Shown here piece after piece: positions 1 through 64,000 of a stretch of DNA of 64,000 nt; the first letter of the stretch is position 1, and each line of letters begins with the position of its first letter. A model generated the notes under the pieces. That model did not search any database. It worked only from the letters and a program-made list of their open reading frames with translations, and was not told the origin of the DNA. The stretch is from an uncultured Gemmatimonadales bacterium (GTDB lineage: Bacteria; Gemmatimonadota; Gemmatimonadetes; Longimicrobiales; RSA9). The stretch covers positions 32,001 through 96,000 of the forward strand of contig CAWAMW010000011.1 of NCBI GenBank assembly GCA_963783305.1, in the 5' to 3' direction. The position numbers were made by a program, and so were the translations under genes.

Positions 1-177
1 GCGCTCCAGGAAGGGGTTGCTATCGCCAGGGAGCTCTTCGAAGCGGTGCGAGGCGAGGTCCAGGGGCTGCAGGTGAGCGCGCCATTCGGGAAGGTGCCCT
101 TCGCCCTCGAGGTGTTCGCCGACGTAGCGTCGGTCGACGCCGCGCGCGCACCCGTGGCGGCTTCCGCAGAGCCATAA
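1..177 (+). CDS. 3' end of a gene, probably bifunctional homocysteine S-methyltransferase / methylenetetrahydrofolate reductase (YitJ-like); partial
   Basis: Frame 1 from base 1 reads ALQEGVAIARELFEAVRGEVQGLQVSAPFGKVPFALEVF...AEP* (TAA 175-177). This resembles the C-terminus of YitJ-type MTHFR domains. Not in the ORF track because it is 5'-truncated. Confidence 0.55.
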   Translation, partial: ALQEGVAIARELFEAVRGEVQGLQVSAPFGKVPFALEVFADVASVDAARAPVAASAEP

Positions 178-180
178 CCG

Positions 181-304
181 GGGCGGGAGTTCCAAGCCGA
201 ACGCGGCGATTTGCGCCTGCCTGTCGAACGCGTCCTCTCACGGCGATCGACCCCCGCGCCAGCGGGTCCGAGCTTGCGTCAGCGACCGACGGGATCGACC
301 GTCC
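181..304 (-). repeat. Degenerate copy of the interior of the MITE-like element found in tolB; no terminal inverted repeats seen
   Basis: 245-269 (gatcgacccccgcgccagcgggtcc) is the exact reverse complement of 10636-10660. Flanking segments are also loosely similar (ggtcgatcc..., ...ctcccgccc). Confidence 0.7.
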
Positions 305-655
305 TCAGCTCCGGCCGTACCGGTCCTCGAGTCGGATGACATCGTCCAGCTCCGGCGTGCTCACCTCCAGCAGAACGCTGTCCTCCAGCGCCTCCATCCG
401 GTGCACGTCCCCCGGCCGGATCGTGAGACAGTCCCCCACCCCCATCTCGTAATCCTCGCCGTTCAGGTGGAAGCGGAGCCGACCCTTCTGCAGGTACATG
501 GTCTCCTGCTTCTTCTCGTGCTTCTGGAGCGACAGCGCGTGGCCTTCCGTCACCTCCAGGATCTTGCCCGCGTAACGGTCCTCGTGGGCGTACCAGACCT
601 CGCGACCCCAGGGCTTGTCCACGATCTTCGGCTGAATGAACGGACGCTCCGGCAC
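305..655 (-). CDS. Cupin-domain protein (mannose-6-phosphate isomerase-like)
   Basis: 116 aa with KPWG, LSLQKH..KQET and PGDVHRM cupin motifs; G-rich RBS upstream of the GTG. Confidence 0.85.
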   Translation of the reverse strand: MPERPFIQPKIVDKPWGREVWYAHEDRYAGKILEVTEGHALSLQKHEKKQETMYLQKGRLRFHLNGEDYEMGVGDCLTIRPGDVHRMEALEDSVLLEVSTPELDDVIRLEDRYGRS

Positions 656-720
656 AGTCCCCCCTGCTGTTCCCGATGGATCCCCGACTCGTCGCTGGAA
701 TGGTCGGAGCTTCGGCCGCG

Positions 721-749
721 ATGCTAGAGGCCACGTCCATGGCTCGCAA
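721..749 (-). promoter_or_regulatory. Putative sigma70 promoter for the cupin gene
   Basis: Minus strand TTGCGA-17 nt-TAGCAT. Confidence 0.55.
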
Positions 750-984
750 GGGCACGCCGGGCGGCAGCCGCCGGAGCGGGCTCCCGTCCCCCGCCGGCGG
801 AATTGCTGTTGGTGGCGTTCCCGGGGCCTTCCGCTGACCTCTGGTTCGCTCCGACGACTCGCTCACCCGACCCTCCAACTCTAATGCCACGCCCGCGGAC
901 CGCCCATGGTTCTTCGGGACACGATCATGCGCCATCGAGACGCCGAGAGAGCTGCTACGATCGCGCGGCGAGTACCGCAGCCGT

Positions 985-1250
985 GAGTGGAGGCTTGACC
1001 ACGGTAGAGGTGGTGAACTCGCCACGCCGCGATCACCCCGTCTGCGAGTGGAGGATTCACCACTCTGGAGGTGGAAAATTCGCCACGCGACGATCACCCC
1101 ATCGGCGAGAGGAGGCTTGACCACCGCGGAGGTGGAAAACTCGCCACGCGGTGATCACCGCATCGGTAAGTGGAGCTTCACCACCGTGGAGGTGTTACCC
1201 TCGCCACGCGCCTACCAACGCCTCGGCGGGTGGAAGATTCACCACCAGCG
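985..1250. repeat. Degenerate 61-bp tandem repeat, about 4.3 copies
   Basis: Units start at 985, 1046, 1107, 1168 and 1228. Consensus is about GAGTGGAGGMTTSACCACnnnGGAGGTGGAAAAYTCGCCACGCGnnGATCACCnCATCGGC. Confidence 0.9.
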
Positions 1251-1262
1251 ACATTCGAAAGC

Positions 1263-1594
1263 CCACCCCTGCGCCCGTCAGGGCGCCCCCCTGCGAGGCC
1301 GAAGGCCGAGCCACCCTGCGCCCGTCAGGGCCGCCCCCCTGCGAGGCCGTAGGCCGAGCCACCCTGCGCCCGTCAGGGCGCCCCCCTGCGAGGCCGTAGG
1401 CCGAGCCACCCTGCGCCCGTCAGGGCGCCCCCCTGCGAGGCCGTAGGCCGAGCCACCCTGCGCCCGTCAGGGCCGCCCCCCTGCGAGGCCGTAGGCCGAG
1501 CCACCCTGCGCCCGTCAGGGCGCCCCCCTGCGAGGCCGAAGGCCGAGCCACCCTGCGCCCGCCAGGGCGCCACCCTGCGAGGCCAAAGGCCGAG
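1263..1594 (+). repeat. REP-like tandem array, 7 copies of a 47-48 bp unit carrying two mini-hairpins
   Basis: Unit CCACCCTGCGCCCGTCAGGGCGCCCCCCTGCGAGGCCG(A/T)AGGCCGAG; copies end at 1310, 1358, 1405, 1452, 1500, 1547 and 1594. Confidence 0.95.
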
Positions 1595-1636
1595 CCCCTA
1601 GAACATCCCCCCTCCTTCGGTGTATCTTCGCCATCT

Positions 1637-3634
1637 ATGCCGACTTCTTTCGACCTCCAGCTCCCGTTCCCGCTCCAGGGCGACCAGCCTCGCGCGGTCG
1701 AGGAGCTCACAGAGGGGCTGGAACGGGGCGACCGGTTCCAGACGCTGCTGGGCGTCACGGGCTCGGGAAAGACGGTGACCATGGCGAACGTCATCGCCAA
1801 CCACGGTCGCCCGACGCTCATCATGAGCCACAACAAGACGCTGGCGGCGCAGCTCTACGGCGAGATCAAGAGCTTCTTCCCGAAGAACGCGGTGGAGTTC
1901 TTCATCTCGTATTACGACTACTACCAGCCGGAGGCGTACGTCCCATCGAGCGACACGTTCATCGAGAAGGACGCGTCGATCAACGAGGACATCGAGCGGC
2001 TTCGTCTGCGGGCGACGAGCGCGCTGATGGAGCGGGAGGACGTCGTCATTGTGGCGAGCGTCTCCAGCATCTACGGGCTGGGCGATCCTCGCCAGTACCG
2101 TGAGCTCATGCTCATGCTGGAGGTGGGGCAGGAGATGGGTCGGCGCGAGATCCTGGAGTCGCTGGTGCGGATCCAGTATGCCCGCAACGACTTCGACTTC
2201 ACCCGGGGCGTATTCCGCGTGCGTGGCGATGTGGTGGAGATCTTCCCGGCCTACGAAGAGCAGGCGGTGCGGATCGAGCTCTGGGGCGACGAGATCGAGC
2301 GGATCACGCGCTTCGACCCGCTGACGGGCGAGACGATCATCCGGATGGACCGCGCGGCCATCTACCCGGCGACGCACTTCGTGACGAACAAGGCGCGGAT
2401 CGAGCGGGCGGTGGACCTCATCGGGATCGAGCTGGAGGCGCGGCTGCTGCAGCTCCGCTCGGCGGGGATGCTCCTGGAGGCGCAGCGCCTGGAGCAGCGG
2501 ACCCATTTCGACATGGAGATGATGCTCGAGATCGGGACGTGCCCCGGCATCGAGAACTACTCCCGGCACCTCACCGGCCGGGCGGAGGGGGAGCGCCCGG
2601 CCTGCCTGTACGACTATTTCCCCGACGACTTCCTGCTCATCATCGACGAAAGCCACCAGTCGCTGCCGCAGATCCGTGGGATGTTCAACGGCGACCGGGC
2701 CCGCAAGACGACGCTGGTGGAGCACGGGTTCCGGCTGCCGAGCGCGCTGGACAACCGCCCGCTCCGGTTCGACGAATGGGAGGGTCTGCTCAAGAAGGCC
2801 GTCTACGTCAGCGCGACGCCCGGGGACTACGAGCTGTCGCGGAGCGGCGGCGTGGTGGTGGAGCAGCTGATCCGCCCGACCGGCCTCGTGGACCCGGAGA
2901 TCGAGGTCCGGCCGGTGAAGGGGCAGATCGACGACCTGCTGGCGGAGATCCGGCTGCGCGAGGAGCGGGGTGAGCGTGTGCTGGTCACCACCCTCACGAA
3001 GCGCATGGCCGAGGACCTGACCGACTACCTCCAGCAGGTGGGCGTGCGCGTCCGGTACATGCACTCCGACATCGACGCCATCGAGCGCATCGAGATCCTC
3101 CGCGACCTGCGCCTGGGCCGGTTCGAGGTGCTCGTGGGCATCAACCTGCTCCGCGAGGGCCTCGACCTGCCGGAGGTCAGTCTCGTCGCCATCCTGGACG
3201 CTGACAAGGAAGGGTTCCTCCGCGACGCCCGCTCCCTGATCCAGACCGTCGGCCGCGCCGCCCGGAACGTGGAAGGCCGCGCCATCATGTATGCGGACCG
3301 GATGACCCGGTCGATGAAGGAGGCGATCGAGGAGACCGACCGCCGCCGCGAGGTCCAGGTCGCCTACAACGAGGAGCACGGGATCACCCCCACGACCATC
3401 GTGAAGACCGTGGACCAGCTCATGCTCAGCACCCGCTTCGCTGACGCCCGCCTCGACGCGCTCGAGCAGAAGATCGCCGAGCCCAAGCCGTCGTACGCCG
3501 ACGAGGTGGACCTGGAGCAGTGGGCCAAGATCCTGGAAGAGCAGATGAAGGAGGCCGCCGTGAAGCACGATTTCGAGAGGGCCGCCAAGCTCCGGGACGA
3601 GCTCTTCGAAGTCCGGGCGAAGCTCGGGGTCTGA
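1637..3634 (+). CDS. uvrB: Excinuclease ABC subunit B
   Basis: GVTGSGKT Walker [12 protein letters not shown] beta-hairpin motif, DESH, LLREGLD, C-terminal UVR coiled coil (FERAAKLRD). Confidence 0.99.
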
Positions 3635-3939
3635 AGCCCGTGTCCCCTGACGGGCGCGGACGCGGTGGGCACTCGTGGGCCGGTGCCCGTGCGGTCCGAT
3701 AGCGCTCCGCTTTCCCGCCAGGGCTGTTCCTGCCGGCGCCCTCGGCTATGTTCATCGGATCGACCGTTTGGCCCGCAGCACCTGGCTCCTGGGGACGCCG
3801 CAGCCCCGTGGGAGGGCCGCGGCAAGCGCCGTGAGCAGCGGGTTCAATCGCGTTGCCAGTTGATAGACTTCAAATTTCTGAACTCGAACTCCGGCTCATG
3901 CACCATGCCCGACCATGGCTGACACCCCGGGGCGCGTCC

Positions 3940-4494
3940 ATGGCTGATTCGGCCGACGCCCGGGTGGAGACCAGCTCCGCGCGCGCCGCCCCTCCAGGCG
4001 GCGCCCCGGCGCTGTCGCAATCCGCACTCGAGGCGTGGGGCCGGGCGCTTGGGGAGGCCGCGGGGGCGGGCACGCTGCGGCTCCCGCTGGTTATCGCGCT
4101 GCGGGGCGAGCTCGGGGCGGGGAAGTCGGTGCTGGCGCGGGCGATCGCCCGTGGGGCGGGCGTGGAGAGCCCCATGCCGTCGCCGACGTACAACCTCCTG
4201 TTCACGTACGAGGTCGGCCCCCGCGTCGTCCACCACCTGGACCTCTACCGGCTGGAGGACCCCGAGGACGTGTGGGAGCTCGGGTGGGAGGAGCTGGGGC
4301 GCGGCGACGAGATCGTGCTCATCGAGTGGCCGGAGCGCGCGGAATCGCTGCTCCCCCCCGACCGCTGGGATCTTCGCCTCACCGCGGTTCCGAACCGACC
4401 GGGGCTCCGCTCGCTGGGCCTGGATCGGCTGGGCGATGCGCCGCCGCCGCCGGACCCGTCGGCCGGGGATGCCAGTACGGGGAGGGGCGCGTGA
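3940..4494 (+). CDS. tsaE: tRNA threonylcarbamoyladenosine biosynthesis ATPase TsaE
   Basis: GELGAGKS, SPTY, HLDLYRL and IEW motifs. Start taken at ATG 3940 (track ORF begins 3853); exact start uncertain. Confidence 0.93.
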   Translation: MADSADARVETSSARAAPPGGAPALSQSALEAWGRALGEAAGAGTLRLPLVIALRGELGAGKSVLARAIARGAGVESPMPSPTYNLLFTYEVGPRVVHHLDLYRLEDPEDVWELGWEELGRGDEIVLIEWPERAESLLPPDRWDLRLTAVPNRPGLRSLGLDRLGDAPPPPDPSAGDASTGRGA

Positions 4495-5174
4495 TCCGGG
4501 TCGCGCTGGAGACGGCCACGGCGCGCGGAAGCGTTGCGGTGGGCCGCGGCGACCGCCTGCTGGCGGAGGTGTCGCTCGGGTCCCAGCGCCGGCATGCGGA
4601 GCTGGTGGTTCCGGCGCTCGACGCGGCGCTCCGTCTGGCGGGGGTGGAGCGGTCGGCGATCGAGACCGTGGTGGTGGGGTCCGGCCCCGGTTCGTTCACG
4701 GGCGTGCGCGTCGCGGGTGCCACGGCGAAGGGTCTGGTCGCGGCGCTGGGGGTGCCGCTCCTGGCGTACCCGAGCCTGCTGGCGGTCGCTGCGGGGGTCC
4801 CGTCCACGCGACCGGTGTGCCCGCTCTTCGACGCGCGCCGCGGCGAGGTGTACGCGGGGTGCTGGCGCGTGGGGCCGGCGCTGTTGGAGGTCCTGCTCGC
4901 GCCGCGCGTGGGCCCGGCGGAAGAAGTGGCCGCCGCCGCGGCCGCGGGGTTTGGCGGGGAGCGGACGCTCTTCGTGGGCGATGGCGCCATCCGGTACGCG
5001 GACGCCCTGGAGGCCGCGGGGGGCGCCGTTTCGCGTCTGCCCGTATGGCCGCGAGCGTCCGAGCTGCTCTGGCTCGCCGAGCACCATGGTGATGCCGGCG
5101 TCGTGAGCGACGTGAGCGGCTGGCAGCCGGAGTACGTGCGCGCCTCCAGCGCCGAGCGGGGTGTGGCGGGATGA
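4491..5174 (+). CDS. tsaB: tRNA threonylcarbamoyladenosine biosynthesis protein TsaB
   Basis: ALETAT, GPGSFTGVR and DARRGEVY motifs; GTGA overlap with the tsaE stop. Confidence 0.95.
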   Translation: MIRVALETATARGSVAVGRGDRLLAEVSLGSQRRHAELVVPALDAALRLAGVERSAIETVVVGSGPGSFTGVRVAGATAKGLVAALGVPLLAYPSLLAVAAGVPSTRPVCPLFDARRGEVYAGCWRVGPALLEVLLAPRVGPAEEVAAAAAAGFGGERTLFVGDGAIRYADALEAAGGAVSRLPVWPRASELLWLAEHHGDAGVVSDVSGWQPEYVRASSAERGVAG

Positions 5175-5701
5175 ACGTCCCGGGGCGCACGCGGGACGGG
5201 GAGCCGGAGCCGTCGAACGTCGCGCCCGCGCCGCCGGTTCCCACGTCGGTGCGGCGGATGACGGAATCGGACCTCACGGCGGTCATGGCGATCGAGAAGG
5301 CGGCGTTCTCGAGCCCGTGGACGCTGGCGACCTTCGCAGGGCTGCTCCATCGCGACAGCACGCGGCTCTGGGTGGCGGAGACCGGTGGTCGAGTGGTGGG
5401 CTACGCGGCGGTCTGGATGGTCGCTGACCAGGCGGAGCTGGGGGACCTTGCGGTGGAGGAGAGCGCCCGGGGTCTTGGAATTGGACGGCTGCTGCTCCGG
5501 ACCGTCCTGCGGGAGATGCCGGCTCTGGGGGTCCGGGATCTCTTCCTGGAGGTCCGCGTGTCCAATACCGTGGCGCGGCGGCTGTACGAGCGGCACGGCT
5601 TCGAGGAAGTGGGTCGCCGCCCCGGGTACTACACGCGGCCCAGGGAGGACGCGCTGGTGCTCAGGGCGCGGCTGCCCCACGGGGCCGACGCGCACCGCTA
5701 A
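5171..5701 (+). CDS. rimI: Ribosomal protein S18 alanine N-acetyltransferase
   Basis: GNAT fold (RGLGIG, LEVRVSN..ARRLY..GF, RRPGYY..EDA); typical tsaE-tsaB-rimI order. Confidence 0.9.
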   Translation: MNVPGRTRDGEPEPSNVAPAPPVPTSVRRMTESDLTAVMAIEKAAFSSPWTLATFAGLLHRDSTRLWVAETGGRVVGYAAVWMVADQAELGDLAVEESARGLGIGRLLLRTVLREMPALGVRDLFLEVRVSNTVARRLYERHGFEEVGRRPGYYTRPREDALVLRARLPHGADAHR

Positions 5702-5705
5702 CGAA

Positions 5706-5734
5706 TTGACAGCGCCCTATTTGCGTTCTAGCTT
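5706..5734 (+). promoter_or_regulatory. Sigma70-type promoter upstream of the LysM gene
   Basis: TTGACA (5706-5711), 17 nt, TAGCTT (5729-5734). Confidence 0.75.
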
Positions 5735-5831
5735 GGCAACATTCTCCCCACCGCTACGGCGGTCGGTTCGGCGAGGTTCCGCCGCTCGGCCCGCACACCT
5801 GTTACGTTCTGATCCTCAAGGAGGGGCCACC

Positions 5832-6977
5832 ATGAGACGGGTGACCGCAAGCCTCATCGGGCTGCTGATTGCAGGGCCGCTGCTGGCGCAGGAGCCGGCG
5901 GCCGAAAGCCGCGAGCACGTCGTTCGGAGGGGGGACACGCTCTGGGACCTCGCCGGGCACTACTTCAACGATCCTTTCCAGTGGCCCGCGATCTACAGGG
6001 CGAACACCTCTCAGATCTCGGATCCGGACCTCATCCTGCCGGAGGAGCGCCTCGTCATTCCGGGTCTCGACGGCGCCAACGCTCAGCCGGCCGGGGTACC
6101 CCTCGGCGCGGCCCGGGACCCGGCCGGGCAGGTCGGGTCGCGGGAGGAACCTGGCCCGAACCGTACGCTCTTCTACCGCGCGCCCCCGGTTCGCCCGCAG
6201 GACGGGGAGGCCACCCTCCTGAGTGAGCCGGAGAGCACCACCATGCCGGTCACGGTGGGCGAATTCGTGTCGGCGCCGTACCTCATGGATCCGGCCCGGC
6301 TGGACGTCCGGGGCGTGTTCATGCGGGCGATCCGCGACGAGATGACCGGGCCCGGTGGCGGGATCTCCGCTCACCCCCAGGACCGCGTTTACGCGGGGTA
6401 TGCCGGGGGAGTCCGGCCGTCGGTTGGCGATCGCCTCGTCATCGTGCAGGTGGGATCCGACGATGTAGATGGTGCGGATCGGAAGCGGCGCGTGGTCAGC
6501 CCGCGCGGGATCGTGCGAGTGGAAGCCCTGGGCGGTGACGTCATGGAAGGGCGGGTCGAGATGCAGTTCGGGCCCATCTACCCGGAGCAGCTGCTGGTCC
6601 CCGTCACGATCTTCCCCGACTTCCGCGTGGAGTCGGCGGAGCCCGTGGATGGCGGCTCTGACTTGAGGGGCACTCTCCTGGGCTTTGCCGAGGAATCGCC
6701 GCTCCGTGGCCCTGGCGACCTGGCGTTTCTGGACATCGGCGCCCTGCAGGGCGTGCGGGAGGGCGACGTCTTCGAGGCCTTCCTGCCCCGGCGAGAGGCG
6801 GAGCTGAGCGACGGCGCCGAGCACCTGTCGGACGTGGACGCGTTGCCGCCGGAGGTCGTGGCCGAGCTGCGGGTTCTGCGCGTGACCGACGCCCACGCCA
6901 CCGTGCGAGTGGACCGGGTGTTCGCCGCGCGTCTCGAGCAGGGGCTGCCGGTCGCGAGGGTCCGGCGCATTCCCTGA
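5832..6977 (+). CDS. Secreted LysM peptidoglycan-binding protein, TsaP-like architecture
   Basis: GGAGG RBS before ATG 5832; signal peptide; LysM (HVVRRGDTLWDLA...PDLILP); C-terminal beta domain (DIGALQGVREGD). Confidence 0.85.
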   Translation: MRRVTASLIGLLIAGPLLAQEPAAESREHVVRRGDTLWDLAGHYFNDPFQWPAIYRANTSQISDPDLILPEERLVIPGLDGANAQPAGVPLGAARDPAGQVGSREEPGPNRTLFYRAPPVRPQDGEATLLSEPESTTMPVTVGEFVSAPYLMDPARLDVRGVFMRAIRDEMTGPGGGISAHPQDRVYAGYAGGVRPSVGDRLVIVQVGSDDVDGADRKRRVVSPRGIVRVEALGGDVMEGRVEMQFGPIYPEQLLVPVTIFPDFRVESAEPVDGGSDLRGTLLGFAEESPLRGPGDLAFLDIGALQGVREGDVFEAFLPRREAELSDGAEHLSDVDALPPEVVAELRVLRVTDAHATVRVDRVFAARLEQGLPVARVRRIP

Positions 6978-7007
6978 AGCGGGCCAGGGCAGCGGCCGGC
7001 CGGATGG

Positions 7008-7049
7008 GCGGCGCACCGAGCACGGCTCGGGTGCGCCGCTTCGTCGTTC
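7008..7049 (+). terminator. Putative intrinsic terminator hairpin after the LysM gene
   Basis: gcggcgcaccgagc-acg-gctcgggtgcgccgc followed by ttcgtcgtt (weak U tract). Confidence 0.5.
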
Positions 7050-7140
7050 TGAGGGGGCCGATTCCCTCGGACGACCGCTTGCAGGGGGCTTCCGCGCGGC
7101 TCAAGTTGGGCCGCACACCATTAGAGAAACGGCGGAGTGA

Positions 7141-8094
7141 ATGAATCGAAAAGTGCTGGTGACCGGCGGAGCCGGGTTCATAGGGAGTCACGTGGCCGAC
7201 GCGTTCCTGGAGCGGGGCGACCGCGTGTGGATCGTCGACAACCTTTCCAGCGGCCGGGAGGCGAACCTCCCCTCGGCGGCGGAGTTCCACCGGATGGACA
7301 TAGGCGACCCGGGGCTCTCCGCCCTGTTCGACGAGGTCGGCTTCGACATCGTCAGCCACCACGCCGCGCAGATCGACGTGCGGGTCTCGGTCAGTGATCC
7401 CCGCAAGGACGCGAGGATCAACATCGACGGGCTTCTCAACGTGCTCGAGAACGCGCGTCGTCACGAGTCACGGGTCGTGTACATCTCCTCCGGCGGCGTC
7501 GTATACGGTGAGCCGGACGTACGGCCTACGCCGGAGACCGCGCCCAAGCTGCCCGCGTCGCCCTATGGCGTGACCAAGCTGGCGGGCGAGCAGTACCTCT
7601 ATTACTACGCCCGCGTCCATGGCCTCGACTACGTCGCGCTCCGCTATTCCAACGTGTACGGACCGCGCCAGGACCCCCACGGTGAAGCGGGCGTGGTGGC
7701 CATCTTCGGACGCCGCGTGCTGGCCGGGCAGCCGCTCACCATCTTCGGCGATGGCGAGCAGACCCGGGATTACGTCTACGTCGGCGACGTCGTGCAGGCC
7801 AACCTGCGGGCGGCCGAGCTCGAGCTCGACCCCGTGGGAACGGCACTGGATCAGCGAGCGTACAACGTTGGGACGGGTCGGGAGACGTCGGTGAACGAGC
7901 TGGCCCGCACCATGATGGCCGCGGCCGGCAAGGACGTCCCCACCGAGCACGCGGCCGCGCGTCCGGGTGAGGTCATGCATTCGTCGCTGGACAACCGCAA
8001 GCTGAAGACGACCGGCTGGGCACCGGCGACGGAGCTCCAGGACGGACTCCGGAAGACGCTCGACTACATCCAGGCGGAAGGGACCACGGCGTGA
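7141..8094 (+). CDS. NAD-dependent epimerase/dehydratase (UDP-glucose 4-epimerase-like SDR)
   Basis: TGGAGFIGSH, YGVTK (YxxxK), LRYSNVYGPRQDPHGEAGVV and QTRDYVYV motifs. Confidence 0.92.
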   Translation: MNRKVLVTGGAGFIGSHVADAFLERGDRVWIVDNLSSGREANLPSAAEFHRMDIGDPGLSALFDEVGFDIVSHHAAQIDVRVSVSDPRKDARINIDGLLNVLENARRHESRVVYISSGGVVYGEPDVRPTPETAPKLPASPYGVTKLAGEQYLYYYARVHGLDYVALRYSNVYGPRQDPHGEAGVVAIFGRRVLAGQPLTIFGDGEQTRDYVYVGDVVQANLRAAELELDPVGTALDQRAYNVGTGRETSVNELARTMMAAAGKDVPTEHAAARPGEVMHSSLDNRKLKTTGWAPATELQDGLRKTLDYIQAEGTTA

Positions 8095-8804
8095 CGCTGA
8101 TCGCCCAGGTGGGGCCGGCGCCCCAGGGGCCCGTGGACATGATCGTCGGCGGCACCGCCGCCACCCAGATCATCCTCCTGCTCCTCGCCGTGTTCTCCCT
8201 CGTGAGCTGGTCCATCATGATCTGGAAGTGGAGCCAGTTCCGGAAGCTGAACCGGCAGGGCGTCCGCTTCCTCGGCGCCATCGAAAAGACGCAGCGCCTT
8301 CGGGACGCCTACCGGACCCTCTCCCGCCTCCCGGACTCCCCCTACACGAGCGTATTCAAGCAGGGCCTCGAGTTCTTCAACGAGCTCCGGCCCGGCGCGC
8401 TCGAGGAGGACACGCCCAGAAGTGAGGGACTCTCGGAGGCCCAGCTCCAGGCCATGCGCCTCGTGCTCGAGAAAGGACAGGCCGACGAGCGCGACGAGCT
8501 GGCCGGCGGCCTGATCTGGCTCGCCGTCATCGGCAATGTCTCGCCTCTCCTCGGCCTCATGGGCACCGTAATCGGCGTCATGAACGCCTTCCTCGGAATC
8601 ACCGCTACCGGCAGCGCCAACATCGGCGCCGTAGCACCCGGCGTCGCCGAGGCCCTGGTCACCACGGTCGCCGGCCTCGCCGTCGCGATCCCCGCCGTCA
8701 TCGGCTACAACTACTTTGTAAGCAGGTTGAATTACTTCGGGGGTGAGCTGGAAGGGTTCGCGAGCGAGTTCATCGGGACGCTGGCGAAGGAGCGCTTGCT
8801 TTGA
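8091..8804 (+). CDS. tolQ: MotA/TolQ/ExbB proton channel protein (TolQ)
   Basis: SPLLGLMGTVIGVM and APGVAEALVTTVAGLAVAIPAV motifs; tol-pal context. Confidence 0.92.
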   Translation: MTLIAQVGPAPQGPVDMIVGGTAATQIILLLLAVFSLVSWSIMIWKWSQFRKLNRQGVRFLGAIEKTQRLRDAYRTLSRLPDSPYTSVFKQGLEFFNELRPGALEEDTPRSEGLSEAQLQAMRLVLEKGQADERDELAGGLIWLAVIGNVSPLLGLMGTVIGVMNAFLGITATGSANIGAVAPGVAEALVTTVAGLAVAIPAVIGYNYFVSRLNYFGGELEGFASEFIGTLAKERLL

Positions 8805-8808
8805 GAGT

Positions 8809-9000
8809 GCAGGGTTGGCTCGCCTTCGGCTCGCAGTGTGGCGCCCTGCGGGCGCAGTATGGCTCGGCCTCCGGCCTCGCAGTGTGGCGCCCTTTGGGCG
8901 CAGGGTGGCTCGCCTCCGGCTCGCAGTATGGCTCGGCCTTCGGCCTCGCAAGGTGGCTCGCCGCTGGCTCGCAGGGTGGCTCGGCCCTCGGCCTCGCAGG
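8809..9000 (-). repeat. REP-like mini-hairpin array, 8 units of 21-25 bp, reverse orientation
   Basis: Units such as gcagtatggctcggccttcggcctc and gcagtgtggcgccctgcgggc are reverse complements of the units at 1263-1594 and 9083-9375. Confidence 0.92.
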
Positions 9001-9082
9001 AACCGCGTGCGGTGTGCGGGGGAGCCGTTTTGGTCGGTCGTCTGGTAAGCAGGCATTCGCGAGACGCCCCACCGCCTGGCTG

Positions 9083-9375
9083 CTGCGAGCCGCAGGCGAG
9101 CCCCCCTGCGAGCCGCAGGCGAGCCCCCCTGCGAGCGTCAGCGAGCCACGCTGCGAGCGTCAGCGAGCCACACTGCGAGCGCCAGCGAGCCACACTGCGA
9201 GCGCAGCGAGCCATACTGCGCCCGCAGGGCGCCACACTGCGAGGCCGCAGGCCGCGCCACACTGCGAGGCCGCAGGCCGCGCCACACTGCGAGCGCCAGC
9301 GAGCCATACTGCGAGCGCAGCGAGCCACACTGCGAGGCCGCAGGCCGCGCCACACTGCGAGCCGCAGGCGAGCCA
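9083..9375 (+). repeat. REP-like mini-hairpin array, 13 units of 21-25 bp, forward orientation
   Basis: Units CTGCGA-[GC/GCC/GGCC]-GCA/GTCA/GCCA-[complement]-GAGCCACA repeated 13 times. Confidence 0.92.
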
Positions 9376-9399
9376 AGGCCTCCCCCAGGAGGCCGCCTG

Positions 9400-9810
9400 A
9401 TGCGCCAAACTCTCCCGATCACCGCCGAGATCAACGTGACGAGTCTCGTGGACGTCGCGTTCACTCTGCTGGTCATCTTCATCATCACGGCGCCCATCCT
9501 CCAGGGAGGGGTGGAGGTGGAGCTGCCGCGGGCGGACGCGGGGCCCATCACGCAGTCGGAGGGGGTGGTCGTCACGATCGGCGAGGATGGCTCGCTGTAC
9601 CTCGATGACGCTCCCATGGCGTCGCGCGAGGAGTTTCTGCAGTTCTTCCCACGCTACATGGAGGACCACCCGGGCGCGGCGGTGTTCGTTCGGGGCGACC
9701 GGCGGGTGGCGTACGGTGAGGTGATGGAGCTGTTCAGCCTCATGCGCGGGGTCGATGTCGCCGAGGTGAACCTGGTGCTGGAGAACCCGCCGGACCGTGA
9801 GCGTCCATGA
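9400..9810 (+). CDS. tolR: Biopolymer transporter ExbD/TolR (TolR)
   Basis: AEINVTSLVDVAFTLLVIFIITAP and VRGDRRVAYG motifs; AGGAGG RBS. Confidence 0.92.
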   Translation: MRQTLPITAEINVTSLVDVAFTLLVIFIITAPILQGGVEVELPRADAGPITQSEGVVVTIGEDGSLYLDDAPMASREEFLQFFPRYMEDHPGAAVFVRGDRRVAYGEVMELFSLMRGVDVAEVNLVLENPPDRERP

Positions 9811-10511
9811 GGGGGAGGGGGAGGGGACCGGGGACCCGGGCATTCCTGCTGTCGGCGGCCGCGCACGCGGCGCTTCTGGTGCCGCTCGTCCTCTTCGCGC
9901 GCGCGCCGGAGCCCATGGAGTTCGAGACCGTCCGGATCAACCTGGTCTCACCGCCGCCCGCCGCGGTCGCCCAGGCGCAGACGGAGGCCGAGCCCACGCC
10001 CCCGCCCACGCCGGAGCCGGAGCCCGTCCGCGAGGAGCCGGAGCGGGAGGTGAAGCCAAAGGAGGAGCCGCCCAAAGAGCCGCCAAAGCGCGAGAACATC
10101 GAGCGACCGGAGACCGAGAAGCGGCCGGAGACCCCCGCGCAGACGCAGCCCCAGCCCACTCCCACGGAGGAGGCGCCCGAGGCCGCCACCGGCGGGGACG
10201 ACCTGAACATCGCCACCGAGGGGCGCGAGTTTCCGTTTCCGGACTACCTCGCCAACGTCATCATCCAGGTGAAGCGCTACTTCCGCTGGAGCGACGACTC
10301 GCACCCCAAGGGCGTCATCTACTTCGAGATCACCCAGGATGGCGGCGTGCGGAACCTGCGGATGGCCCGGTCTTCGGGGAACATCCGGTTCGACTTCGCC
10401 GTACAGGGAGCCGTGGAGACGGCGGGGAACCGTGGCGCCTTCGGTCCGCTCCCCCAGGGTTACGCCGGCCCGTTCCTTCCGGTGCAGCTCGAGGTCGAGC
10501 CCCCGCGCTGA
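9807..10511 (+). CDS. tolA: TolA/TonB-family energy transducer
   Basis: N-terminal anchor with SxxxH (SAAAH), Pro/Glu-rich linker, C-terminal TonB_C-like domain (SSGNIRFD); lies between tolR and tolB. Confidence 0.8.
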   Translation: MRGRGRGPGTRAFLLSAAAHAALLVPLVLFARAPEPMEFETVRINLVSPPPAAVAQAQTEAEPTPPPTPEPEPVREEPEREVKPKEEPPKEPPKRENIERPETEKRPETPAQTQPQPTPTEEAPEAATGGDDLNIATEGREFPFPDYLANVIIQVKRYFRWSDDSHPKGVIYFEITQDGGVRNLRMARSSGNIRFDFAVQGAVETAGNRGAFGPLPQGYAGPFLPVQLEVEPPR

Positions 10512-10565
10512 GCGGCGGCACGTGTTGACTGGTTCAAGAACCCTGAACGGAAGGCCGGAGTCGGA

Positions 10566-12155
10566 GTGAGAGTCTTAGTCCCTAGCAGGCTGCTGAAGAA
10601 GTGGAGGGAAGGCGGGTCGAGGGTCGATCCCTTCGGGACCCGCTGGCGCGGGGGTCGATCCTCGGGGTCGCTTCGCTTCCCGAGGACCCCGCTGGCGCGG
10701 GGGGTCGATTGCCCGCGCTCCGCGCGAGGCGACCGCGCTGCGCGAGGCGTCGACGGGACGGGGCACGCGCGTGTGCTTTCCCCCAGCGACCGTTCGCTCC
10801 CCGCCCACCGCCCCTTTCAGCGACCTGCTGGCCGTGTCCTGCTGTCGGCCCTGATCCTCGCCCTGGCCGCGGTTTCACCCGTGGCCGCGCAGGAGGACCT
10901 CCCCAAGGGGGTCCAGCTCAAGCTCGTCTACGAGACCCAGTATCGGGATCGGCTGGCCGTCCAGCCGTTCACCGGGCCCGGCGTGGGCTTCGCCGTGGAG
11001 GAGACCCACCGCATGGTCCAGCGGGACCTCGACTACTCCGACCGCTTCGAGATGCAGTTCGACATCCCGCAGGCGATGCGGCAGGGGACCATCGACTACG
11101 GCGCATGGAACTCCCTCGGCGTGGTGTACCTGGTCACCGGGTCCCTGGAGCCCACCCAGGACGGGTTCGGGCTCCGGATCGCTCTGCACGACGTCGTGTA
11201 CGGCTCGGTCAAGGAGATCCGCCAGTTCCAGCTCCCACCCCGCGGCGACCCGGGCTTCCGCATGGCCGTCCACGCCGCGTCCGACGAGGTGGTGCGCTGG
11301 GCCACCGGCGAACGAGGGGCGGCCGCCACGCGCGTCGCCCTCACTCGCCTCCGCTCCGACGGCACCCACGAGCTGCTGCTGGTCGACTCCGATGGCGAGA
11401 ACGTCACCCGCATCCATGAGGGCGAGTCCATCTACTCGCCCACCTGGGGGCCCTCCGGCGACCGCCTCGCCTACGCCGAGACCGACTACGTCGAGAGCGA
11501 CCGCCTCATCGAGCGCGACCTCCGCACCGGCCGCACCCGCATCCTCAGCGAGCGAGGCCTGCCCGCCCAGACACCCGCATACTCGCCCGACGGCGGCCGG
11601 CTCGCCATGGCCCTCTGGATCGACCGCGGCATGGAGATCCACGACTACGATGTGAACCGCAACTGCTGCATGCGCCGACTGACCCGCCGCGCCCGCATCG
11701 ATATGCACCCGTCCTACTCCCCGGACGGCCGACGCATCGTCTTCCAGTCCGATCGCCTCGGCGCCCCCCATATCTTCACCATGCCCGCGGACGGCGGCGA
11801 CGCCGTCCTCATCACCCCCTTCGAGAGCGGCGGACCCGGCTACTTCACATCCCCGGACTGGAGCCCCCGGTCCTCCCAGATCGTCTTCCACGGCCGCTCC
11901 CGCGGTGGCGTGTTCCAGATCATGGTCGCCAACGCCGACCGCCCCGGGGGCGCCGTCCAGCAGATCACCTCCGAAGGCAGGAGCGAGGACCCCAGCTGGG
12001 CACCCGATGGGCGCCACATCGTCTTCAGCGGGGTGCGCGACGATGGCATGGGCTTGTATGTTATCGACTTGATCACGGGCCGGATCCGCCCGCTGGTGAC
12101 CGGAGGACGCTACCGCATGCCCGACTGGTCGCCGGCCCTCGCGGGGGGGCGATGA
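10566..12155 (+). CDS. tolB: Tol-Pal beta-propeller protein TolB, with an in-frame MITE-like insertion in its signal peptide
   Basis: TolB_N (RDLDYSDRF) plus PD40 repeats (PAYSPDG, PSYSPDG, PDWSP, PSWAPDG); GGAG upstream of GTG 10566; true start uncertain. Confidence 0.92.
   Translation: MRVLVPSRLLKKWREGGSRVDPFGTRWRGGRSSGSLRFPRTPLARGVDCPRSARGDRAARGVDGTGHARVLSPSDRSLPAHRPFQRPAGRVLLSALILALAAVSPVAAQEDLPKGVQLKLVYETQYRDRLAVQPFTGPGVGFAVEETHRMVQRDLDYSDRFEMQFDIPQAMRQGTIDYGAWNSLGVVYLVTGSLEPTQDGFGLRIALHDVVYGSVKEIRQFQLPPRGDPGFRMAVHAASDEVVRWATGERGAAATRVALTRLRSDGTHELLLVDSDGENVTRIHEGESIYSPTWGPSGDRLAYAETDYVESDRLIERDLRTGRTRILSERGLPAQTPAYSPDGGRLAMALWIDRGMEIHDYDVNRNCCMRRLTRRARIDMHPSYSPDGRRIVFQSDRLGAPHIFTMPADGGDAVLITPFESGGPGYFTSPDWSPRSSQIVFHGRSRGGVFQIMVANADRPGGAVQQITSEGRSEDPSWAPDGRHIVFSGVRDDGMGLYVIDLITGRIRPLVTGGRYRMPDWSPALAGGR
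10586..10827. mobile_element. MITE-like non-autonomous element, 242 bp, imperfect terminal inverted repeats and 4-bp target duplication
   Basis: Left end CAGGCTGCTGAA, right end TTCAGCGACCTG (10/12 complementary). Flanked by CTAG (10582-85) and CTGG (10828-31). Internal direct repeat gaccc(c)gctggcgcggggg(g)tcgat twice. No transposase. Confidence 0.75.
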
Positions 12156-12214
12156 AACACCGCTTGAGCGGCAGGATGTACAAAAAAACCTTCACTTTTT
12201 GGGAGAGCGACTCG

Positions 12215-12823
12215 ATGACGCAGCGTTTCATCATCACCGTGGCCCTGGCCGCGTTCGCGCTGGGGGGCACGGCGGCGTGTGGGAAGAAGCCGCCGGAGGG
12301 ACCGACGCCGGAGGAGATGCGGCAGGACAGCATCCGGCAGGCCGAGGCCGCGCGGCAGGACAGCATCCGCGCTGCGGAGCGGGCGCGTCAGGACAGCCTC
12401 GCCGCGGAGCGGGAGCGGGAGGAGGCGATGGCGCGCGAGACGGCATCGGCGCGGGACATTCTCGAGGCGATGATCCATTTCGGGTACGACCAGTCCGGTC
12501 TGACTGGGGAAGCGGAGCAGCAGCTGATGCGGAAGGTGGCGGTGCTGCGAGCGAACCCGGACGTGCAGCTCCGGATCGCGGGTCACGCGGATGAGCGGGG
12601 CTCCATTGAGTACAACCGTGCGCTGGCGCAGCGTCGTGCGGAGGCGGCAAAGGACTACATGACGAACTACGGGATCGCCGCGTCGCGGCTGAATACGGTC
12701 AGCTTCGGCGAGGACCGTCCACTGGTGAACGCGAGCAACGAGCAGGCGTGGGCGGAGAACCGACGCGACGAGTTCTCCATCGTTTCCGGTGGGGATCAGA
12801 TGCGCGTACCGGGCGGCTCATGA
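12215..12823 (+). CDS. pal: Peptidoglycan-associated lipoprotein Pal (OmpA family)
   Basis: Lipobox TAAC, GHADERGSIEYNRALAQRRA, SFGEDRP and AENRR motifs; GGGAG RBS before ATG 12215. Confidence 0.95.
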   Translation: MTQRFIITVALAAFALGGTAACGKKPPEGPTPEEMRQDSIRQAEAARQDSIRAAERARQDSLAAEREREEAMARETASARDILEAMIHFGYDQSGLTGEAEQQLMRKVAVLRANPDVQLRIAGHADERGSIEYNRALAQRRAEAAKDYMTNYGIAASRLNTVSFGEDRPLVNASNEQAWAENRRDEFSIVSGGDQMRVPGGS

Positions 12824-13692
12824 AGAGAGGCTGGAAGGCGGGGGCGGTAGCCGGAGGTGGCGGGGTGACCCGCGGCCTCCGGCTCGCCCGCCGGTCGCTG
12901 CTGACGCTGGTGGTGGCGTTCGCCGCCGCCGGGTCCACCGCGTGCGCCACGAAGGCCGACATCCGCAACGTTCGCCAGGACTTCGGGCGGATGGATGCGC
13001 GGCAGGACTCCATCTACGGTCTGCTGCAGACGCAGAACCGGCAGATCCTCGACACGCTGACGCTCACGACGGAGCGTCTGCTGGACGTGCGGGGTGAGTT
13101 GGCGAACCAGCTTTCGCGGCTCCAGGACCAGCTGGTGCAGGTGAGCGAGCTCACGGGGCAGGTGCAGGTCCGGCTGAACCAGCTCGACCAGGAGCTCGCC
13201 CGCGCGCTCCGCGAGGGCGGGTCGGCGACGCAGGGCGGGTCGGCGGCGCAGGGCGACGCGTCCGCTCCAGCCACACAGGCGCCTCCCGGCGGCCGGGTGA
13301 CTGCCGGCGGCGACAGCGGAATGGCCGAGGATATCTACGCCGCCGGGCTGGAGCAGGTGAATCGGGGCAACGCGGCCACGGCGCGACGCGCGTTTCAGAT
13401 GGTGGTGGACAGCTTCCCCGACCAGCCGATGGCGCCTGAGGCGCAGCGCCAGATCGGCGAGACGTACGCAATGGATGGCCTGCACGACGAGGCGCTCCGT
13501 GCGTTCGAGCGCGTCGTCGAGCGTTATCAGGACTCCGACGCGGCGCCGCGGGCACTCTATCGGGCCGGTGTCATCGCACAGGAGCGCGGACAGACGGAGC
13601 GGGCACGGGAGTATTTCCGGCGAGTCATCTCCGGCTATCCCGGCTCCGACGCGCGGACCCTGGCCGAGTCGGCGCTGGAGCGGATGCGGTAG
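12820..13692 (+). CDS. cpoB: Tol-Pal system TPR protein CpoB/YbgF
   Basis: Lipoprotein-type signal (STAC), coiled coil, C-terminal TPRs (YPGSDA); ATGA overlap with pal; a later GTG start is possible. Confidence 0.85.
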   Translation: MKRGWKAGAVAGGGGVTRGLRLARRSLLTLVVAFAAAGSTACATKADIRNVRQDFGRMDARQDSIYGLLQTQNRQILDTLTLTTERLLDVRGELANQLSRLQDQLVQVSELTGQVQVRLNQLDQELARALREGGSATQGGSAAQGDASAPATQAPPGGRVTAGGDSGMAEDIYAAGLEQVNRGNAATARRAFQMVVDSFPDQPMAPEAQRQIGETYAMDGLHDEALRAFERVVERYQDSDAAPRALYRAGVIAQERGQTERAREYFRRVISGYPGSDARTLAESALERMR

Positions 13693-13804
13693 CACGGGTT
13701 CTCTGAAACAGGCGGGGGCGATGGGATCCCGGGAGGCGCCCGGATCGAGGCGCCCGGCGGAGCGCGCTCCTGCCGGGCGTCGGTGTTGGAGCGGATGGTG
13801 AAGC

Positions 13805-14296
13805 ATGCGTTGTCCTTACTGTCATGACACGGAAGACCGGGTGGTGGACTCCCGCACGAGTCGGGAGGGACGCGCCATCCGGCGTCGGCGCGAGTGCGTC
13901 GGCTGCGGTCGCCGTTTCACGACGTACGAGGTTGTGGAGGAGCGGCCGGTGCAGGTGATCAAGAGCGACGCGACGGTCGAGACCTTCGACCGCGAAAAGC
14001 TGCTGCGGTCGATCCGTCTGCCGTGCGTGAAGCGCCCCGTGACGGAGGCGGAGATCGAAGCGATGGTCGACGCCATCGAGGACGAGCTGAGCAGCCGTGA
14101 CCAGATCCCGAGCCGGGAGCTGGGCGAGCTGGTGATGGACCAGCTCCGGGAGAAGGACTACGTCGCGTACGTCCGCTTCGCCTCCGTGTACCGGAACTTC
14201 CAGGACATTGAGGAGTTCGTGGAGGAGCTGGAGGACCTGAACGAGGCGCGCACACGGCTGGAGCTGCGGAAGAACCAGGAGGAGCTACCCCTCTGA
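13805..14296 (+). CDS. nrdR: Transcriptional repressor NrdR
   Basis: MRCPYC...VVDSR...IRRRRECxxCGRRFTTYE zinc ribbon; ATP cone; VAYVRFASVY. Confidence 0.98.
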   Translation: MRCPYCHDTEDRVVDSRTSREGRAIRRRRECVGCGRRFTTYEVVEERPVQVIKSDATVETFDREKLLRSIRLPCVKRPVTEAEIEAMVDAIEDELSSRDQIPSRELGELVMDQLREKDYVAYVRFASVYRNFQDIEEFVEELEDLNEARTRLELRKNQEELPL

Positions 14297-14343
14297 AGGA
14301 CCGGATCACGACCTTCCGGAAGCGCCCGTCGGGCGCGGAAGAG

Positions 14344-15108
14344 ATGCCCTTCCTCGACCATCTCGAGGAGCTGAGGTGGCGCATCATCTGGAGCCTGCTT
14401 GCCGTCGTGGTGGGCGCCATCATCGGGTGGTTCCTCGTCACACGCTTCGACGTGCTGGGGCTGCTCATCGACCCCATGCGGCCGTTGCTCGAGGACGGAC
14501 GGCTCGCGTACCTCAGCCCGGCGGACCCGTTCCTCGTCACGTTGAAGCTCACCCTCACGACCGGCGTGCTGCTGGCTTCGCCGGTGGTGATCTACCAGTT
14601 CTGGATCTTCCTCTCCCCGGCGCTCATGCCGGAGGAGAAGCGGGCGATCGTGCCGGCGCTCTATTTCGGGCTCCTCCTCTTTATCGCCGGTATGGCGCTC
14701 GCGTACTTCGTCGCGCTGCCGGTCATGTTCCAGTTCTTCGCGCAGTTCCAGCAGGAGAGCCTGGAACAGAACATCACGATTGGCCCCTATATGGCGGTGG
14801 TGACGCGAACGCTGCTGGGGTTCGGTCTCGTGTTCGAGCTGCCGGTCGTCATGCTGATCCTGGCAGCCATGGGCGTGCTGGACACCGCCACCATGCGAAA
14901 GGGCCGACGCTACGCGATCGTCATCATCACGGTTGTGGCGAGCTTCATCACGCCGGGCGATGTGGTGATCCTGACGGTCTTCCTGATGGTCCCACTGCTG
15001 CTCCTGTACGAGCTGGGGATCATCCTGGCCAGGGTCGTGGAGCGCCGTCGCGAGAGGCGGCTGGAGTCGGACGCGGAGGAGAGCGCGGACAAGTGGACCG
15101 GAGTGTAG
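14344..15108 (+). CDS. tatC: Twin-arginine translocase subunit TatC
   Basis: MPFLDHLEELRWR, FLSPAL..EEKR, GLVFELP and ITPGD motifs; the frame is also open back to CTG 14293. Confidence 0.97.
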   Translation: MPFLDHLEELRWRIIWSLLAVVVGAIIGWFLVTRFDVLGLLIDPMRPLLEDGRLAYLSPADPFLVTLKLTLTTGVLLASPVVIYQFWIFLSPALMPEEKRAIVPALYFGLLLFIAGMALAYFVALPVMFQFFAQFQQESLEQNITIGPYMAVVTRTLLGFGLVFELPVVMLILAAMGVLDTATMRKGRRYAIVIITVVASFITPGDVVILTVFLMVPLLLLYELGIILARVVERRRERRLESDAEESADKWTGV

Positions 15109-18100
15109 CGAGCGGTAGCGAGACTGGATCCGGGCGTTGTGCCCGCCCCGGGGCAGGGGGGTCGCGCGCGTGGCTTCCCGTCATCCTCGGGCTGGGGCTC
15201 GCTCTGGCTCCCACCGCCGTCTTCGCGCAGCAGCCCGGGCTGGCCGGCGATACCACCGTGGTCGGCGATACCGTCCCGTCCGACACCACGCTGACCACCC
15301 GCGAGCGGGCCCTGGCGCGACTCAGGGCCATGCGCGTGGACCCCGTCCAGCCGGACACCACCGTTCCCGACAGCGCAGCCGAGGCGATGGACGACGAGGC
15401 CATGGCCGCCGAGTCCGCCGACACCGGTGCCGCCGAGATCGTCGTCCAGTCGGACACCGCCCCCGGCGTGGCGGAGCCCCGGTCGACCCCCGACGATCCC
15501 CTGCGCCGACCCCTCCCCGCCCGTGACCTGCTGCTGGAGCCGGACGACTCCCTGGGCGTGTTCACCGACGACACCCCGAGCGTGGACCGGGTGATGGTGG
15601 AGGACTCGCTGCGGACACTGCTCAGGTCGCTCGCCGGCTACCAGGTGACGGAGTACGCGGGGGAGGCGGCCGTGTACAGCACCGAGACGCGTCAGCTGGA
15701 GATCCGCGGCAGCCCCAGCGTGGGGCGTGGCGGGGAGGGGCTCGCGGCCGACTCGCTCCTGGTGTACGAGGGGGATTCCGGCATCGTCTGCGGGTACGGC
15801 TCGCCGGTGCTGAGCGGAGGGAACCAGGCCCCCGTGGAGAGCGATGAGCTCTGCTTCAACATCGAGCGCAACATCGGCGTGGCCGTGGGCGCTCGCACGA
15901 AGTTCCAGCAGGGCGCCACGTGGTACGTCCGCGGCGCCGACAACAGGGTATACCTGCTCACGGGCGGTGAGAAGAACTCGCTCTATGGCGAGCGCGCGCA
16001 ATTCACGTCCTGCGACCTCGAACACCCCCACTACACCTTCAAGGCCCGGTCGCTGAAGATGGTGGAGGGGGACATGATGGTGGCTCGCAACATCACGCTG
16101 GAGTTCGAGGACGTCCCCGTCTTCTGGCTCCCGTGGATGGTGCAGAGCATGAAGCGCGACCGCCGCAGCGGGCTGCTGATGCCGGAGTTCGGCGTCAACG
16201 AGATCGTCCGGAACAACTCCGGCTACAACCGGTCGCTGTCGAACCTCGGCTTCTACTGGGCGATCAACGACTACGCCAGCGCGAAGGGCACATTCGAGTG
16301 GTACAGCAACAACTGGACAGCGGTGGAGGGCGCCCTCACCTACCGCTGGCTCCGGCAGTTCCTCCAGGGCAATCTGACCGCCAAGCAGTACTGGCGGCAG
16401 CAGGAGGGGCTCGCCGGCGGCGGCAGCAGGGAGCTCACCATCAACACGTCGAACAGCTGGCAGCCGGACGAGCGGACGCGCATGCAGCTGAACGCGAACT
16501 ATGCCACCAGCACCCAGTTCGTGCAGGACAACTCGTTCAACCCGCGTGAGCTGAACCGGAAGATCACGTCCACGGCCAGCGTGAACCGCTCCTTCGACTG
16601 GGGCTCCATGTCGCTGGGCGCCGACCGAAGCGAGCAGATCAGCACCGGGCAGGTCGATTGGAAGCTCCCGGGCCTCGCCCTCAATATCTCACCCGTCACA
16701 CTCTGGCGGCCGTCGGAGGGGCTCGGGCTCACCTGGAACGGCTCCGGGAACGTCACCAACCGCACCCGAAATGTCCCCGACACCCTCGGCACCCGGGACA
16801 CGCGCACGCTCGACGCCACGTACTCCCAGGGGCTGTCGTTCGGCAAGCTGGGTTTGAGCCAGAGCGTCACCTGGCACGACGAGGCGGTACAGGGGCCGTC
16901 CGCCGCGCCCGATATCCCGGGCTTCTCCGGCGGACTCGATGGGATCGGGATCGGCGTGGTGGACCGGGTGGGGTCGGCCGGGTTCCGCCTCGACGAGGAC
17001 CGAGACCAGCGCCTGGGGTGGTCCACCTCGCTCTCCTACCAGCAGGTGCTCTGGTCGGGGACGGTCGTGAGCCCCAGCGTGTCCATCAACGGCAACCAGA
17101 TCCGGGACGACCGCACGCTCGGCGACTTCGTGGCCGAGCCCAACCGGATCTCCGCTGGCGCCACGCTCAATACGTCCGTCTATGGCTTCTGGCCGGGCTT
17201 CGGAAACTTCAGCCGAATCCGGCACAAGATCGCCCCCACCCTGCGCTGGTCCTACTCCCCGGCCCCGACTTATTCGGCGCTCCAGGAGGACATCTTCGGG
17301 GTGCGCAACCTGCGGGAGCAGAACCGACTCTCGCTGTCGTTCAACCAGACGTTCGAGGCCAAGGTACGGGAGGAGGCGACCCCGGACACGAACGCAGTGG
17401 CGGACACAGCCTCGGCGGGCGCGGGGGGGGAGCCCTCGGCCGGTGAGCCGCGCCGGCTGCCCCAGGCCGAGAAGGTTCTGCTCCTGGCCCTCGATACCCG
17501 GACCTCCTTCGTCTACGATTTCGTAGCCGCCAGTGAGGAGGGTCGCGGCTTCCTGACCGAGGATATCCAGAACTCCATCCGGTCCGACCTGCTTCGGGGG
17601 TTCCAGCTGTCCATGGGCCACAGTCTGTTCGCCAAGGAGCCTGCCACCGAGGGGCAGCTTCAGCCGCGACGATTCGACCCGTACCTCACGGACCTCTCCG
17701 CTTCGTTCTCCATCGACAACGATTTCTGGCTCTTCGATTTCCTCGGACTGACGTCCTCCTCGGATGGCCCGGCCGGCCCGGGCGCGGACGCCGCTACCGT
17801 CGACCCGGAGGCCGAGGGCGTGGCCAATTCGGAGGACCCGGAGGTGGGCGCCGAGTCGGACCCCGACCAGACTTCGGGACCGGGATCGATCATCCCGAAC
17901 CGGGGCCCGCAGGACGAGATGAGGAGCGGTGTCGGCGGATGGCGCGCGGCGCTGAACTACTCGTTCCGTCGCAGCCGACCCACTGCGACCCGGACGGAAA
18001 CGGGCGAGAACCAGCTGCTCTCGGGGAACGTCTCATTCCAGCCCACGGAGCTCTGGAGCCTCCGCTGGAGCACCGCCTATTCGATCACCGACAGCGAGTT

Positions 18101-18296
18101 CGCCAACCACGTGCTCACCCTGACCCGGGACCTCCACCGCTGGCAGGCCAACTTCGACTTTGTGAAGGCCCAGAACGGGAACTTCCTCTTCAGCTTCCGG
18201 GTGCAGCTGCGCGACAACCCGGACCTCAAGCTCGATTACGATCAGCGCGAGGGACCGGCGGATCGGGGGGCGCGGCTGCCGCGCAGGACGCAATAG
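15093..18296 (+). CDS. lptD: Putative LPS-assembly outer membrane protein LptD
   Basis: GTG 15093 after GGAGGAG; signal peptide ending VFA-Q; FTSCDLEHPHY, VPVFWLP, RRSGLLMP, LSNLGFYW and RDLHRW motifs; start inferred. Confidence 0.8.
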   Translation: MDRSVASGSETGSGRCARPGAGGSRAWLPVILGLGLALAPTAVFAQQPGLAGDTTVVGDTVPSDTTLTTRERALARLRAMRVDPVQPDTTVPDSAAEAMDDEAMAAESADTGAAEIVVQSDTAPGVAEPRSTPDDPLRRPLPARDLLLEPDDSLGVFTDDTPSVDRVMVEDSLRTLLRSLAGYQVTEYAGEAAVYSTETRQLEIRGSPSVGRGGEGLAADSLLVYEGDSGIVCGYGSPVLSGGNQAPVESDELCFNIERNIGVAVGARTKFQQGATWYVRGADNRVYLLTGGEKNSLYGERAQFTSCDLEHPHYTFKARSLKMVEGDMMVARNITLEFEDVPVFWLPWMVQSMKRDRRSGLLMPEFGVNEIVRNNSGYNRSLSNLGFYWAINDYASAKGTFEWYSNNWTAVEGALTYRWLRQFLQGNLTAKQYWRQQEGLAGGGSRELTINTSNSWQPDERTRMQLNANYATSTQFVQDNSFNPRELNRKITSTASVNRSFDWGSMSLGADRSEQISTGQVDWKLPGLALNISPVTLWRPSEGLGLTWNGSGNVTNRTRNVPDTLGTRDTRTLDATYSQGLSFGKLGLSQSVTWHDEAVQGPSAAPDIPGFSGGLDGIGIGVVDRVGSAGFRLDEDRDQRLGWSTSLSYQQVLWSGTVVSPSVSINGNQIRDDRTLGDFVAEPNRISAGATLNTSVYGFWPGFGNFSRIRHKIAPTLRWSYSPAPTYSALQEDIFGVRNLREQNRLSLSFNQTFEAKVREEATPDTNAVADTASAGAGGEPSAGEPRRLPQAEKVLLLALDTRTSFVYDFVAASEEGRGFLTEDIQNSIRSDLLRGFQLSMGHSLFAKEPATEGQLQPRRFDPYLTDLSASFSIDNDFWLFDFLGLTSSSDGPAGPGADAATVDPEAEGVANSEDPEVGAESDPDQTSGPGSIIPNRGPQDEMRSGVGGWRAALNYSFRRSRPTATRTETGENQLLSGNVSFQPTELWSLRWSTAYSITDSEFANHVLTLTRDLHRWQANFDFVKAQNGNFLFSFRVQLRDNPDLKLDYDQREGPADRGARLPRRTQ

Positions 18297-18297
18297 C

Positions 18298-19833
18298 ATG
18301 GATACACTTGAGCTCTACGGCGATCGACTCGCCCTCGAGGACATCGAGCGCGTGGCGTACCGCGACGATCTGCGCGTGGCCCTCGCGAGCGCCGCACGGC
18401 CGGGGATCGATGCCGCCCGCGCCGTGGTGGACCGCGCCGTCGAGGAGGGCCGGGTCGTGTACGGCCTCACCACAGGGTTCGGCGCCCTGGCGGAAGTGGT
18501 CATCCCGGCCGACCGCATTGCGGAGCTTCAGGAGAACCTGATCCGGAGCCACGCCGCAGGGGTGGGCGAGCCGCTGCCCGAGGCCGAGGTGCGGGCCATC
18601 ATGCTGCTCCGCGCCAACGTGCTGGCCCTCGGCCATTCCGGCGTGCGGCCGCACGTCATTGAGCGGATCCTGGACCTCCTCAACCACCGCATCCACCCGG
18701 TTGTCCCGTCCCGCGGCAGTGTGGGCGCGTCGGGCGACCTGGCGCCGCTCTCGCACATCGCGCTGGCGCTGATGGGCGAGGGGTGGGTCACGGTCGACGG
18801 CGTGCGGAGGGAGGCGGCCGAGGCCATGGCCGCCGCGGGGATCGAGCCGGTCCAGCTCGCGGCCAAGGAGGGGCTGGCACTCAACAACGGCACCCAGGCC
18901 ATGACGGGTGTGGGCTCGCTCGCGCTCCTTGCGGCCGAGCGCGCGGTGGAGACCGCCGAAGTGGCCGGCGCCATGAGCCTGGAGGCGCTGAAGGGTACGC
19001 CCAGTCCGTTCGATGAGGCGATCCAGCGGGTTCGACCGCAGCCGGGTCAGCATACGAGCGCGGAGCGGCTGCGATCGCTGCTTGCGGGCTCCGAGATCCG
19101 GGAGTCGCACAGGGAAGGCGATCCCCGCGTTCAGGACGCGTACTCGTTGCGCTGCATGCCCCAGGTGCACGGCGCGGCGCGGCAGGCGTTCCGCTACGTG
19201 CGGGAAGTGCTGGAGGTGGAGGCGAACAGCGCCACGGACAACCCCCTCATATTCCCGGATCCCGAGCGGCCGGGGGAGGGGCGGATCCTGAGCGGCGGCA
19301 ATTTCCACGGCCAGCCGGTGGCCCAGGTGCTCGATCTGCTCACCATGGCGTGCGCCGACCTGGCGTCCATCAGCGAGCGCCGTCTGGCCCGACTCGTCGA
19401 TCCGGCGCTCTCCGGTCTCCCCGCGTTCCTGTCGCCGGACCCGGGCACGAACTCCGGGTTCATGATCCCGCAGATCGCGGCCGCGAGCCTCGTGAACGAG
19501 ATCAAGCTGCTGGCCACGCCCGCGTCGGTGGACTCCATCCCCACCGACGCGAACAAGGAGGACCACGTGTCCATGGGGATGACCGCCGCTCGGCAGGCAC
19601 GCGACGCCGTCGCGCTCCTGGAGACCGTTCTCGCCCTCGAGCTCCTCGCCGCCGCGCAGGGCCTCGACTTCCTCCGCCCGCTGGAGCCCGGTCGCGGCGT
19701 GGCCGCCGCTCGCGACGCCATCCGCCGGTCGGTCGAGCCCCTCGGCCGCGACCGCGTAATGGGCCCCGACATCGAGGCCCTCGAGCGCCTCGTGAGGGAG
19801 GGCGCGTTCGCGCGGCTCTGGGACGCCGGCTGA
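18298..19833 (+). CDS. hutH: Histidine ammonia-lyase
   Basis: VYGLTTGFG, LIRSHAAG, MIO-forming GASGDLAPL, VQDAYSLRCMPQVHG and EDHVSMG motifs. Confidence 0.97.
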   Translation: MDTLELYGDRLALEDIERVAYRDDLRVALASAARPGIDAARAVVDRAVEEGRVVYGLTTGFGALAEVVIPADRIAELQENLIRSHAAGVGEPLPEAEVRAIMLLRANVLALGHSGVRPHVIERILDLLNHRIHPVVPSRGSVGASGDLAPLSHIALALMGEGWVTVDGVRREAAEAMAAAGIEPVQLAAKEGLALNNGTQAMTGVGSLALLAAERAVETAEVAGAMSLEALKGTPSPFDEAIQRVRPQPGQHTSAERLRSLLAGSEIRESHREGDPRVQDAYSLRCMPQVHGAARQAFRYVREVLEVEANSATDNPLIFPDPERPGEGRILSGGNFHGQPVAQVLDLLTMACADLASISERRLARLVDPALSGLPAFLSPDPGTNSGFMIPQIAAASLVNEIKLLATPASVDSIPTDANKEDHVSMGMTAARQARDAVALLETVLALELLAAAQGLDFLRPLEPGRGVAAARDAIRRSVEPLGRDRVMGPDIEALERLVREGAFARLWDAG

Positions 19834-19887
19834 CCGGCTCCGAGGCCGCACACGACCGCTTAACCCAACTCCAACCGACAGTCGACC

Positions 19888-21096
19888 ATGCTCATATTCA
19901 GGAATGCCGCGCAGGTGGTGACGTGCGAGACGGCCGACGAGAGCGCCGTACTCGACGGCGCCGCCGTCGTCGTGGACGACGGTGAAATCCTGGCGGTGGG
20001 ACCGGAGCGCGAGCTCGAGGCCCGGTACGCGGACGCGGAGCGCGTGGACTGCGCCGGTGGCGTGCTGACGCCGGGACTGGTCGATTCCCACACGCACGCG
20101 GTCTTCGGCCGCTGGCGAGCGGACGAGTACGCGCTCCGGAGCCAGGGCGTGCCGTACATGGAGATCGCCCGGCGCGGCGGTGGCATCAACGCGTCCGTCC
20201 GGGACCTGCGGGAGCGGTCGGAGGAGGAGCTGGTGGAGCTGACGCGGCCCCGGGTGCGCGACCTCGGATCCTTCGGAGCGACCACGATCGAGGTCAAGAG
20301 CGGCTATGGCCTGACCACGGCCGACGAGCTGAAGATGCTGCGGGTGATCCGCCGGCTGAACGAGGAGGGGCCCGTCGACCTGGTGCCCACCTTCCTCGGG
20401 GCCCACGAGACGCCCCCGGAGCTGGCCGGCCGCGCCGACGCGTACGTGGACCTCCTCATCTCGGAGATGATCCCCGCCGTTGCGGCCGAGGGGCTCGCCC
20501 GGTTCTGTGATGTGTTCATGGAGCCCGGCGTGTTCGACGCCCGGCAGACCCGCCGGGTCCTGGAAGCGGGGCTGGAGCACGGGCTCGTCCCCAAGCTGCA
20601 CGCAGACGAGATCGAGAGCTCGGGCGGAGCGGAGCTCGGGGCGGACATGGGGGCCGCATCGGTCGACCATCTGGGCGCCATCAGCCAGCGCGGGATCGAC
20701 GCGCTGGCGGGCTCCACCACCGTCGCCACCCTCCTCCCAGGCACCCTCTTCTTCCTGGGTAGCAAGCGCTACGCCCCCGCACGGGCGCTCCTCGACGCGG
20801 GCGCCACCGTCGCCCTGGCCACGGACTTCAATCCCGGCTCGTCCACGACGCCGAACCTGCCGCTCGTCATGACCATCGCCTGCTCCCAGATGGGCATGAG
20901 CCCGCTGGAGGCGCTCGTGGCCGTCACGCAGGGTGGCGCCCGCGCCCTCCAGCTCGACGACGGACGGGGCGTCATCCGGGAGGGCGCTCCCGCCGACCTG
21001 GTCGTCTGGGACACCCACGACCATCGGGAGATTCCCTACCGGTACGGGGTCCGGCTCGCCCGCAGCATCTGGAAGGGGGGGCGGAAGGTGGCCTGA
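19888..21096 (+). CDS. hutI: Imidazolonepropionase
   Basis: PGLVDSHTH, GGGINASV, EVKSGYGL, FLGAH, KLHADE and ATDFNPGSS motifs. Confidence 0.97.
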   Translation: MLIFRNAAQVVTCETADESAVLDGAAVVVDDGEILAVGPERELEARYADAERVDCAGGVLTPGLVDSHTHAVFGRWRADEYALRSQGVPYMEIARRGGGINASVRDLRERSEEELVELTRPRVRDLGSFGATTIEVKSGYGLTTADELKMLRVIRRLNEEGPVDLVPTFLGAHETPPELAGRADAYVDLLISEMIPAVAAEGLARFCDVFMEPGVFDARQTRRVLEAGLEHGLVPKLHADEIESSGGAELGADMGAASVDHLGAISQRGIDALAGSTTVATLLPGTLFFLGSKRYAPARALLDAGATVALATDFNPGSSTTPNLPLVMTIACSQMGMSPLEALVAVTQGGARALQLDDGRGVIREGAPADLVVWDTHDHREIPYRYGVRLARSIWKGGRKVA

Positions 21097-21100
21097 GCGC

Positions 21101-21129
21101 TTGTTCCCCGCCCCGGGCGCACCTATCTT
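21101..21129 (+). promoter_or_regulatory. Putative sigma70 promoter for the TPR gene
   Basis: TTGTTC-17 nt-TATCTT just after the hutI stop. Confidence 0.6.
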
Positions 21130-21324
21130 CCCACGGTCGAAAACGCCGCAATCGCGAGCGTGACGCTCACGAAGTGCGGACGGAGATCCGGGAGCACCGG
21201 GGCGGGCACACGGGAGTGCGGCCCAGGGAGCTCCCGTTTGTACCCCCGGCAGCAGGCGGGGGCGGCCACGCGGCGAGCGGGCGCGATCAGCGACTGGCGG
21301 AGAGCAGCGTTCGATGGGGATAGC

Positions 21325-23541
21325 ATGGCGGCAATCGGAAAACTGAAGGACCGGGCTCGGAAGCACGAGCAGAAGGAGGAGTGGCAGTCCGCCATCGTGG
21401 CCTACCAGGAGGTCCTCGACAAGGAGGCGGAGTCCGAGGAGGTGGAGGTGGAGCTCAGCCTCTATAACCGGATCGGCGACCTGCACCTCCGTATGGGCCA
21501 GATGCACGAGGCGGTCTCGTACTACGAGACGGCCGCGGACAAGTACGCCGAATCGGGGTTCCTGAACAACGCCATCGCTCTCTGCAACAAGGCGCTCCGC
21601 CACCACCCGGACCGTCCCCAAACCTACCTCAAGCTCAGCCGACTCTGCGCGGAGCAGGGCTTTCAGACCGACGCTCGCCGCTGGATCCTCGAATATTCCG
21701 AGCGCCAGATGAAAGCCGGCCGCGTCGAGGATGCGCTCACCGGACTCGAGAACTTCGCCGACCTTTCTGACGACGCCGAGATCCGCGAGAGGCTGGCCCA
21801 GCAGCTCGTCGTACACGACCGTCCCGATGAAGCGGTCCAGCAGCTGCGCCATGCCTACACCCTCCGGTCGCGCAACGGCGAGGTCGAGGCCGCCGAAGCC
21901 GCCCTGGACCAGGCGCGCCAGATCGATCCGACCGCCAATTTCGACGACGCGACAGAGCCCGCCGCCCGGGTCGATGGGTGGAACCACTCCGCCGGCGCCG
22001 ACGAGACGGTCGACGAAGCGGTCAACGAGACGGTCAACGAGACGGTCAACGAGACGGTCAACGAGACGGCCGCGGAGGCCGGTCTGGCCGGTCTCGAGAC
22101 TCGGCGCGATGACCCCGTCGAAGCCGATTCCGCCCATCTCGAACTGGATGGCCTCGAGACCGCCGCGGCCGGGCCGGTCGAGCCGGATGAAGAGGACACC
22201 GACCCGGGCTCCCTTTCCGGTCTCGAAGTGTCCCACTCTGTGCAGGACCCGGACGCGGCGCCCGAAGAGGATGAGCTGCCCGCGCTCGGTGGACTGCAGA
22301 CGTTCGACCGCGGTGCGGCCGAGGGGGAGGACGCGCCGGAGCTCGAGGACGAATTCGACGACGAGGAAGAGCCGGAGCCGCTCCCCCTGCTCGACAACGC
22401 CTATGACGGCGACCCGGAGGAAGCGTTCGGGACGGGGGAGGCCCTGGACGCGGCGGACGACGAGGAGCCGGAGCCGCTCCCCCTGCTGGACACAGGCTTC
22501 GACGAGGAGCCCGAAGACGATCTCACCGGGGAGCAGGTATCGCTCGAGCCGTCGTCGGATGCCATGGACCTCGACCTCGAATCGTTCGACCTGGGGATGG
22601 GAATCCAGGAGGAGCAATCCGAAGCCGAGACCGGGGATACCGACGTCGACGTGGAGACGGTGCTCCAGCGGGGCCGTGACCTCGTCAGCCGGGGGCTCGT
22701 GAACGAAGCGCTGCTCGAGCTCCGCGTTCTGTCCGGCAGGGACAGCGACATGGAGGTGGTCCGCGAGGCGCTGGCCATCGTCAACGAGATCGTCCGCGAG
22801 GAGCCGAATCACATTGAAGCCCTCCAGCGGCGGGTCGAGTACTCTGAGCTGACGGAGGAGCGGGATCTCCTGGCAAAGGCCTACCTCGACCTGGCCGACG
22901 CGCTGGCCCGGCTCGGTGCGGAGACCAGGGCGCAGGCCATGTACGAGCGCGCCCTGGCTCTCGACCCCGGCAACCGCGCCGCGCGGGAGGCGCTCGGCAC
23001 CGCCGCCGACGAGGGAGCCGAGGCGATCGATCTCGACACCGTTCTGCGGGAGATGGAGCCGGAGGAGATCGCCGAACGGACGCGGCAGCCGGAAGCGCCC
23101 GGGGAGGGCGACGACCCGGACCCGAGCTTTGAGGCCATGCTCTCTCAGTTCAAGGCGAAGGTCACCGACCGGCCGCCCCGGTCCGACAATGCGGGCGATC
23201 ACTACGACCTGGGCCTCGCCTTCAAGGAGATGGGCCTCATCGACGAGGCCATCGCCGAGTTCCAGACGGCGCTGATGGGCGGCACTGAGCGGCTGAAGGT
23301 CTACGAAGAGCTCGGCCAGTGCTTCATGCAGAAGAAGCAGTTCACCGTGGCACTCAAGGTGCTCAGCAGGGCCCTCCAGGTGACCCACACCGCGGAGTCG
23401 GAGCTGCTGGGCGTGTACTATCACATGGGACGGTGTCACGAAGAGCTGGGCCAGCGGGCGGAGGCCCGGGAGGCGTACGAGAAGGTGCTGGCCCTGGACG
23501 AGAGCTTTCAGGACGTTCCGGAACGGATGACTCGCCTGTGA
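21325..23541 (+). CDS. Large TPR protein with a long acidic low-complexity linker
   Basis: N-terminal TPRs, D/E-rich middle, C-terminal TPRs (HYDLGLAFKEMGLIDEAIAEFQ); ATG 21325 chosen over the track start 21160. Confidence 0.88.
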   Translation: MAAIGKLKDRARKHEQKEEWQSAIVAYQEVLDKEAESEEVEVELSLYNRIGDLHLRMGQMHEAVSYYETAADKYAESGFLNNAIALCNKALRHHPDRPQTYLKLSRLCAEQGFQTDARRWILEYSERQMKAGRVEDALTGLENFADLSDDAEIRERLAQQLVVHDRPDEAVQQLRHAYTLRSRNGEVEAAEAALDQARQIDPTANFDDATEPAARVDGWNHSAGADETVDEAVNETVNETVNETVNETAAEAGLAGLETRRDDPVEADSAHLELDGLETAAAGPVEPDEEDTDPGSLSGLEVSHSVQDPDAAPEEDELPALGGLQTFDRGAAEGEDAPELEDEFDDEEEPEPLPLLDNAYDGDPEEAFGTGEALDAADDEEPEPLPLLDTGFDEEPEDDLTGEQVSLEPSSDAMDLDLESFDLGMGIQEEQSEAETGDTDVDVETVLQRGRDLVSRGLVNEALLELRVLSGRDSDMEVVREALAIVNEIVREEPNHIEALQRRVEYSELTEERDLLAKAYLDLADALARLGAETRAQAMYERALALDPGNRAAREALGTAADEGAEAIDLDTVLREMEPEEIAERTRQPEAPGEGDDPDPSFEAMLSQFKAKVTDRPPRSDNAGDHYDLGLAFKEMGLIDEAIAEFQTALMGGTERLKVYEELGQCFMQKKQFTVALKVLSRALQVTHTAESELLGVYYHMGRCHEELGQRAEAREAYEKVLALDESFQDVPERMTRL
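22021..22068 (+). repeat. 12-bp coding tandem repeat (gtcaacgagacg)x4 encoding VNET
   Basis: Four perfect copies, plus degenerate copies directly upstream. Confidence 0.95.
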
Positions 23542-24548
23542 AGTCCGACCGCGCGCAGACGCTCCCAGTGTCCCGGGCGCGCCTGGAGCAGATCCAGGCG
23601 CCCGTCACGGACGCGCTGGATCGAGTGGTCGATGAGATCCGCCGGGTCGTCGTGGCTGAGTTCCCGCCCATCCAGGAGGTCAACGACTACCTGGCCCTCG
23701 CCAGGGGCAAGCTCTTCCGGCCGACCCTCCTCCTTCTCGCCAATCAGGTGGGGGACAGCGGCGGACACGAGCGGGCGGCAACGCTCGGCGCGATCATCGA
23801 GCTGCTCCACATGGCCACCCTCGTCCACGACGACGCCGTCGACCACTCCGTGCTCCGCAGGGGGATGCCCACGGTCAACGCCCTCTGGAACTACCAGTCG
23901 GCCATCATCATGGGCGACTATCTCTACAGTCGCGCGGTCACGGAGCTCGCGGAGTTCGGGCGCACCGACCTCATCCAGGTCCTGGCGCGCGCGGCGAACG
24001 AAATGAGCGTCGGAGAGATGCGCCAGCTCGTGTCCGCCGACGCGATCGCCTTCGATGAGGACGACTACTACCGACTCATCCGCGCCAAGACCGCCTCCCT
24101 CATGTCGGCCGCCTGCGAGCTGGGCGCCATGGCCGGGGATCCCCGGTACCGCACGCCGCTCACCGAGTTCGGCCATCACGTGGGCATGGCGTTCCAGATC
24201 GCCGACGACCTCCTGGACTACACCGCCACTGAGGCGGCCACCGGAAAGCCGACCGGGCACGATTTGCGCGAGCATAAGATGACGATCCCGCTCATTGCCG
24301 CCCTCGAGCAGATGGACGCGGCGGCCCGGCGCGAGGTGGAGCATTTCTTCGCGGATCCGGAGCCCACCGATGGGGGCATCCGGCGTGTGATCGAGCTGAG
24401 CAGGGAATACGGTGGCCTGGAGTATGCCCGGGCTCGTGCCGTAGAGTTCGGGGACCGCGCCATGCAGTGCGTCGAGAGCCTGCCCCAGGGGGCGGCTACC
24501 GCTGCCCTCGGCGCGGCGGTCCGATACGTGGTTGAACGCAGAAGCTGA
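23538..24548 (+). CDS. Polyprenyl diphosphate synthase (IspB/HepT-like)
   Basis: GKLFRP, first Asp-rich motif HDDAVD..LRRG, KTASL, FQIADDLLD; GTGA overlap with the upstream gene. Confidence 0.93.
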   Translation: MKSDRAQTLPVSRARLEQIQAPVTDALDRVVDEIRRVVVAEFPPIQEVNDYLALARGKLFRPTLLLLANQVGDSGGHERAATLGAIIELLHMATLVHDDAVDHSVLRRGMPTVNALWNYQSAIIMGDYLYSRAVTELAEFGRTDLIQVLARAANEMSVGEMRQLVSADAIAFDEDDYYRLIRAKTASLMSAACELGAMAGDPRYRTPLTEFGHHVGMAFQIADDLLDYTATEAATGKPTGHDLREHKMTIPLIAALEQMDAAARREVEHFFADPEPTDGGIRRVIELSREYGGLEYARARAVEFGDRAMQCVESLPQGAATAALGAAVRYVVERRS

Positions 24549-24578
24549 TGAGAGAGAGCCCGCAGTGAGTGAGGTACT

Positions 24579-24860
24579 TTGATGTTGGGATCACGACGAC
24601 GCGCTTTCCCCCGCATGGTGTGGGCGGTCCTTATCGGGCTGTTCCTCGGCGCGCTGTTCACCAAGCTGGCCACCCGCTACCTTCCAGATAGCGCGGGACG
24701 GGAGTTCCTGACCACGACGGCTTCGGCATCGATCGGGCCGCTGGGGGTCGACCTGGTGGCGGTCGCGTTCGTGATCGGCCCCCTCGTCCTGAACCTGAAC
24801 GTGCTGAGCCTGATCGGGATCCTGATCGTGGCTCTGGTGATGCGCTCCTGGTGGTTCTAG
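24579..24860 (+). CDS. Small membrane protein, DUF4321-like
   Basis: Hydrophobic 93 aa with an IGPLGVDL..V.F..GPL.LNLNVLS.IG pattern; GAGG RBS; start TTG 24579 or ATG 24582. Confidence 0.7.
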   Translation: MMLGSRRRAFPRMVWAVLIGLFLGALFTKLATRYLPDSAGREFLTTTASASIGPLGVDLVAVAFVIGPLVLNLNVLSLIGILIVALVMRSWWF

Positions 24861-24884
24861 TGGCGGAAAACGGAGGAATGACCT

Positions 24885-25187
24885 ATGGGGTTTGGTAGCG
24901 TGGGCGTGTGGGAGGTGATCCTCATCCTCGCCGTACTCCTCCTGGTGTTCGGCGCCAAGCGGCTGCCGGAGATCGGAGCGGCGCTGGGGAAGGGGATCCG
25001 TGAGTTCAAGGGGTCCGTGCGCGACATCGAGAGCGAGATCAATCGCCCGCCCGACCGCCGCGGCGACCTGCCTCGCTCCGAGGCCCCTCGCGCCGAGCCG
25101 CGGCCGGAGCCCCGCGTCGAGGAGCCCCGCGTCGAGGAGCCCGCCCGGCCCCGCGCCGACGACGAGGCGCAGCGCCCCCCCGAGTAG
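24885..25187 (+). CDS. tatA: Twin-arginine translocase TatA/TatE subunit
   Basis: LLVFGAKRLPEIG..LGKGIREFK. Confidence 0.96.
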   Translation: MGFGSVGVWEVILILAVLLLVFGAKRLPEIGAALGKGIREFKGSVRDIESEINRPPDRRGDLPRSEAPRAEPRPEPRVEEPRVEEPARPRADDEAQRPPE

Positions 25188-25219
25188 ACCTGCGGCGGGT
25201 CAGGGTCAGGCGGAGAAAG

Positions 25220-25260
25220 AAGAAGCGCCCCGGACGGTCGAACCGTCCGGGGCGCTTCTT
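25220..25260. terminator. Bidirectional intrinsic terminator between convergent tatA and ppiD
   Basis: Perfect 18-bp inverted repeat aagaagcgccccggacgg-tcgaa-ccgtccggggcgcttctt. Confidence 0.85.
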
Positions 25261-25296
25261 GCTCGTGCGGGCAGGACCCGATCGGCGCCGCCAGCG

Positions 25297-27108
25297 TCAG
25301 GCGCTGGTGGGCCGGAGCACCTCATCCCGCTGGTCCACCACCTCCGCTTCCTCGCGGAGCGCCTCCATGAACTCGTTGAGACGCTGGTTCTGGAGCGCCC
25401 CCATGATCTGCTGCCGCTGCTGCGGAAGCTGCGCCTGCCACGCCTCCCGGTCCGCCTCCGTCTGGCCCGTCACCTCGATGACGAAGAACCCATCCGGCGT
25501 CTCCAACAGACCGCTCACCTCTCCCACCTCGAGCCCGAAAGCCGCTCCGATCGCCGCGTTGCCGCTGCCCACGCCCGGCACGAAGTCCAGCCGCGTGAAC
25601 GGACCGGCCTCCCGGACCGGCATACCCGCCGCCGCGGCGGCCGCTTCGAGCGTCGCGTTGCCCTCGATCCGATCGACGACCTCCCGTCCAATGTCGTGCA
25701 ACCGCTCACGTTTCCGCTCGTTGCGCAGGATCGTCTCGATGGGCGCACGCGCCTCCTCCAGCGTGAGAGCCCGTGCTTCGTCGCGCTCCACCACCTCCAT
25801 GAGGTAGAACGACCGGTCGTTCTCGAAGATCTCGCTCACCTCTCCCACCGCCGGACGGCGCTCGAACACCCAGTCCACACCCTCGCTGATGCTGCCCACG
25901 CCCGGCATGTTCGGCAGCAAGGGCGTGAGCTCCATGCTCCGGACGTTGACCCCCATCTCCTCCGCGGCCGCCTCGAGCGACATCCGCTCCACCATGGCCT
26001 CCAGCGAGTCGACCCGGGCCAGCATCGCGTCCTCGCTCTCCAGCGTCCGCTCCACCGGCAGAAGGATGTGGGACACCTCCGCCGTCTCGTCTGTGCGCTC
26101 GTCCACCCGAATCAGGTGGTAGCCGAACTGCGTCAGGACCGGCTCCGTCACCTGCCCCACGGGCGCGTTCCAGACCGCCTCCTCGAACGCCGGCACCATC
26201 TGGCCGCGCCGGACCGTGCCGAGGTCGCCGCCCTGCGTGGCAGATCCCGGGTCCTGGCTGCGCTCGGCGGCGACGTCGGCGAAATCGGCGCCCGCGAGGA
26301 TACTCGACCGCACCTCGCGCGCGGCCGCCAGCGCCGCCGCCGTGTCCCCCGCCATCGGCCGCTTGTCGATGGCCACCACCCGGGCCTGGGCACGCGCGGG
26401 CCGTTCGAAATCGTCGCGGTTCTCGTTGTAGTACGCGGCGACCTCCCGGTCCTCGATACTCACTTCCGCATCCGTGATCGTCGCCAGAACCAGCGGGATG
26501 TAGCGCATGGACGCCGTCTCGTTCCGCTCACGATACAGCCGCCACAGCTCCCCCTCCGTCACCACCACACCGGCGCTCACCTGCTGGAACAGCTTGTTCC
26601 GCGGGATCACCCGCCGGTAGTACGCCTCCAGGTCCCGCAGCATCTGCGGGTCCGCCGAGGCCGACGCCATGAACTGGTGGTACTTGTCCAGGTCGAACTG
26701 GCCGTCGGTGAGGAAGATCTCGTTGTTCCGGAACTCGGGCGGCGGTGCGTATCGCGCCGCCTGCCGGATCTCCTCCTCCGTCACCTGTACGCCGCGGTGC
26801 GACAGCTCCTGGTCGATCAACCGGTCCATCACCAGCTGCTCGAACGCCTGATCCTCGAGCTGGCGGTTCTCCGCGGCGGTCACATCCCCGCGCTCCTGCT
26901 GCCGCTGGTTGTACAGACTCTGGTACACCTGGGTGTACTCGCCGTACGTGATCGCTGAGCCGTTGACCTTCCCGAGCTGACCGCCCGTGAGGGCCCCCGC
27001 GCTCTGCCCGCTCATGTCCATCCCCCACTCGAACACCATGAGCGCCACGAAGGCCAGCGCTGTCACCAGCATGATCCACTTCGTGTTCTCACGCATCTGC
27101 TGCATCAT
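25297..27108 (-). CDS. ppiD: Membrane-anchored periplasmic chaperone / parvulin PPIase (PpiD/SurA family)
   Basis: N-terminal TM, SurA_N-like region, rotamase motif SQDPGSATQGGDLG...MVPAFEEAV...TQFGYHLI; GGAGGAG RBS. Confidence 0.85.
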   Translation of the reverse strand: MMQQMRENTKWIMLVTALAFVALMVFEWGMDMSGQSAGALTGGQLGKVNGSAITYGEYTQVYQSLYNQRQQERGDVTAAENRQLEDQAFEQLVMDRLIDQELSHRGVQVTEEEIRQAARYAPPPEFRNNEIFLTDGQFDLDKYHQFMASASADPQMLRDLEAYYRRVIPRNKLFQQVSAGVVVTEGELWRLYRERNETASMRYIPLVLATITDAEVSIEDREVAAYYNENRDDFERPARAQARVVAIDKRPMAGDTAAALAAAREVRSSILAGADFADVAAERSQDPGSATQGGDLGTVRRGQMVPAFEEAVWNAPVGQVTEPVLTQFGYHLIRVDERTDETAEVSHILLPVERTLESEDAMLARVDSLEAMVERMSLEAAAEEMGVNVRSMELTPLLPNMPGVGSISEGVDWVFERRPAVGEVSEIFENDRSFYLMEVVERDEARALTLEEARAPIETILRNERKRERLHDIGREVVDRIEGNATLEAAAAAAGMPVREAGPFTRLDFVPGVGSGNAAIGAAFGLEVGEVSGLLETPDGFFVIEVTGQTEADREAWQAQLPQQRQQIMGALQNQRLNEFMEALREEAEVVDQRDEVLRPTSA

Positions 27109-27158
27109 ACGACCACGACTCCTCCGCTGGACGGCGATTCTCTTAGCACAAACGGTGA

Positions 27159-27187
27159 AAGATACAGGCGCGGAGCCCCCCCTTCAA
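27159..27187 (-). promoter_or_regulatory. Putative sigma70 promoter for ppiD
   Basis: Minus strand TTGAAG-17 nt-TATCTT. Confidence 0.65.
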
Positions 27188-27224
27188 CCAGGGGCCACCC
27201 GACGGACGCCTCGCCCGTATCACG

Positions 27225-27254
27225 TTGACAGCCTCGCGCGACAGAATCTATCTT
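27225..27254 (+). promoter_or_regulatory. Putative sigma70 promoter for the TPR-aroQ-acc operon, divergent from the ppiD promoter
   Basis: TTGACA-18 nt-TATCTT. Confidence 0.7.
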
Positions 27255-27302
27255 CCGTCCCTCACCGATGTTCCATGCCCGACGCGTCCCCAGGAGTAGT
27301 GG

Positions 27303-29009
27303 ATGTCCGACGCGCATCGCGACGAAATAGCGAAGCTCGAGAACCTGTACGCGGAGAACCCGGATGGCCGGGTTTTCACCCACCTCGCCGAGGCGTATCG
27401 CAAGGCGGGCGACTTCGATCGCGCTCAGGCGACGCTGGCCGATGGTCTCCAGCGCCACCCGGAGTACTCCAGCGCCCACGTCGTCCGGGGACGGGTCCTC
27501 ATGGATCAGCACCGGACCGACGAGGCCGAGCAGGCGTTCCACCGCGTCCTGGAGCTCGACCCCTACAACCTCATCGCCATCCGGTCCCTGGCCGAGCTCG
27601 CTCGCGAGCGCGGAGCAGACGAGGAGGCGCTGGCCTTTTATCAGCGCCTCCTCGACCAGGAGCCCGGCGACGAGGGTGCGCGGGAGTTCGTCGCGCAGGT
27701 CGCGCCCGACGAGTACGTGCCCGACGAGTACGCCAGTGACGAGTACGCCAGCGACGAGCCCAGTCCGCTTCAGGGACTGGAGAGCGAGTCGTTCGGTGAT
27801 GACGTCAGCCGGAGCATGGCCCCGGCAGACGGGGGCCATGATGCCGAGGTCCGTACCGAGACCATCGCACAGGTCTACGCTCGCCAGGGTCTCTACGAGC
27901 GCGCGGTGGAGGTCTACCGCGAGCTGGTCCGCGCCCGCCCCGAGGATGAAGCCCTGCGGGACCGTCTGGCCGAGATGGAGCAGCTCGCCGAGGCGCAGAC
28001 GGAGCGCACGGGCGAGGTCGATGCGGTCTACGATCTGGACGTGGACGATCCGCGGCCCCGTGACACGGGATCCGTCCTGGAGGGCTTCGGCGCCCTCGAA
28101 GGATTCTCGTCCCTCTACGGCGGCGGTGATCCGGAGCCGCACGCGGAGTCGGAGGGGGAATGGGAGCCCGAGTCGGAGCCGGCCGAAGAGCCCGAGGCGT
28201 TCACGGTGGAGGGTCTGGAGCCGGCGGAGCTGGACACCACGGATGTCGATGCGGTCCCCATGCTGGACATGGAGGTCGAGGAGGCGGATCCGGACACCGG
28301 GCTCCGCGCCAATGCCACCCCCGACATGGCCGAACCCGTGGACGGCCTCTCGGAGGAGCTGGACGTCCGTTCCGTGCCGGAGCCGCCGGAGGAGTCGCCG
28401 TGGGAGACGACGGTCCCGGAAGAGAGCGCGGACACCGACGCCGAGGAGCCGTCGTCGTGGGAGACGGGAGAGCCCGCCGCCGGCGCGGCAGCCGAGCCCG
28501 ACTGGCTCGCCGAGCTGCGGATCGAGTCGGAGTCGGTGCAGGAAGCGGAGCCGGCGGACGATGCGCCGGTTGCGGACGAGACCACGGAGGGCGAGGACTC
28601 CGCGGAGGAGGACGCGCTGGAAGCCGAGTCCGCGAGCGCCGAAGAGGTCTGGGCTGGCGCGGACTGGTCCGGTGAAACCGAAGCGGGCACCGCCAGCGAC
28701 TCCACACCCCACGCCTGGACGGATGACGAGGACACCGAGACGGTCGATTCCTCGCCACCCCTCCGCCAGTACTTTGGCGCACTCCTGGCATGGTCAGGCA
28801 CAGGATCCTCGCCGGAGTCCGGCGTGGAGCCGCATGCGCCCGGATCGGACGAGCCGCAGACGCCGGCCGCCACAGGGATGCCGGATACGCCCGGGATGCC
28901 GGACACGCCCGGCACGCCGGACACGCCCGGGACCCCGGCCACCGATGGGCCGGATGACGATGACGATCTGGACATGTTCCGGTCGTGGCTGGAGAGCCTG
29001 AAGCAGTGA
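27303..29009 (+). CDS. TPR protein with a long acidic disordered region and a C-terminal amphipathic helix
   Basis: N-terminal TPRs ([15 protein letters not shown]), internal [11 protein letters not shown] block, C-terminal [22 protein letters not shown]. Confidence 0.88.
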
Positions 29010-29452
29010 CCGTTGAGGTCCTCCATGGTCCCAACCTGAACCTGCTCGGAACGCGCGAGCCCGATGTGTATGGCTCGGTCACGCTGGAGGAGGTCGATCG
29101 GCGGCTCGCGGATCTGGCTGGGCAGCTCGGCGTTAAGATCGGGACCTACCAGTCGAACCACGAGGGTGAGCTCATAGACCGTGTCCAGGAGCGGGCGGGG
29201 TCCGTGGCCGGGTTCCTCGTGAACGCCGGTGGGTACACGCATACCAGCGTGGCCCTTCGCGATGCGCTCGTCGGTGTGGGCCGCCCGTTCGTGGAGGTGC
29301 ACATCAGCAACATTCACGGGCGGGAGCCGTTCAGGAGGAAATCGCTGCTGGCGCCGGTGGCCCTTGGCAGCGTGGTTGGATTCGGGGCCGACAGCTACGC
29401 GCTCGCACTGCGCGGGCTGGTCCTGTACCTAGAGCAATCGAAACGGGGGTAG
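29006..29452 (+). CDS. aroQ: Type II 3-dehydroquinate dehydratase
   Basis: [39 protein letters not shown] and EVHISN..REPFR motifs; GTGA overlap. Confidence 0.98.
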
Positions 29453-30073
29453 ATGGTGGCGAAAGGAAGCGAGTCTTCCGGAAGCGCGAGCCCGGAGAAG
29501 AAGGATAAGTCGAAGGGGGCGCGGGTGGAGACGCAGGAGATGGAGGGCGGAGCCACCCGCCCCATGCTCGATCTCGAGTTCGTCCGAGGCCTGATCGAGG
29601 CGGTGGATGGAAGCGGGATCGACTCGCTGGAGATCACGAGGGCGGGGACGCGGGTGAAAATTTCGAAGACGCCCCCGTCCGGCGGACCGACGCACGGCTT
29701 CTACGCGCCCCCTCCGGCGGCGTCGCACGCGCCGGCGGCCCCGCAGGCCGCGCCCGCGGCGGGCGTGGCACCGACGGGCGCGCCTTCGACGGAGGAGTCG
29801 GCGGACGCCTCCGGCGCGAAGGGTGACGGCCTGGTGGACATCACGTCGCCGATGGTGGGCACGTTCTACCGGGCCCCGGCGCCGGAGGCCCCGTCCTACG
29901 TGGAGTTGGGGACGAAGGTGGGGAAGGGGCAGACGCTCTGCATCCTCGAGGCAATGAAGCTCATGAACGAGCTCGAGGCCGAGGTGGACGGCGTGGTCCG
30001 GGAGATCCTGGTGGAGAACGCGGAGCCCGTGGAGTACGGGCAGGTGCTCTTCCGTATCGACCCGAATGGTTAG
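29453..30073 (+). CDS. accB: Acetyl-CoA carboxylase biotin carboxyl carrier protein
   Basis: [16 protein letters not shown] biotinylation motif, PVEYGQ; alternative start ATG 29564. Confidence 0.97.
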
Positions 30074-30080
30074 GGGCCGG

Positions 30081-31442
30081 ATGTTTCGGAAGGTACTGAT
30101 CGCGAACCGCGGCGAGATCGCGCTGCGGGTCATTCGCGCCTGCCGTGAGCTGGGCATCCGCACCGTGGCGGTCTACAGCCAGGCGGATCGGGAATCGCTG
30201 CACGTGCGCTTCGCCGACGAGGACGTCTGCATCGGGCCGCCACCGGCCCGGGACAGCTATCTCAATATCCCGCGGATCATTGCGGCAGCGGAGGTGACGG
30301 GCGCCGACGCCATTCATCCCGGCTACGGGTTCCTGGCGGAGAACGCGGAGTTCGCCGAGATCTGCGACGAGTCCGACATCGTCTTCATCGGGCCCACCGC
30401 GGACCAGATCCGCCGCATGGGCGACAAGGCCGTGGCCCGGGAGACGATGATCGCCGAGGGCGTGCCGGTGGTGCCCGGCAGCGATGGCGCCATTGCCGAT
30501 GTGGACGAGGCGCTCCGTGTCGCGAAGCGCATGGGGTTCCCGGTGCTGATCAAGGCGGCGGCGGGCGGTGGCGGGAAGGGGATGCGCGTGGCGCAGGACC
30601 AGGCGAATTTCGCCCAGGCGTTCCAGGCGGCCCAGACGGAGGCCCAGGCGGCCTTCGGGGATGGCAAGGTCTATCTGGAGAAGTACCTCTCGCGGGCCCG
30701 TCACATCGAGATCCAGATCCTGGGGGACAAGCACGGCCGGATCATGCACCTCGGGGAGCGGGAGTGTTCGCTGCAGCGGCGCCACCAGAAGCTCATCGAG
30801 GAAGCGCCCTCGGTGGCGGTGGACGAGAAGCTGCGCAAGAAGATGGGCGCGGCGGCGATCAGGGCCGCGAAGGCCATCGACTACCATTCGGCCGGCACGG
30901 TGGAGTTCCTGCTGGACAAGGATGGCAAGTTCTACTTCATGGAGATGAACACGCGGATCCAGGTAGAGCACCCCGTGACGGAGCTGGTCACCGACGTGGA
31001 CCTGATCAAGGAACAGATCCGGATCGCCGCGGGGGAGAAGCACTCGCTCGGAGACCGGGAGCCGCCACCCATGCGGGGACACGCCATGGAGTGCCGCATC
31101 AACGCCGAGGACCCCGCCAAGAACTTCCAGCCGAGCCCCGGCCGGATCGATATCTGGCACGCGCCGGGCGGTCCGGGCGTGCGTGTGGACTCCCACGCCT
31201 ATCAGGGCTATCACGTCCCGCCGTTCTACGATTCGCTCCTGGCCAAGCTCATCGTTCACGGCCGCACCCGCGAGGAGACCATCATCCGCACTCGGCTCGC
31301 CCTGGAGTCGTTCATCGTGGAGGGCGTCAAGACGACCATTCCGTTCCTCCTCGAACTGCTCCACGATCCGGACGTCCTGGCGGGGAACATTGACACCAAG
31401 TTCCTCGAGCGCAGGATGGCGGAGAAGGCCGCCCGCTCATGA
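30081..31442 (+). CDS. accC: Acetyl-CoA carboxylase biotin carboxylase subunit
   Basis: [41 protein letters not shown] and [14 protein letters not shown] motifs. Confidence 0.98.
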
Positions 31443-32179
31443 GGGTCCATGTCTTCTTCACGCCCGCCGAGCTCGCGGGGGTGGAGCTGCCGGAGCGCGT
31501 GGCCGTCATCGACGTGCTTCGCGCCACGAGCACCATTGTGGAGGCCCTGGCGAACGGCGCACGGGCCATTTTCCCCGTGGCCACGGCCGATGACGCGGTC
31601 CGGATCGCCCAGAATATCGGCCGCGATTCCGTGCTGCTCTGCGGCGAGCGGAAGGGTCTGCCCATCGATGGGTTCGACCTGGGGAATGCCCCGCCGGAGT
31701 TCACGCGCGAGCGCGTGGCGGACATGGCGCTGGTCATGACCACCACCAATGGCACGCGCGCCTTTCTGTCCGTGGCCGAGCGGCAGGGCGGGGGTACGGC
31801 AAGCGCCGGCTCCACCATCGTAGCGGCCTCCTTCCTGAACCTGTCGGCCATTACCGACCAGCTTGCCGACGGCGATACGGACTGCGCGCTCGTCTGCGCC
31901 GGCCGTGAGGGCCGCTTCGCCGTGGAGGATGCGCTGTGCGCCGGCTCCATCGTGCGCGCGCTGGAGGAGCGGGGCATGGTGCTGGAGCTGAACGACGGCG
32001 CGGTCGCCGCCCGGACCCTGGCCGGCCGCGAGGACCGGTTCACGCAGATGATCGAGGAAAGCGCGGCCGGCGAGCGCCTGGCCGAGATCGGCCGCGCTGA
32101 GGACCTGGCGTTTTGTGCGCAGGTGGACCGAACGGATGTCCTGCCCCGGCTCCGCGACCGCAAGATCACGGTGGAGTAG
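31439..32179 (+). CDS. 2-phosphosulfolactate phosphatase family protein (ComB-like)
   Basis: [16 protein letters not shown]...[14 protein letters not shown] and EDALCAG motifs. Confidence 0.92.
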
Positions 32180-32180
32180 C

Positions 32181-34559
32181 ATGGCCGGGAAGAAGAAGAA
32201 GGAAGAGGCGGCGCAGCTGCTGACGGACCGGCAGCGCCGGGACCTGCTGGGGCTGGCGTTGGCGCTCCTGGCGCTGTTCACCGCCCTCAGCCTGGTCCCG
32301 CCCCGCGCGCTCGGCCTGGAGCCAGGGGCCGCCAGGAACCTCATGGGAGTGGTGGGCGCCACGTTCGAGTACGGCGGCCGCGTGTTCCTGGGGGCGGGCG
32401 TCTGGCTCGTCCCCCTCCTTCCCGCCCTGGGCGCCCTCGCCGCCTTCGGTCTCCGCCCGTCGCTCTCACTCAGGTGGATGCTGCTCACGCTGGTCATCGC
32501 CCTCCTCCTCCCGATCTCCATCGGCATCCTGGCGGCAGAGAGCGCTGTGGGTGCCGGCGTGTGGGGCGCCAGCATCAGCGGCCCGCTGGTGGCGGGGCTC
32601 GGAGTGGCGGGCGCGACCATGCTGGTGGCCTTCGCGGCCATTGCCGCCAGCATCCTGACCATCGGCTGGAACCCCGTACGGACCGCCGCGGGTGGTACTT
32701 CACGGGGCGCACGAGCGCTGCGGGGCGCAATGGGTACCGTGGATCCCGCGGCGGTCTCGGGGCCGTTCCGGCGGCTGCTTTCCTCGGCCCGTGCCCGTCG
32801 TGAAGCCGCCACGGATGACGTGGGGCTGCTCCCGCCGGAGCCGGACGTGGCGCCGCGGGGGCCGGGGGTGGCCGACGCCGCGTCGTCGAAGCGGACGAAG
32901 GGTGGAACGTCCGGCGGGAAGCGCGGGTCCGAGTCCGCCGGCGCGACCCCGTTCGAGGGACCGATACACGCCGGGCCCGCCGGCGCCTCGCCACCGCTTC
33001 CGCTTCTCCACGAAAAGCCGCCCCGTGATCCGGCGCTGACCACCCGGGAACTGGATCGCCTGGGCGGTGTGCTGGTGGAAACGCTGGCCACGTTCCGCGT
33101 GGAGGGGGAGATCATCGGCCGCACCACGGGCCCCGTGGTCACGCAGTACGAGTTCGCGCCGGCGCCCGGCATCAAGGTGAGCCGGGTCGAGGCGTTGGAC
33201 GCGGACCTCGCGCTCGCGCTGAAGGCGCCGAGCGTGCGGATCGTGGCGCCCATCCCCGGGAAGGCGGCGGTTGGGGTGGAGGTGCCGAACCCCGAGCCGG
33301 ACGTGGTCTACCTCCGCGAGATCGTCGAGGCGGCGGGGTTTCAGCGCCACCGGGGTCAGCTTCCGCTCGCGCTCGGGAAGGACCTGGAGGGCAGGCCCTA
33401 CGTGGCGGACCTGGCCAAGATGCCGCACCTGCTCATCGCGGGCGCGACGGGCTCGGGCAAGTCGGTGTGCATCAACACGATCATCACCAGCCTCGTCTAC
33501 CGCCACTCCCCCGAGACCCTGCGTCTGCTGCTGGTCGACCCGAAGATGGTCGAGCTCAACATGTACGACGACCTGCCGCACCTCCGACACCCCGTCGTCA
33601 CCGACCCCGAGGACGCCGCCCTCGTGCTCCGCTGGGCCGTCTACGAGATGGAACGACGCTACGAGCTGCTGTCCCAGAACAGCGTGCGCTCCATCGCCGA
33701 GTTCAACGCCCGCGTGGACGAGGGAAAGACGCTCCGCCGCGCCGAGCCCGACGGCCCGGAGGGTGATCCAGACCGCTGGATCTGGAACGACGGCAAGCTG
33801 CCCTACGTGGTCGTGGTGGTGGACGAGCTCGCCGACCTCATGATGTCGGTGCAGTCGGACATCGAGCGGCCCCTCGCCCAGCTGGCGCAGAAGGCGCGCG
33901 CCATCGGCATTCACCTGATCGTCGCTACACAGCGGCCGAGCGTGAACGTCATCACCGGCCTCATCAAGGCCAATTTCCCCTGTAGGATAGGGTTCCGGGT
34001 CAGCTCGAAGGTCGATTCCCGCACCATTCTCGACCAGAACGGCGCCGACGCGCTCCTCGGGAACGGCGACATGCTCTTCCTCCCGCCGGGAACCTCGGAC
34101 CCCGTGCGGGTGCAGGGTGCGTTCGTCTCCACGGAGGAGACCGAGCGGCTGATGGGCTGGTACCGGGAGCAGGAGGAGCTGCGCAGTGATCGGCCGGAGC
34201 GCGATATCCTGGAGGTCGTCCGGGAGAAGGACCAGGAGGCGGCCGGAAACGTGGCGGACGAGGTGCTCGAGGAGTGGGACGAGCTCTTCCGCCAGGCCGC
34301 GGAGGTCTGCATCCAGCACGAGCAGGGCTCCACCTCGCTGCTCCAGCGGCGGCTCCGCGTGGGCTACGGCCGCGCCGCCCGCATCGTCGACCAGCTCGAG
34401 CACGCCGGGATCATCGGCCCCCCCGATGGCTCCAAGCCGCGCGATGTTCTCGTGGGCATGGACGGCCTCGACCTGTTGATCGCCGGCCACAGCGAGGGCC
34501 CCGAGCACCACCGCGAGGAAGAGGATCAGCCGGAGCCCCTCGAGCCCGCCGAAGGCTAG
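32181..34559 (+). CDS. ftsK: DNA translocase FtsK
   Basis: N-terminal TMs, GPVVTQYE, PHLLIAGATGSGKSV, VDELADLM, ATQRPSV, gamma domain (STSLLQRRLRVGYGRAARIVD). Confidence 0.98.
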   Translation: MAGKKKKEEAAQLLTDRQRRDLLGLALALLALFTALSLVPPRALGLEPGAARNLMGVVGATFEYGGRVFLGAGVWLVPLLPALGALAAFGLRPSLSLRWMLLTLVIALLLPISIGILAAESAVGAGVWGASISGPLVAGLGVAGATMLVAFAAIAASILTIGWNPVRTAAGGTSRGARALRGAMGTVDPAAVSGPFRRLLSSARARREAATDDVGLLPPEPDVAPRGPGVADAASSKRTKGGTSGGKRGSESAGATPFEGPIHAGPAGASPPLPLLHEKPPRDPALTTRELDRLGGVLVETLATFRVEGEIIGRTTGPVVTQYEFAPAPGIKVSRVEALDADLALALKAPSVRIVAPIPGKAAVGVEVPNPEPDVVYLREIVEAAGFQRHRGQLPLALGKDLEGRPYVADLAKMPHLLIAGATGSGKSVCINTIITSLVYRHSPETLRLLLVDPKMVELNMYDDLPHLRHPVVTDPEDAALVLRWAVYEMERRYELLSQNSVRSIAEFNARVDEGKTLRRAEPDGPEGDPDRWIWNDGKLPYVVVVVDELADLMMSVQSDIERPLAQLAQKARAIGIHLIVATQRPSVNVITGLIKANFPCRIGFRVSSKVDSRTILDQNGADALLGNGDMLFLPPGTSDPVRVQGAFVSTEETERLMGWYREQEELRSDRPERDILEVVREKDQEAAGNVADEVLEEWDELFRQAAEVCIQHEQGSTSLLQRRLRVGYGRAARIVDQLEHAGIIGPPDGSKPRDVLVGMDGLDLLIAGHSEGPEHHREEEDQPEPLEPAEG

Positions 34560-34610
34560 GAACGCCACCCCGCGGGACGGGTATCCAGGATCGGACCGAA
34601 GGGAAGCTCG

Positions 34611-35615
34611 ATGAACGGACGGTATCGGATCGTGGAACGCATGGCCTCGCTGCTAATGATCGCTCTCCTGCTCGCCGCCTGCGGGCAGGGAGAGGCGCGC
34701 GCGGACGGTGACTCGCCCAACGCCCCCCGCACCCGGGCCCCCGTAGCGGGCTCAGCCGCAGAACTCGGTGGGGCGGCCGATCGAGGCGCCAACGGCGCCT
34801 CCGATAGCGGCCGCGCCGAGTCTTTGGCCACGTCGTCAGAGGCCCCGGCGGCGGACCGTGAGACCCGCGGCCGCGGTGCCGGCGAAGCCCCGGTCTCCGA
34901 AACCCCGCTCCGCGAAGCCGCCGCACCCGCGACGTCCACGTCTCCCGCGCGGTCGGCCGCCGGGTCTGAAGGCGACGCGGCGGTGCAGGAGGGAGCGAGC
35001 GGGACCGAAGCGGGAGAGATCCCGTCGGCCGGATCGTCGCGGCAGGAGGAGGTCCTCCGGGCCACGTCCCGCGCCTACGAGGGGCTCCGGTCCTTCCGCG
35101 CCACGTTCGAGCAGACGCTGGAGAATACGCTGCTCGGCCGGACCACGCGCTCGGAGGGCACCTTGTTCCAGCGTCAGCCCGACCGCTTCCTCATGCGGTT
35201 CTCGGATCCCGCCGGCGACGTCATCGTGAGCGATGGCGACTACTTCTGGATGTATTTCCCGAGTGTGGACGCCAAGCAGGTGATCAGGACCCGCCGCGGC
35301 GGTCAGGGTCTGGACCTCCGTTCGCAGTTCATCGGGGACCCCGTGCGTCGCTTCGCCGCCACCTCCCACGGCACGGAGGCGGTCCGCGGCCGCGAGGCGC
35401 ACGTCATGACGCTGGTACCGCGAGAGCAGCTCGGGTACCAGCGCCTGAAGGTCTGGATCGACGCGCGTGATTACCTGGTTCGGCGTTTCGAGCTCACCGA
35501 GAACAACGGCAACATCCGCCGGTTCGTCCTCTCCGACCTGGCCACGAACCCAACGCTCCCTGACGAGCTCTTCCAGTTCACGCCGCCCGCCGGCGCACAG
35601 GTGGTGGAGCGCTGA
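34611..35615 (+). CDS. lolA: Outer membrane lipoprotein carrier LolA-family protein with a lipobox and a long disordered N-terminal linker
   Basis: C-terminal LolA fold (SFRATFEQ, PDRF, IVSDG, FQFTPPAGAQV); ftsK-lolA order; LLAAC lipobox. Confidence 0.85.
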   Translation: MNGRYRIVERMASLLMIALLLAACGQGEARADGDSPNAPRTRAPVAGSAAELGGAADRGANGASDSGRAESLATSSEAPAADRETRGRGAGEAPVSETPLREAAAPATSTSPARSAAGSEGDAAVQEGASGTEAGEIPSAGSSRQEEVLRATSRAYEGLRSFRATFEQTLENTLLGRTTRSEGTLFQRQPDRFLMRFSDPAGDVIVSDGDYFWMYFPSVDAKQVIRTRRGGQGLDLRSQFIGDPVRRFAATSHGTEAVRGREAHVMTLVPREQLGYQRLKVWIDARDYLVRRFELTENNGNIRRFVLSDLATNPTLPDELFQFTPPAGAQVVER

Positions 35616-37285
35616 TGGGGGGAGCGGGTCGCAGGTCGCTCCCCGTACTCCCGTCGGGCGGCGCGGACGCCGCCGCTACGCGAACCGCACGGGCGGTGGA
35701 GCACGCGGTGGCGGAGGCGGGACGGACCACCGCGCTGGAAACAGGCGGGACGGTGCGCGTGGCCATGGTGACGCTCGGCTGCGACAAGAACACGGTGGAC
35801 AGCGAGCGTATCCTCAGCACGCTCCTCGGCGCCGGTATCCAGCTGGCCGACTCCCCGGACGACGCCGACGTGATCCTGGTGAACACGTGCGGCTTCATCG
35901 AGATGGCGAAGCAGGAGTCCATCGATACGCTGCTCGACGCCGCCCGGCTGAAGGAGCAGGGCCGGGTGAAGGCGGTGGTGGGCATGGGGTGTCTGGTCCA
36001 GCGGTACAAGCCGGAGCTGGAGGAGGAGATGCCGGAGGTGGACCTCTTCCTCGGGCTCACCGACGTGGACCGGCTCGTGCCCGAGCTGGTGCGCCGGGGC
36101 CTTGTGGACGAGGCCACGCCCCTCATGGAGCAGCCGCTCCGGGTGCTGAGCAGCGCCACCGGCCCCGCCCACAGCTCGCACCTCAAGATCAGCGAGGGCT
36201 GCGACCACACGTGCGCGTTCTGCGCCATCCCGCTCATGCGCGGGAAGTTCCGCTCCACGCCCATCGACGTGCTGGTGCGGGAGGCGCAGGAGCTGGAGCG
36301 ACGCGGCGTGGTGGAGCTCAACATCGTGAGCCAGGACACCACGTGGTACGGCCGCGACTGGGCCCGGGCCCTCGCCCGTGGCGAAGAGGCGCCGGTGTGG
36401 AGCGCCAGCGGAGGGAGCTGGTATCTCGGGCGCGAGTTCGACGCCATGCCCAACCGGAGCCCCCACGCCCCGCCGCCGGCCGACGATCCGCCCGACGCCG
36501 CGTCCGCCGCGCTGTCCTACCGCGACGCCCAGGGGCCCGTCCGGCCCGGCCCGATCAGCCTCGAGGGCGTCACGCGGACGGGAGCGCTCCCGCTCCTCCT
36601 CCGCACACTCCTGGCCGAGACATCAATGCCGTGGCTCCGGCTCTTCTACATGTACCCGTCGGGGATCACGGAGGAGCTCGTGGACGTCCTGGCGGGGAGC
36701 CACCGGATCCTGCCATACCTGGACATGCCGATCCAGCACGGCTCCGACAGCGTCCTCCAGCGGATGCGCCGGCCGGAGCGCCGGTCTACCATCCTGGAGC
36801 GGGTCGAGTGGCTGCGCTCGGCGATCCCCGACCTGGCGCTTCGGACCACCGCCATCGTCGGATTCCCCGGCGAGACGGAAGAAGACTTCGAGTCGCTCCT
36901 GGAGCTCCTGGAGGAGGTGCGATTCGACCACCTCGGCGCTTTCGCTTACTCTGAGGAGGACGACACCGCCGCCGCCACCATGGTGGGGCAGGTGCCGAAA
37001 TCTGTTCGGCGGGAAAGGCTGGAGCGGCTCATGGACGTGCAGCGCGACATCACGCTCGAGAAGAACGAGGCCCGCGTGGGCACCCGCACCACTGTGCTCA
37101 TTGATGAGCGGACCGAGGAGGGCGCCATGGCCCGCGCGCCCTGGCAGGCGCCGGAGGTGGACGGGATCGTGGAAATCGACGAGCCGGGCGCGGCCGGAGC
37201 GGAGCTGCTCGTCCCCGGAGGCTTCGTGGAGGTCGAGATCACGGGCGCGACCGAGCTGGACCTGACGGCGCGGGGGGTGGAATGA
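35615..37285 (+). CDS. rimO: Ribosomal protein S12 methylthiotransferase RimO, with a large internal insertion
   Basis: TLGCDKNTVDSE, NTCGFI..AKQESI, KISEGCDHTCAFCAIP, YLDMPIQH, TRAM domain with APEVDG; the start may be downstream of 35615. Confidence 0.95.
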   Translation: MGGAGRRSLPVLPSGGADAAATRTARAVEHAVAEAGRTTALETGGTVRVAMVTLGCDKNTVDSERILSTLLGAGIQLADSPDDADVILVNTCGFIEMAKQESIDTLLDAARLKEQGRVKAVVGMGCLVQRYKPELEEEMPEVDLFLGLTDVDRLVPELVRRGLVDEATPLMEQPLRVLSSATGPAHSSHLKISEGCDHTCAFCAIPLMRGKFRSTPIDVLVREAQELERRGVVELNIVSQDTTWYGRDWARALARGEEAPVWSASGGSWYLGREFDAMPNRSPHAPPPADDPPDAASAALSYRDAQGPVRPGPISLEGVTRTGALPLLLRTLLAETSMPWLRLFYMYPSGITEELVDVLAGSHRILPYLDMPIQHGSDSVLQRMRRPERRSTILERVEWLRSAIPDLALRTTAIVGFPGETEEDFESLLELLEEVRFDHLGAFAYSEEDDTAAATMVGQVPKSVRRERLERLMDVQRDITLEKNEARVGTRTTVLIDERTEEGAMARAPWQAPEVDGIVEIDEPGAAGAELLVPGGFVEVEITGATELDLTARGVE

Positions 37286-38550
37286 AGGCGGCGTGCGCGG
37301 TCCGGGCCACCACGCGGGCGGGGCTGCTGCTGTCCACCCTGCTGGTCGGCGCGTGCACCGTGGCCGGCCCGAGGCCCGGCGGCCCGGCACCCGTCGAGGA
37401 GCCGCCCGTCGCGGCGCTCCGGGCGGAGCCCGAGGTCCGGATCGGTCTGAGGGTGGATGTGGCGTCGGTGGAGCTGGGCGGCACCGGCAGGATCGAGGTG
37501 GTGGACGACGCGGGCCGGGTGCGCGCCAGCGGCCCGGGCCCGTGGACCGTTCGGCTGGTCGACGGGGGTCTGGAGCTCCAGAACGGCGGCGAGACGGTCC
37601 GCTCCACGGGCGTCCTCATCGCCCGACCCGCCGGGGGGCAGGTGCGGGTGGATGGGAAGCGGTATCGGGGCGCGATCCTGCTGCGCCGCGGCGCTTCCGG
37701 TGTGACCGCGGCCAACGTACTGGACATGGAGACGTACCTGCTCGGCGTGGTCCCGCACGAGATCGGGGCCGGCCGCCCACCGGAAGAGGTGGAGGCGGTG
37801 AAGGCGCAGGCGATCGCGGCCCGAACCTACGCCGTCCGGCACATGGGCCGCCGCGACGCCCTCGGCTTCGATTTCTACGCCACCGTCCAGGACCAGGTAT
37901 ACGGCGGCGCCGAGTCCGAGGACCCGGTTTCGACCGATGCGGTCCGGGCCACGGCCGGTGAGGTCATCACCTTCGAGGGCGAGCCCATCGAAGCGTATTA
38001 CCACTCCACGTGCGGAGGCCGCACCGCCGCGCTGCACGAGGTGTGGCCGGGATCGCCGCGGCCCTACCTCCAGTCCGTTTCGGACCGCCGCCCCGACGGC
38101 GGGTGGTTCTGCGAGAGCTCCAACCGGTTCCGCTGGACGGAGGAGTGGGACGAGGCCGAGCTGGAGAGCACCCTCACCGCCGCGCTCTCGACCCGCGGGT
38201 GGTCAGGCGCGGTGACGGAAGTCGAGTCCATCGAGGTGACCGAGCGTTCCCCGAGCGGACGCGCCGCACAGCTCCGGCTCCGGACCAACCTCGGTGAGGA
38301 CGTCGTCCCGGGCGACTCGATTCGCTGGCTGCTGCGCCCGGAGCCCAACCGGATCCTGAACAGCACCGCCATAGAGCTCCATACGAGCGGCGACGGGCAC
38401 GTCACGAGGCTCGTGGTGGAGGGCGCCGGGTGGGGCCACGGCATCGGCATGTGCCAGATCGGCGCCCTGGGACGCGCCAGGGCGGGACATTCCTATCGCG
38501 AGATACTCGGGAGCTACTATCCTGGGACCCGAATCGTTCGACTCTATTGA
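37282..38550 (+). CDS. SpoIID/LytB domain lipoprotein (lytic transglycosylase-like)
   Basis: VGAC lipobox; YLLGVVPHE, EAVKAQAIAARTYA, DQVYGG, YHSTCGG and GWGHGIGMCQIGA motifs. Confidence 0.93.
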   Translation: MKAACAVRATTRAGLLLSTLLVGACTVAGPRPGGPAPVEEPPVAALRAEPEVRIGLRVDVASVELGGTGRIEVVDDAGRVRASGPGPWTVRLVDGGLELQNGGETVRSTGVLIARPAGGQVRVDGKRYRGAILLRRGASGVTAANVLDMETYLLGVVPHEIGAGRPPEEVEAVKAQAIAARTYAVRHMGRRDALGFDFYATVQDQVYGGAESEDPVSTDAVRATAGEVITFEGEPIEAYYHSTCGGRTAALHEVWPGSPRPYLQSVSDRRPDGGWFCESSNRFRWTEEWDEAELESTLTAALSTRGWSGAVTEVESIEVTERSPSGRAAQLRLRTNLGEDVVPGDSIRWLLRPEPNRILNSTAIELHTSGDGHVTRLVVEGAGWGHGIGMCQIGALGRARAGHSYREILGSYYPGTRIVRLY

Positions 38551-38558
38551 GGAGCGCC

Positions 38559-39266
38559 ATGCGCCGCAGCCTGCTCGCCCTGGGAATCGCCATACTCGCC
38601 ATCCACGGCGGGGCCTCCATGGCGGCTGCCCAGACCCTCGAGGACTACGACTACGAGTACCTCACCTTTCGCGGGATCGGCCTGGACGTCGGGTATATCT
38701 GGCCCACCAAGGTCGAGCCCGCGCCGCTGTTCGGGATCCGACTCGACCTCGGCTACCTGGGACCTGGCGTGCGCATCATCCCGTCCATCAGCTACTGGCG
38801 CTCCGAATTCAACGATGAGGAACTCGAGGACCTGGCCATCCGCATCAACGAGCGGCAGCCGGGCGTCGACCTGAGTCCCGAGTCCCTCGGGCCCATCGAG
38901 TGGAGCGACCTGTCGCTCTCCATCGATGGTCACTTCGTCTGGAACACGCCCATCCAGCTGCTCACGTTCGTGGGCGCCGGGCTCGGATTCCACGCCCTGA
39001 ACGGCCAGGGCGCCGCCATCGACGACACGATCGTCGAGGACCTGCTCGACGCCATCAGCACCGGCGCCAGCGTCCTGGCCGGCTTCGAGTACGAGCCGAT
39101 CCAGAGGTTCCGCGTGTACGGGGAAGGGCGATACACGGCCATGAACAGCATGCAATATCTGTCCACGCGCGCCGGCGTCCAGCTCATGTTCGGCGGTACC
39201 GATTCCGCTCGAGTGGGTGCCGCCGTGCCGGTGCCCCCCCTCCTCGGCAGGGGAGTGGCACCATGA
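38559..39266 (+). CDS. Putative outer membrane beta-barrel protein
   Basis: GAGGAG RBS, signal peptide ending AAA-Q, alternating amphipathic beta strands. Confidence 0.7.
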   Translation: MRRSLLALGIAILAIHGGASMAAAQTLEDYDYEYLTFRGIGLDVGYIWPTKVEPAPLFGIRLDLGYLGPGVRIIPSISYWRSEFNDEELEDLAIRINERQPGVDLSPESLGPIEWSDLSLSIDGHFVWNTPIQLLTFVGAGLGFHALNGQGAAIDDTIVEDLLDAISTGASVLAGFEYEPIQRFRVYGEGRYTAMNSMQYLSTRAGVQLMFGGTDSARVGAAVPVPPLLGRGVAP

Positions 39267-40270
39267 CCGAGCCCACCCTGAGGATCGGCCTCATCGGCGC
39301 TGGCGCCATCGCGCAGATCGTCCACCTCCCGCTCCTGAAGCAGATGTCCGGCGTGCGGGTCGAGGCCCTCTGCGATGTGCACGACCACAAGGCGCGCGCC
39401 CTCGCCGACCGCCTCGATATCCCCCACGTGTTCCGGAGCCACACCCGGCTGCTCGATTCCGACACCGTGGACGCCGTGGTGATCTGCACGCCCAACCATT
39501 TGCATCACCAGCAGGCCATCGCGGCCCTGAAGGCGGGCAAGCACGTCCTCGTGGAGCGACCCCTCGCCCTGAGCGCCCACGACGCCAGGGCCGTGGTGGC
39601 GGCGGCCGAGAAGGCCGATCGCACGCTCATGGTCGCCTACAACAACCGCTTCCGTCCCGATATCCGCGGTGTGAAGTCCTTCGTCGCGTCCGGTGAGCTG
39701 GGCAAGATCTTCACCATCCACGGTACCTGGTTCAACCGGAAGGTGCGGCCGAAGCGGAAGACCTGGCGCCACGAGCGCGACTCCGGAGGTGGCGCGTTCA
39801 TGGACCTCGGGGTCCAGGTCCTCGATCTCTGTCTGTGGATGCTCGATTACCCCGCGGCCGACCGGGTCTGCGCTCACCTGAATCAGGGCGAGGACATGGA
39901 CGTGGAGGACTCGGCGGCGGTCCTGATCCGCCTCGAGGACGGGACCACCATCTCGGTGCAGGTCACGTGGAGCCTCCTCGGCGACCGCGACCGCCATCAC
40001 GTCCGGCTCCTGGGAACCGCTGGAACGGCTTCCACCGAGCCGCTCAAGGTGATCAAGGAGGCGGAGCACGGAATGCTCAACGTGACGCCGCAGATCACGC
40101 CGGCTCGCGAGAACGCCTACACGGCCTCGTACCGCGAGGAGCTGCGGCAGTTCGTGCAGGCCTCCCTCGGGGCCTCGAAAGTGGAGCTCCCGCGAGAGCA
40201 GGTCGGAGTCATGCGCCTCGTCGAGAGGATCTACCAGTCCGCCGAAAAGGGCGCGGAAGTGCGCGTGTGA
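39263..40270 (+). CDS. Gfo/Idh/MocA family oxidoreductase
   Basis: IGLIGAGAIA Rossmann motif, CTPNHLH, GKHVLVERP, GGGAFMDLG. Confidence 0.92.
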   Translation: MTEPTLRIGLIGAGAIAQIVHLPLLKQMSGVRVEALCDVHDHKARALADRLDIPHVFRSHTRLLDSDTVDAVVICTPNHLHHQQAIAALKAGKHVLVERPLALSAHDARAVVAAAEKADRTLMVAYNNRFRPDIRGVKSFVASGELGKIFTIHGTWFNRKVRPKRKTWRHERDSGGGAFMDLGVQVLDLCLWMLDYPAADRVCAHLNQGEDMDVEDSAAVLIRLEDGTTISVQVTWSLLGDRDRHHVRLLGTAGTASTEPLKVIKEAEHGMLNVTPQITPARENAYTASYREELRQFVQASLGASKVELPREQVGVMRLVERIYQSAEKGAEVRV

Positions 40271-41859
40271 CCGCAGCGCCGGGAGCGCGCGACCACGCGC
40301 TGCCCGTCCTGTCCGGGGTCCTCCTGGCCTCGTCGTTTCCCCCCGCGCCCCTCGCGCCTCTGGTATTCCTGGGCCTCGTGCCCCTGCTCCTCTTCATCGC
40401 CGACCGCCCGTCCGACGAGCGCGGCCGGTGGCAGGCGACCCGCGGCGGCGCGCTCACCGGCGTGGTCTATTTCGGCCTCCAGCTGTACTGGATGGCTGTC
40501 GCGCTCCTGCGGTACTCGCTCCTGGCCATCCCCGCCTACCTCGGGGCCGTGCTGGTCCTGGCGCTCCTGACCGCCGCCTTCGCGTGGGCCGTCCACCTCG
40601 TCCTCGACCGCTTTCGCCTCCCGATCCCCGCGGCGGCCGCCGTCTTCTGGACCGCCCTCGAATGGGTGCAGGCGCATCTCGGCGACCTCGCGTTCCCCTG
40701 GCTCGGACTCGGCACCGCTCTGGCTCCAATCCCGACCCTGGCCGGCGCGGCCGACCTCGTCGGCGCTCGCGGCCTCACCTTCTGGATCGCAGCGGTGAAC
40801 GGACTCATCGCTGTCGCAATCCTCCGGCACCGCGACCGGCGCCGGCTCGCACCCGCCCTCGCTCTCATTCTCGCCACCCTCGCCCTGCCCGCGGCCTACG
40901 GCATTGCTCGCGGCGCCACACTCTCCATGCGACCCGCCGCCCGCGTGGCCCTGGTCCAGCCGAATATCCCCGAAGAGGTCAAGCTGGGACCCGCCGGCGT
41001 AGACTCGTCGCTCACAGCCCTCACTGCACTCACCCTGTCGCTCCAGCACGAGGCGCTCGACCTTGTGGCCTGGCCGGAAGTGGCGCTCCCCGCCGATCTG
41101 CTCGCGGACGAGCGACGGCTGGAGGCGGTCCGGGACCTCGCCGCCCGCACAGGCGCCCCCATCCTCGTGGGCGCCTACGGAACGGGGGCGGGAGCCGCGT
41201 CGGCCCGGGGCGGTCGCTTCAACTCCGCGTTCCTCGTCCGAGCGGGTGAGGCCAGGATCGACCGTTACGACAAACAGCGGCTCGTCCCCTTCATAGAGCG
41301 CGTCCCGTTCTTCGGGCCCCGCACCCCCAGCGCCGGCGGCGAGGAGCCGGGGCGGCCACGCATGGGCGCCCTCCGCCGCGGGAGCGGCCGGCCTCTCATG
41401 GCCGCTGGCACCGCCCAGCTCGGGGTCCTCATCTGCTATGAATCCATCTTCGCCGACCTGGCCCGCGCGGACAGACGGGCGGGAGCCGACTTCCTCGTGA
41501 ACATCACCAACGACGCCTGGTACGGTCGGGACACTCCCGGGGGTCGGACCACGGCGCTCTGGCAGCACCCCGCGCACCTCGTTCTGCGCGCCATCGAAAC
41601 CCGCACTGGCATCGCCCGCGCGGCCAACACCGGTATCTCCCTCTTCATCGACCCGCTCGGCCGGCGCCATGGCGAGACGCGGCTCTTCGAAGCCACCACC
41701 AGCGTGGGCACCGTCCTCACCACCGACACCACCACCCTCTTCGTTCGCTGGGGCGACTGGGTCGGTGGGGGCGCGTCCGCTCTCGCACTCTTCACGCTCG
41801 TGTCGGCGCTCCTGGGGCCGGCGTGGCCGTTCCCCCCCAGGAGACCTCCGGGAGGTTGA
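40267..41859 (+). CDS. lnt: Apolipoprotein N-acyltransferase
   Basis: FPWLGLG, VQPNIP, WPE, YDKQRLVPF, ICYES, NITNDAWYG, RAIETR and RAANTGIS motifs. Confidence 0.96.
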   Translation: MTAAPGARDHALPVLSGVLLASSFPPAPLAPLVFLGLVPLLLFIADRPSDERGRWQATRGGALTGVVYFGLQLYWMAVALLRYSLLAIPAYLGAVLVLALLTAAFAWAVHLVLDRFRLPIPAAAAVFWTALEWVQAHLGDLAFPWLGLGTALAPIPTLAGAADLVGARGLTFWIAAVNGLIAVAILRHRDRRRLAPALALILATLALPAAYGIARGATLSMRPAARVALVQPNIPEEVKLGPAGVDSSLTALTALTLSLQHEALDLVAWPEVALPADLLADERRLEAVRDLAARTGAPILVGAYGTGAGAASARGGRFNSAFLVRAGEARIDRYDKQRLVPFIERVPFFGPRTPSAGGEEPGRPRMGALRRGSGRPLMAAGTAQLGVLICYESIFADLARADRRAGADFLVNITNDAWYGRDTPGGRTTALWQHPAHLVLRAIETRTGIARAANTGISLFIDPLGRRHGETRLFEATTSVGTVLTTDTTTLFVRWGDWVGGGASALALFTLVSALLGPAWPFPPRRPPGG

Positions 41860-41884
41860 TCGTGCGGGCCGGTTACGATATACT
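41856..41884 (+). promoter_or_regulatory. Sigma70-type promoter for rpmE
   Basis: TTGATC-17 nt-TATACT. Confidence 0.7.
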
Positions 41885-41922
41885 TACTGGCTGACGAACA
41901 ACCGAACGAAACGGAAACGACG

Positions 41923-42324
41923 ATGAAGCAGGGCATCCACCCCGATTACGAGCTGGCCACCGTCCACTGCGCGTGTGGCAACACGTTCCAGACGCGGAGC
42001 ACCCGGGACGACATCCACCTGGACGTCTGCAGCGTCTGCCATCCGTACTTCACGGGCAAGCAGCGCCTGATGGACACCGCCGGTCGCGTGGAGCGGTTCC
42101 GCCGGAAGTGGTCAAAGCCGGACGCGTCGAAGGGCTCTGAGGCGCCTGCGGCCGAAGAGTCGGCGGCGGAGGAAGCGACTGCCGCGGCGAAGCCGGCCAA
42201 GCCGTCGGGCAAGAAGGCGAAGCAGGCGGCCGCCGCCACGGCCACGGCCGAAGCGGGCGCGGACACGCAGCCGACGGAGACGGTCGAAGCCGGGTCGTCG
42301 GATGAAGCAGAAGAAGAGTCCTGA
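41923..42324 (+). CDS. rpmE: 50S ribosomal protein L31 (Zn-binding type) with a low-complexity C-terminal tail
   Basis: [23 protein letters not shown] and GRVERF motifs. Confidence 0.97.
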
Positions 42325-42348
42325 GCCGTTGCGCGGGACGACTGAACG

Positions 42349-42375
42349 AGAGCCGGGCGCGTCCCGGCTCTTTTC
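42349..42375 (+). terminator. Intrinsic terminator/attenuator between rpmE and prfA
   Basis: gagccggg-cgcgt-cccggctc followed by tttt. Confidence 0.65.
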
Positions 42376-42385
42376 ATAGGGTACC

Positions 42386-43461
<1,076 letters not shown>

Positions 43462-43465
<4 letters not shown>

Positions 43466-44334
43466 GCGGGCCCCGTCGCCCGCTCGAGCTCACCCGCCTT
43501 GCCGCCGAGCACCTCGCGGCGAAAGGCGTGGACGACGCCCGTCTCGACGCGGAGCTTCTCCTGGCCCACGTCCTCGGCCTCAAGCGCCTCGACCTCTATC
43601 TCCAGTTCGAGCGGCCGCTCGAGCCGCAGGAGATCGAAGCCTATCGCGAGGCGATCCGCCGCCGTGGCGCACGGGAGCCGCTCCAGTACATCGTGGGCGA
43701 GACCGATTTCCGCGACCTCACCCTGGCCGTGGACCCCCGGGTGCTGATCCCGCGCCCCGAGACCGAGCTCCTGGTCGGGCAGGTCCTCGACTGGGCGGCG
43801 GAGCGGGGACTCAGCGACGGCGCCGCCCTCGACCTGGGCACCGGCTCCGGCGCCATTGCACTCAGCCTCCTCGCCGAGGGCCCCTTCGGCAAGGTGGTCG
43901 CCACAGACGCGTCCGCCGATGCCCTCGCGGTGGCGGCGTCCAACGCCGAGAGGGCGGGCTCACCTCCGGGGCTGGAGCTTCGTCACGGCTCTCTCTTCGA
44001 CTGCGTTGGCGGGGGCGAGGAGTTCGACGTTATTGTAACCAATCCGCCGTACGTCTCGGAGACGGAGCGGGACACGCTCATGCCCGAAGTCCGGGACCAT
44101 GAGCCGGCGTCGGCCTTGTTCGCTGGCGCCGATGGGCTGACGTTGATCCGGGGCATCGCGGCGGACGCGCCCGCGCATATGACCGCCGGCGGCCTGCTCG
44201 CGCTGGAGGTGGGACTCGGACAGGCCGGCACGGTGGCTACCCTGCTGCGGGAGAGCGGATACCGCGAGCCGAGGGTCGTACGCGACCTGGCGGGTCGGGA
44301 GCGGATGGTGCTCGCGACGCGCGATCGAGAATAG
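43462..44334 (+). CDS. prmC: Release factor glutamine methyltransferase
   Basis: [27 protein letters not shown] and NPPY motifs. Confidence 0.98.
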
Positions 44335-44350
44335 ACCGGGAAGGGACATC

Positions 44351-44713
44351 ATGAACGAGGCAATGCTGGAGAAGGCGAAGGACGTGGGCCGGCTCATGGG
44401 CCAGACCAGCGAGTACAAGGCGCTGCAGCGGGCACGCGAGGCGTTGAACGAGGACCGGGAGACCGTGGAGTTGGTGAACCGTCTCGCGCAGCTGGAGCGC
44501 GACCTCCAGGGTCAGCTCCAGCAGGGGCAGCAGCCTTCGGAGGAGCAGCAGAAGGAGTACGAGGAGACCTTCTCGGAGCTCCAGTCCGGCTCCCGCTACC
44601 AGGCGCTCGTCGCCGCGCAGTCCAACTTCGACAAGGTCCTTCAGCGCGTGAACGAGAAGATCGGCGAGGGGATCGAGGCCGGGGCCAAGTCCAGCATCAT
44701 CATGCCGTCATAG
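44351..44713 (+). CDS. YlbF/YmcA-family (Com_YlbF) helical regulator-like protein
   Basis: 120 aa all-helical, A..VG..M....EYKAL..A...L..D pattern, Gln-rich centre; family recognised from memory. Confidence 0.7.
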   Translation: MNEAMLEKAKDVGRLMGQTSEYKALQRAREALNEDRETVELVNRLAQLERDLQGQLQQGQQPSEEQQKEYEETFSELQSGSRYQALVAAQSNFDKVLQRVNEKIGEGIEAGAKSSIIMPS

Positions 44714-44720
44714 AAGGCCC

Positions 44721-45386
44721 ATGAAACTCGAATCGCTGAGGAACGGCGTGTACCGGATCCTGGATCCGCTGACGGCCTGGCTGTCGGATCATCGGGTTCA
44801 TCCGAACCTGTTGACCACGCTTGGGTTCCTGGTGACCATTGCTTCGGCGTTCGCGTTCCATCAGCACGCGGTTCGGACCGCGGGCTTCCTGGTCCTGCTG
44901 GGCGGCTTCTTCGACATCCTGGACGGGCGCGTCGCGAGGCTCACGGGCCTTGGCAGCAAGTTCGGCGCGTTCTACGACTCCACGCTGGACCGGATCAGCG
45001 AGATCGCCGTGTACTTCGGAATCCTCTCGCTGTACAACGACTATCGGCTGCAGCTGGGCGATGTCGGCATGATCTACCTGATCATGCTCGCCATGGCCGG
45101 CTCGCTGATGGTAAGCTACACCCGCGCCCGTGCGGAGGCGCTCGGCCTGGACTGCCGGGTGGGCCTCATGCCGCGGGCGGAGCGCGTGGTGCTCATTGGC
45201 GCCGCGTCGCTCTTCTTCGGGCTGGCGTGGAGCGGTCTCGTCCTCAAGGGCGTCATCGTGCTGCTCGCCGTGCTCACCAATGTCACCGCTTTCCAGCGCA
45301 TCGTCTGGGTGTATCAGAACGCCGCGGGCGTGCCGCTGGAGGACACTTCTTCTGAAACGGACCAAAGAGCGACCATTGAGCAATAA
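44721..45386 (+). CDS. CDP-alcohol phosphatidyltransferase, probable phosphatidylinositol-phosphate synthase
   Basis: PNLLT, signature DILDGRVAR-x8-GAFYDSTLD, SYTRARAE and RAER; overlaps ino1. Confidence 0.88.
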   Translation: MKLESLRNGVYRILDPLTAWLSDHRVHPNLLTTLGFLVTIASAFAFHQHAVRTAGFLVLLGGFFDILDGRVARLTGLGSKFGAFYDSTLDRISEIAVYFGILSLYNDYRLQLGDVGMIYLIMLAMAGSLMVSYTRARAEALGLDCRVGLMPRAERVVLIGAASLFFGLAWSGLVLKGVIVLLAVLTNVTAFQRIVWVYQNAAGVPLEDTSSETDQRATIEQ

Positions 45387-46695
45387 CCACACGATCCGAC
45401 CGGCCGACGGCAAGCTCGGCGTCCTGCTCCCCGGACTGGGCGCTGTCGCCACCACGTTCATCGCGGGCGTCGAGGCGGTCCGTCGGGGCCACGCGCGCCC
45501 CATCGGCTCCGTGACGCAGATGCAGACGATCCGGCTCGGGAAGCGCACGGAGGAGCGGACGCCGCTGATCCGGGACTTCGTGCCGCTGTCGGAGCTGGAC
45601 CAACTGGTCTTCGGCGCCTGGGACCCGATCCCGGACGATGCGTACGAGAGCGCGAAGAAGGCCCGCGTCCTGGAGGACCGGGACATCGAGCAGGTGGGCG
45701 ATTTCCTGAAGACCATCAAGCCCATGCCGGCCGTCTTCGACCACGAGTACGTGAAGCGGCTCGACGGCCCCAACGTGAAGAAGGGCGCCAACAAGCTGGA
45801 GCTGGGCGAGCAGGTCCGTCAGGACATCCGCCGCTTCAAGGAGGAGCACGGCTGCGAACGCCTTGTCATGATCTGGTGCGGCTCCACGGAGATCTTCCTG
45901 GAGAAGGGGCCTCAGCACGACACCCTCGAGGCGTTCGAGGAGGCCATGCGGAACAACGAGCGCGCCATCGCGCCCTCCATGGTCTACGCATGGGCGGCGC
46001 TCAAGGAAGGCGTGCCCTACGCCAACGGGGCGCCGAATCTGAGCGCGGATTTCCCGGCGCTCCGGGAGCTGGCGGACCGGGAGGGGATCCCCATCGCCGG
46101 GAAGGACTTCAAGACCGGCCAGACGCTCATCAAGACGATCCTGGCGCCGGGGCTCAAGGCCCGCATGCTGGGCCTCGCCGGCTGGTTCAGCACGAACATC
46201 CTGGGGAACCGGGACGGTGAGGTCCTGGACGATCCGGAGAGCTTCAAGACCAAGGAGGAGAGCAAGCTGAGCGTGCTCGAGCACATCCTCCAGCCGGAGC
46301 TCTACCCGGACCTCTACAAGGACATGTACCACAAGGTCCGCATCAACTATTACCCCCCGCGCGGCGACAACAAGGAGGGGTGGGACAACCTGGACATCTT
46401 CGGGTGGATGGACTACCCGATGCAGATCAAGATCGACTTCCTCTGCAGGGACTCCATCCTGGCCGCGCCCATCGTGCTCGATCTCGCCCTGTTCATGGAC
46501 CTGGCCGCACGCTCAGGTATGGGCGGGATCCAGGAGTGGCTGTCCTTCTACTTCAAGAGTCCCATGGTGGCGCCGGGCCTGTACCCGGAGCACGACCTCT
46601 TCATCCAGCACATGAAGCTCAAGAACACGCTCCGTCACCTCATGGGCGAGGAGCAGATCACGCATCTGGGCCTTGAGTACTACGGGGAGGAGTAG
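45376..46695 (+). CDS. ino1: myo-Inositol-1-phosphate synthase
   Basis: GLGAVATT, GSTE, NGAPN, GKDFKTGQT, STNILGNRDG, GDNKEGWD and RDSILAAP motifs; TTG start 45376 inferred. Confidence 0.96.
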   Translation: MSNNHTIRPADGKLGVLLPGLGAVATTFIAGVEAVRRGHARPIGSVTQMQTIRLGKRTEERTPLIRDFVPLSELDQLVFGAWDPIPDDAYESAKKARVLEDRDIEQVGDFLKTIKPMPAVFDHEYVKRLDGPNVKKGANKLELGEQVRQDIRRFKEEHGCERLVMIWCGSTEIFLEKGPQHDTLEAFEEAMRNNERAIAPSMVYAWAALKEGVPYANGAPNLSADFPALRELADREGIPIAGKDFKTGQTLIKTILAPGLKARMLGLAGWFSTNILGNRDGEVLDDPESFKTKEESKLSVLEHILQPELYPDLYKDMYHKVRINYYPPRGDNKEGWDNLDIFGWMDYPMQIKIDFLCRDSILAAPIVLDLALFMDLAARSGMGGIQEWLSFYFKSPMVAPGLYPEHDLFIQHMKLKNTLRHLMGEEQITHLGLEYYGEE

Positions 46696-46699
46696 GGAC

Positions 46700-46772
46700 G
46701 CTCGCGCTCCGCGCTCGCTGTGGGGACGTCTCGCTGGCGCTCGGCGGCTCGGGCGCTCGCTTCCGCGCTCCC
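46700..46772 (-). repeat. Relic units of the GA-flanked mini-hairpin repeat family
   Basis: Minus strand reads GC-GA-GCGC-GGA-GCGC-GA-GC (46700-46718) and C-GA-GC-GCCA-GC-GA-G (46730-46743). Confidence 0.65.
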
Positions 46773-46791
46773 TGTTGGGTGAGGTGAGAGG

Positions 46792-47430
46792 GTGAGGGGG
46801 ATCTTCGTCGCGTTCGAGGGGCCGGAGGGGGCGGGGAAGAGCACGCAGGTGAGGCGGCTGGAGGCGTGGCTGCGTGGCGCCGGGCAGGAGCCGTTGCTGA
46901 CGCGGGAGCCCGGGGGCACGGCGGTGGCCGAGGATGTGCGCCGGATCCTGCTGGAGTCGGATTCGCTCTCGCCCCGGACGGAGCTTCTGCTCATGCTGGC
47001 GTCCCGTGCTACGCTGGTGGAGACGGTCATCCGTCCGGCGCTCGCGGGAGGTCGGATCGTAGTGACCGACCGGTTCCATCTCTCGACGCTGGCGTACCAG
47101 GGTCACGGCCGGGGTCTGCCGCTTGCGGAGGTGGCGGCGATGAACCGATTCGCCACCGGCGGGCTGGAGCCTGACCTCACGATCCTGCTGGATGTGGCGC
47201 CCGACGTGGGCGCGTCGCGGAAGGCGGCGGCGGGGCAGGGGCCGGACCGGATCGAGCGGGCGGGTGAGGAGTTCCACCGGGCGGTGGCCGAGGCATACCG
47301 ATTGCTCGCTCGGGATGACGAGCGGATCGAGAGGGTGGACGCGGGCGGTTCCCCGGAAGAGGTGCATGCGGCGGTCGTGGGTCTGCTGAGGGAGCGGTTC
47401 CCAGAAACCTTCGGCACGATTCCGGGTTAG
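46792..47430 (+). CDS. tmk: Thymidylate kinase
   Basis: FEGPEGAGKSTQ, TREPGGT, DRF..STLAYQG and PDLTILLD motifs. Confidence 0.97.
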   Translation: MRGIFVAFEGPEGAGKSTQVRRLEAWLRGAGQEPLLTREPGGTAVAEDVRRILLESDSLSPRTELLLMLASRATLVETVIRPALAGGRIVVTDRFHLSTLAYQGHGRGLPLAEVAAMNRFATGGLEPDLTILLDVAPDVGASRKAAAGQGPDRIERAGEEFHRAVAEAYRLLARDDERIERVDAGGSPEEVHAAVVGLLRERFPETFGTIPG

Positions 47431-47465
47431 AGTAGCCCGGAGGCCGACAATCGGATGGAGGCGGG

Positions 47466-49163
47466 ATGAGGATGAAGCGATCGCTGGTGACGCCGATAGT
47501 GGTAGCCGTGCTGGGACTTGCCAGCGGCGGCTGGTTGCTCCAGCACGGGGTGGACCCGGCTACGAACGTCTATTACCAGACGCGGCTCCTGGACGAGGTC
47601 GTGGACTATGTCGCCGAGCGGTTTGTGGAAGAGACCGACCGGGACGAGCTCTACCAGATGGCCATCGACGGTATGCTGAGCGAGCTGGGCGACCCGCACT
47701 CCGTCTTCATGACCCCAGAGGACTACGAGGGTCTGCGGATGCAGACCAGCGGCGAGTATGGCGGTCTGGGGATCGAGATCGATATACGCGACGGCTGGCT
47801 CACCGTCCTGTCCCCGCTCCCCAACTCTCCCGCCGAGCGTGTGGGGCTGATGCCCGGGGACCGCATCATCCGTGTGGAGGGCGAGTCCACCCGTGGCTGG
47901 ACCACGGACAAGGCGGTTTCGGTCCTGCGCGGTCCGAAGGGCAGCCCGGTGAACATTGCGGTGGCGCGCATGGGCATCGAGGAGCCGATCGCGTTCGAGA
48001 TCACGCGGGGTGACATCGAGCTGACGGCGGTGCCCGCCGCCTACATGATCGACGACGGCATCGGCTACGTCGAGCTCACGGTCTTCAGCGAGACGGCCAC
48101 GGACAGCCTTCGTCACGCCATCGACCGGCTCCGCGAGGAGGGCGCGCGATCGCTCGTGCTGGACATGCGGCGCAACTCCGGCGGGTTGCTGGAGCAGGGA
48201 ATGAGCATCTCCGACCTGTTCCTGGACCGTCGGCAGCTGGTGGTGGAGACCCGGGGACGCACCCCCGAGCAGAACCAGTCCTTCCGGGCGGCCCGGCCGG
48301 ACCAGTACGACGGTATGCAGGTGGCGGTGCTCGTAGGCCAGCGCAGCGCCTCCGCCACGGAGATCGTGGCCGGCGCCCTGCAGGACCACGACCGGGCTGT
48401 GCTGATCGGCCAGACCACTTTCGGCAAGGGCTCAGTGCAGACTCTTTATCAGCTTCCGGGCCAGAACATCCTGAAGCTCACGACGGCGCGCTGGTACACT
48501 CCGTCCGGCCGCACCATCCAGAAGCCGTACGGGGTCGGAACGTCCGCGTCCGTGGTGCGCGACGACAGCGGCGATGTCGAGCTCGTGCCGGATGATGCCC
48601 GGGACGCCGAGAAGAAGCGGGAGGACGACGTGCCGATCTACCACACGGACATGGGCCGGGAGGTCCTGGGCGGGGGGGGCATCACCCCTGACCTCGTAGT
48701 GGCGGACACGCTGTCCACGGACGTGCAGCGCCTGGTCCAGACGATTCAGGACCAATGGCCGCTCTTCAACAACCTGCTCTACCGGTACGCGGTGGAGTAT
48801 GCGCGCGACCGTAGCGAACTGCGACCCGGGTTCCCGGTCACGACCGAGATGCTGAACGAATTCCATGGTCTGCTGGCTTCGGAGGGGCTGAAGCTCGATC
48901 GCGCGGTGTACGACCCGGCGGCCTCGTTCGTGGGGCGGCGGCTGGCCAACGAGATCAGCGTGGTGGCGTTCAACCGGGAGGAGGGGTGGAAGCGTCTGCT
49001 GGAGGATGACCCTCAGCTGGATGTCGCGCTCGATCTGCTCCGGTCCTCCCGAACGACCGTGCAGCTGTTCGATCTGCTGCCCAGCTACGCCGAGCGGCGC
49101 GGCCTCATCCTGGGGCTGGAAGCGCAGGTGGAGCAGAACGGCGCTGCTCCGCACCCGTTCTGA
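47466..49163 (+). CDS. Carboxy-terminal processing protease (S41, CtpA/Prc family) with PDZ domain
   Basis: DPHS, YGGLGI, LRGPKGS, LDMRRNSGG, SASATEIVAGALQD, TFGKGSVQ and LTTARWYTPSGR motifs. Confidence 0.95.
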   Translation: MRMKRSLVTPIVVAVLGLASGGWLLQHGVDPATNVYYQTRLLDEVVDYVAERFVEETDRDELYQMAIDGMLSELGDPHSVFMTPEDYEGLRMQTSGEYGGLGIEIDIRDGWLTVLSPLPNSPAERVGLMPGDRIIRVEGESTRGWTTDKAVSVLRGPKGSPVNIAVARMGIEEPIAFEITRGDIELTAVPAAYMIDDGIGYVELTVFSETATDSLRHAIDRLREEGARSLVLDMRRNSGGLLEQGMSISDLFLDRRQLVVETRGRTPEQNQSFRAARPDQYDGMQVAVLVGQRSASATEIVAGALQDHDRAVLIGQTTFGKGSVQTLYQLPGQNILKLTTARWYTPSGRTIQKPYGVGTSASVVRDDSGDVELVPDDARDAEKKREDDVPIYHTDMGREVLGGGGITPDLVVADTLSTDVQRLVQTIQDQWPLFNNLLYRYAVEYARDRSELRPGFPVTTEMLNEFHGLLASEGLKLDRAVYDPAASFVGRRLANEISVVAFNREEGWKRLLEDDPQLDVALDLLRSSRTTVQLFDLLPSYAERRGLILGLEAQVEQNGAAPHPF

Positions 49164-49164
49164 T

Positions 49165-50007
49165 GTGACGCTCTGGGTCCTGTTGACACTGACAGGCTCC
49201 GGCCTGGTGATCGGGTTCATGTCCGGTCTCGTCGGAATCGGAGGAGGGGTGCTGATCGTGCCCCTCCTCTACTTCTTTTATGCCCACGCAGGCTGGAGCG
49301 GTGTCGCGCTCGCGCCCGACCTCCAGGCCGTGGTGGCGCACGCCACCAGCCTCTTCATCATCGCACCCACCTCGGCCCTCGGGACCTGGACGTACCACCG
49401 CTCCGGGGTAGTCGCGTGGCGGGCGGCGCTGCCCATCGCCGGATTCTCTGTGCTGGCCGCGCTCCTGGGGACCCAGCTTGCGCCGGAGATCCCGGCGCCG
49501 TGGCTGAAGCTGGGGTTCGGAGCGCTCCTCCTGGTTTCGGGATCGAGGCTGCTGCGGAAGGGCCGGTCGAACCCCGAGTCGGGCCGTCGCTCGCGCCTGC
49601 TTGTGGGCGCTGTCGCCGGAGTGGCGGTGGGGCTGATGTCCGCGCTGCTCGGCGTGGGGGGCGGGATCGTCGCGATTCCGATCCTCGTCTACTTCGTGGG
49701 CCTGGAGCTCGACAGGGTGGCGGCCACGTCCATGGCCATCATCGTGTTCACCGCGTTGGCGGCCGTCGCGGGTTATGCCCTGGCCGGGCTCGGTGAGGAG
49801 GGGCTGCCGCCCGGCAGCATCGGCTACGTCCACTACATGGCCGGTCTGCCGGTGCTGGCCGGGGCGCTGATCGCGGTTTCTACCGGTGCGCGCGTGAACC
49901 AGCGGATGGATACGCAGAAGCTGAGGCTCCTGTTCGGAGCCCTGTTCATTCTCCTCGGGCTCCGGCTCCTCCTGCAGAACGCATCGATCCTTCCCGGAAT
50001 CGGATGA
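49165..50007 (+). CDS. Sulfite exporter TauE/SafE family membrane protein
   Basis: Two repeats with GLVGIGGG..ATSL and LLGVGGG..ATSM; start GTG 49165 inferred. Confidence 0.9.
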   Translation: MTLWVLLTLTGSGLVIGFMSGLVGIGGGVLIVPLLYFFYAHAGWSGVALAPDLQAVVAHATSLFIIAPTSALGTWTYHRSGVVAWRAALPIAGFSVLAALLGTQLAPEIPAPWLKLGFGALLLVSGSRLLRKGRSNPESGRRSRLLVGAVAGVAVGLMSALLGVGGGIVAIPILVYFVGLELDRVAATSMAIIVFTALAAVAGYALAGLGEEGLPPGSIGYVHYMAGLPVLAGALIAVSTGARVNQRMDTQKLRLLFGALFILLGLRLLLQNASILPGIG

Positions 50008-50936
50008 CCGACGAGCCCGAGCGGGCTGCCGTGGACCCCCAGTATCCGGCCCCGGCGATTCCGCCCGGGGGCGTGCTGCTGGTGGCCGTCCTCGCGATGA
50101 GCTGGGGCGGTCCGCTCGTGCGCTATGCCACCGCTCCCGCGCTCGCGGTGGCGGGGTGGAGGGTGGCGTTTTCCGTCCTGATCATTACCGCCGTGGTTCT
50201 GCTGCGGGACCGGGGCCGGCGGATCCGGGCGCTGAGCGGGAGGGACTGGGCCCTCGCCGCCGCGTCGGGCGCATTCCTGGCCGGGCATTTCTGGAGCTGG
50301 ATCGCATCGCTCTCACTGACTACGGTGGCGAGCTCGGTCGTGCTGGTGAACACGCAGCCGGTTTTCGTGGCGCTGCTCTCCAGCGCGTTCCTGGGCGAGC
50401 GGCCCAGCCCCCGTCAGTGGGTGGGAATCGGGGTGGCCGTGATGGGCGCCGCGGTGATCGGCTGGGGCGACTTCGCGGGGGGGCGGGACCCCGTTCTGGG
50501 CGACCTCCTCGCCGTGGCCGGCGCGGTGCTGGTATCGCTCTACTATGTCATCGGCCGTCGACTTCGCCAGCGACTGGATCTCTGGAGCTACATCGCGGTG
50601 GTCTACGGTGTGGCCGCAGCGATCCTGCTCGGCGCCGCGGGCGCGCTCCCGGACGTGGCGGTGACGGGGTACCCCGCCGGCGACTGGCTCGTCTTCCTGG
50701 CGTTGGCGGCCGGCCCGATGATGCTCGGGCACACAGGCGTGAATTACGCACTGCGGTTCGTCCCCGCATACGTCGCGAACCTCGCGTTGCTCGGCGAGCC
50801 CATCGGCGCCACGCTCCTGGCCTGGTGGCTGCCGGGGATCCGGGAGGTGCCGAGTATACAGCTGCTGCTGGGAGGATTGCTGGTTCTGCTCGGAATCGGG
50901 CTGGGCGTACGGCGTCGCGCTCGGTCCGGCGAGTGA
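50004..50936 (+). CDS. DMT/EamA family transporter
   Basis: About 10 TMs; HFWSWIASL..TTVASS..LVNTQP, LGERP and LGEPIGA motifs. Confidence 0.9.
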   Translation: MTDEPERAAVDPQYPAPAIPPGGVLLVAVLAMSWGGPLVRYATAPALAVAGWRVAFSVLIITAVVLLRDRGRRIRALSGRDWALAAASGAFLAGHFWSWIASLSLTTVASSVVLVNTQPVFVALLSSAFLGERPSPRQWVGIGVAVMGAAVIGWGDFAGGRDPVLGDLLAVAGAVLVSLYYVIGRRLRQRLDLWSYIAVVYGVAAAILLGAAGALPDVAVTGYPAGDWLVFLALAAGPMMLGHTGVNYALRFVPAYVANLALLGEPIGATLLAWWLPGIREVPSIQLLLGGLLVLLGIGLGVRRRARSGE

Positions 50937-50990
50937 CGGATCGGGCCATGGGCAGCGCATGAAAAAGGCGGCAGAATTGGAGAGAGCGGT

Positions 50991-52007
50991 ATGCGAGCGG
51001 ACGTGAGCGGACCCGCGCGGGTGGAGGTTCTGCGTGGCGGTCGGGTGGAGTCGGTGCACGAGGTCGATCTCGCGGTGGTGAGCGCCGACGGCTCGGTGGT
51101 GATGCGGGCGGGGCGGCCAGAGCACCCGGTGTTCGTGCGTTCGGCCATCAAGCCTTTCCAGGCGCTGCCTCTGGTGGCCGACGGAGTGGCGGAGTCCCTG
51201 GGTCTGACCGAGGAGGAGATGGCGGTGTGCTGTGCTTCCCACAGCGGCGAGCGCAGGCACGTGGAACTTGCCCGCTCGATCCTCGAAAAAGCAGGGGTGG
51301 ACGAAACGGCGCTCGCGTGCGGGCCGCACGCGCCGTTCAGCAGCGAAGCGGCCGAATCGCTGCGCGCCGCGGGACTGGAGCCGCTGCGGGTCCACAACAA
51401 CTGCTCCGGCAAACACGCGGGAATGCTCGCGCTGGCCCGGGGGCACGACTGGCAGACCGCGGGTTACCAGAAGCTGGAGCACCCGGTGCAGCAGCGGGTT
51501 CTCCGGGAGATCGAGCGCTGGACCGGCGTGGCTCGCCACCGCATCGACACGGGTGTGGACGGCTGCGGCGTTGCGACGTTCGCCCTTCCGCTGGAGGCGC
51601 TGGCACTGGCGTTCGCTCGTCTGTCGGCGGCGGCCCGGGAAGCCGGGAGCCCGGCCGCGCGCGTCCTGGGCGCCATGCGTGCCCACCCGTTCGTAGTAGC
51701 CGGTACGAACCGACTTTGTACGGAGGTGGTGCGAGCCACCGGGGGGAGGGTCATCGCGAAGGTGGGAGCGGAGGGCGTCTACGGCGCCGTTGCGCTGGAC
51801 CGCGATTGGGGCTTTGCGCTGAAGGCGCGGGACGGCGCCCGGCGCGCGGCCGAAACGGCGCTGGTGGGACTGCTCGAGGCGGCCGGTTTGTTGCCGGTGG
51901 AAGAGGCGCGGTCGCTGGAGCGATGGCTTCATCCGGTGCTGCGGAACACGCGCGGCGAGCGGGTGGGAATGATACGGATGACGATCGAGGCGGTGGATGG
52001 TGGCTGA
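50991..52007 (+). CDS. L-asparaginase II family protein (Rhizobium AnsA type)
   Basis: RGGRVESVH, RSAIKPFQA, CASHSGE..H, HNNCSGKHAGML, DGCG and KVGAEG motifs. Confidence 0.93.
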   Translation: MRADVSGPARVEVLRGGRVESVHEVDLAVVSADGSVVMRAGRPEHPVFVRSAIKPFQALPLVADGVAESLGLTEEEMAVCCASHSGERRHVELARSILEKAGVDETALACGPHAPFSSEAAESLRAAGLEPLRVHNNCSGKHAGMLALARGHDWQTAGYQKLEHPVQQRVLREIERWTGVARHRIDTGVDGCGVATFALPLEALALAFARLSAAAREAGSPAARVLGAMRAHPFVVAGTNRLCTEVVRATGGRVIAKVGAEGVYGAVALDRDWGFALKARDGARRAAETALVGLLEAAGLLPVEEARSLERWLHPVLRNTRGERVGMIRMTIEAVDGG

Positions 52008-52644
52008 GAGGGCGTCGGATGAGGCGGTGCTGGACCCCACCACACGCGTGCTGGTTCGCCTGGCGGCAGCACTCACGGCAGGGGAAGCCGCGCAGCTGGT
52101 GGAGATGGACCAGGCGGCCGGACTGGCGCCGGAGCTGGCGGAGGAGGTGCTGCTCCAGAGCTATCTCTTCCTCGGATTCCCGGTGGCGCTGAACTCGCTG
52201 GGACTCTGGCGACGTCGGACCGGCCGCCCCGCGCCGGAGCCTGGCGTCATGGACCCGGCGGCGCGGGACCCCGACCGCTGGCTCGAGCGGGGGGAGGAAG
52301 TGTGCCGTGCGGTGTACGCCCATCAGTACGAAGCGCTGCGGGAGGTTATGCAGGGTATTCACCCGGAGCTGGATCACTGGGCGCTCATGGAGGGGTACGG
52401 AAAGGTGCTCGGGAGACCGGGGCTCGAGCTGTGGCGGAGGGAGTTGTGCGTGGCCGCCATGCTGAGCGGGGTCGATGCGAGTCGACAGCTCCACGCGCAT
52501 CTGCGCGGATGCCTGAACGTGGGAGCGGAGCCGGCGGTCGTGGCCGCCATGCTGGTCGAGGTACGCTCCATCATTGGCAGGGAGCGGGCGAAGACCGCCG
52601 ATCGGATCTGGCGGAAAGTACGGGAGCGCAGGGGCCAACGGTAA
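51997..52644 (+). CDS. Carboxymuconolactone decarboxylase (AhpD-like) family protein
   Basis: EVLLQSYLFLGFP, GYGKVLGRPGL..RRELC and QLHAHLRGCLNVGA motifs. Confidence 0.8.
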   Translation: MVAERASDEAVLDPTTRVLVRLAAALTAGEAAQLVEMDQAAGLAPELAEEVLLQSYLFLGFPVALNSLGLWRRRTGRPAPEPGVMDPAARDPDRWLERGEEVCRAVYAHQYEALREVMQGIHPELDHWALMEGYGKVLGRPGLELWRRELCVAAMLSGVDASRQLHAHLRGCLNVGAEPAVVAAMLVEVRSIIGRERAKTADRIWRKVRERRGQR

Positions 52645-52669
52645 GACTCAGTCGCAGGGGGAGAGCGGG

Positions 52670-53692
52670 ATGTTCGTCGATCAGGCAACGATCAATGTGT
52701 ACGCCGGTGATGGAGGATCGGGAGCGGAGGCGTTCCGGCGAGAGAAGTACGTGGCCCACGGGGGGCCGTCCGGCGGCAACGGTGGACAGGGTGGGGACGT
52801 CATCCTGGAGGCGGACGGGCAGCTCAGCACGCTGCTCGACTTCCGCTATCACCAGCATTACAAGGCGGAGCGAGGTCAGCACGGAGAGGGGAAGAACATG
52901 ACGGGCCGGAGCGGTGAGGACCTCGTCCTGCGCGTCCCTCCCGGGACGTTTGTGACGGACACGGACACGGGCGATTCCGTGGGCGAGCTCCTGGAGGCGG
53001 GGGATCGGCTGCGGGTCGCGCGCGGCGGCCGCGGGGGTCGCGGCAACGCCGCGTTCGCCTCGCCGACCAACCGCACGCCCAGGGAGTGGGAGCCGGGCGA
53101 GCTGGGGGAGGAGCGGCGCCTCACGCTGGAGCTGAAGCTCATCGCGGATGTGGGGCTGGTAGGATTCCCGAACGCCGGCAAGTCGACGCTGCTCGCCGCC
53201 GTCTCGGCCGCCCGTCCGAAGGTGGCGGATTACCCATTCACTACCCTCCAGCCGAACCTGGGTGTGGTCCAGATGTCCGACAGCCGGACCTTCGTGCTCG
53301 CCGACATCCCGGGAATCATTGAGGGAGCGCACGAGGGGAAGGGGCTCGGGTTCCAATTCCTGCGCCACATCGAGAGGACCCGGGTTCTCACCTTCCTGGT
53401 TCCGGCCGAGTCGGAGGACGTGGAAGCGGAGCTCGCGACGCTCCGGGCCGAGCTGGCCGAGTACTCCGAGGAGCTGGCGAGAAAGCCGTTCAGCGTGGTG
53501 ATCTCGAAGGCCGACCTCGTGGGGCCGGAAGACGAGCTGGAAGTGCCGGATGTCCCGGGCGCCTGGGGTCGATTCGTCATATCGGCGGTGTCCGGCAGGG
53601 GCGTCGATGCCTGGAAGGAGGCTGTCTGGAAGCAGGTCCGCGGGGAAGTCCAGGAGGAGATCGAGGAGGAGCCGGAACCGTGGCGACCGTAG
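52670..53692 (+). CDS. obgE: GTPase Obg/CgtA
   Basis: MFVD, FRREKY..GGP.GG, GFPNAGKST, YPFTTL.P and DIPGIIEGA motifs. Confidence 0.98.
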   Translation: MFVDQATINVYAGDGGSGAEAFRREKYVAHGGPSGGNGGQGGDVILEADGQLSTLLDFRYHQHYKAERGQHGEGKNMTGRSGEDLVLRVPPGTFVTDTDTGDSVGELLEAGDRLRVARGGRGGRGNAAFASPTNRTPREWEPGELGEERRLTLELKLIADVGLVGFPNAGKSTLLAAVSAARPKVADYPFTTLQPNLGVVQMSDSRTFVLADIPGIIEGAHEGKGLGFQFLRHIERTRVLTFLVPAESEDVEAELATLRAELAEYSEELARKPFSVVISKADLVGPEDELEVPDVPGAWGRFVISAVSGRGVDAWKEAVWKQVRGEVQEEIEEEPEPWRP

Positions 53693-54774
53693 CCTCGGCC
53701 CCGATCCGACCTCCGCCCGAGCTGCTGCGGGCGTTGATCGGCGCGGCTGTGCTCCCCGGCGTAGGCTGCGTTAGCCTGCGCGCCGCCCTCGCGGATCGGG
53801 CGGGGCCCGCAGCGGCGCTGGATCGCCTTGCCGTCGAAGTCCGCGGTGGCCTGGGGGTGGTGGACCGGGAACGCGCCGGCGGCTGGGCCCGGCGCGCACT
53901 GGAGACCATCGAGGCGGAGCACGTCCACGTCCTGGTCCCCGGCGACGGCCACTATCCAGAGCGACTTCTCCAGGTGCCTCACCCGCCCTGTCCCCTCTTT
54001 GCCCGGGGCCGCCTCGAGCTCCTGGAGGCCCCCATGGTGGCGGTCGTCGGCACGCGCCGCTGCACGCCGTACGGGAGGGACGCGGCCCGGCGGATCGCGG
54101 GTGGCATCGCCTCTGCCGGCGTGATTGTGATCAGCGGCCTCGCCCGCGGCATCGACGGTGAGGCACACGCCGCCGCCGGACCCGCCCGGACGGTGGCCGT
54201 GCTGGGCTGCGGGATCGATGTCGTCTTCCCTGTGGACCATCGCAGTCTGCAGGAGGCGATCGGGGTGGAGGGTCTGCTGGTCACCGAGCAGCTTCCGGGG
54301 GCGCCGCCCGCCGCACACAACTTCCCGCGCCGCAACCGGATCATCGCCGGACTGGCCCGCGGGGTGGTCGTGATCGAGGCCCCCGTGAAGAGCGGCGCCC
54401 TCAGCACTGCCCGGAAGGCCGTGGACGCAGGGCAGGACGTGTTCGCGGTACCCGGCCCGATCGGGACCCGGTCGTCGGCCGGCTCGAACGCGTTGATCCG
54501 CGACGGCGCAACGCTGGTGACCAGCGCCCGCGAGGTGCTGCTGGGGCTGAAGCTGCCGCTGCCGCAGGACGGCTTCGAGGAAGAGGTCGCTCCGCGGGAG
54601 CTGGAGGGGCAGGGGCTCGCGCTCTGGCGGGTTCTCGGTCGCGAGCCGAGGCACGTGGACGAGATCTCGACCGAAGTGGGACTGGAGCCGCATCGCAGCC
54701 TGGCGTCGCTGCTCGCCCTCGAAGTGCGGGGGCATGCCCGGCAGCTCCCGGGCTTGCGCTTCGTTCGAGCCTGA
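53680..54774 (+). CDS. dprA: DNA-processing protein DprA
   Basis: AVVGTR, SGLARGID, FPRRNRIIAGL, VIEA..KSGALSTA and VFAVPG motifs; C-terminal winged helix. Confidence 0.96.
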   Translation: MATVASAPIRPPPELLRALIGAAVLPGVGCVSLRAALADRAGPAAALDRLAVEVRGGLGVVDRERAGGWARRALETIEAEHVHVLVPGDGHYPERLLQVPHPPCPLFARGRLELLEAPMVAVVGTRRCTPYGRDAARRIAGGIASAGVIVISGLARGIDGEAHAAAGPARTVAVLGCGIDVVFPVDHRSLQEAIGVEGLLVTEQLPGAPPAAHNFPRRNRIIAGLARGVVVIEAPVKSGALSTARKAVDAGQDVFAVPGPIGTRSSAGSNALIRDGATLVTSAREVLLGLKLPLPQDGFEEEVAPRELEGQGLALWRVLGREPRHVDEISTEVGLEPHRSLASLLALEVRGHARQLPGLRFVRA

Positions 54775-54805
54775 ACTGTCCCGGTTCCCGCGGGTACCTC
54801 AGGTC

Positions 54806-55960
54806 GTGAAGCCCCGAAACCTGTACGTACACGCCCCGTTCTGCGCCCGCCGCTGCAGCTACTGCGACTTCGCGGTCACGGTGGACTCGGCTCCGCCCGT
54901 TGCCGCGTGGGCGGAGGCGATCGGCCGCGAGCTGCAGCGCACGTCGCGGGAGCAGGGCTGGGATGAGCCGCTCGACCTCGAGACGCTCTATCTCGGCGGA
55001 GGCACGCCTTCTCTGCTCGGACCCGGCGCCCTGAGCTCGCTGCGGGAGCGGATCGCTCCCCACGCGCGTCTGGAGGCGGTGGAGGAGCTCACGGCCGAAG
55101 CGAATCCCGAGAGCTTCACGCCCGAGCTGGCGGCGGATTGGCGAGCGGCGGGGGTGAACCGGGTCAGCCTGGGAGCCCAGACATTCCATGCGCCCAGCCT
55201 GCGCTGGATGGGCCGGCTCCACGGGCCCGACGGACCAGCGCGTGCCGTCGCGGTCGCGCGTGCGGCGGGGATCGACAACGTGGGATTGGACCTCATATTC
55301 GGGTTGCCCCCTCGACTCGGGCGGGAGTTGGGCGGGGACCTGGATCGGATCCTCGAGCTGGAGCCGGAGCACATCTCGGTGTACGGTCTCTCGGTTGAGC
55401 CCGACACGCCGCTGGGGCGCTGGGTCGCGGAGGGACGAGAAACCGTTGGGGGCGAAGATCAGTACGAGGAGGAGTTCCTGCAGGTGGCCGACAGGCTGCA
55501 GGAGGCCGGCTACGCCCATTACGAAGTCTCCAACTTCGCGCGGCCGGGGCGCGAGGCGCGGCACAATACCTCCTACTGGCGGGGTGTGCCGTACCTGGGC
55601 CTCGGCAACGGCGCCCACTCCTTCGTGGCCCCGGCGCGTTGGTGGAACCACCGGGACTGGGCAGAGTATCGTCGGGCACTGGAGGAAGGCCGGAGCGCGC
55701 GCGCCGACGAGGAAACGGTGGGGCCCGCGGAGTCGCGGCTGGAGCGCATATGGCTCGGGCTCCGGACGAGGGAGGGGCTCGCGAGTAGCGAGCTGACCCC
55801 GCGCCAGCTGCAACGCGCCCGGGAGTGGGGGCGGCGCGGCTGGGTGGAGCCGGACCCCGAGCGGCTTCGGCTGTCGGCACGTGGCTGGCTTCTGCTCGAT
55901 CGCCTGGCGGTGGAGCTCGATGAGGTCGGCCCGGCGCGGGCGCAGGGGGAGGGCGCTTGA
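54806..55960 (+). CDS. hemW: Radical SAM heme chaperone HemW
   Basis: LYVHAPFCARRCSYCDF, GGGTPS, EANP, YEVSNFA and HN..YW motifs; next to hrcA; start GTG 54806 inferred. Confidence 0.93.
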   Translation: MKPRNLYVHAPFCARRCSYCDFAVTVDSAPPVAAWAEAIGRELQRTSREQGWDEPLDLETLYLGGGTPSLLGPGALSSLRERIAPHARLEAVEELTAEANPESFTPELAADWRAAGVNRVSLGAQTFHAPSLRWMGRLHGPDGPARAVAVARAAGIDNVGLDLIFGLPPRLGRELGGDLDRILELEPEHISVYGLSVEPDTPLGRWVAEGRETVGGEDQYEEEFLQVADRLQEAGYAHYEVSNFARPGREARHNTSYWRGVPYLGLGNGAHSFVAPARWWNHRDWAEYRRALEEGRSARADEETVGPAESRLERIWLGLRTREGLASSELTPRQLQRAREWGRRGWVEPDPERLRLSARGWLLLDRLAVELDEVGPARAQGEGA

Positions 55961-56027
55961 GCACAGCGCCGCGCGCCGCGAAATTGTATGGTTGCGGTCC
56001 GGTTGAATGGAGCCACGGTGAGTCGCC

Positions 56028-57101
56028 ATGAGTGATGCAGCTCTGACAGAACGGGAACGGAGCGTCCTTGACGCCGTCATCCGTACGTACGTGGAGACGG
56101 CGGAGCCCGCGGGGAGCCGGACTGTGGCGAAGCGCCATCATCTGGGGGTCTCGCCGGCGACCGTCCGCAACACCATGTCGGACCTGGAGGAGAAGGGATT
56201 CCTTTTCCACCCCCACACATCGGCGGGGCGGATCCCCACCGACCTGGCCTACCGCTATTACGTGGATACCTTGATGCGGCCGCGGAAGCTCACCCAGTCG
56301 CAGCGAGCGAGGCTGCGGCAGGAGCTGGGGGAGGAGAACGGTCCGCTGGAGCGGCTGGTGCGACGGGCCACTCAGGCGATGGGACTGCTCACGGGCGAGC
56401 TGGGCGTAGCCATCGCGCCGTCGGTCGATGACGTGATCCTGGAGCGTCTCGAGCTGCTGGCGCTCTCGAGCGAGAAGGTCCTGCTCGTCCTGCGCCTGCG
56501 AAACGGCATCGTGCGCACGGTGTACGTCGACCTGCCCCTGTCGATCCCGAAGGAGACGCTGCTGGCGGTCACCATCGTTCTGAACGAGCGGCTCGCGGGG
56601 CAGAGCATGGGCGCGATCCGGAAGACGCTGCCGGAGCGGCTGCGCGACGCCGCGCCGTTGGACGATGTCCCCGCTTCGGAGCTGTTGAATATCTTCCTCC
56701 AGTCGGGTGAGGACATGTTCGACCTGTCCGGGGACGAGGTCCACCTCGGATACACGAGCGTTCTGGCGAGCCAGCCGGAATTCGAGACGGGGCCGGAGCT
56801 GCGGGGTCTGATCGAGCTGACGGAGCGGCGCGACCTGCTGGCGAGTGTGCTTTCGCGGCGGGACAAGGACTCGCAGCTCCAGATCCGGATCGGCTCCGAG
56901 AACGAGGAGCCTGAGCTCAACAGCTTCACGCTGGTGACGGGCGAGTACCGGGTGGGCGATCTGGCGGGGGTGATCGGCGTTATCGGTCCCACACGCATGC
57001 CCTACGACCGGGTGGTCGCCATCGTGGACAGCACGAGCCGCCTGGTTTCAGAGCTGTACAGCACGATTTCGCAGGGACACGCACGAGAACCGAAGGACTG
57101 A
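56028..57101 (+). CDS. hrcA: Heat-inducible transcription repressor HrcA
   Basis: [34 protein letters not shown] and [10 protein letters not shown] motifs. Confidence 0.98.
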
Positions 57102-57111
57102 ACGATACGCG

Positions 57112-58272
57112 ATGCGCGATTATTACGAGATACTGGGTGTAGAGCGAGGGGCCGACGGCGAAGCGGTGAAGAAGGCCTACCGCAAGCTGGCGCTGAAGTA
57201 CCATCCCGACCGCAACGGCGGCTCCGATGAGGGCGCCGAGAAGTTCAAGGAGGCCACGGAGGCGTATGAGGTTCTGCGTGACCCGGAGAAGCGGGCCGCC
57301 TATGACCGGTTCGGTCACGCGGGCGTGAAGGGTGGGGCTGGGGCGCAGGGCTTTGGCGGGTTCGACTTCTCGGACGCGCTCAACATCTTCATGCGTGACT
57401 TCGGCGGCTTCGGGCTGGACGACCTGTTCGGCGGTGGTGCCAGAGGGCGCTCTCGCCGTGGCGGTCCGCAGAAGGGTCCGGACACGCGGCTCCGGCTGCC
57501 CATCACGCTGGCCGAGGTGGCTACGGGGGTGACCAAGAAGCTCCGGATCGACGTCAACGACCCGTGCTCCGGGTGCGGCGGGAGCGGGGCCGAGGAGGGA
57601 TCGCAGCCGGTGGAGTGCGACACGTGTGGCGGGACGGGCGAGGTCCGTCGCGTGCAGCGGTCGATGCTCGGTCAGCTCATGAGCGTGACTCCGTGCCCCA
57701 CCTGTGGCGGTGAGGGCAGGGTGATCGAGAACGAGTGCGGCGTCTGCCATGGCCGCGGGGTCGAGAGCGGAGAGACGGAGCTGGAGGTCAAGGTCCCGGC
57801 CGGCGTCTCGTCCGGTGACTACATCACGGTGCGGGGCCGGGGCAGTGTGGGCCCCCGGGGCGGCCCGCGCGGCCACGTGTACGTGGTACTGGAGGTGGAG
57901 GAGGACGAGCGGTTCGTCCGTGAGGGTGCGGACCTCTACTTCGAGCTGCCGGTCACGTACGCACAGGCGGTTCTGGGCGATTCGGTGGAGGTGCCCACGG
58001 TGCTCGGCACCGCGGATCTCGCGATCCCCCGTGGCACGCAGTCGGGCACGATCCTGAGGCTCAGGGATGAGGGCCTGCCGCGGCTGCAGGCGACCGGCAG
58101 GGGCGATCAGCTGGTGCGGGTCGTGGTGTGGGTGCCCCAGGATCTCAACCCGGAGCACGAGGCGCGAATCCGGAGTCTGCGCGATGTGGAGGATACGGCG
58201 CCGGAGTCCATCGACCGTGGATCCGAGGCGGGCGGGTTCTGGAATCGGGTCCGGCAGGCGTTCAGCGCGTGA
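57112..58272 (+). CDS. dnaJ: Molecular chaperone DnaJ
   Basis: J domain with HPD, G/F-rich region, four CxxCxGxG repeats. Confidence 0.98.
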
Positions 58273-59159
58273 AGCCTACGCGCTGGCTCGTGCTGAGCGT
58301 CCGAGCCCCCGCGGAAGAGCTCAGGGATGAGCTTACCGAGGGGCTCGTCGCGTTGGGCGGCGCCGCCGTGGAGGAGGAGCTGGACCTGCTCACGACGTAC
58401 GTGCCCCCCCCGGACGACCCCGACGCCTTTCTCGCCCATGCCGCGGAGACCCTGGGAGCGATCGCTGACGGGGAGCCGGAGATCCTCTGGCGCTGGCAGG
58501 AGGACGAGGACTGGAGCGTTCGCTGGAAGGAGGGCCTCGGCCCCCGCTCAGTCGGGCCCCGGATCACCGTGACCCAGCCATGGAACCCGGTGTCGGAGAA
58601 CGGCGACGAGATCGTCATCGTCATCGACCCGGCCATGGCGTTCGGAACGGGCGAGCATGCCACGACGCGAGGCGCGCTGCGGCTGATGCAAACGGAGCTG
58701 GAGGGCGGTGAGCGCGTGCTGGACGTGGGGTCCGGGAGCGGGATCCTGGCGATCGCGGCGGCGCGCCTCGGGGCCGACTGCGTGCTGGCTGTGGAGTCGG
58801 ACGAGGACGCCATGGAGACGGCCCGGGAAAACCTCGAGCGCAACGGAGTGGAGGAGCGCATCGAGTTCATCCACGCGCTGGTGGATTCCGCATATCTCGC
58901 CGCGGTGAGGGCGGATGGGTTCGACCTGGTCGTGGCGAACGTGCTCAGTGGGATCCTGGTCCCGCTCCTTCCTCCTCTGGCCGCCGTGCTGCGGCCGGGC
59001 GCGTGTCTCATCCTCGGCGGGATCCTGGATACGGAGGCGGCCGGCGTGGCGAGCGCCGCCTCGGCGGCCGGTCTCGCGTTCGTTCGGGAGGACCGGGAAG
59101 GGGAGTGGTGGACTGGGCTGTTCCGTCCGGATCCGGAGCCGGCCCCATCGCGCGGCTGA
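58269..59159 (+). CDS. prmA: 50S ribosomal protein L11 methyltransferase
   Basis: [35 protein letters not shown] and VVANV motifs; GTGA overlap with dnaJ. Confidence 0.95.
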
Positions 59160-59550
59160 CGGCGAGGCGCATGCGCTCGGCGGCGGCCAGCAGGTCCTCC
59201 TGGGGCGTGCTTGCCAGGAGCCGGGCCATGCTGTCTCGGAGGAGGATGTCCACGGAGCAGTGGCGGCGGCCGCCCGCGTGGGTGCGGAGCGCGACGCTGG
59301 GAACAGGATGGACACCGGCCGCGCGCAGGGCGACGTCGTACGCGGTGCGGTCGGTCTCGGACAGGAGCGAGAGGTCCGGGAAGGCGGTGGGGTGTACGAC
59401 CACGAACCGGTCGTCGTCCAGGAGCTGGGCGGCGAGCGCGGCCGTCGATGTATCGAGAGTGCGGGCCAGGTCCGTGAGAGGGATCGCGAGGCGCGATGTC
59501 GAGCTCAGGATCTCCACCGCCCGGTCGGCGGGAGTGGGGTGGGCGGGCAT
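59008..59550 (-). CDS. Hypothetical protein convergent with prmA and overlapping its 3' end
   Basis: From ATG 59550 it reads MPAHPTPADRAVEILSSTSRLAIPLTDLARTL..., with GGAGG upstream on the minus strand. Composition is protein-like and it fills the gap between prmA and yqeY. Confidence 0.6.
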   Translation of the reverse strand: MPAHPTPADRAVEILSSTSRLAIPLTDLARTLDTSTAALAAQLLDDDRFVVVHPTAFPDLSLLSETDRTAYDVALRAAGVHPVPSVALRTHAGGRRHCSVDILLRDSMARLLASTPQEDLLAAAERMRLAVSRAMGPAPDPDGTAQSTTPLPGPPERTRDRPPRRRSPRRPPPYPGSRRG

Positions 59551-59672
59551 GGTCACGGCTGGCCTCCGGTTCGGGGGACCTCCATCATGGGAGATCGGCG
59601 GCCTGGCTGGAATGGCGGTACGCGTCGAGGGGGAGATGGAACGGGACGGTTGATCGAGTGAAGGGGGTGGAG

Positions 59673-60110
59673 ATGGCGGGGACATTGAAGGAGCGGATCC
59701 GGTCGGACCTGAACGAGGCGCGCCGCGCCAAGGACAAGCTGCGCACCACGGTGCTGACCACGGTCCTGTCCGAGATCCGGAACAAGGAGATCGAGCAGGG
59801 GGGCGAGGCCACGGACGCGCATGTGATCGGTGTGGTGGCAAAGGCGGTGAAGCAGCGGCACGAGGCGGCGAGTCAGATGCGCGGCGCCGGCCGCGAGGAG
59901 CTGGCGGAGAAGGAGGAGCGAGAGGCCGCTCTGCTGGACGACTACACGCCGGAGTCGATGACGGAGGAGGAGGTCCGGACGCTGGTCCGCGAGGCCATCG
60001 CGGGGGGCGCCGACAACATCGGTGCGGTGATGGGGCGGCTCATGCCGAAGATCAAGGGCCGTTTCGACGGAGGGGAAGCCAACCGGATCGTGCGTGAGGA
60101 GCTCGGCTGA
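59673..60110 (+). CDS. GatB/YqeY domain protein
   Basis: LKERI..DL..A..AKD, KQRHEAA...GREELAEKE and IGAVMG.LMPKIKGRFDG motifs. Confidence 0.93.
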   Translation: MAGTLKERIRSDLNEARRAKDKLRTTVLTTVLSEIRNKEIEQGGEATDAHVIGVVAKAVKQRHEAASQMRGAGREELAEKEEREAALLDDYTPESMTEEEVRTLVREAIAGGADNIGAVMGRLMPKIKGRFDGGEANRIVREELG

Positions 60111-60123
60111 GCTCCTCGAAGCG

Positions 60124-62523
60124 ATGAATCGGCACGCGCTGCGGGTCCTCGAGTTTCCTGCCGCCCTGGACGTGGTGGCCCGCCGGGCGACGAGCGAGCT
60201 GGGCAAGGCGGCCGTGCGCGCGCTGGAGCCCCGGTCTGACCGCGGCTGGCTGATACGGGAGCTGGCGCGGGTGGATGCCACCATGTCGCTGGTCGAGCGA
60301 ACGGACGGGTGGGCGATCCCGGCCATGCCGGAGCTGCGGCTGGAGCTCAAGCGACTGTCGAAGCCCGGCTCCTTCTGGGACGAGCGCACCCTGCTCGATG
60401 GGGCACGGCTGCTGCGCTCGAGCGCGGCCACCCACGAAGCTCTCGATCCACACATGGAGGAGCTGCCGGCGCTGCGTCCCATGACGGACCGACTGGTGCG
60501 GCTGGACGATCGGGCGGAGGCCATCGAGCAGGCGATCGACGAAGGCGGTGAGGTACGGGACTCGGCCAGTCCCGAGCTGCGCCGGATTCGACGGGAGCTC
60601 CGGGCGCAGCGGAGCACGATCGTCGAGCGCCTCGAGCGGTTCATGGCGTCCCTCCCCGACGGCCATCGCGTGGAGGACGCTTCGGTGAGCGTACGCGACG
60701 GCCGGTACGTGGTGCCCGTCCGCCGGGAGGGTCGGAAGCAGGTGGGCGGGATCGTCCACGACGAGTCCGCCACCGGCGCCACACTGTTCGTAGAACCGCC
60801 CCTCGCCCTCGACCTGATGAACCGCGTTCGGGAGCTGGAGATCGCGGAGACCCGCGAGGTGCGCCGGATCCTCGAAGAGCTGACCGGATCACTCCGGCCG
60901 CATGCGGAAGCGATGGCCGACGCGCTGGACGCCCTCGTCGCCCTCGACTCCCTTTACGCCCGCGCGCGCTACGCCCTGGAGCACAACGCCGTCTGCCCTG
61001 CGCTCTCTGAGGACGACCGCGACTACGAGGTGGTCGCCGGCCGGCACCCGGTGCTCCTGGAGAGCGACCGTGCGGTGGTCCCTTTCGACCTCCACCTCGA
61101 GCCCGGAGAGCGGACGCTCGTCGTGTCCGGCCCGAACACCGGGGGAAAGACCGTGCTCCTCAAGGGGATCGGGCTGATCAGCCTCATGACGCAGGCGGGG
61201 ATCGTCCCCCCCGTCGCCCGCGGGAGTCGGCTGCCGGTGTTCGACGACGTCTTCGCCGACATCGGAGACGAGCAATCCATTGAGGCCAGCCTCTCCACCT
61301 TTTCCGCCCACCTGGGGAACCTGAAGGAGATCGTGGCGGACGCCGGGGGCCGCGCGCTGGTCCTCATCGACGAGATCGGGAGCGGAACGGACCCGGCGGA
61401 GGGCGCCGCACTGGCCCGTTCGATCCTGGTGGAGCTCACGGGGCGCGACACCCTCACCGTCGCTTCGTCGCACCTGGGGCAGCTCAAGCTGCTGGCGGGC
61501 GACGTAGGCGGTGTGGTGAACGCGTCCCTCCAGTTCGACGCGCAGGAGCTCCGGCCCACATATCGCCTGCTGAAGGGGGTTCCCGGGCGCAGCTATGGCC
61601 TGGCCATCGCGCGGCGGCTCGGGTTCCGCGATTCGGTGATCGATCGGGCCGAAGACTACCTCCCGAAGGGGGAGCGCGACGTGAGCCAGCTGATCGCGGA
61701 GCTCGAGTCCAAGGAGCGCGAGCTCTCCGAATCGGTGAATGATGTGGCGCGCGAGCGCGCTGCCGCAGCGGAAGCGCGTGGCGACGCGGACGCGCTCCGA
61801 GCCGAGCTGGAGTCGCGGCAGCGCGAGGTCCGGCGGAGGGAGCAGGACGCGGAGCGGCGGTCGCGTCAGCAGGCGCGTGACCTCCTGCTGAACGCACGGC
61901 AGGAGGTGGAGCAGGCGATCGCCGACCTCCGGGCGGTGGTCGAGCGAGGTGGAGACGCGGCGGCGTTCGAGGAGGCCGCGAAGGAGGCCCGCCGGCGGGT
62001 GGAGCAGGCGGCGACCCGCCAGGCGGAGCGGGCGCCGGACGCTCCGGAGGCCGATCGGCCTCCGCCGGCGCTCGAGCCGGGCGCGTCCGTCCGGGTGGCG
62101 GCCACGGGTGCCCGTGGGACCGTCGTGGAGGTCCGGGACGACCGGGCCACAGTGGAGATCAAGGGGCTGCGCCTGGACATGAAGGCCGCGGATCTGGAGC
62201 CCACGGCGGAGCCGGAGAAGCAGGAGAAGGATCCGCGCACGGGCCGCTCCGTGGGAGGCTGGAGGGGGCCGGCCGTGCGGGCGTCCACGGAAGTCCACTT
62301 GCGGGGGCTCCGGGCCGAGGAGGTGGCCACGACCCTGCACCCGGCGCTGGACGCTGCGATTCAGGCTGGGCTCCCGAGCCTCACGATCGTGCACGGGAAG
62401 GGCGCGGGCATCCTCCGTGACGTCGTGGCCGAGCTGCTGGACCGTGACCCGCGCGTCCACAGCTATCGACCGGGTGAGATCGGGGAGGGCGGGTCGGGTG
62501 TGACCGTAGTGGAGCTCGAATGA
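60124..62523 (+). CDS. mutS2: Endonuclease MutS2
   Basis: LRVLEF, DSASPEL, GIVHDESATGATLFVEP, SGPNTGGKT, DIGDEQSIEASLSTFSAH and DEIGSGTDP motifs; C-terminal Smr domain (VHGKG). Confidence 0.97.
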   Translation: MNRHALRVLEFPAALDVVARRATSELGKAAVRALEPRSDRGWLIRELARVDATMSLVERTDGWAIPAMPELRLELKRLSKPGSFWDERTLLDGARLLRSSAATHEALDPHMEELPALRPMTDRLVRLDDRAEAIEQAIDEGGEVRDSASPELRRIRRELRAQRSTIVERLERFMASLPDGHRVEDASVSVRDGRYVVPVRREGRKQVGGIVHDESATGATLFVEPPLALDLMNRVRELEIAETREVRRILEELTGSLRPHAEAMADALDALVALDSLYARARYALEHNAVCPALSEDDRDYEVVAGRHPVLLESDRAVVPFDLHLEPGERTLVVSGPNTGGKTVLLKGIGLISLMTQAGIVPPVARGSRLPVFDDVFADIGDEQSIEASLSTFSAHLGNLKEIVADAGGRALVLIDEIGSGTDPAEGAALARSILVELTGRDTLTVASSHLGQLKLLAGDVGGVVNASLQFDAQELRPTYRLLKGVPGRSYGLAIARRLGFRDSVIDRAEDYLPKGERDVSQLIAELESKERELSESVNDVARERAAAAEARGDADALRAELESRQREVRRREQDAERRSRQQARDLLLNARQEVEQAIADLRAVVERGGDAAAFEEAAKEARRRVEQAATRQAERAPDAPEADRPPPALEPGASVRVAATGARGTVVEVRDDRATVEIKGLRLDMKAADLEPTAEPEKQEKDPRTGRSVGGWRGPAVRASTEVHLRGLRAEEVATTLHPALDAAIQAGLPSLTIVHGKGAGILRDVVAELLDRDPRVHSYRPGEIGEGGSGVTVVELE

Positions 62524-64000
62524 TCCCGGACCGCGTAGTCGAGGAGGTCCGTGACCGGGCCGACATCGTCGAGGTGATCGGGGAGCACATCTCGCTCAAG
62601 CGGTCCGGGAAGGAATTCAAGGCGCTCTGCCCGTTCCACAACGAGAAAACGCCTTCGTTCTACGTGGTCCCCGGCAAGGGATTCTACAAGTGCTTCGGCT
62701 GCGGCGAGTCCGGGGACGTCTTCAGCTTCCTGATGACCCAGGCGGGGCTCTCCTTCAACGAGGCGGTGGAGAAGCTCGCAAGCCGTTTCGGAGTGGAGAT
62801 CCCGCGCGAGGAGGCCCGGCCGGAGGATGACGCCCTGAAGCCGTTCCGGGAGGCGGTGGCCTTCGCGGCGGACTTCTACGAGCGCATGCTGCGCGACGAG
62901 GAAATCGGGCGGGGCGCGCGCCGCTACCTCGAGGAGCGCGGCATCACCATGGAGGCCGCCGACCGGTTTCGGCTCGGCTACGCGCCGGACGAGTGGCGGT
63001 CGCTCCGCGAGGCGGCGCACCCCCACGGCTTCGACGACGCAGTGCTGGAGACCGCAGGGCTCATCAAGCGGAGCGAGAAGATGCCGGAGCCGTACGACCG
63101 GCTCCGCGACCGGCTGGTATTCCCCATTACCGACGTGCGCGGTCGCGTCATCGGCTTCGGCGGCCGGCTCATGTCCGGCGACGCGGTTGGACCCAAATAC
63201 CTCAATTCGCCCGAGACCCCCCTGTACCACAAGGGGAGCGAGCTGTACGGGCTCCACTGGGCGAAGGGAGCGATCCGCCGGGAAGAATCCGCACTGGTCG
63301 TTGAGGGGTACATGGACTACGTTTCGCTGGCTGCACGGGGCGTGGAGAACGTGGTGGCGGCGTTGGGTACGGCCATGACGGAGGAGCAGGCGCGGCTGGT
63401 CACCCGCTACGCGGGCCAGATCCTGCTCCTCTACGACAGCGACGCGGCCGGGCTGCGGGCCACGTTCCGGAGCGGGGACGAGATCCTGCGCGCCGGCGGG
63501 CACCCGATGGTGGTGACGCTGCCGCCGGGAGAGGACCCGGACTCGGTGGCGCGGAAGGGCGGTCGTGAGGCGCTCACGCCCTTCCTCGACGACGCCGTGG
63601 ACGTGCTGGAGCGAAAGCTCCAGATCCTCGAGGAGCGCGACTACTTCGAGGACGTGGAAGGGGTCCGCAAGGCGCTCGATGGCCTGCTGCCCACGCTGCG
63701 CGCGGCGAAGGACGCCACGCTCCACGACATTTACGTGGACCGCGTGGCGAAGCGGACGGGGGTGCGGGTGGAGACGCTGGAGGCGGAGATCAGGGCGGCA
63801 ACGCCCTCGCCGCAGAGGGCGGTCTCGCAGAGAGTGGAGCCGAAGGCGGCGCCGGCGCCCAGGGACAGCGCGGAGCGGCTCCTGCTGCTCCTGCTGGTCC
63901 GGGATCCGCGGCGGCTCCAGCAGATTACGGAGCTCGTGCGGCCCGAGGACCTGCGGGGCGGGACCAACCGGGCGCTGTTCGCCGCACTGGTGGCGCACGT
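62520..64000 (+). CDS. dnaG: DNA primase (partial, runs off the window)
   Basis: Read by hand from ATG 62520: MIPDRVVEEVRDRADIVEVI...LCPFHNEKTPSF...YKCFGCG, FGGR, KYLNSPET, VEGYMD, YDSDAAG, EDPD. Missing from the ORF track because there is no stop in the window. Confidence 0.98.
   Translation, partial: MIPDRVVEEVRDRADIVEVIGEHISLKRSGKEFKALCPFHNEKTPSFYVVPGKGFYKCFGCGESGDVFSFLMTQAGLSFNEAVEKLASRFGVEIPREEARPEDDALKPFREAVAFAADFYERMLRDEEIGRGARRYLEERGITMEAADRFRLGYAPDEWRSLREAAHPHGFDDAVLETAGLIKRSEKMPEPYDRLRDRLVFPITDVRGRVIGFGGRLMSGDAVGPKYLNSPETPLYHKGSELYGLHWAKGAIRREESALVVEGYMDYVSLAARGVENVVAALGTAMTEEQARLVTRYAGQILLLYDSDAAGLRATFRSGDEILRAGGHPMVVTLPPGEDPDSVARKGGREALTPFLDDAVDVLERKLQILEERDYFEDVEGVRKALDGLLPTLRAAKDATLHDIYVDRVAKRTGVRVETLEAEIRAATPSPQRAVSQRVEPKAAPAPRDSAERLLLLLLVRDPRRLQQITELVRPEDLRGGTNRALFAALVAH

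Follow-up and report, generated by a model that had tools for sequence, protein, structure and literature searches.

How can a gene for a conserved envelope protein carry a piece of mobile DNA within its own reading frame? The question is raised by the tolB gene of the window, by which we mean the whole 64,000-nucleotide stretch analysed here, taken from a contig of an uncultured Gemmatimonadales bacterium (GTDB lineage Longimicrobiales, RSA9). A preliminary description had proposed that a 242-bp element with imperfect inverted ends and CTAG and CTGG flanks is inserted exactly in frame inside the TolB signal peptide, where the element and one 4-bp flank (246 nt) add 82 stop-free codons, and all of these features were confirmed in the sequence. 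The account that we favour, and hold to be rather likely, is that an IS5-type element entered the gene in frame after codon 7, that translation would still begin at the original GTG, and that the resulting 108-residue signal peptide, with its 82 added residues, would be removed on Sec export and leave the mature protein unchanged.

The tolB locus and its empty allele

The gene lies in an operon of the order tolQ-tolR-tolA-tolB-pal-cpoB, assigned from best NCBIfam matches whose scores for TolB, TolQ, TolR, TolA, Pal and CpoB are all under the curated cut-offs; the Pfam TolB_N and PD40 domains of the tolB product score above theirs. The stop codon of the tolA-like gene and the tolB start are 54 nt apart, and this gene is the only full-length tolB match in the source genome. 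The nearest homologues bear names that assign the organism to Gemmatimonadota, Longimicrobiales. Its reading frame is stop-free across the whole element (Table 1), and RNA-level excision, which had been raised as something to look for, has gained no support and is not needed because the frame is open.

Table 1. Features of the tolB locus, in window positions.
Feature	Position	Strand	Basis and remarks
tolA-like gene	9807..10511	+	TIGR02794 match, below cut-off; upstream of tolB
tolB reading frame, 529 aa, GTG start	10566..12155	+	ORF, NCBIfam, Pfam; insert follows codon 7
CTAG target, left copy of the 4-bp duplication (inferred)	10582..10585	.	spans the Pro6-Ser7 codons; Pro-Ser-Arg are residues 6-8 of the empty allele
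242-bp non-autonomous element (MITE), IS5-type ends, modular palindromic interior	10586..10827	+	genome copies, alignment, fold
Left terminal inverted repeat, matching the ends of full-length IS5-family elements at 17/17 nt	10586..10602	+	
In-frame GTG inside the element, codon 70	10773..10775	+	possible alternative start, 39-aa signal peptide; predicted hairpin
Right terminal inverted repeat, family variant, 10/12 complementary to left	10816..10827	+	same variant in the MITE of genome G017
CTGG, right target copy with one transition (inferred)	10828..10831	.	
Intact h- and c-regions of the signal peptide, residues 91-108	10836..10889	+	hydropathy peak at residue 91; empty-allele alignment
pal	12215..12823	+	NCBIfam best match; downstream, tolB operon

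The inverted repeat alone is weak evidence for an element: its 14-nt arms, flank bases included, are 86% complementary, and 26 inverted pairs are reported within the same 701 bp. A chance origin is ruled out by the genomic copies and the match to IS5 ends described below, together with the existence of an empty allele. The closest protein found, P0001 (only residue 1 distinguishes it from P0122), is 447 aa long with MRVFAPSRALLSAVILTLAAVAPAAAQ at its N-terminus and hence shorter than the 529-aa product of the window by exactly 82 residues, the contribution of the element and one flank. Its residues 1-7 match those of the present TolB at five of seven positions, an ungapped alignment pairs its residues 8-447 with residues 90-529 at 93% identity, and nothing is inserted between residues 7 and 8; the alignment therefore identifies GTG 10566 as the ancestral start. 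The comparison of tolB 5' ends that the preliminary description had suggested thus yielded an empty site, seen at the protein level. Among relatives of the genus and family the TolB leaders are too divergent (82% identity at best) for an empty site to be recognised, and inspection by eye of 29 non-self tolB loci revealed no element ends. A metagenome scan for related loci turned up nothing but 6 distant ones (30-45%).

The Pro-Ser-Arg of the protein points to a CTAG at the empty junction, and the gain of 82 codons would fit a 4-bp CTAG target duplication whose empty site is known as protein only; the same total would result from a 244-bp element that had duplicated TA. The left and right 4-mers are identical in none of the 10 well-ended copies of the family.

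Public sequencing runs bear on the integrity of this junction. Run X1, which may be the source sample, supplied a contig that spans the left junction without any difference and reaches 39 letters into the element, and among run contigs at this site, with coverage that excludes 10838-10869, none shows a joint that skips the element. It is extremely unlikely that an assembly error placed a repeat in tolB: the right junction is bridged by none of the public contigs matched and the protein is on record in one assembly length only, but the X1 contig stands against such an error, as do the want of any identical genomic copy (the next best match is 92% over 171 nt) and the fact that excision of exactly the element and one flank restores the length of the relative's protein.

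A 379-nt contig of run X2, which belongs to another study and derives from a relative about 94% identical, matches 10306-10602 with 17 differences, enters the left end of the element for 17 nt and then continues with 82 letters unlike the window, 31 letters being needed for bridging. Other X2 contigs share amino-acid states with P0001, e.g. at 10981 and 11015. The tolB site may thus be polymorphic, or have been hit twice, among close relatives, the X2 contig representing either a variant copy or an independent insertion at the same CTAG.

An IS5-derived element and its modular repeat family

The suggestion that the element is a non-autonomous relative of IS5 has been borne out. The CTAG and the left 17 nt were scanned across species genomes, giving at least 124 loci, the flanks of 80 of which were taken. 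Among the matches listed, both ends were paired by script in 34 rows; 23 of these rows represent 20 distinct elements of 1.2-1.6 kb with a long ORF, and most of the remaining paired rows are elements of 150-370 bp with unrelated interiors. CTAG occurs on the far side in 28 of the 34 rows among the matches listed, a figure biased by a query that fixed the near side and a script that required a similar far flank. Both of the two full-length elements whose ORFs were tested score above the cut-off of NF033581 (IS5 family transposase, transpos_IS5_4). A search of 61 genomes detected related transposases in 7, similar ends being present in Gemmatimonadota relatives, and where the ends are visible the elements of those genomes begin with CAGG and are flanked by YTAR-type 4-mers; in E. 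coli, IS5 is described as duplicating Py-T-A-Pu, most often CTAG (PMC5493358).

The identity of all 17 nt of the left end, the size of the element, its copy number and the existence of matching NF033581-positive insertion sequences support its derivation, as judged from sequence, as a MITE of the IS5 family. The search for a transposase with matching ends succeeded only in part, since it led to IS5-family elements of other bacteria and to none in the source genome, where, at 96% completeness, neither PF05598, PF01609 and PF13751 nor an IS5 transposase query gave a match. Old MITEs often persist where the cognate transposase is absent, and repeats often go unassembled; because such absence is common, we did not treat the missing transposase as excluding a MITE.

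Further copies, whose existence the preliminary description had proposed to check by BLASTN, are abundant. The element as query returned 42 clusters in the source genome; profiles of its ends found 24 left ends, 22 right ends and 17 paired copies at 137-359 bp; and all 17 paired copies as queries defined 57 loci. In alignment, the two ends are common to the copies, as is a repertoire of palindromic modules subject to gain, loss and repetition. Apart from one duplicated region (C2/C3), no two copies are identical. Within the family, the left end is preserved best in the tolB copy (17/17). Interior modules, mostly without ends, match in two of the five genomes of the genus that were searched (G002, G005). 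A search with profile HMMs of the ends across 24 loci from G002, G005, G010, G014 and G017 gave no match at E 0.01, the ends in G017 being visible by pattern.

No transposase is encoded within the 242 bp. The element with its flanks is predicted to form one closed structure in which the two ends pair with each other and which beats 200 of 200 shuffles (z = -3.37); with more flanking sequence the advantage over shuffles disappears (z = -1.08). The Y1 transposase family (PF01797), that of the RAYT enzymes by which REP/BIME repeats spread, has two matches in the source genome, neither directly flanked by a locus of the family (nearest about 3 kb and about 13 kb).

Some further observations concern the wider family. 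In the same-family genome G017, a short element (L189:1504-1698) combines two ends almost identical to those of the tolB element with an unrelated interior and with CTAG and CCTG flanks. Within the window, positions 239-303 (contig positions 32239-32303) form a module of this family that is devoid of ends.

Survival of the reading frame

Whether the kept frame was a matter of chance can be judged from the distribution of the whole family. Against the 3704 genes (86% coding) that a home-made gene caller defined in the source genome, 30 of the 57 loci lie between convergent genes, compared with 491 of 3687 gaps (29 of 56 without the duplicate, p = 7e-12). Enrichment between convergent genes is a REP-like property. 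Many family loci adjoin a TAG stop, and among the 31 of 44 ends kept well enough for scoring, the TAG of the flank is retained at 7 of the 8 whose flank serves as a stop codon and at 3 of the other 23 (p = 0.0003); retention mainly at stops implies that the target was CTAG and that it decays unless selected. Flanks that are not stops have mostly decayed to CTGG, CCAG and similar sequences. In the source genome CTAG is four-fold under-represented (724 sites, 3064 expected), and a third of its occurrences (235) are stops.

Coding targets that could accommodate the element are scarce. At 126 coding CTAG sites the phase is one in which either end of the element reads into TGA within five codons, and the read-through phase found at tolB applies to 25 of 151 coding sites. 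Placed in that phase, the frame is kept in 9 of 20 copy-orientations, or in 5 of 16 once the tolB copy and the duplicate are left aside, from which it follows that about 5% of coding insertions would read through. An open frame as such is unsurprising for this repeat family, given that 8 of the 10 well-ended copies are stop-free in the tolB phase and 5 of the 10 have a frame-keeping length (counting the tolB copy and one duplicate).

As to whether coding insertions keep frame, a point that the preliminary description had raised, tolB is the single convincing coding insertion among 57 loci, and its frame is kept. At seven loci the frame is open and one side shows coding signal; of these, tolB alone combines a start before the element with a gene after it; since the gene caller missed the true tolB start, other N-terminal insertions could be missed as well. 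A second candidate (G000:C16:298966) was rejected: its frame is open and no start codon precedes the element. With only 25 of 151 coding sites readable, the kept frame looks like survival under selection, and the pattern fits a purging of harmful coding insertions with tolB as the sole survivor. The peptide encoded by the insert has no database relative, occurring in none of the 589 other candidates searched (proteins of 290-926 aa).

The course of events may accordingly be pictured, in outline, as follows. The element would have been inserted in trans by an IS5-family transposase that the assembly no longer contains, with duplication of CTAG, of which the right copy would later have become CTGG. 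The site happened to lie in the one codon phase where the element end is stop-free, for a net arithmetic gain of 82 codons; frame-breaking insertions into coding sequence would have been purged, and the tolB copy would have survived in the positively charged, disposable n-region, downstream of which the hydrophobic core and Val-Ala-Ala are predicted still to direct export and cleavage.

The signal peptide, the start codon and competing explanations

The long leader possesses the Sec/SPI hallmarks, namely a positive n-region, a hydrophobic core and small residues at -3 and -1. Its hydropathy reaches 2.94 at residues 91-101 and Val-Ala-Ala precedes Gln109, so that, by the von Heijne rule, cleavage is predicted after Val-Ala-Ala 108. 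The n-region spans 90 residues with a net charge of +15, and the insert contributes no hydrophobic stretch (maximal 11-residue hydropathy 0.08). Tat export was considered and rejected, there being no Arg-Arg pair in the first 115 residues.

That an insertion is tolerated in this envelope gene, as the preliminary description had it, finds indirect support in the mature protein. The 26 differences between mature TolB and the empty allele divide, by reference to 10 outgroups, into 10 derived here, 12 derived in the lineage of the empty allele and 4 that are not assignable, and at the 228 columns invariant in the 10 outgroups each lineage has 3 changes. Judged by these substitutions, mature TolB gives no sign of relaxed selection, of which a very recent insertion would leave none. 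It is very doubtful, in our estimate, that the insertion cripples export or translation and has left this strain with a weak or dying tolB allele: the 90-residue n-region does lie at the far end of the clade range and a strong predicted stem does arise early in the message, but no stop or frameshift interrupts the 529 codons, the conserved columns carry no excess of changes (a comparison of little power if the insertion is very recent), and the remaining operon is intact.

Of the three outcomes that had been envisaged for TolB, namely a signal peptide of about 108 aa, a new start inside the element, or a structured insert that tunes expression, the first is weakly supported by start accessibility and by the N-termini of the clade, the second is less favoured and the third has found no direct support. 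Translation mainly from GTG 10773, whereby the element would donate the start and 20 codons, seems to us rather unlikely. The Shine-Dalgarno energy of the internal GTG is equally good (-7.0 kcal/mol, against -6.1 at GTG 10566), but the codon sits in a predicted hairpin whose opening energy of 16.3 kcal/mol resembles that of random internal GTGs (median 16.8, 10th percentile 11.6, n = 246), in contrast to 10.3 kcal/mol for GTG 10566 and a median of 12.4 for 250 called starts. The module that contains the internal GTG also occurs in intergenic copies and is hence not a local adaptation, and the upstream start and frame have stayed intact although initiation inside the element does not require them.

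Long N-termini are moreover common in the clade. Among the 49 of the 53 closest homologues in which the residues before the first conserved motif could be measured, the median is 54; 14 have at least 70, 6 have at least 90 and 2 reach the 114 seen here. The starts behind these figures are gene-caller choices, and the N-termini may be over-long; 63 more distant homologues have a median of 29 residues, none reaching 70. For G003 and G004, the initiating ATG of the long N-terminus overlaps the tolA stop. Taken together, modelled accessibility and the long N-termini of the clade weakly favour the original GTG over the internal one. Against initiation at the original GTG with a 108-residue leader, it must be said that the strong predicted stem begins 16 nt downstream of the first base of the start codon, where the ribosome would have to open it, and could lower TolB output.

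A different possibility is that the insert has been co-opted, the RNA structure behind the start codon or the Arg-rich n-region tuning the amount of TolB or the timing of its export relative to TolA and Pal. We regard this as quite improbable. The fold that surpasses all 200 shuffles, the best-kept left end and the X2 contig that also appears to enter the element would agree with it, but the fold loses this distinction when more flanking sequence is included, young age explains well-kept ends equally well, and a close relative lives without the element; besides, a scan found 0 promoter- or terminator-like sites, and the only Rfam match scores 17.4 bits against a gathering threshold of 37. As far as sequence can tell, the insert is most likely a neutral passenger in a disposable leader.

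TolB leaders of the clade (P0002-P0053; L003, L006) show unusual length and variability, internal repeats of the Arg-His-Ala-Thr type occur in some of them, and this leader region may collect insertions generally. A more far-reaching proposal, which we offer as an improbable one, would make the n-region of TolB in this clade a safe harbour and recurrent landing site, in which a transposon-built leader of 108 residues is exported by Sec, the same CTAG has been hit more than once, and the folded insert sets the TolB-to-Pal ratio.

Relation to known systems

The principle that these results illustrate is already known, both for in-frame MITE fusions, which a 2024 review calls not unusual (PMC10969869), and for long signal peptides. 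With IS5-derived MITEs the element shares its short length, lack of a transposase, multiple copies, IS5-identical ends, CTAG-type target and closed fold; it differs in that the copies are 137-359 bp mosaics of palindromic modules that also exist without IS5 ends (here, in G002 and in G005), and in that the target duplications have decayed. The likeness to Rickettsia palindromic elements, which had been drawn at the outset, holds loosely for a palindromic repeat read in frame inside a housekeeping protein and fails for frequent coding insertion: the same review describes repeats of about 150 bp of which nearly half are coding with a conserved peptide (PMC10969869), whereas here one locus in 57 is coding, its peptide recurs in none of the other 290-926-aa proteins searched, and the insert occupies a predicted cleaved leader instead of the mature fold.

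Among enterobacterial RU/ERIC fusions, PMC2759123 describes an RU-2 repeat that lies in a predicted signal peptide and supplies residues 1-30 of the putative exported protein YPO1552. There too a MITE-like repeat contributes to an N-terminal signal sequence; the present case differs from what is described there in that the existing signal peptide of a conserved envelope gene has been split and an empty allele is at hand. The extended signal peptides of autotransporters, presented in PMC2805444 as Sec substrates with a conserved extension of about 25 residues before a normal signal peptide, differ from the 82 residues found here, which are strain-level, derived from mobile DNA and free of any hydrophobic stretch. 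A limited literature search found nothing on this repeat family or on such an insertion in tolB.

What the locus adds is a natural pair of filled and empty alleles in close relatives, in which mobile DNA has survived in the part of a conserved envelope gene whose product is predicted to be discarded, together with the description of a modular repeat family with IS5 ends in Gemmatimonadota. If the long start is used, Sec would accept an arbitrary, Arg-rich addition of 82 residues to an n-region. Annotators should also be warned that long TolB N-termini in this Longimicrobiales clade can be real.

Two observations on neighbouring repeats may be recorded. At contig positions 29633-30257 (L207:252-689), a small ORF of the four-helix-bundle family of 23S rRNA intervening sequences (PF05635, above cut-off) sits between two methionine-synthase-like genes, so labelled by reading the sequence, and has interior modules of the repeat family, without IS5 ends, on both sides. 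The repeat load within the tol-pal operon itself is unusual, in that the 595-bp spacer between tolQ and tolR (window 8805-9399) holds two tandem arrays on opposite strands, one (8816-8999) built from a 23-nt unit repeated about 8 times and the other (9083-9375) from a 22-nt unit repeated about 13 times.
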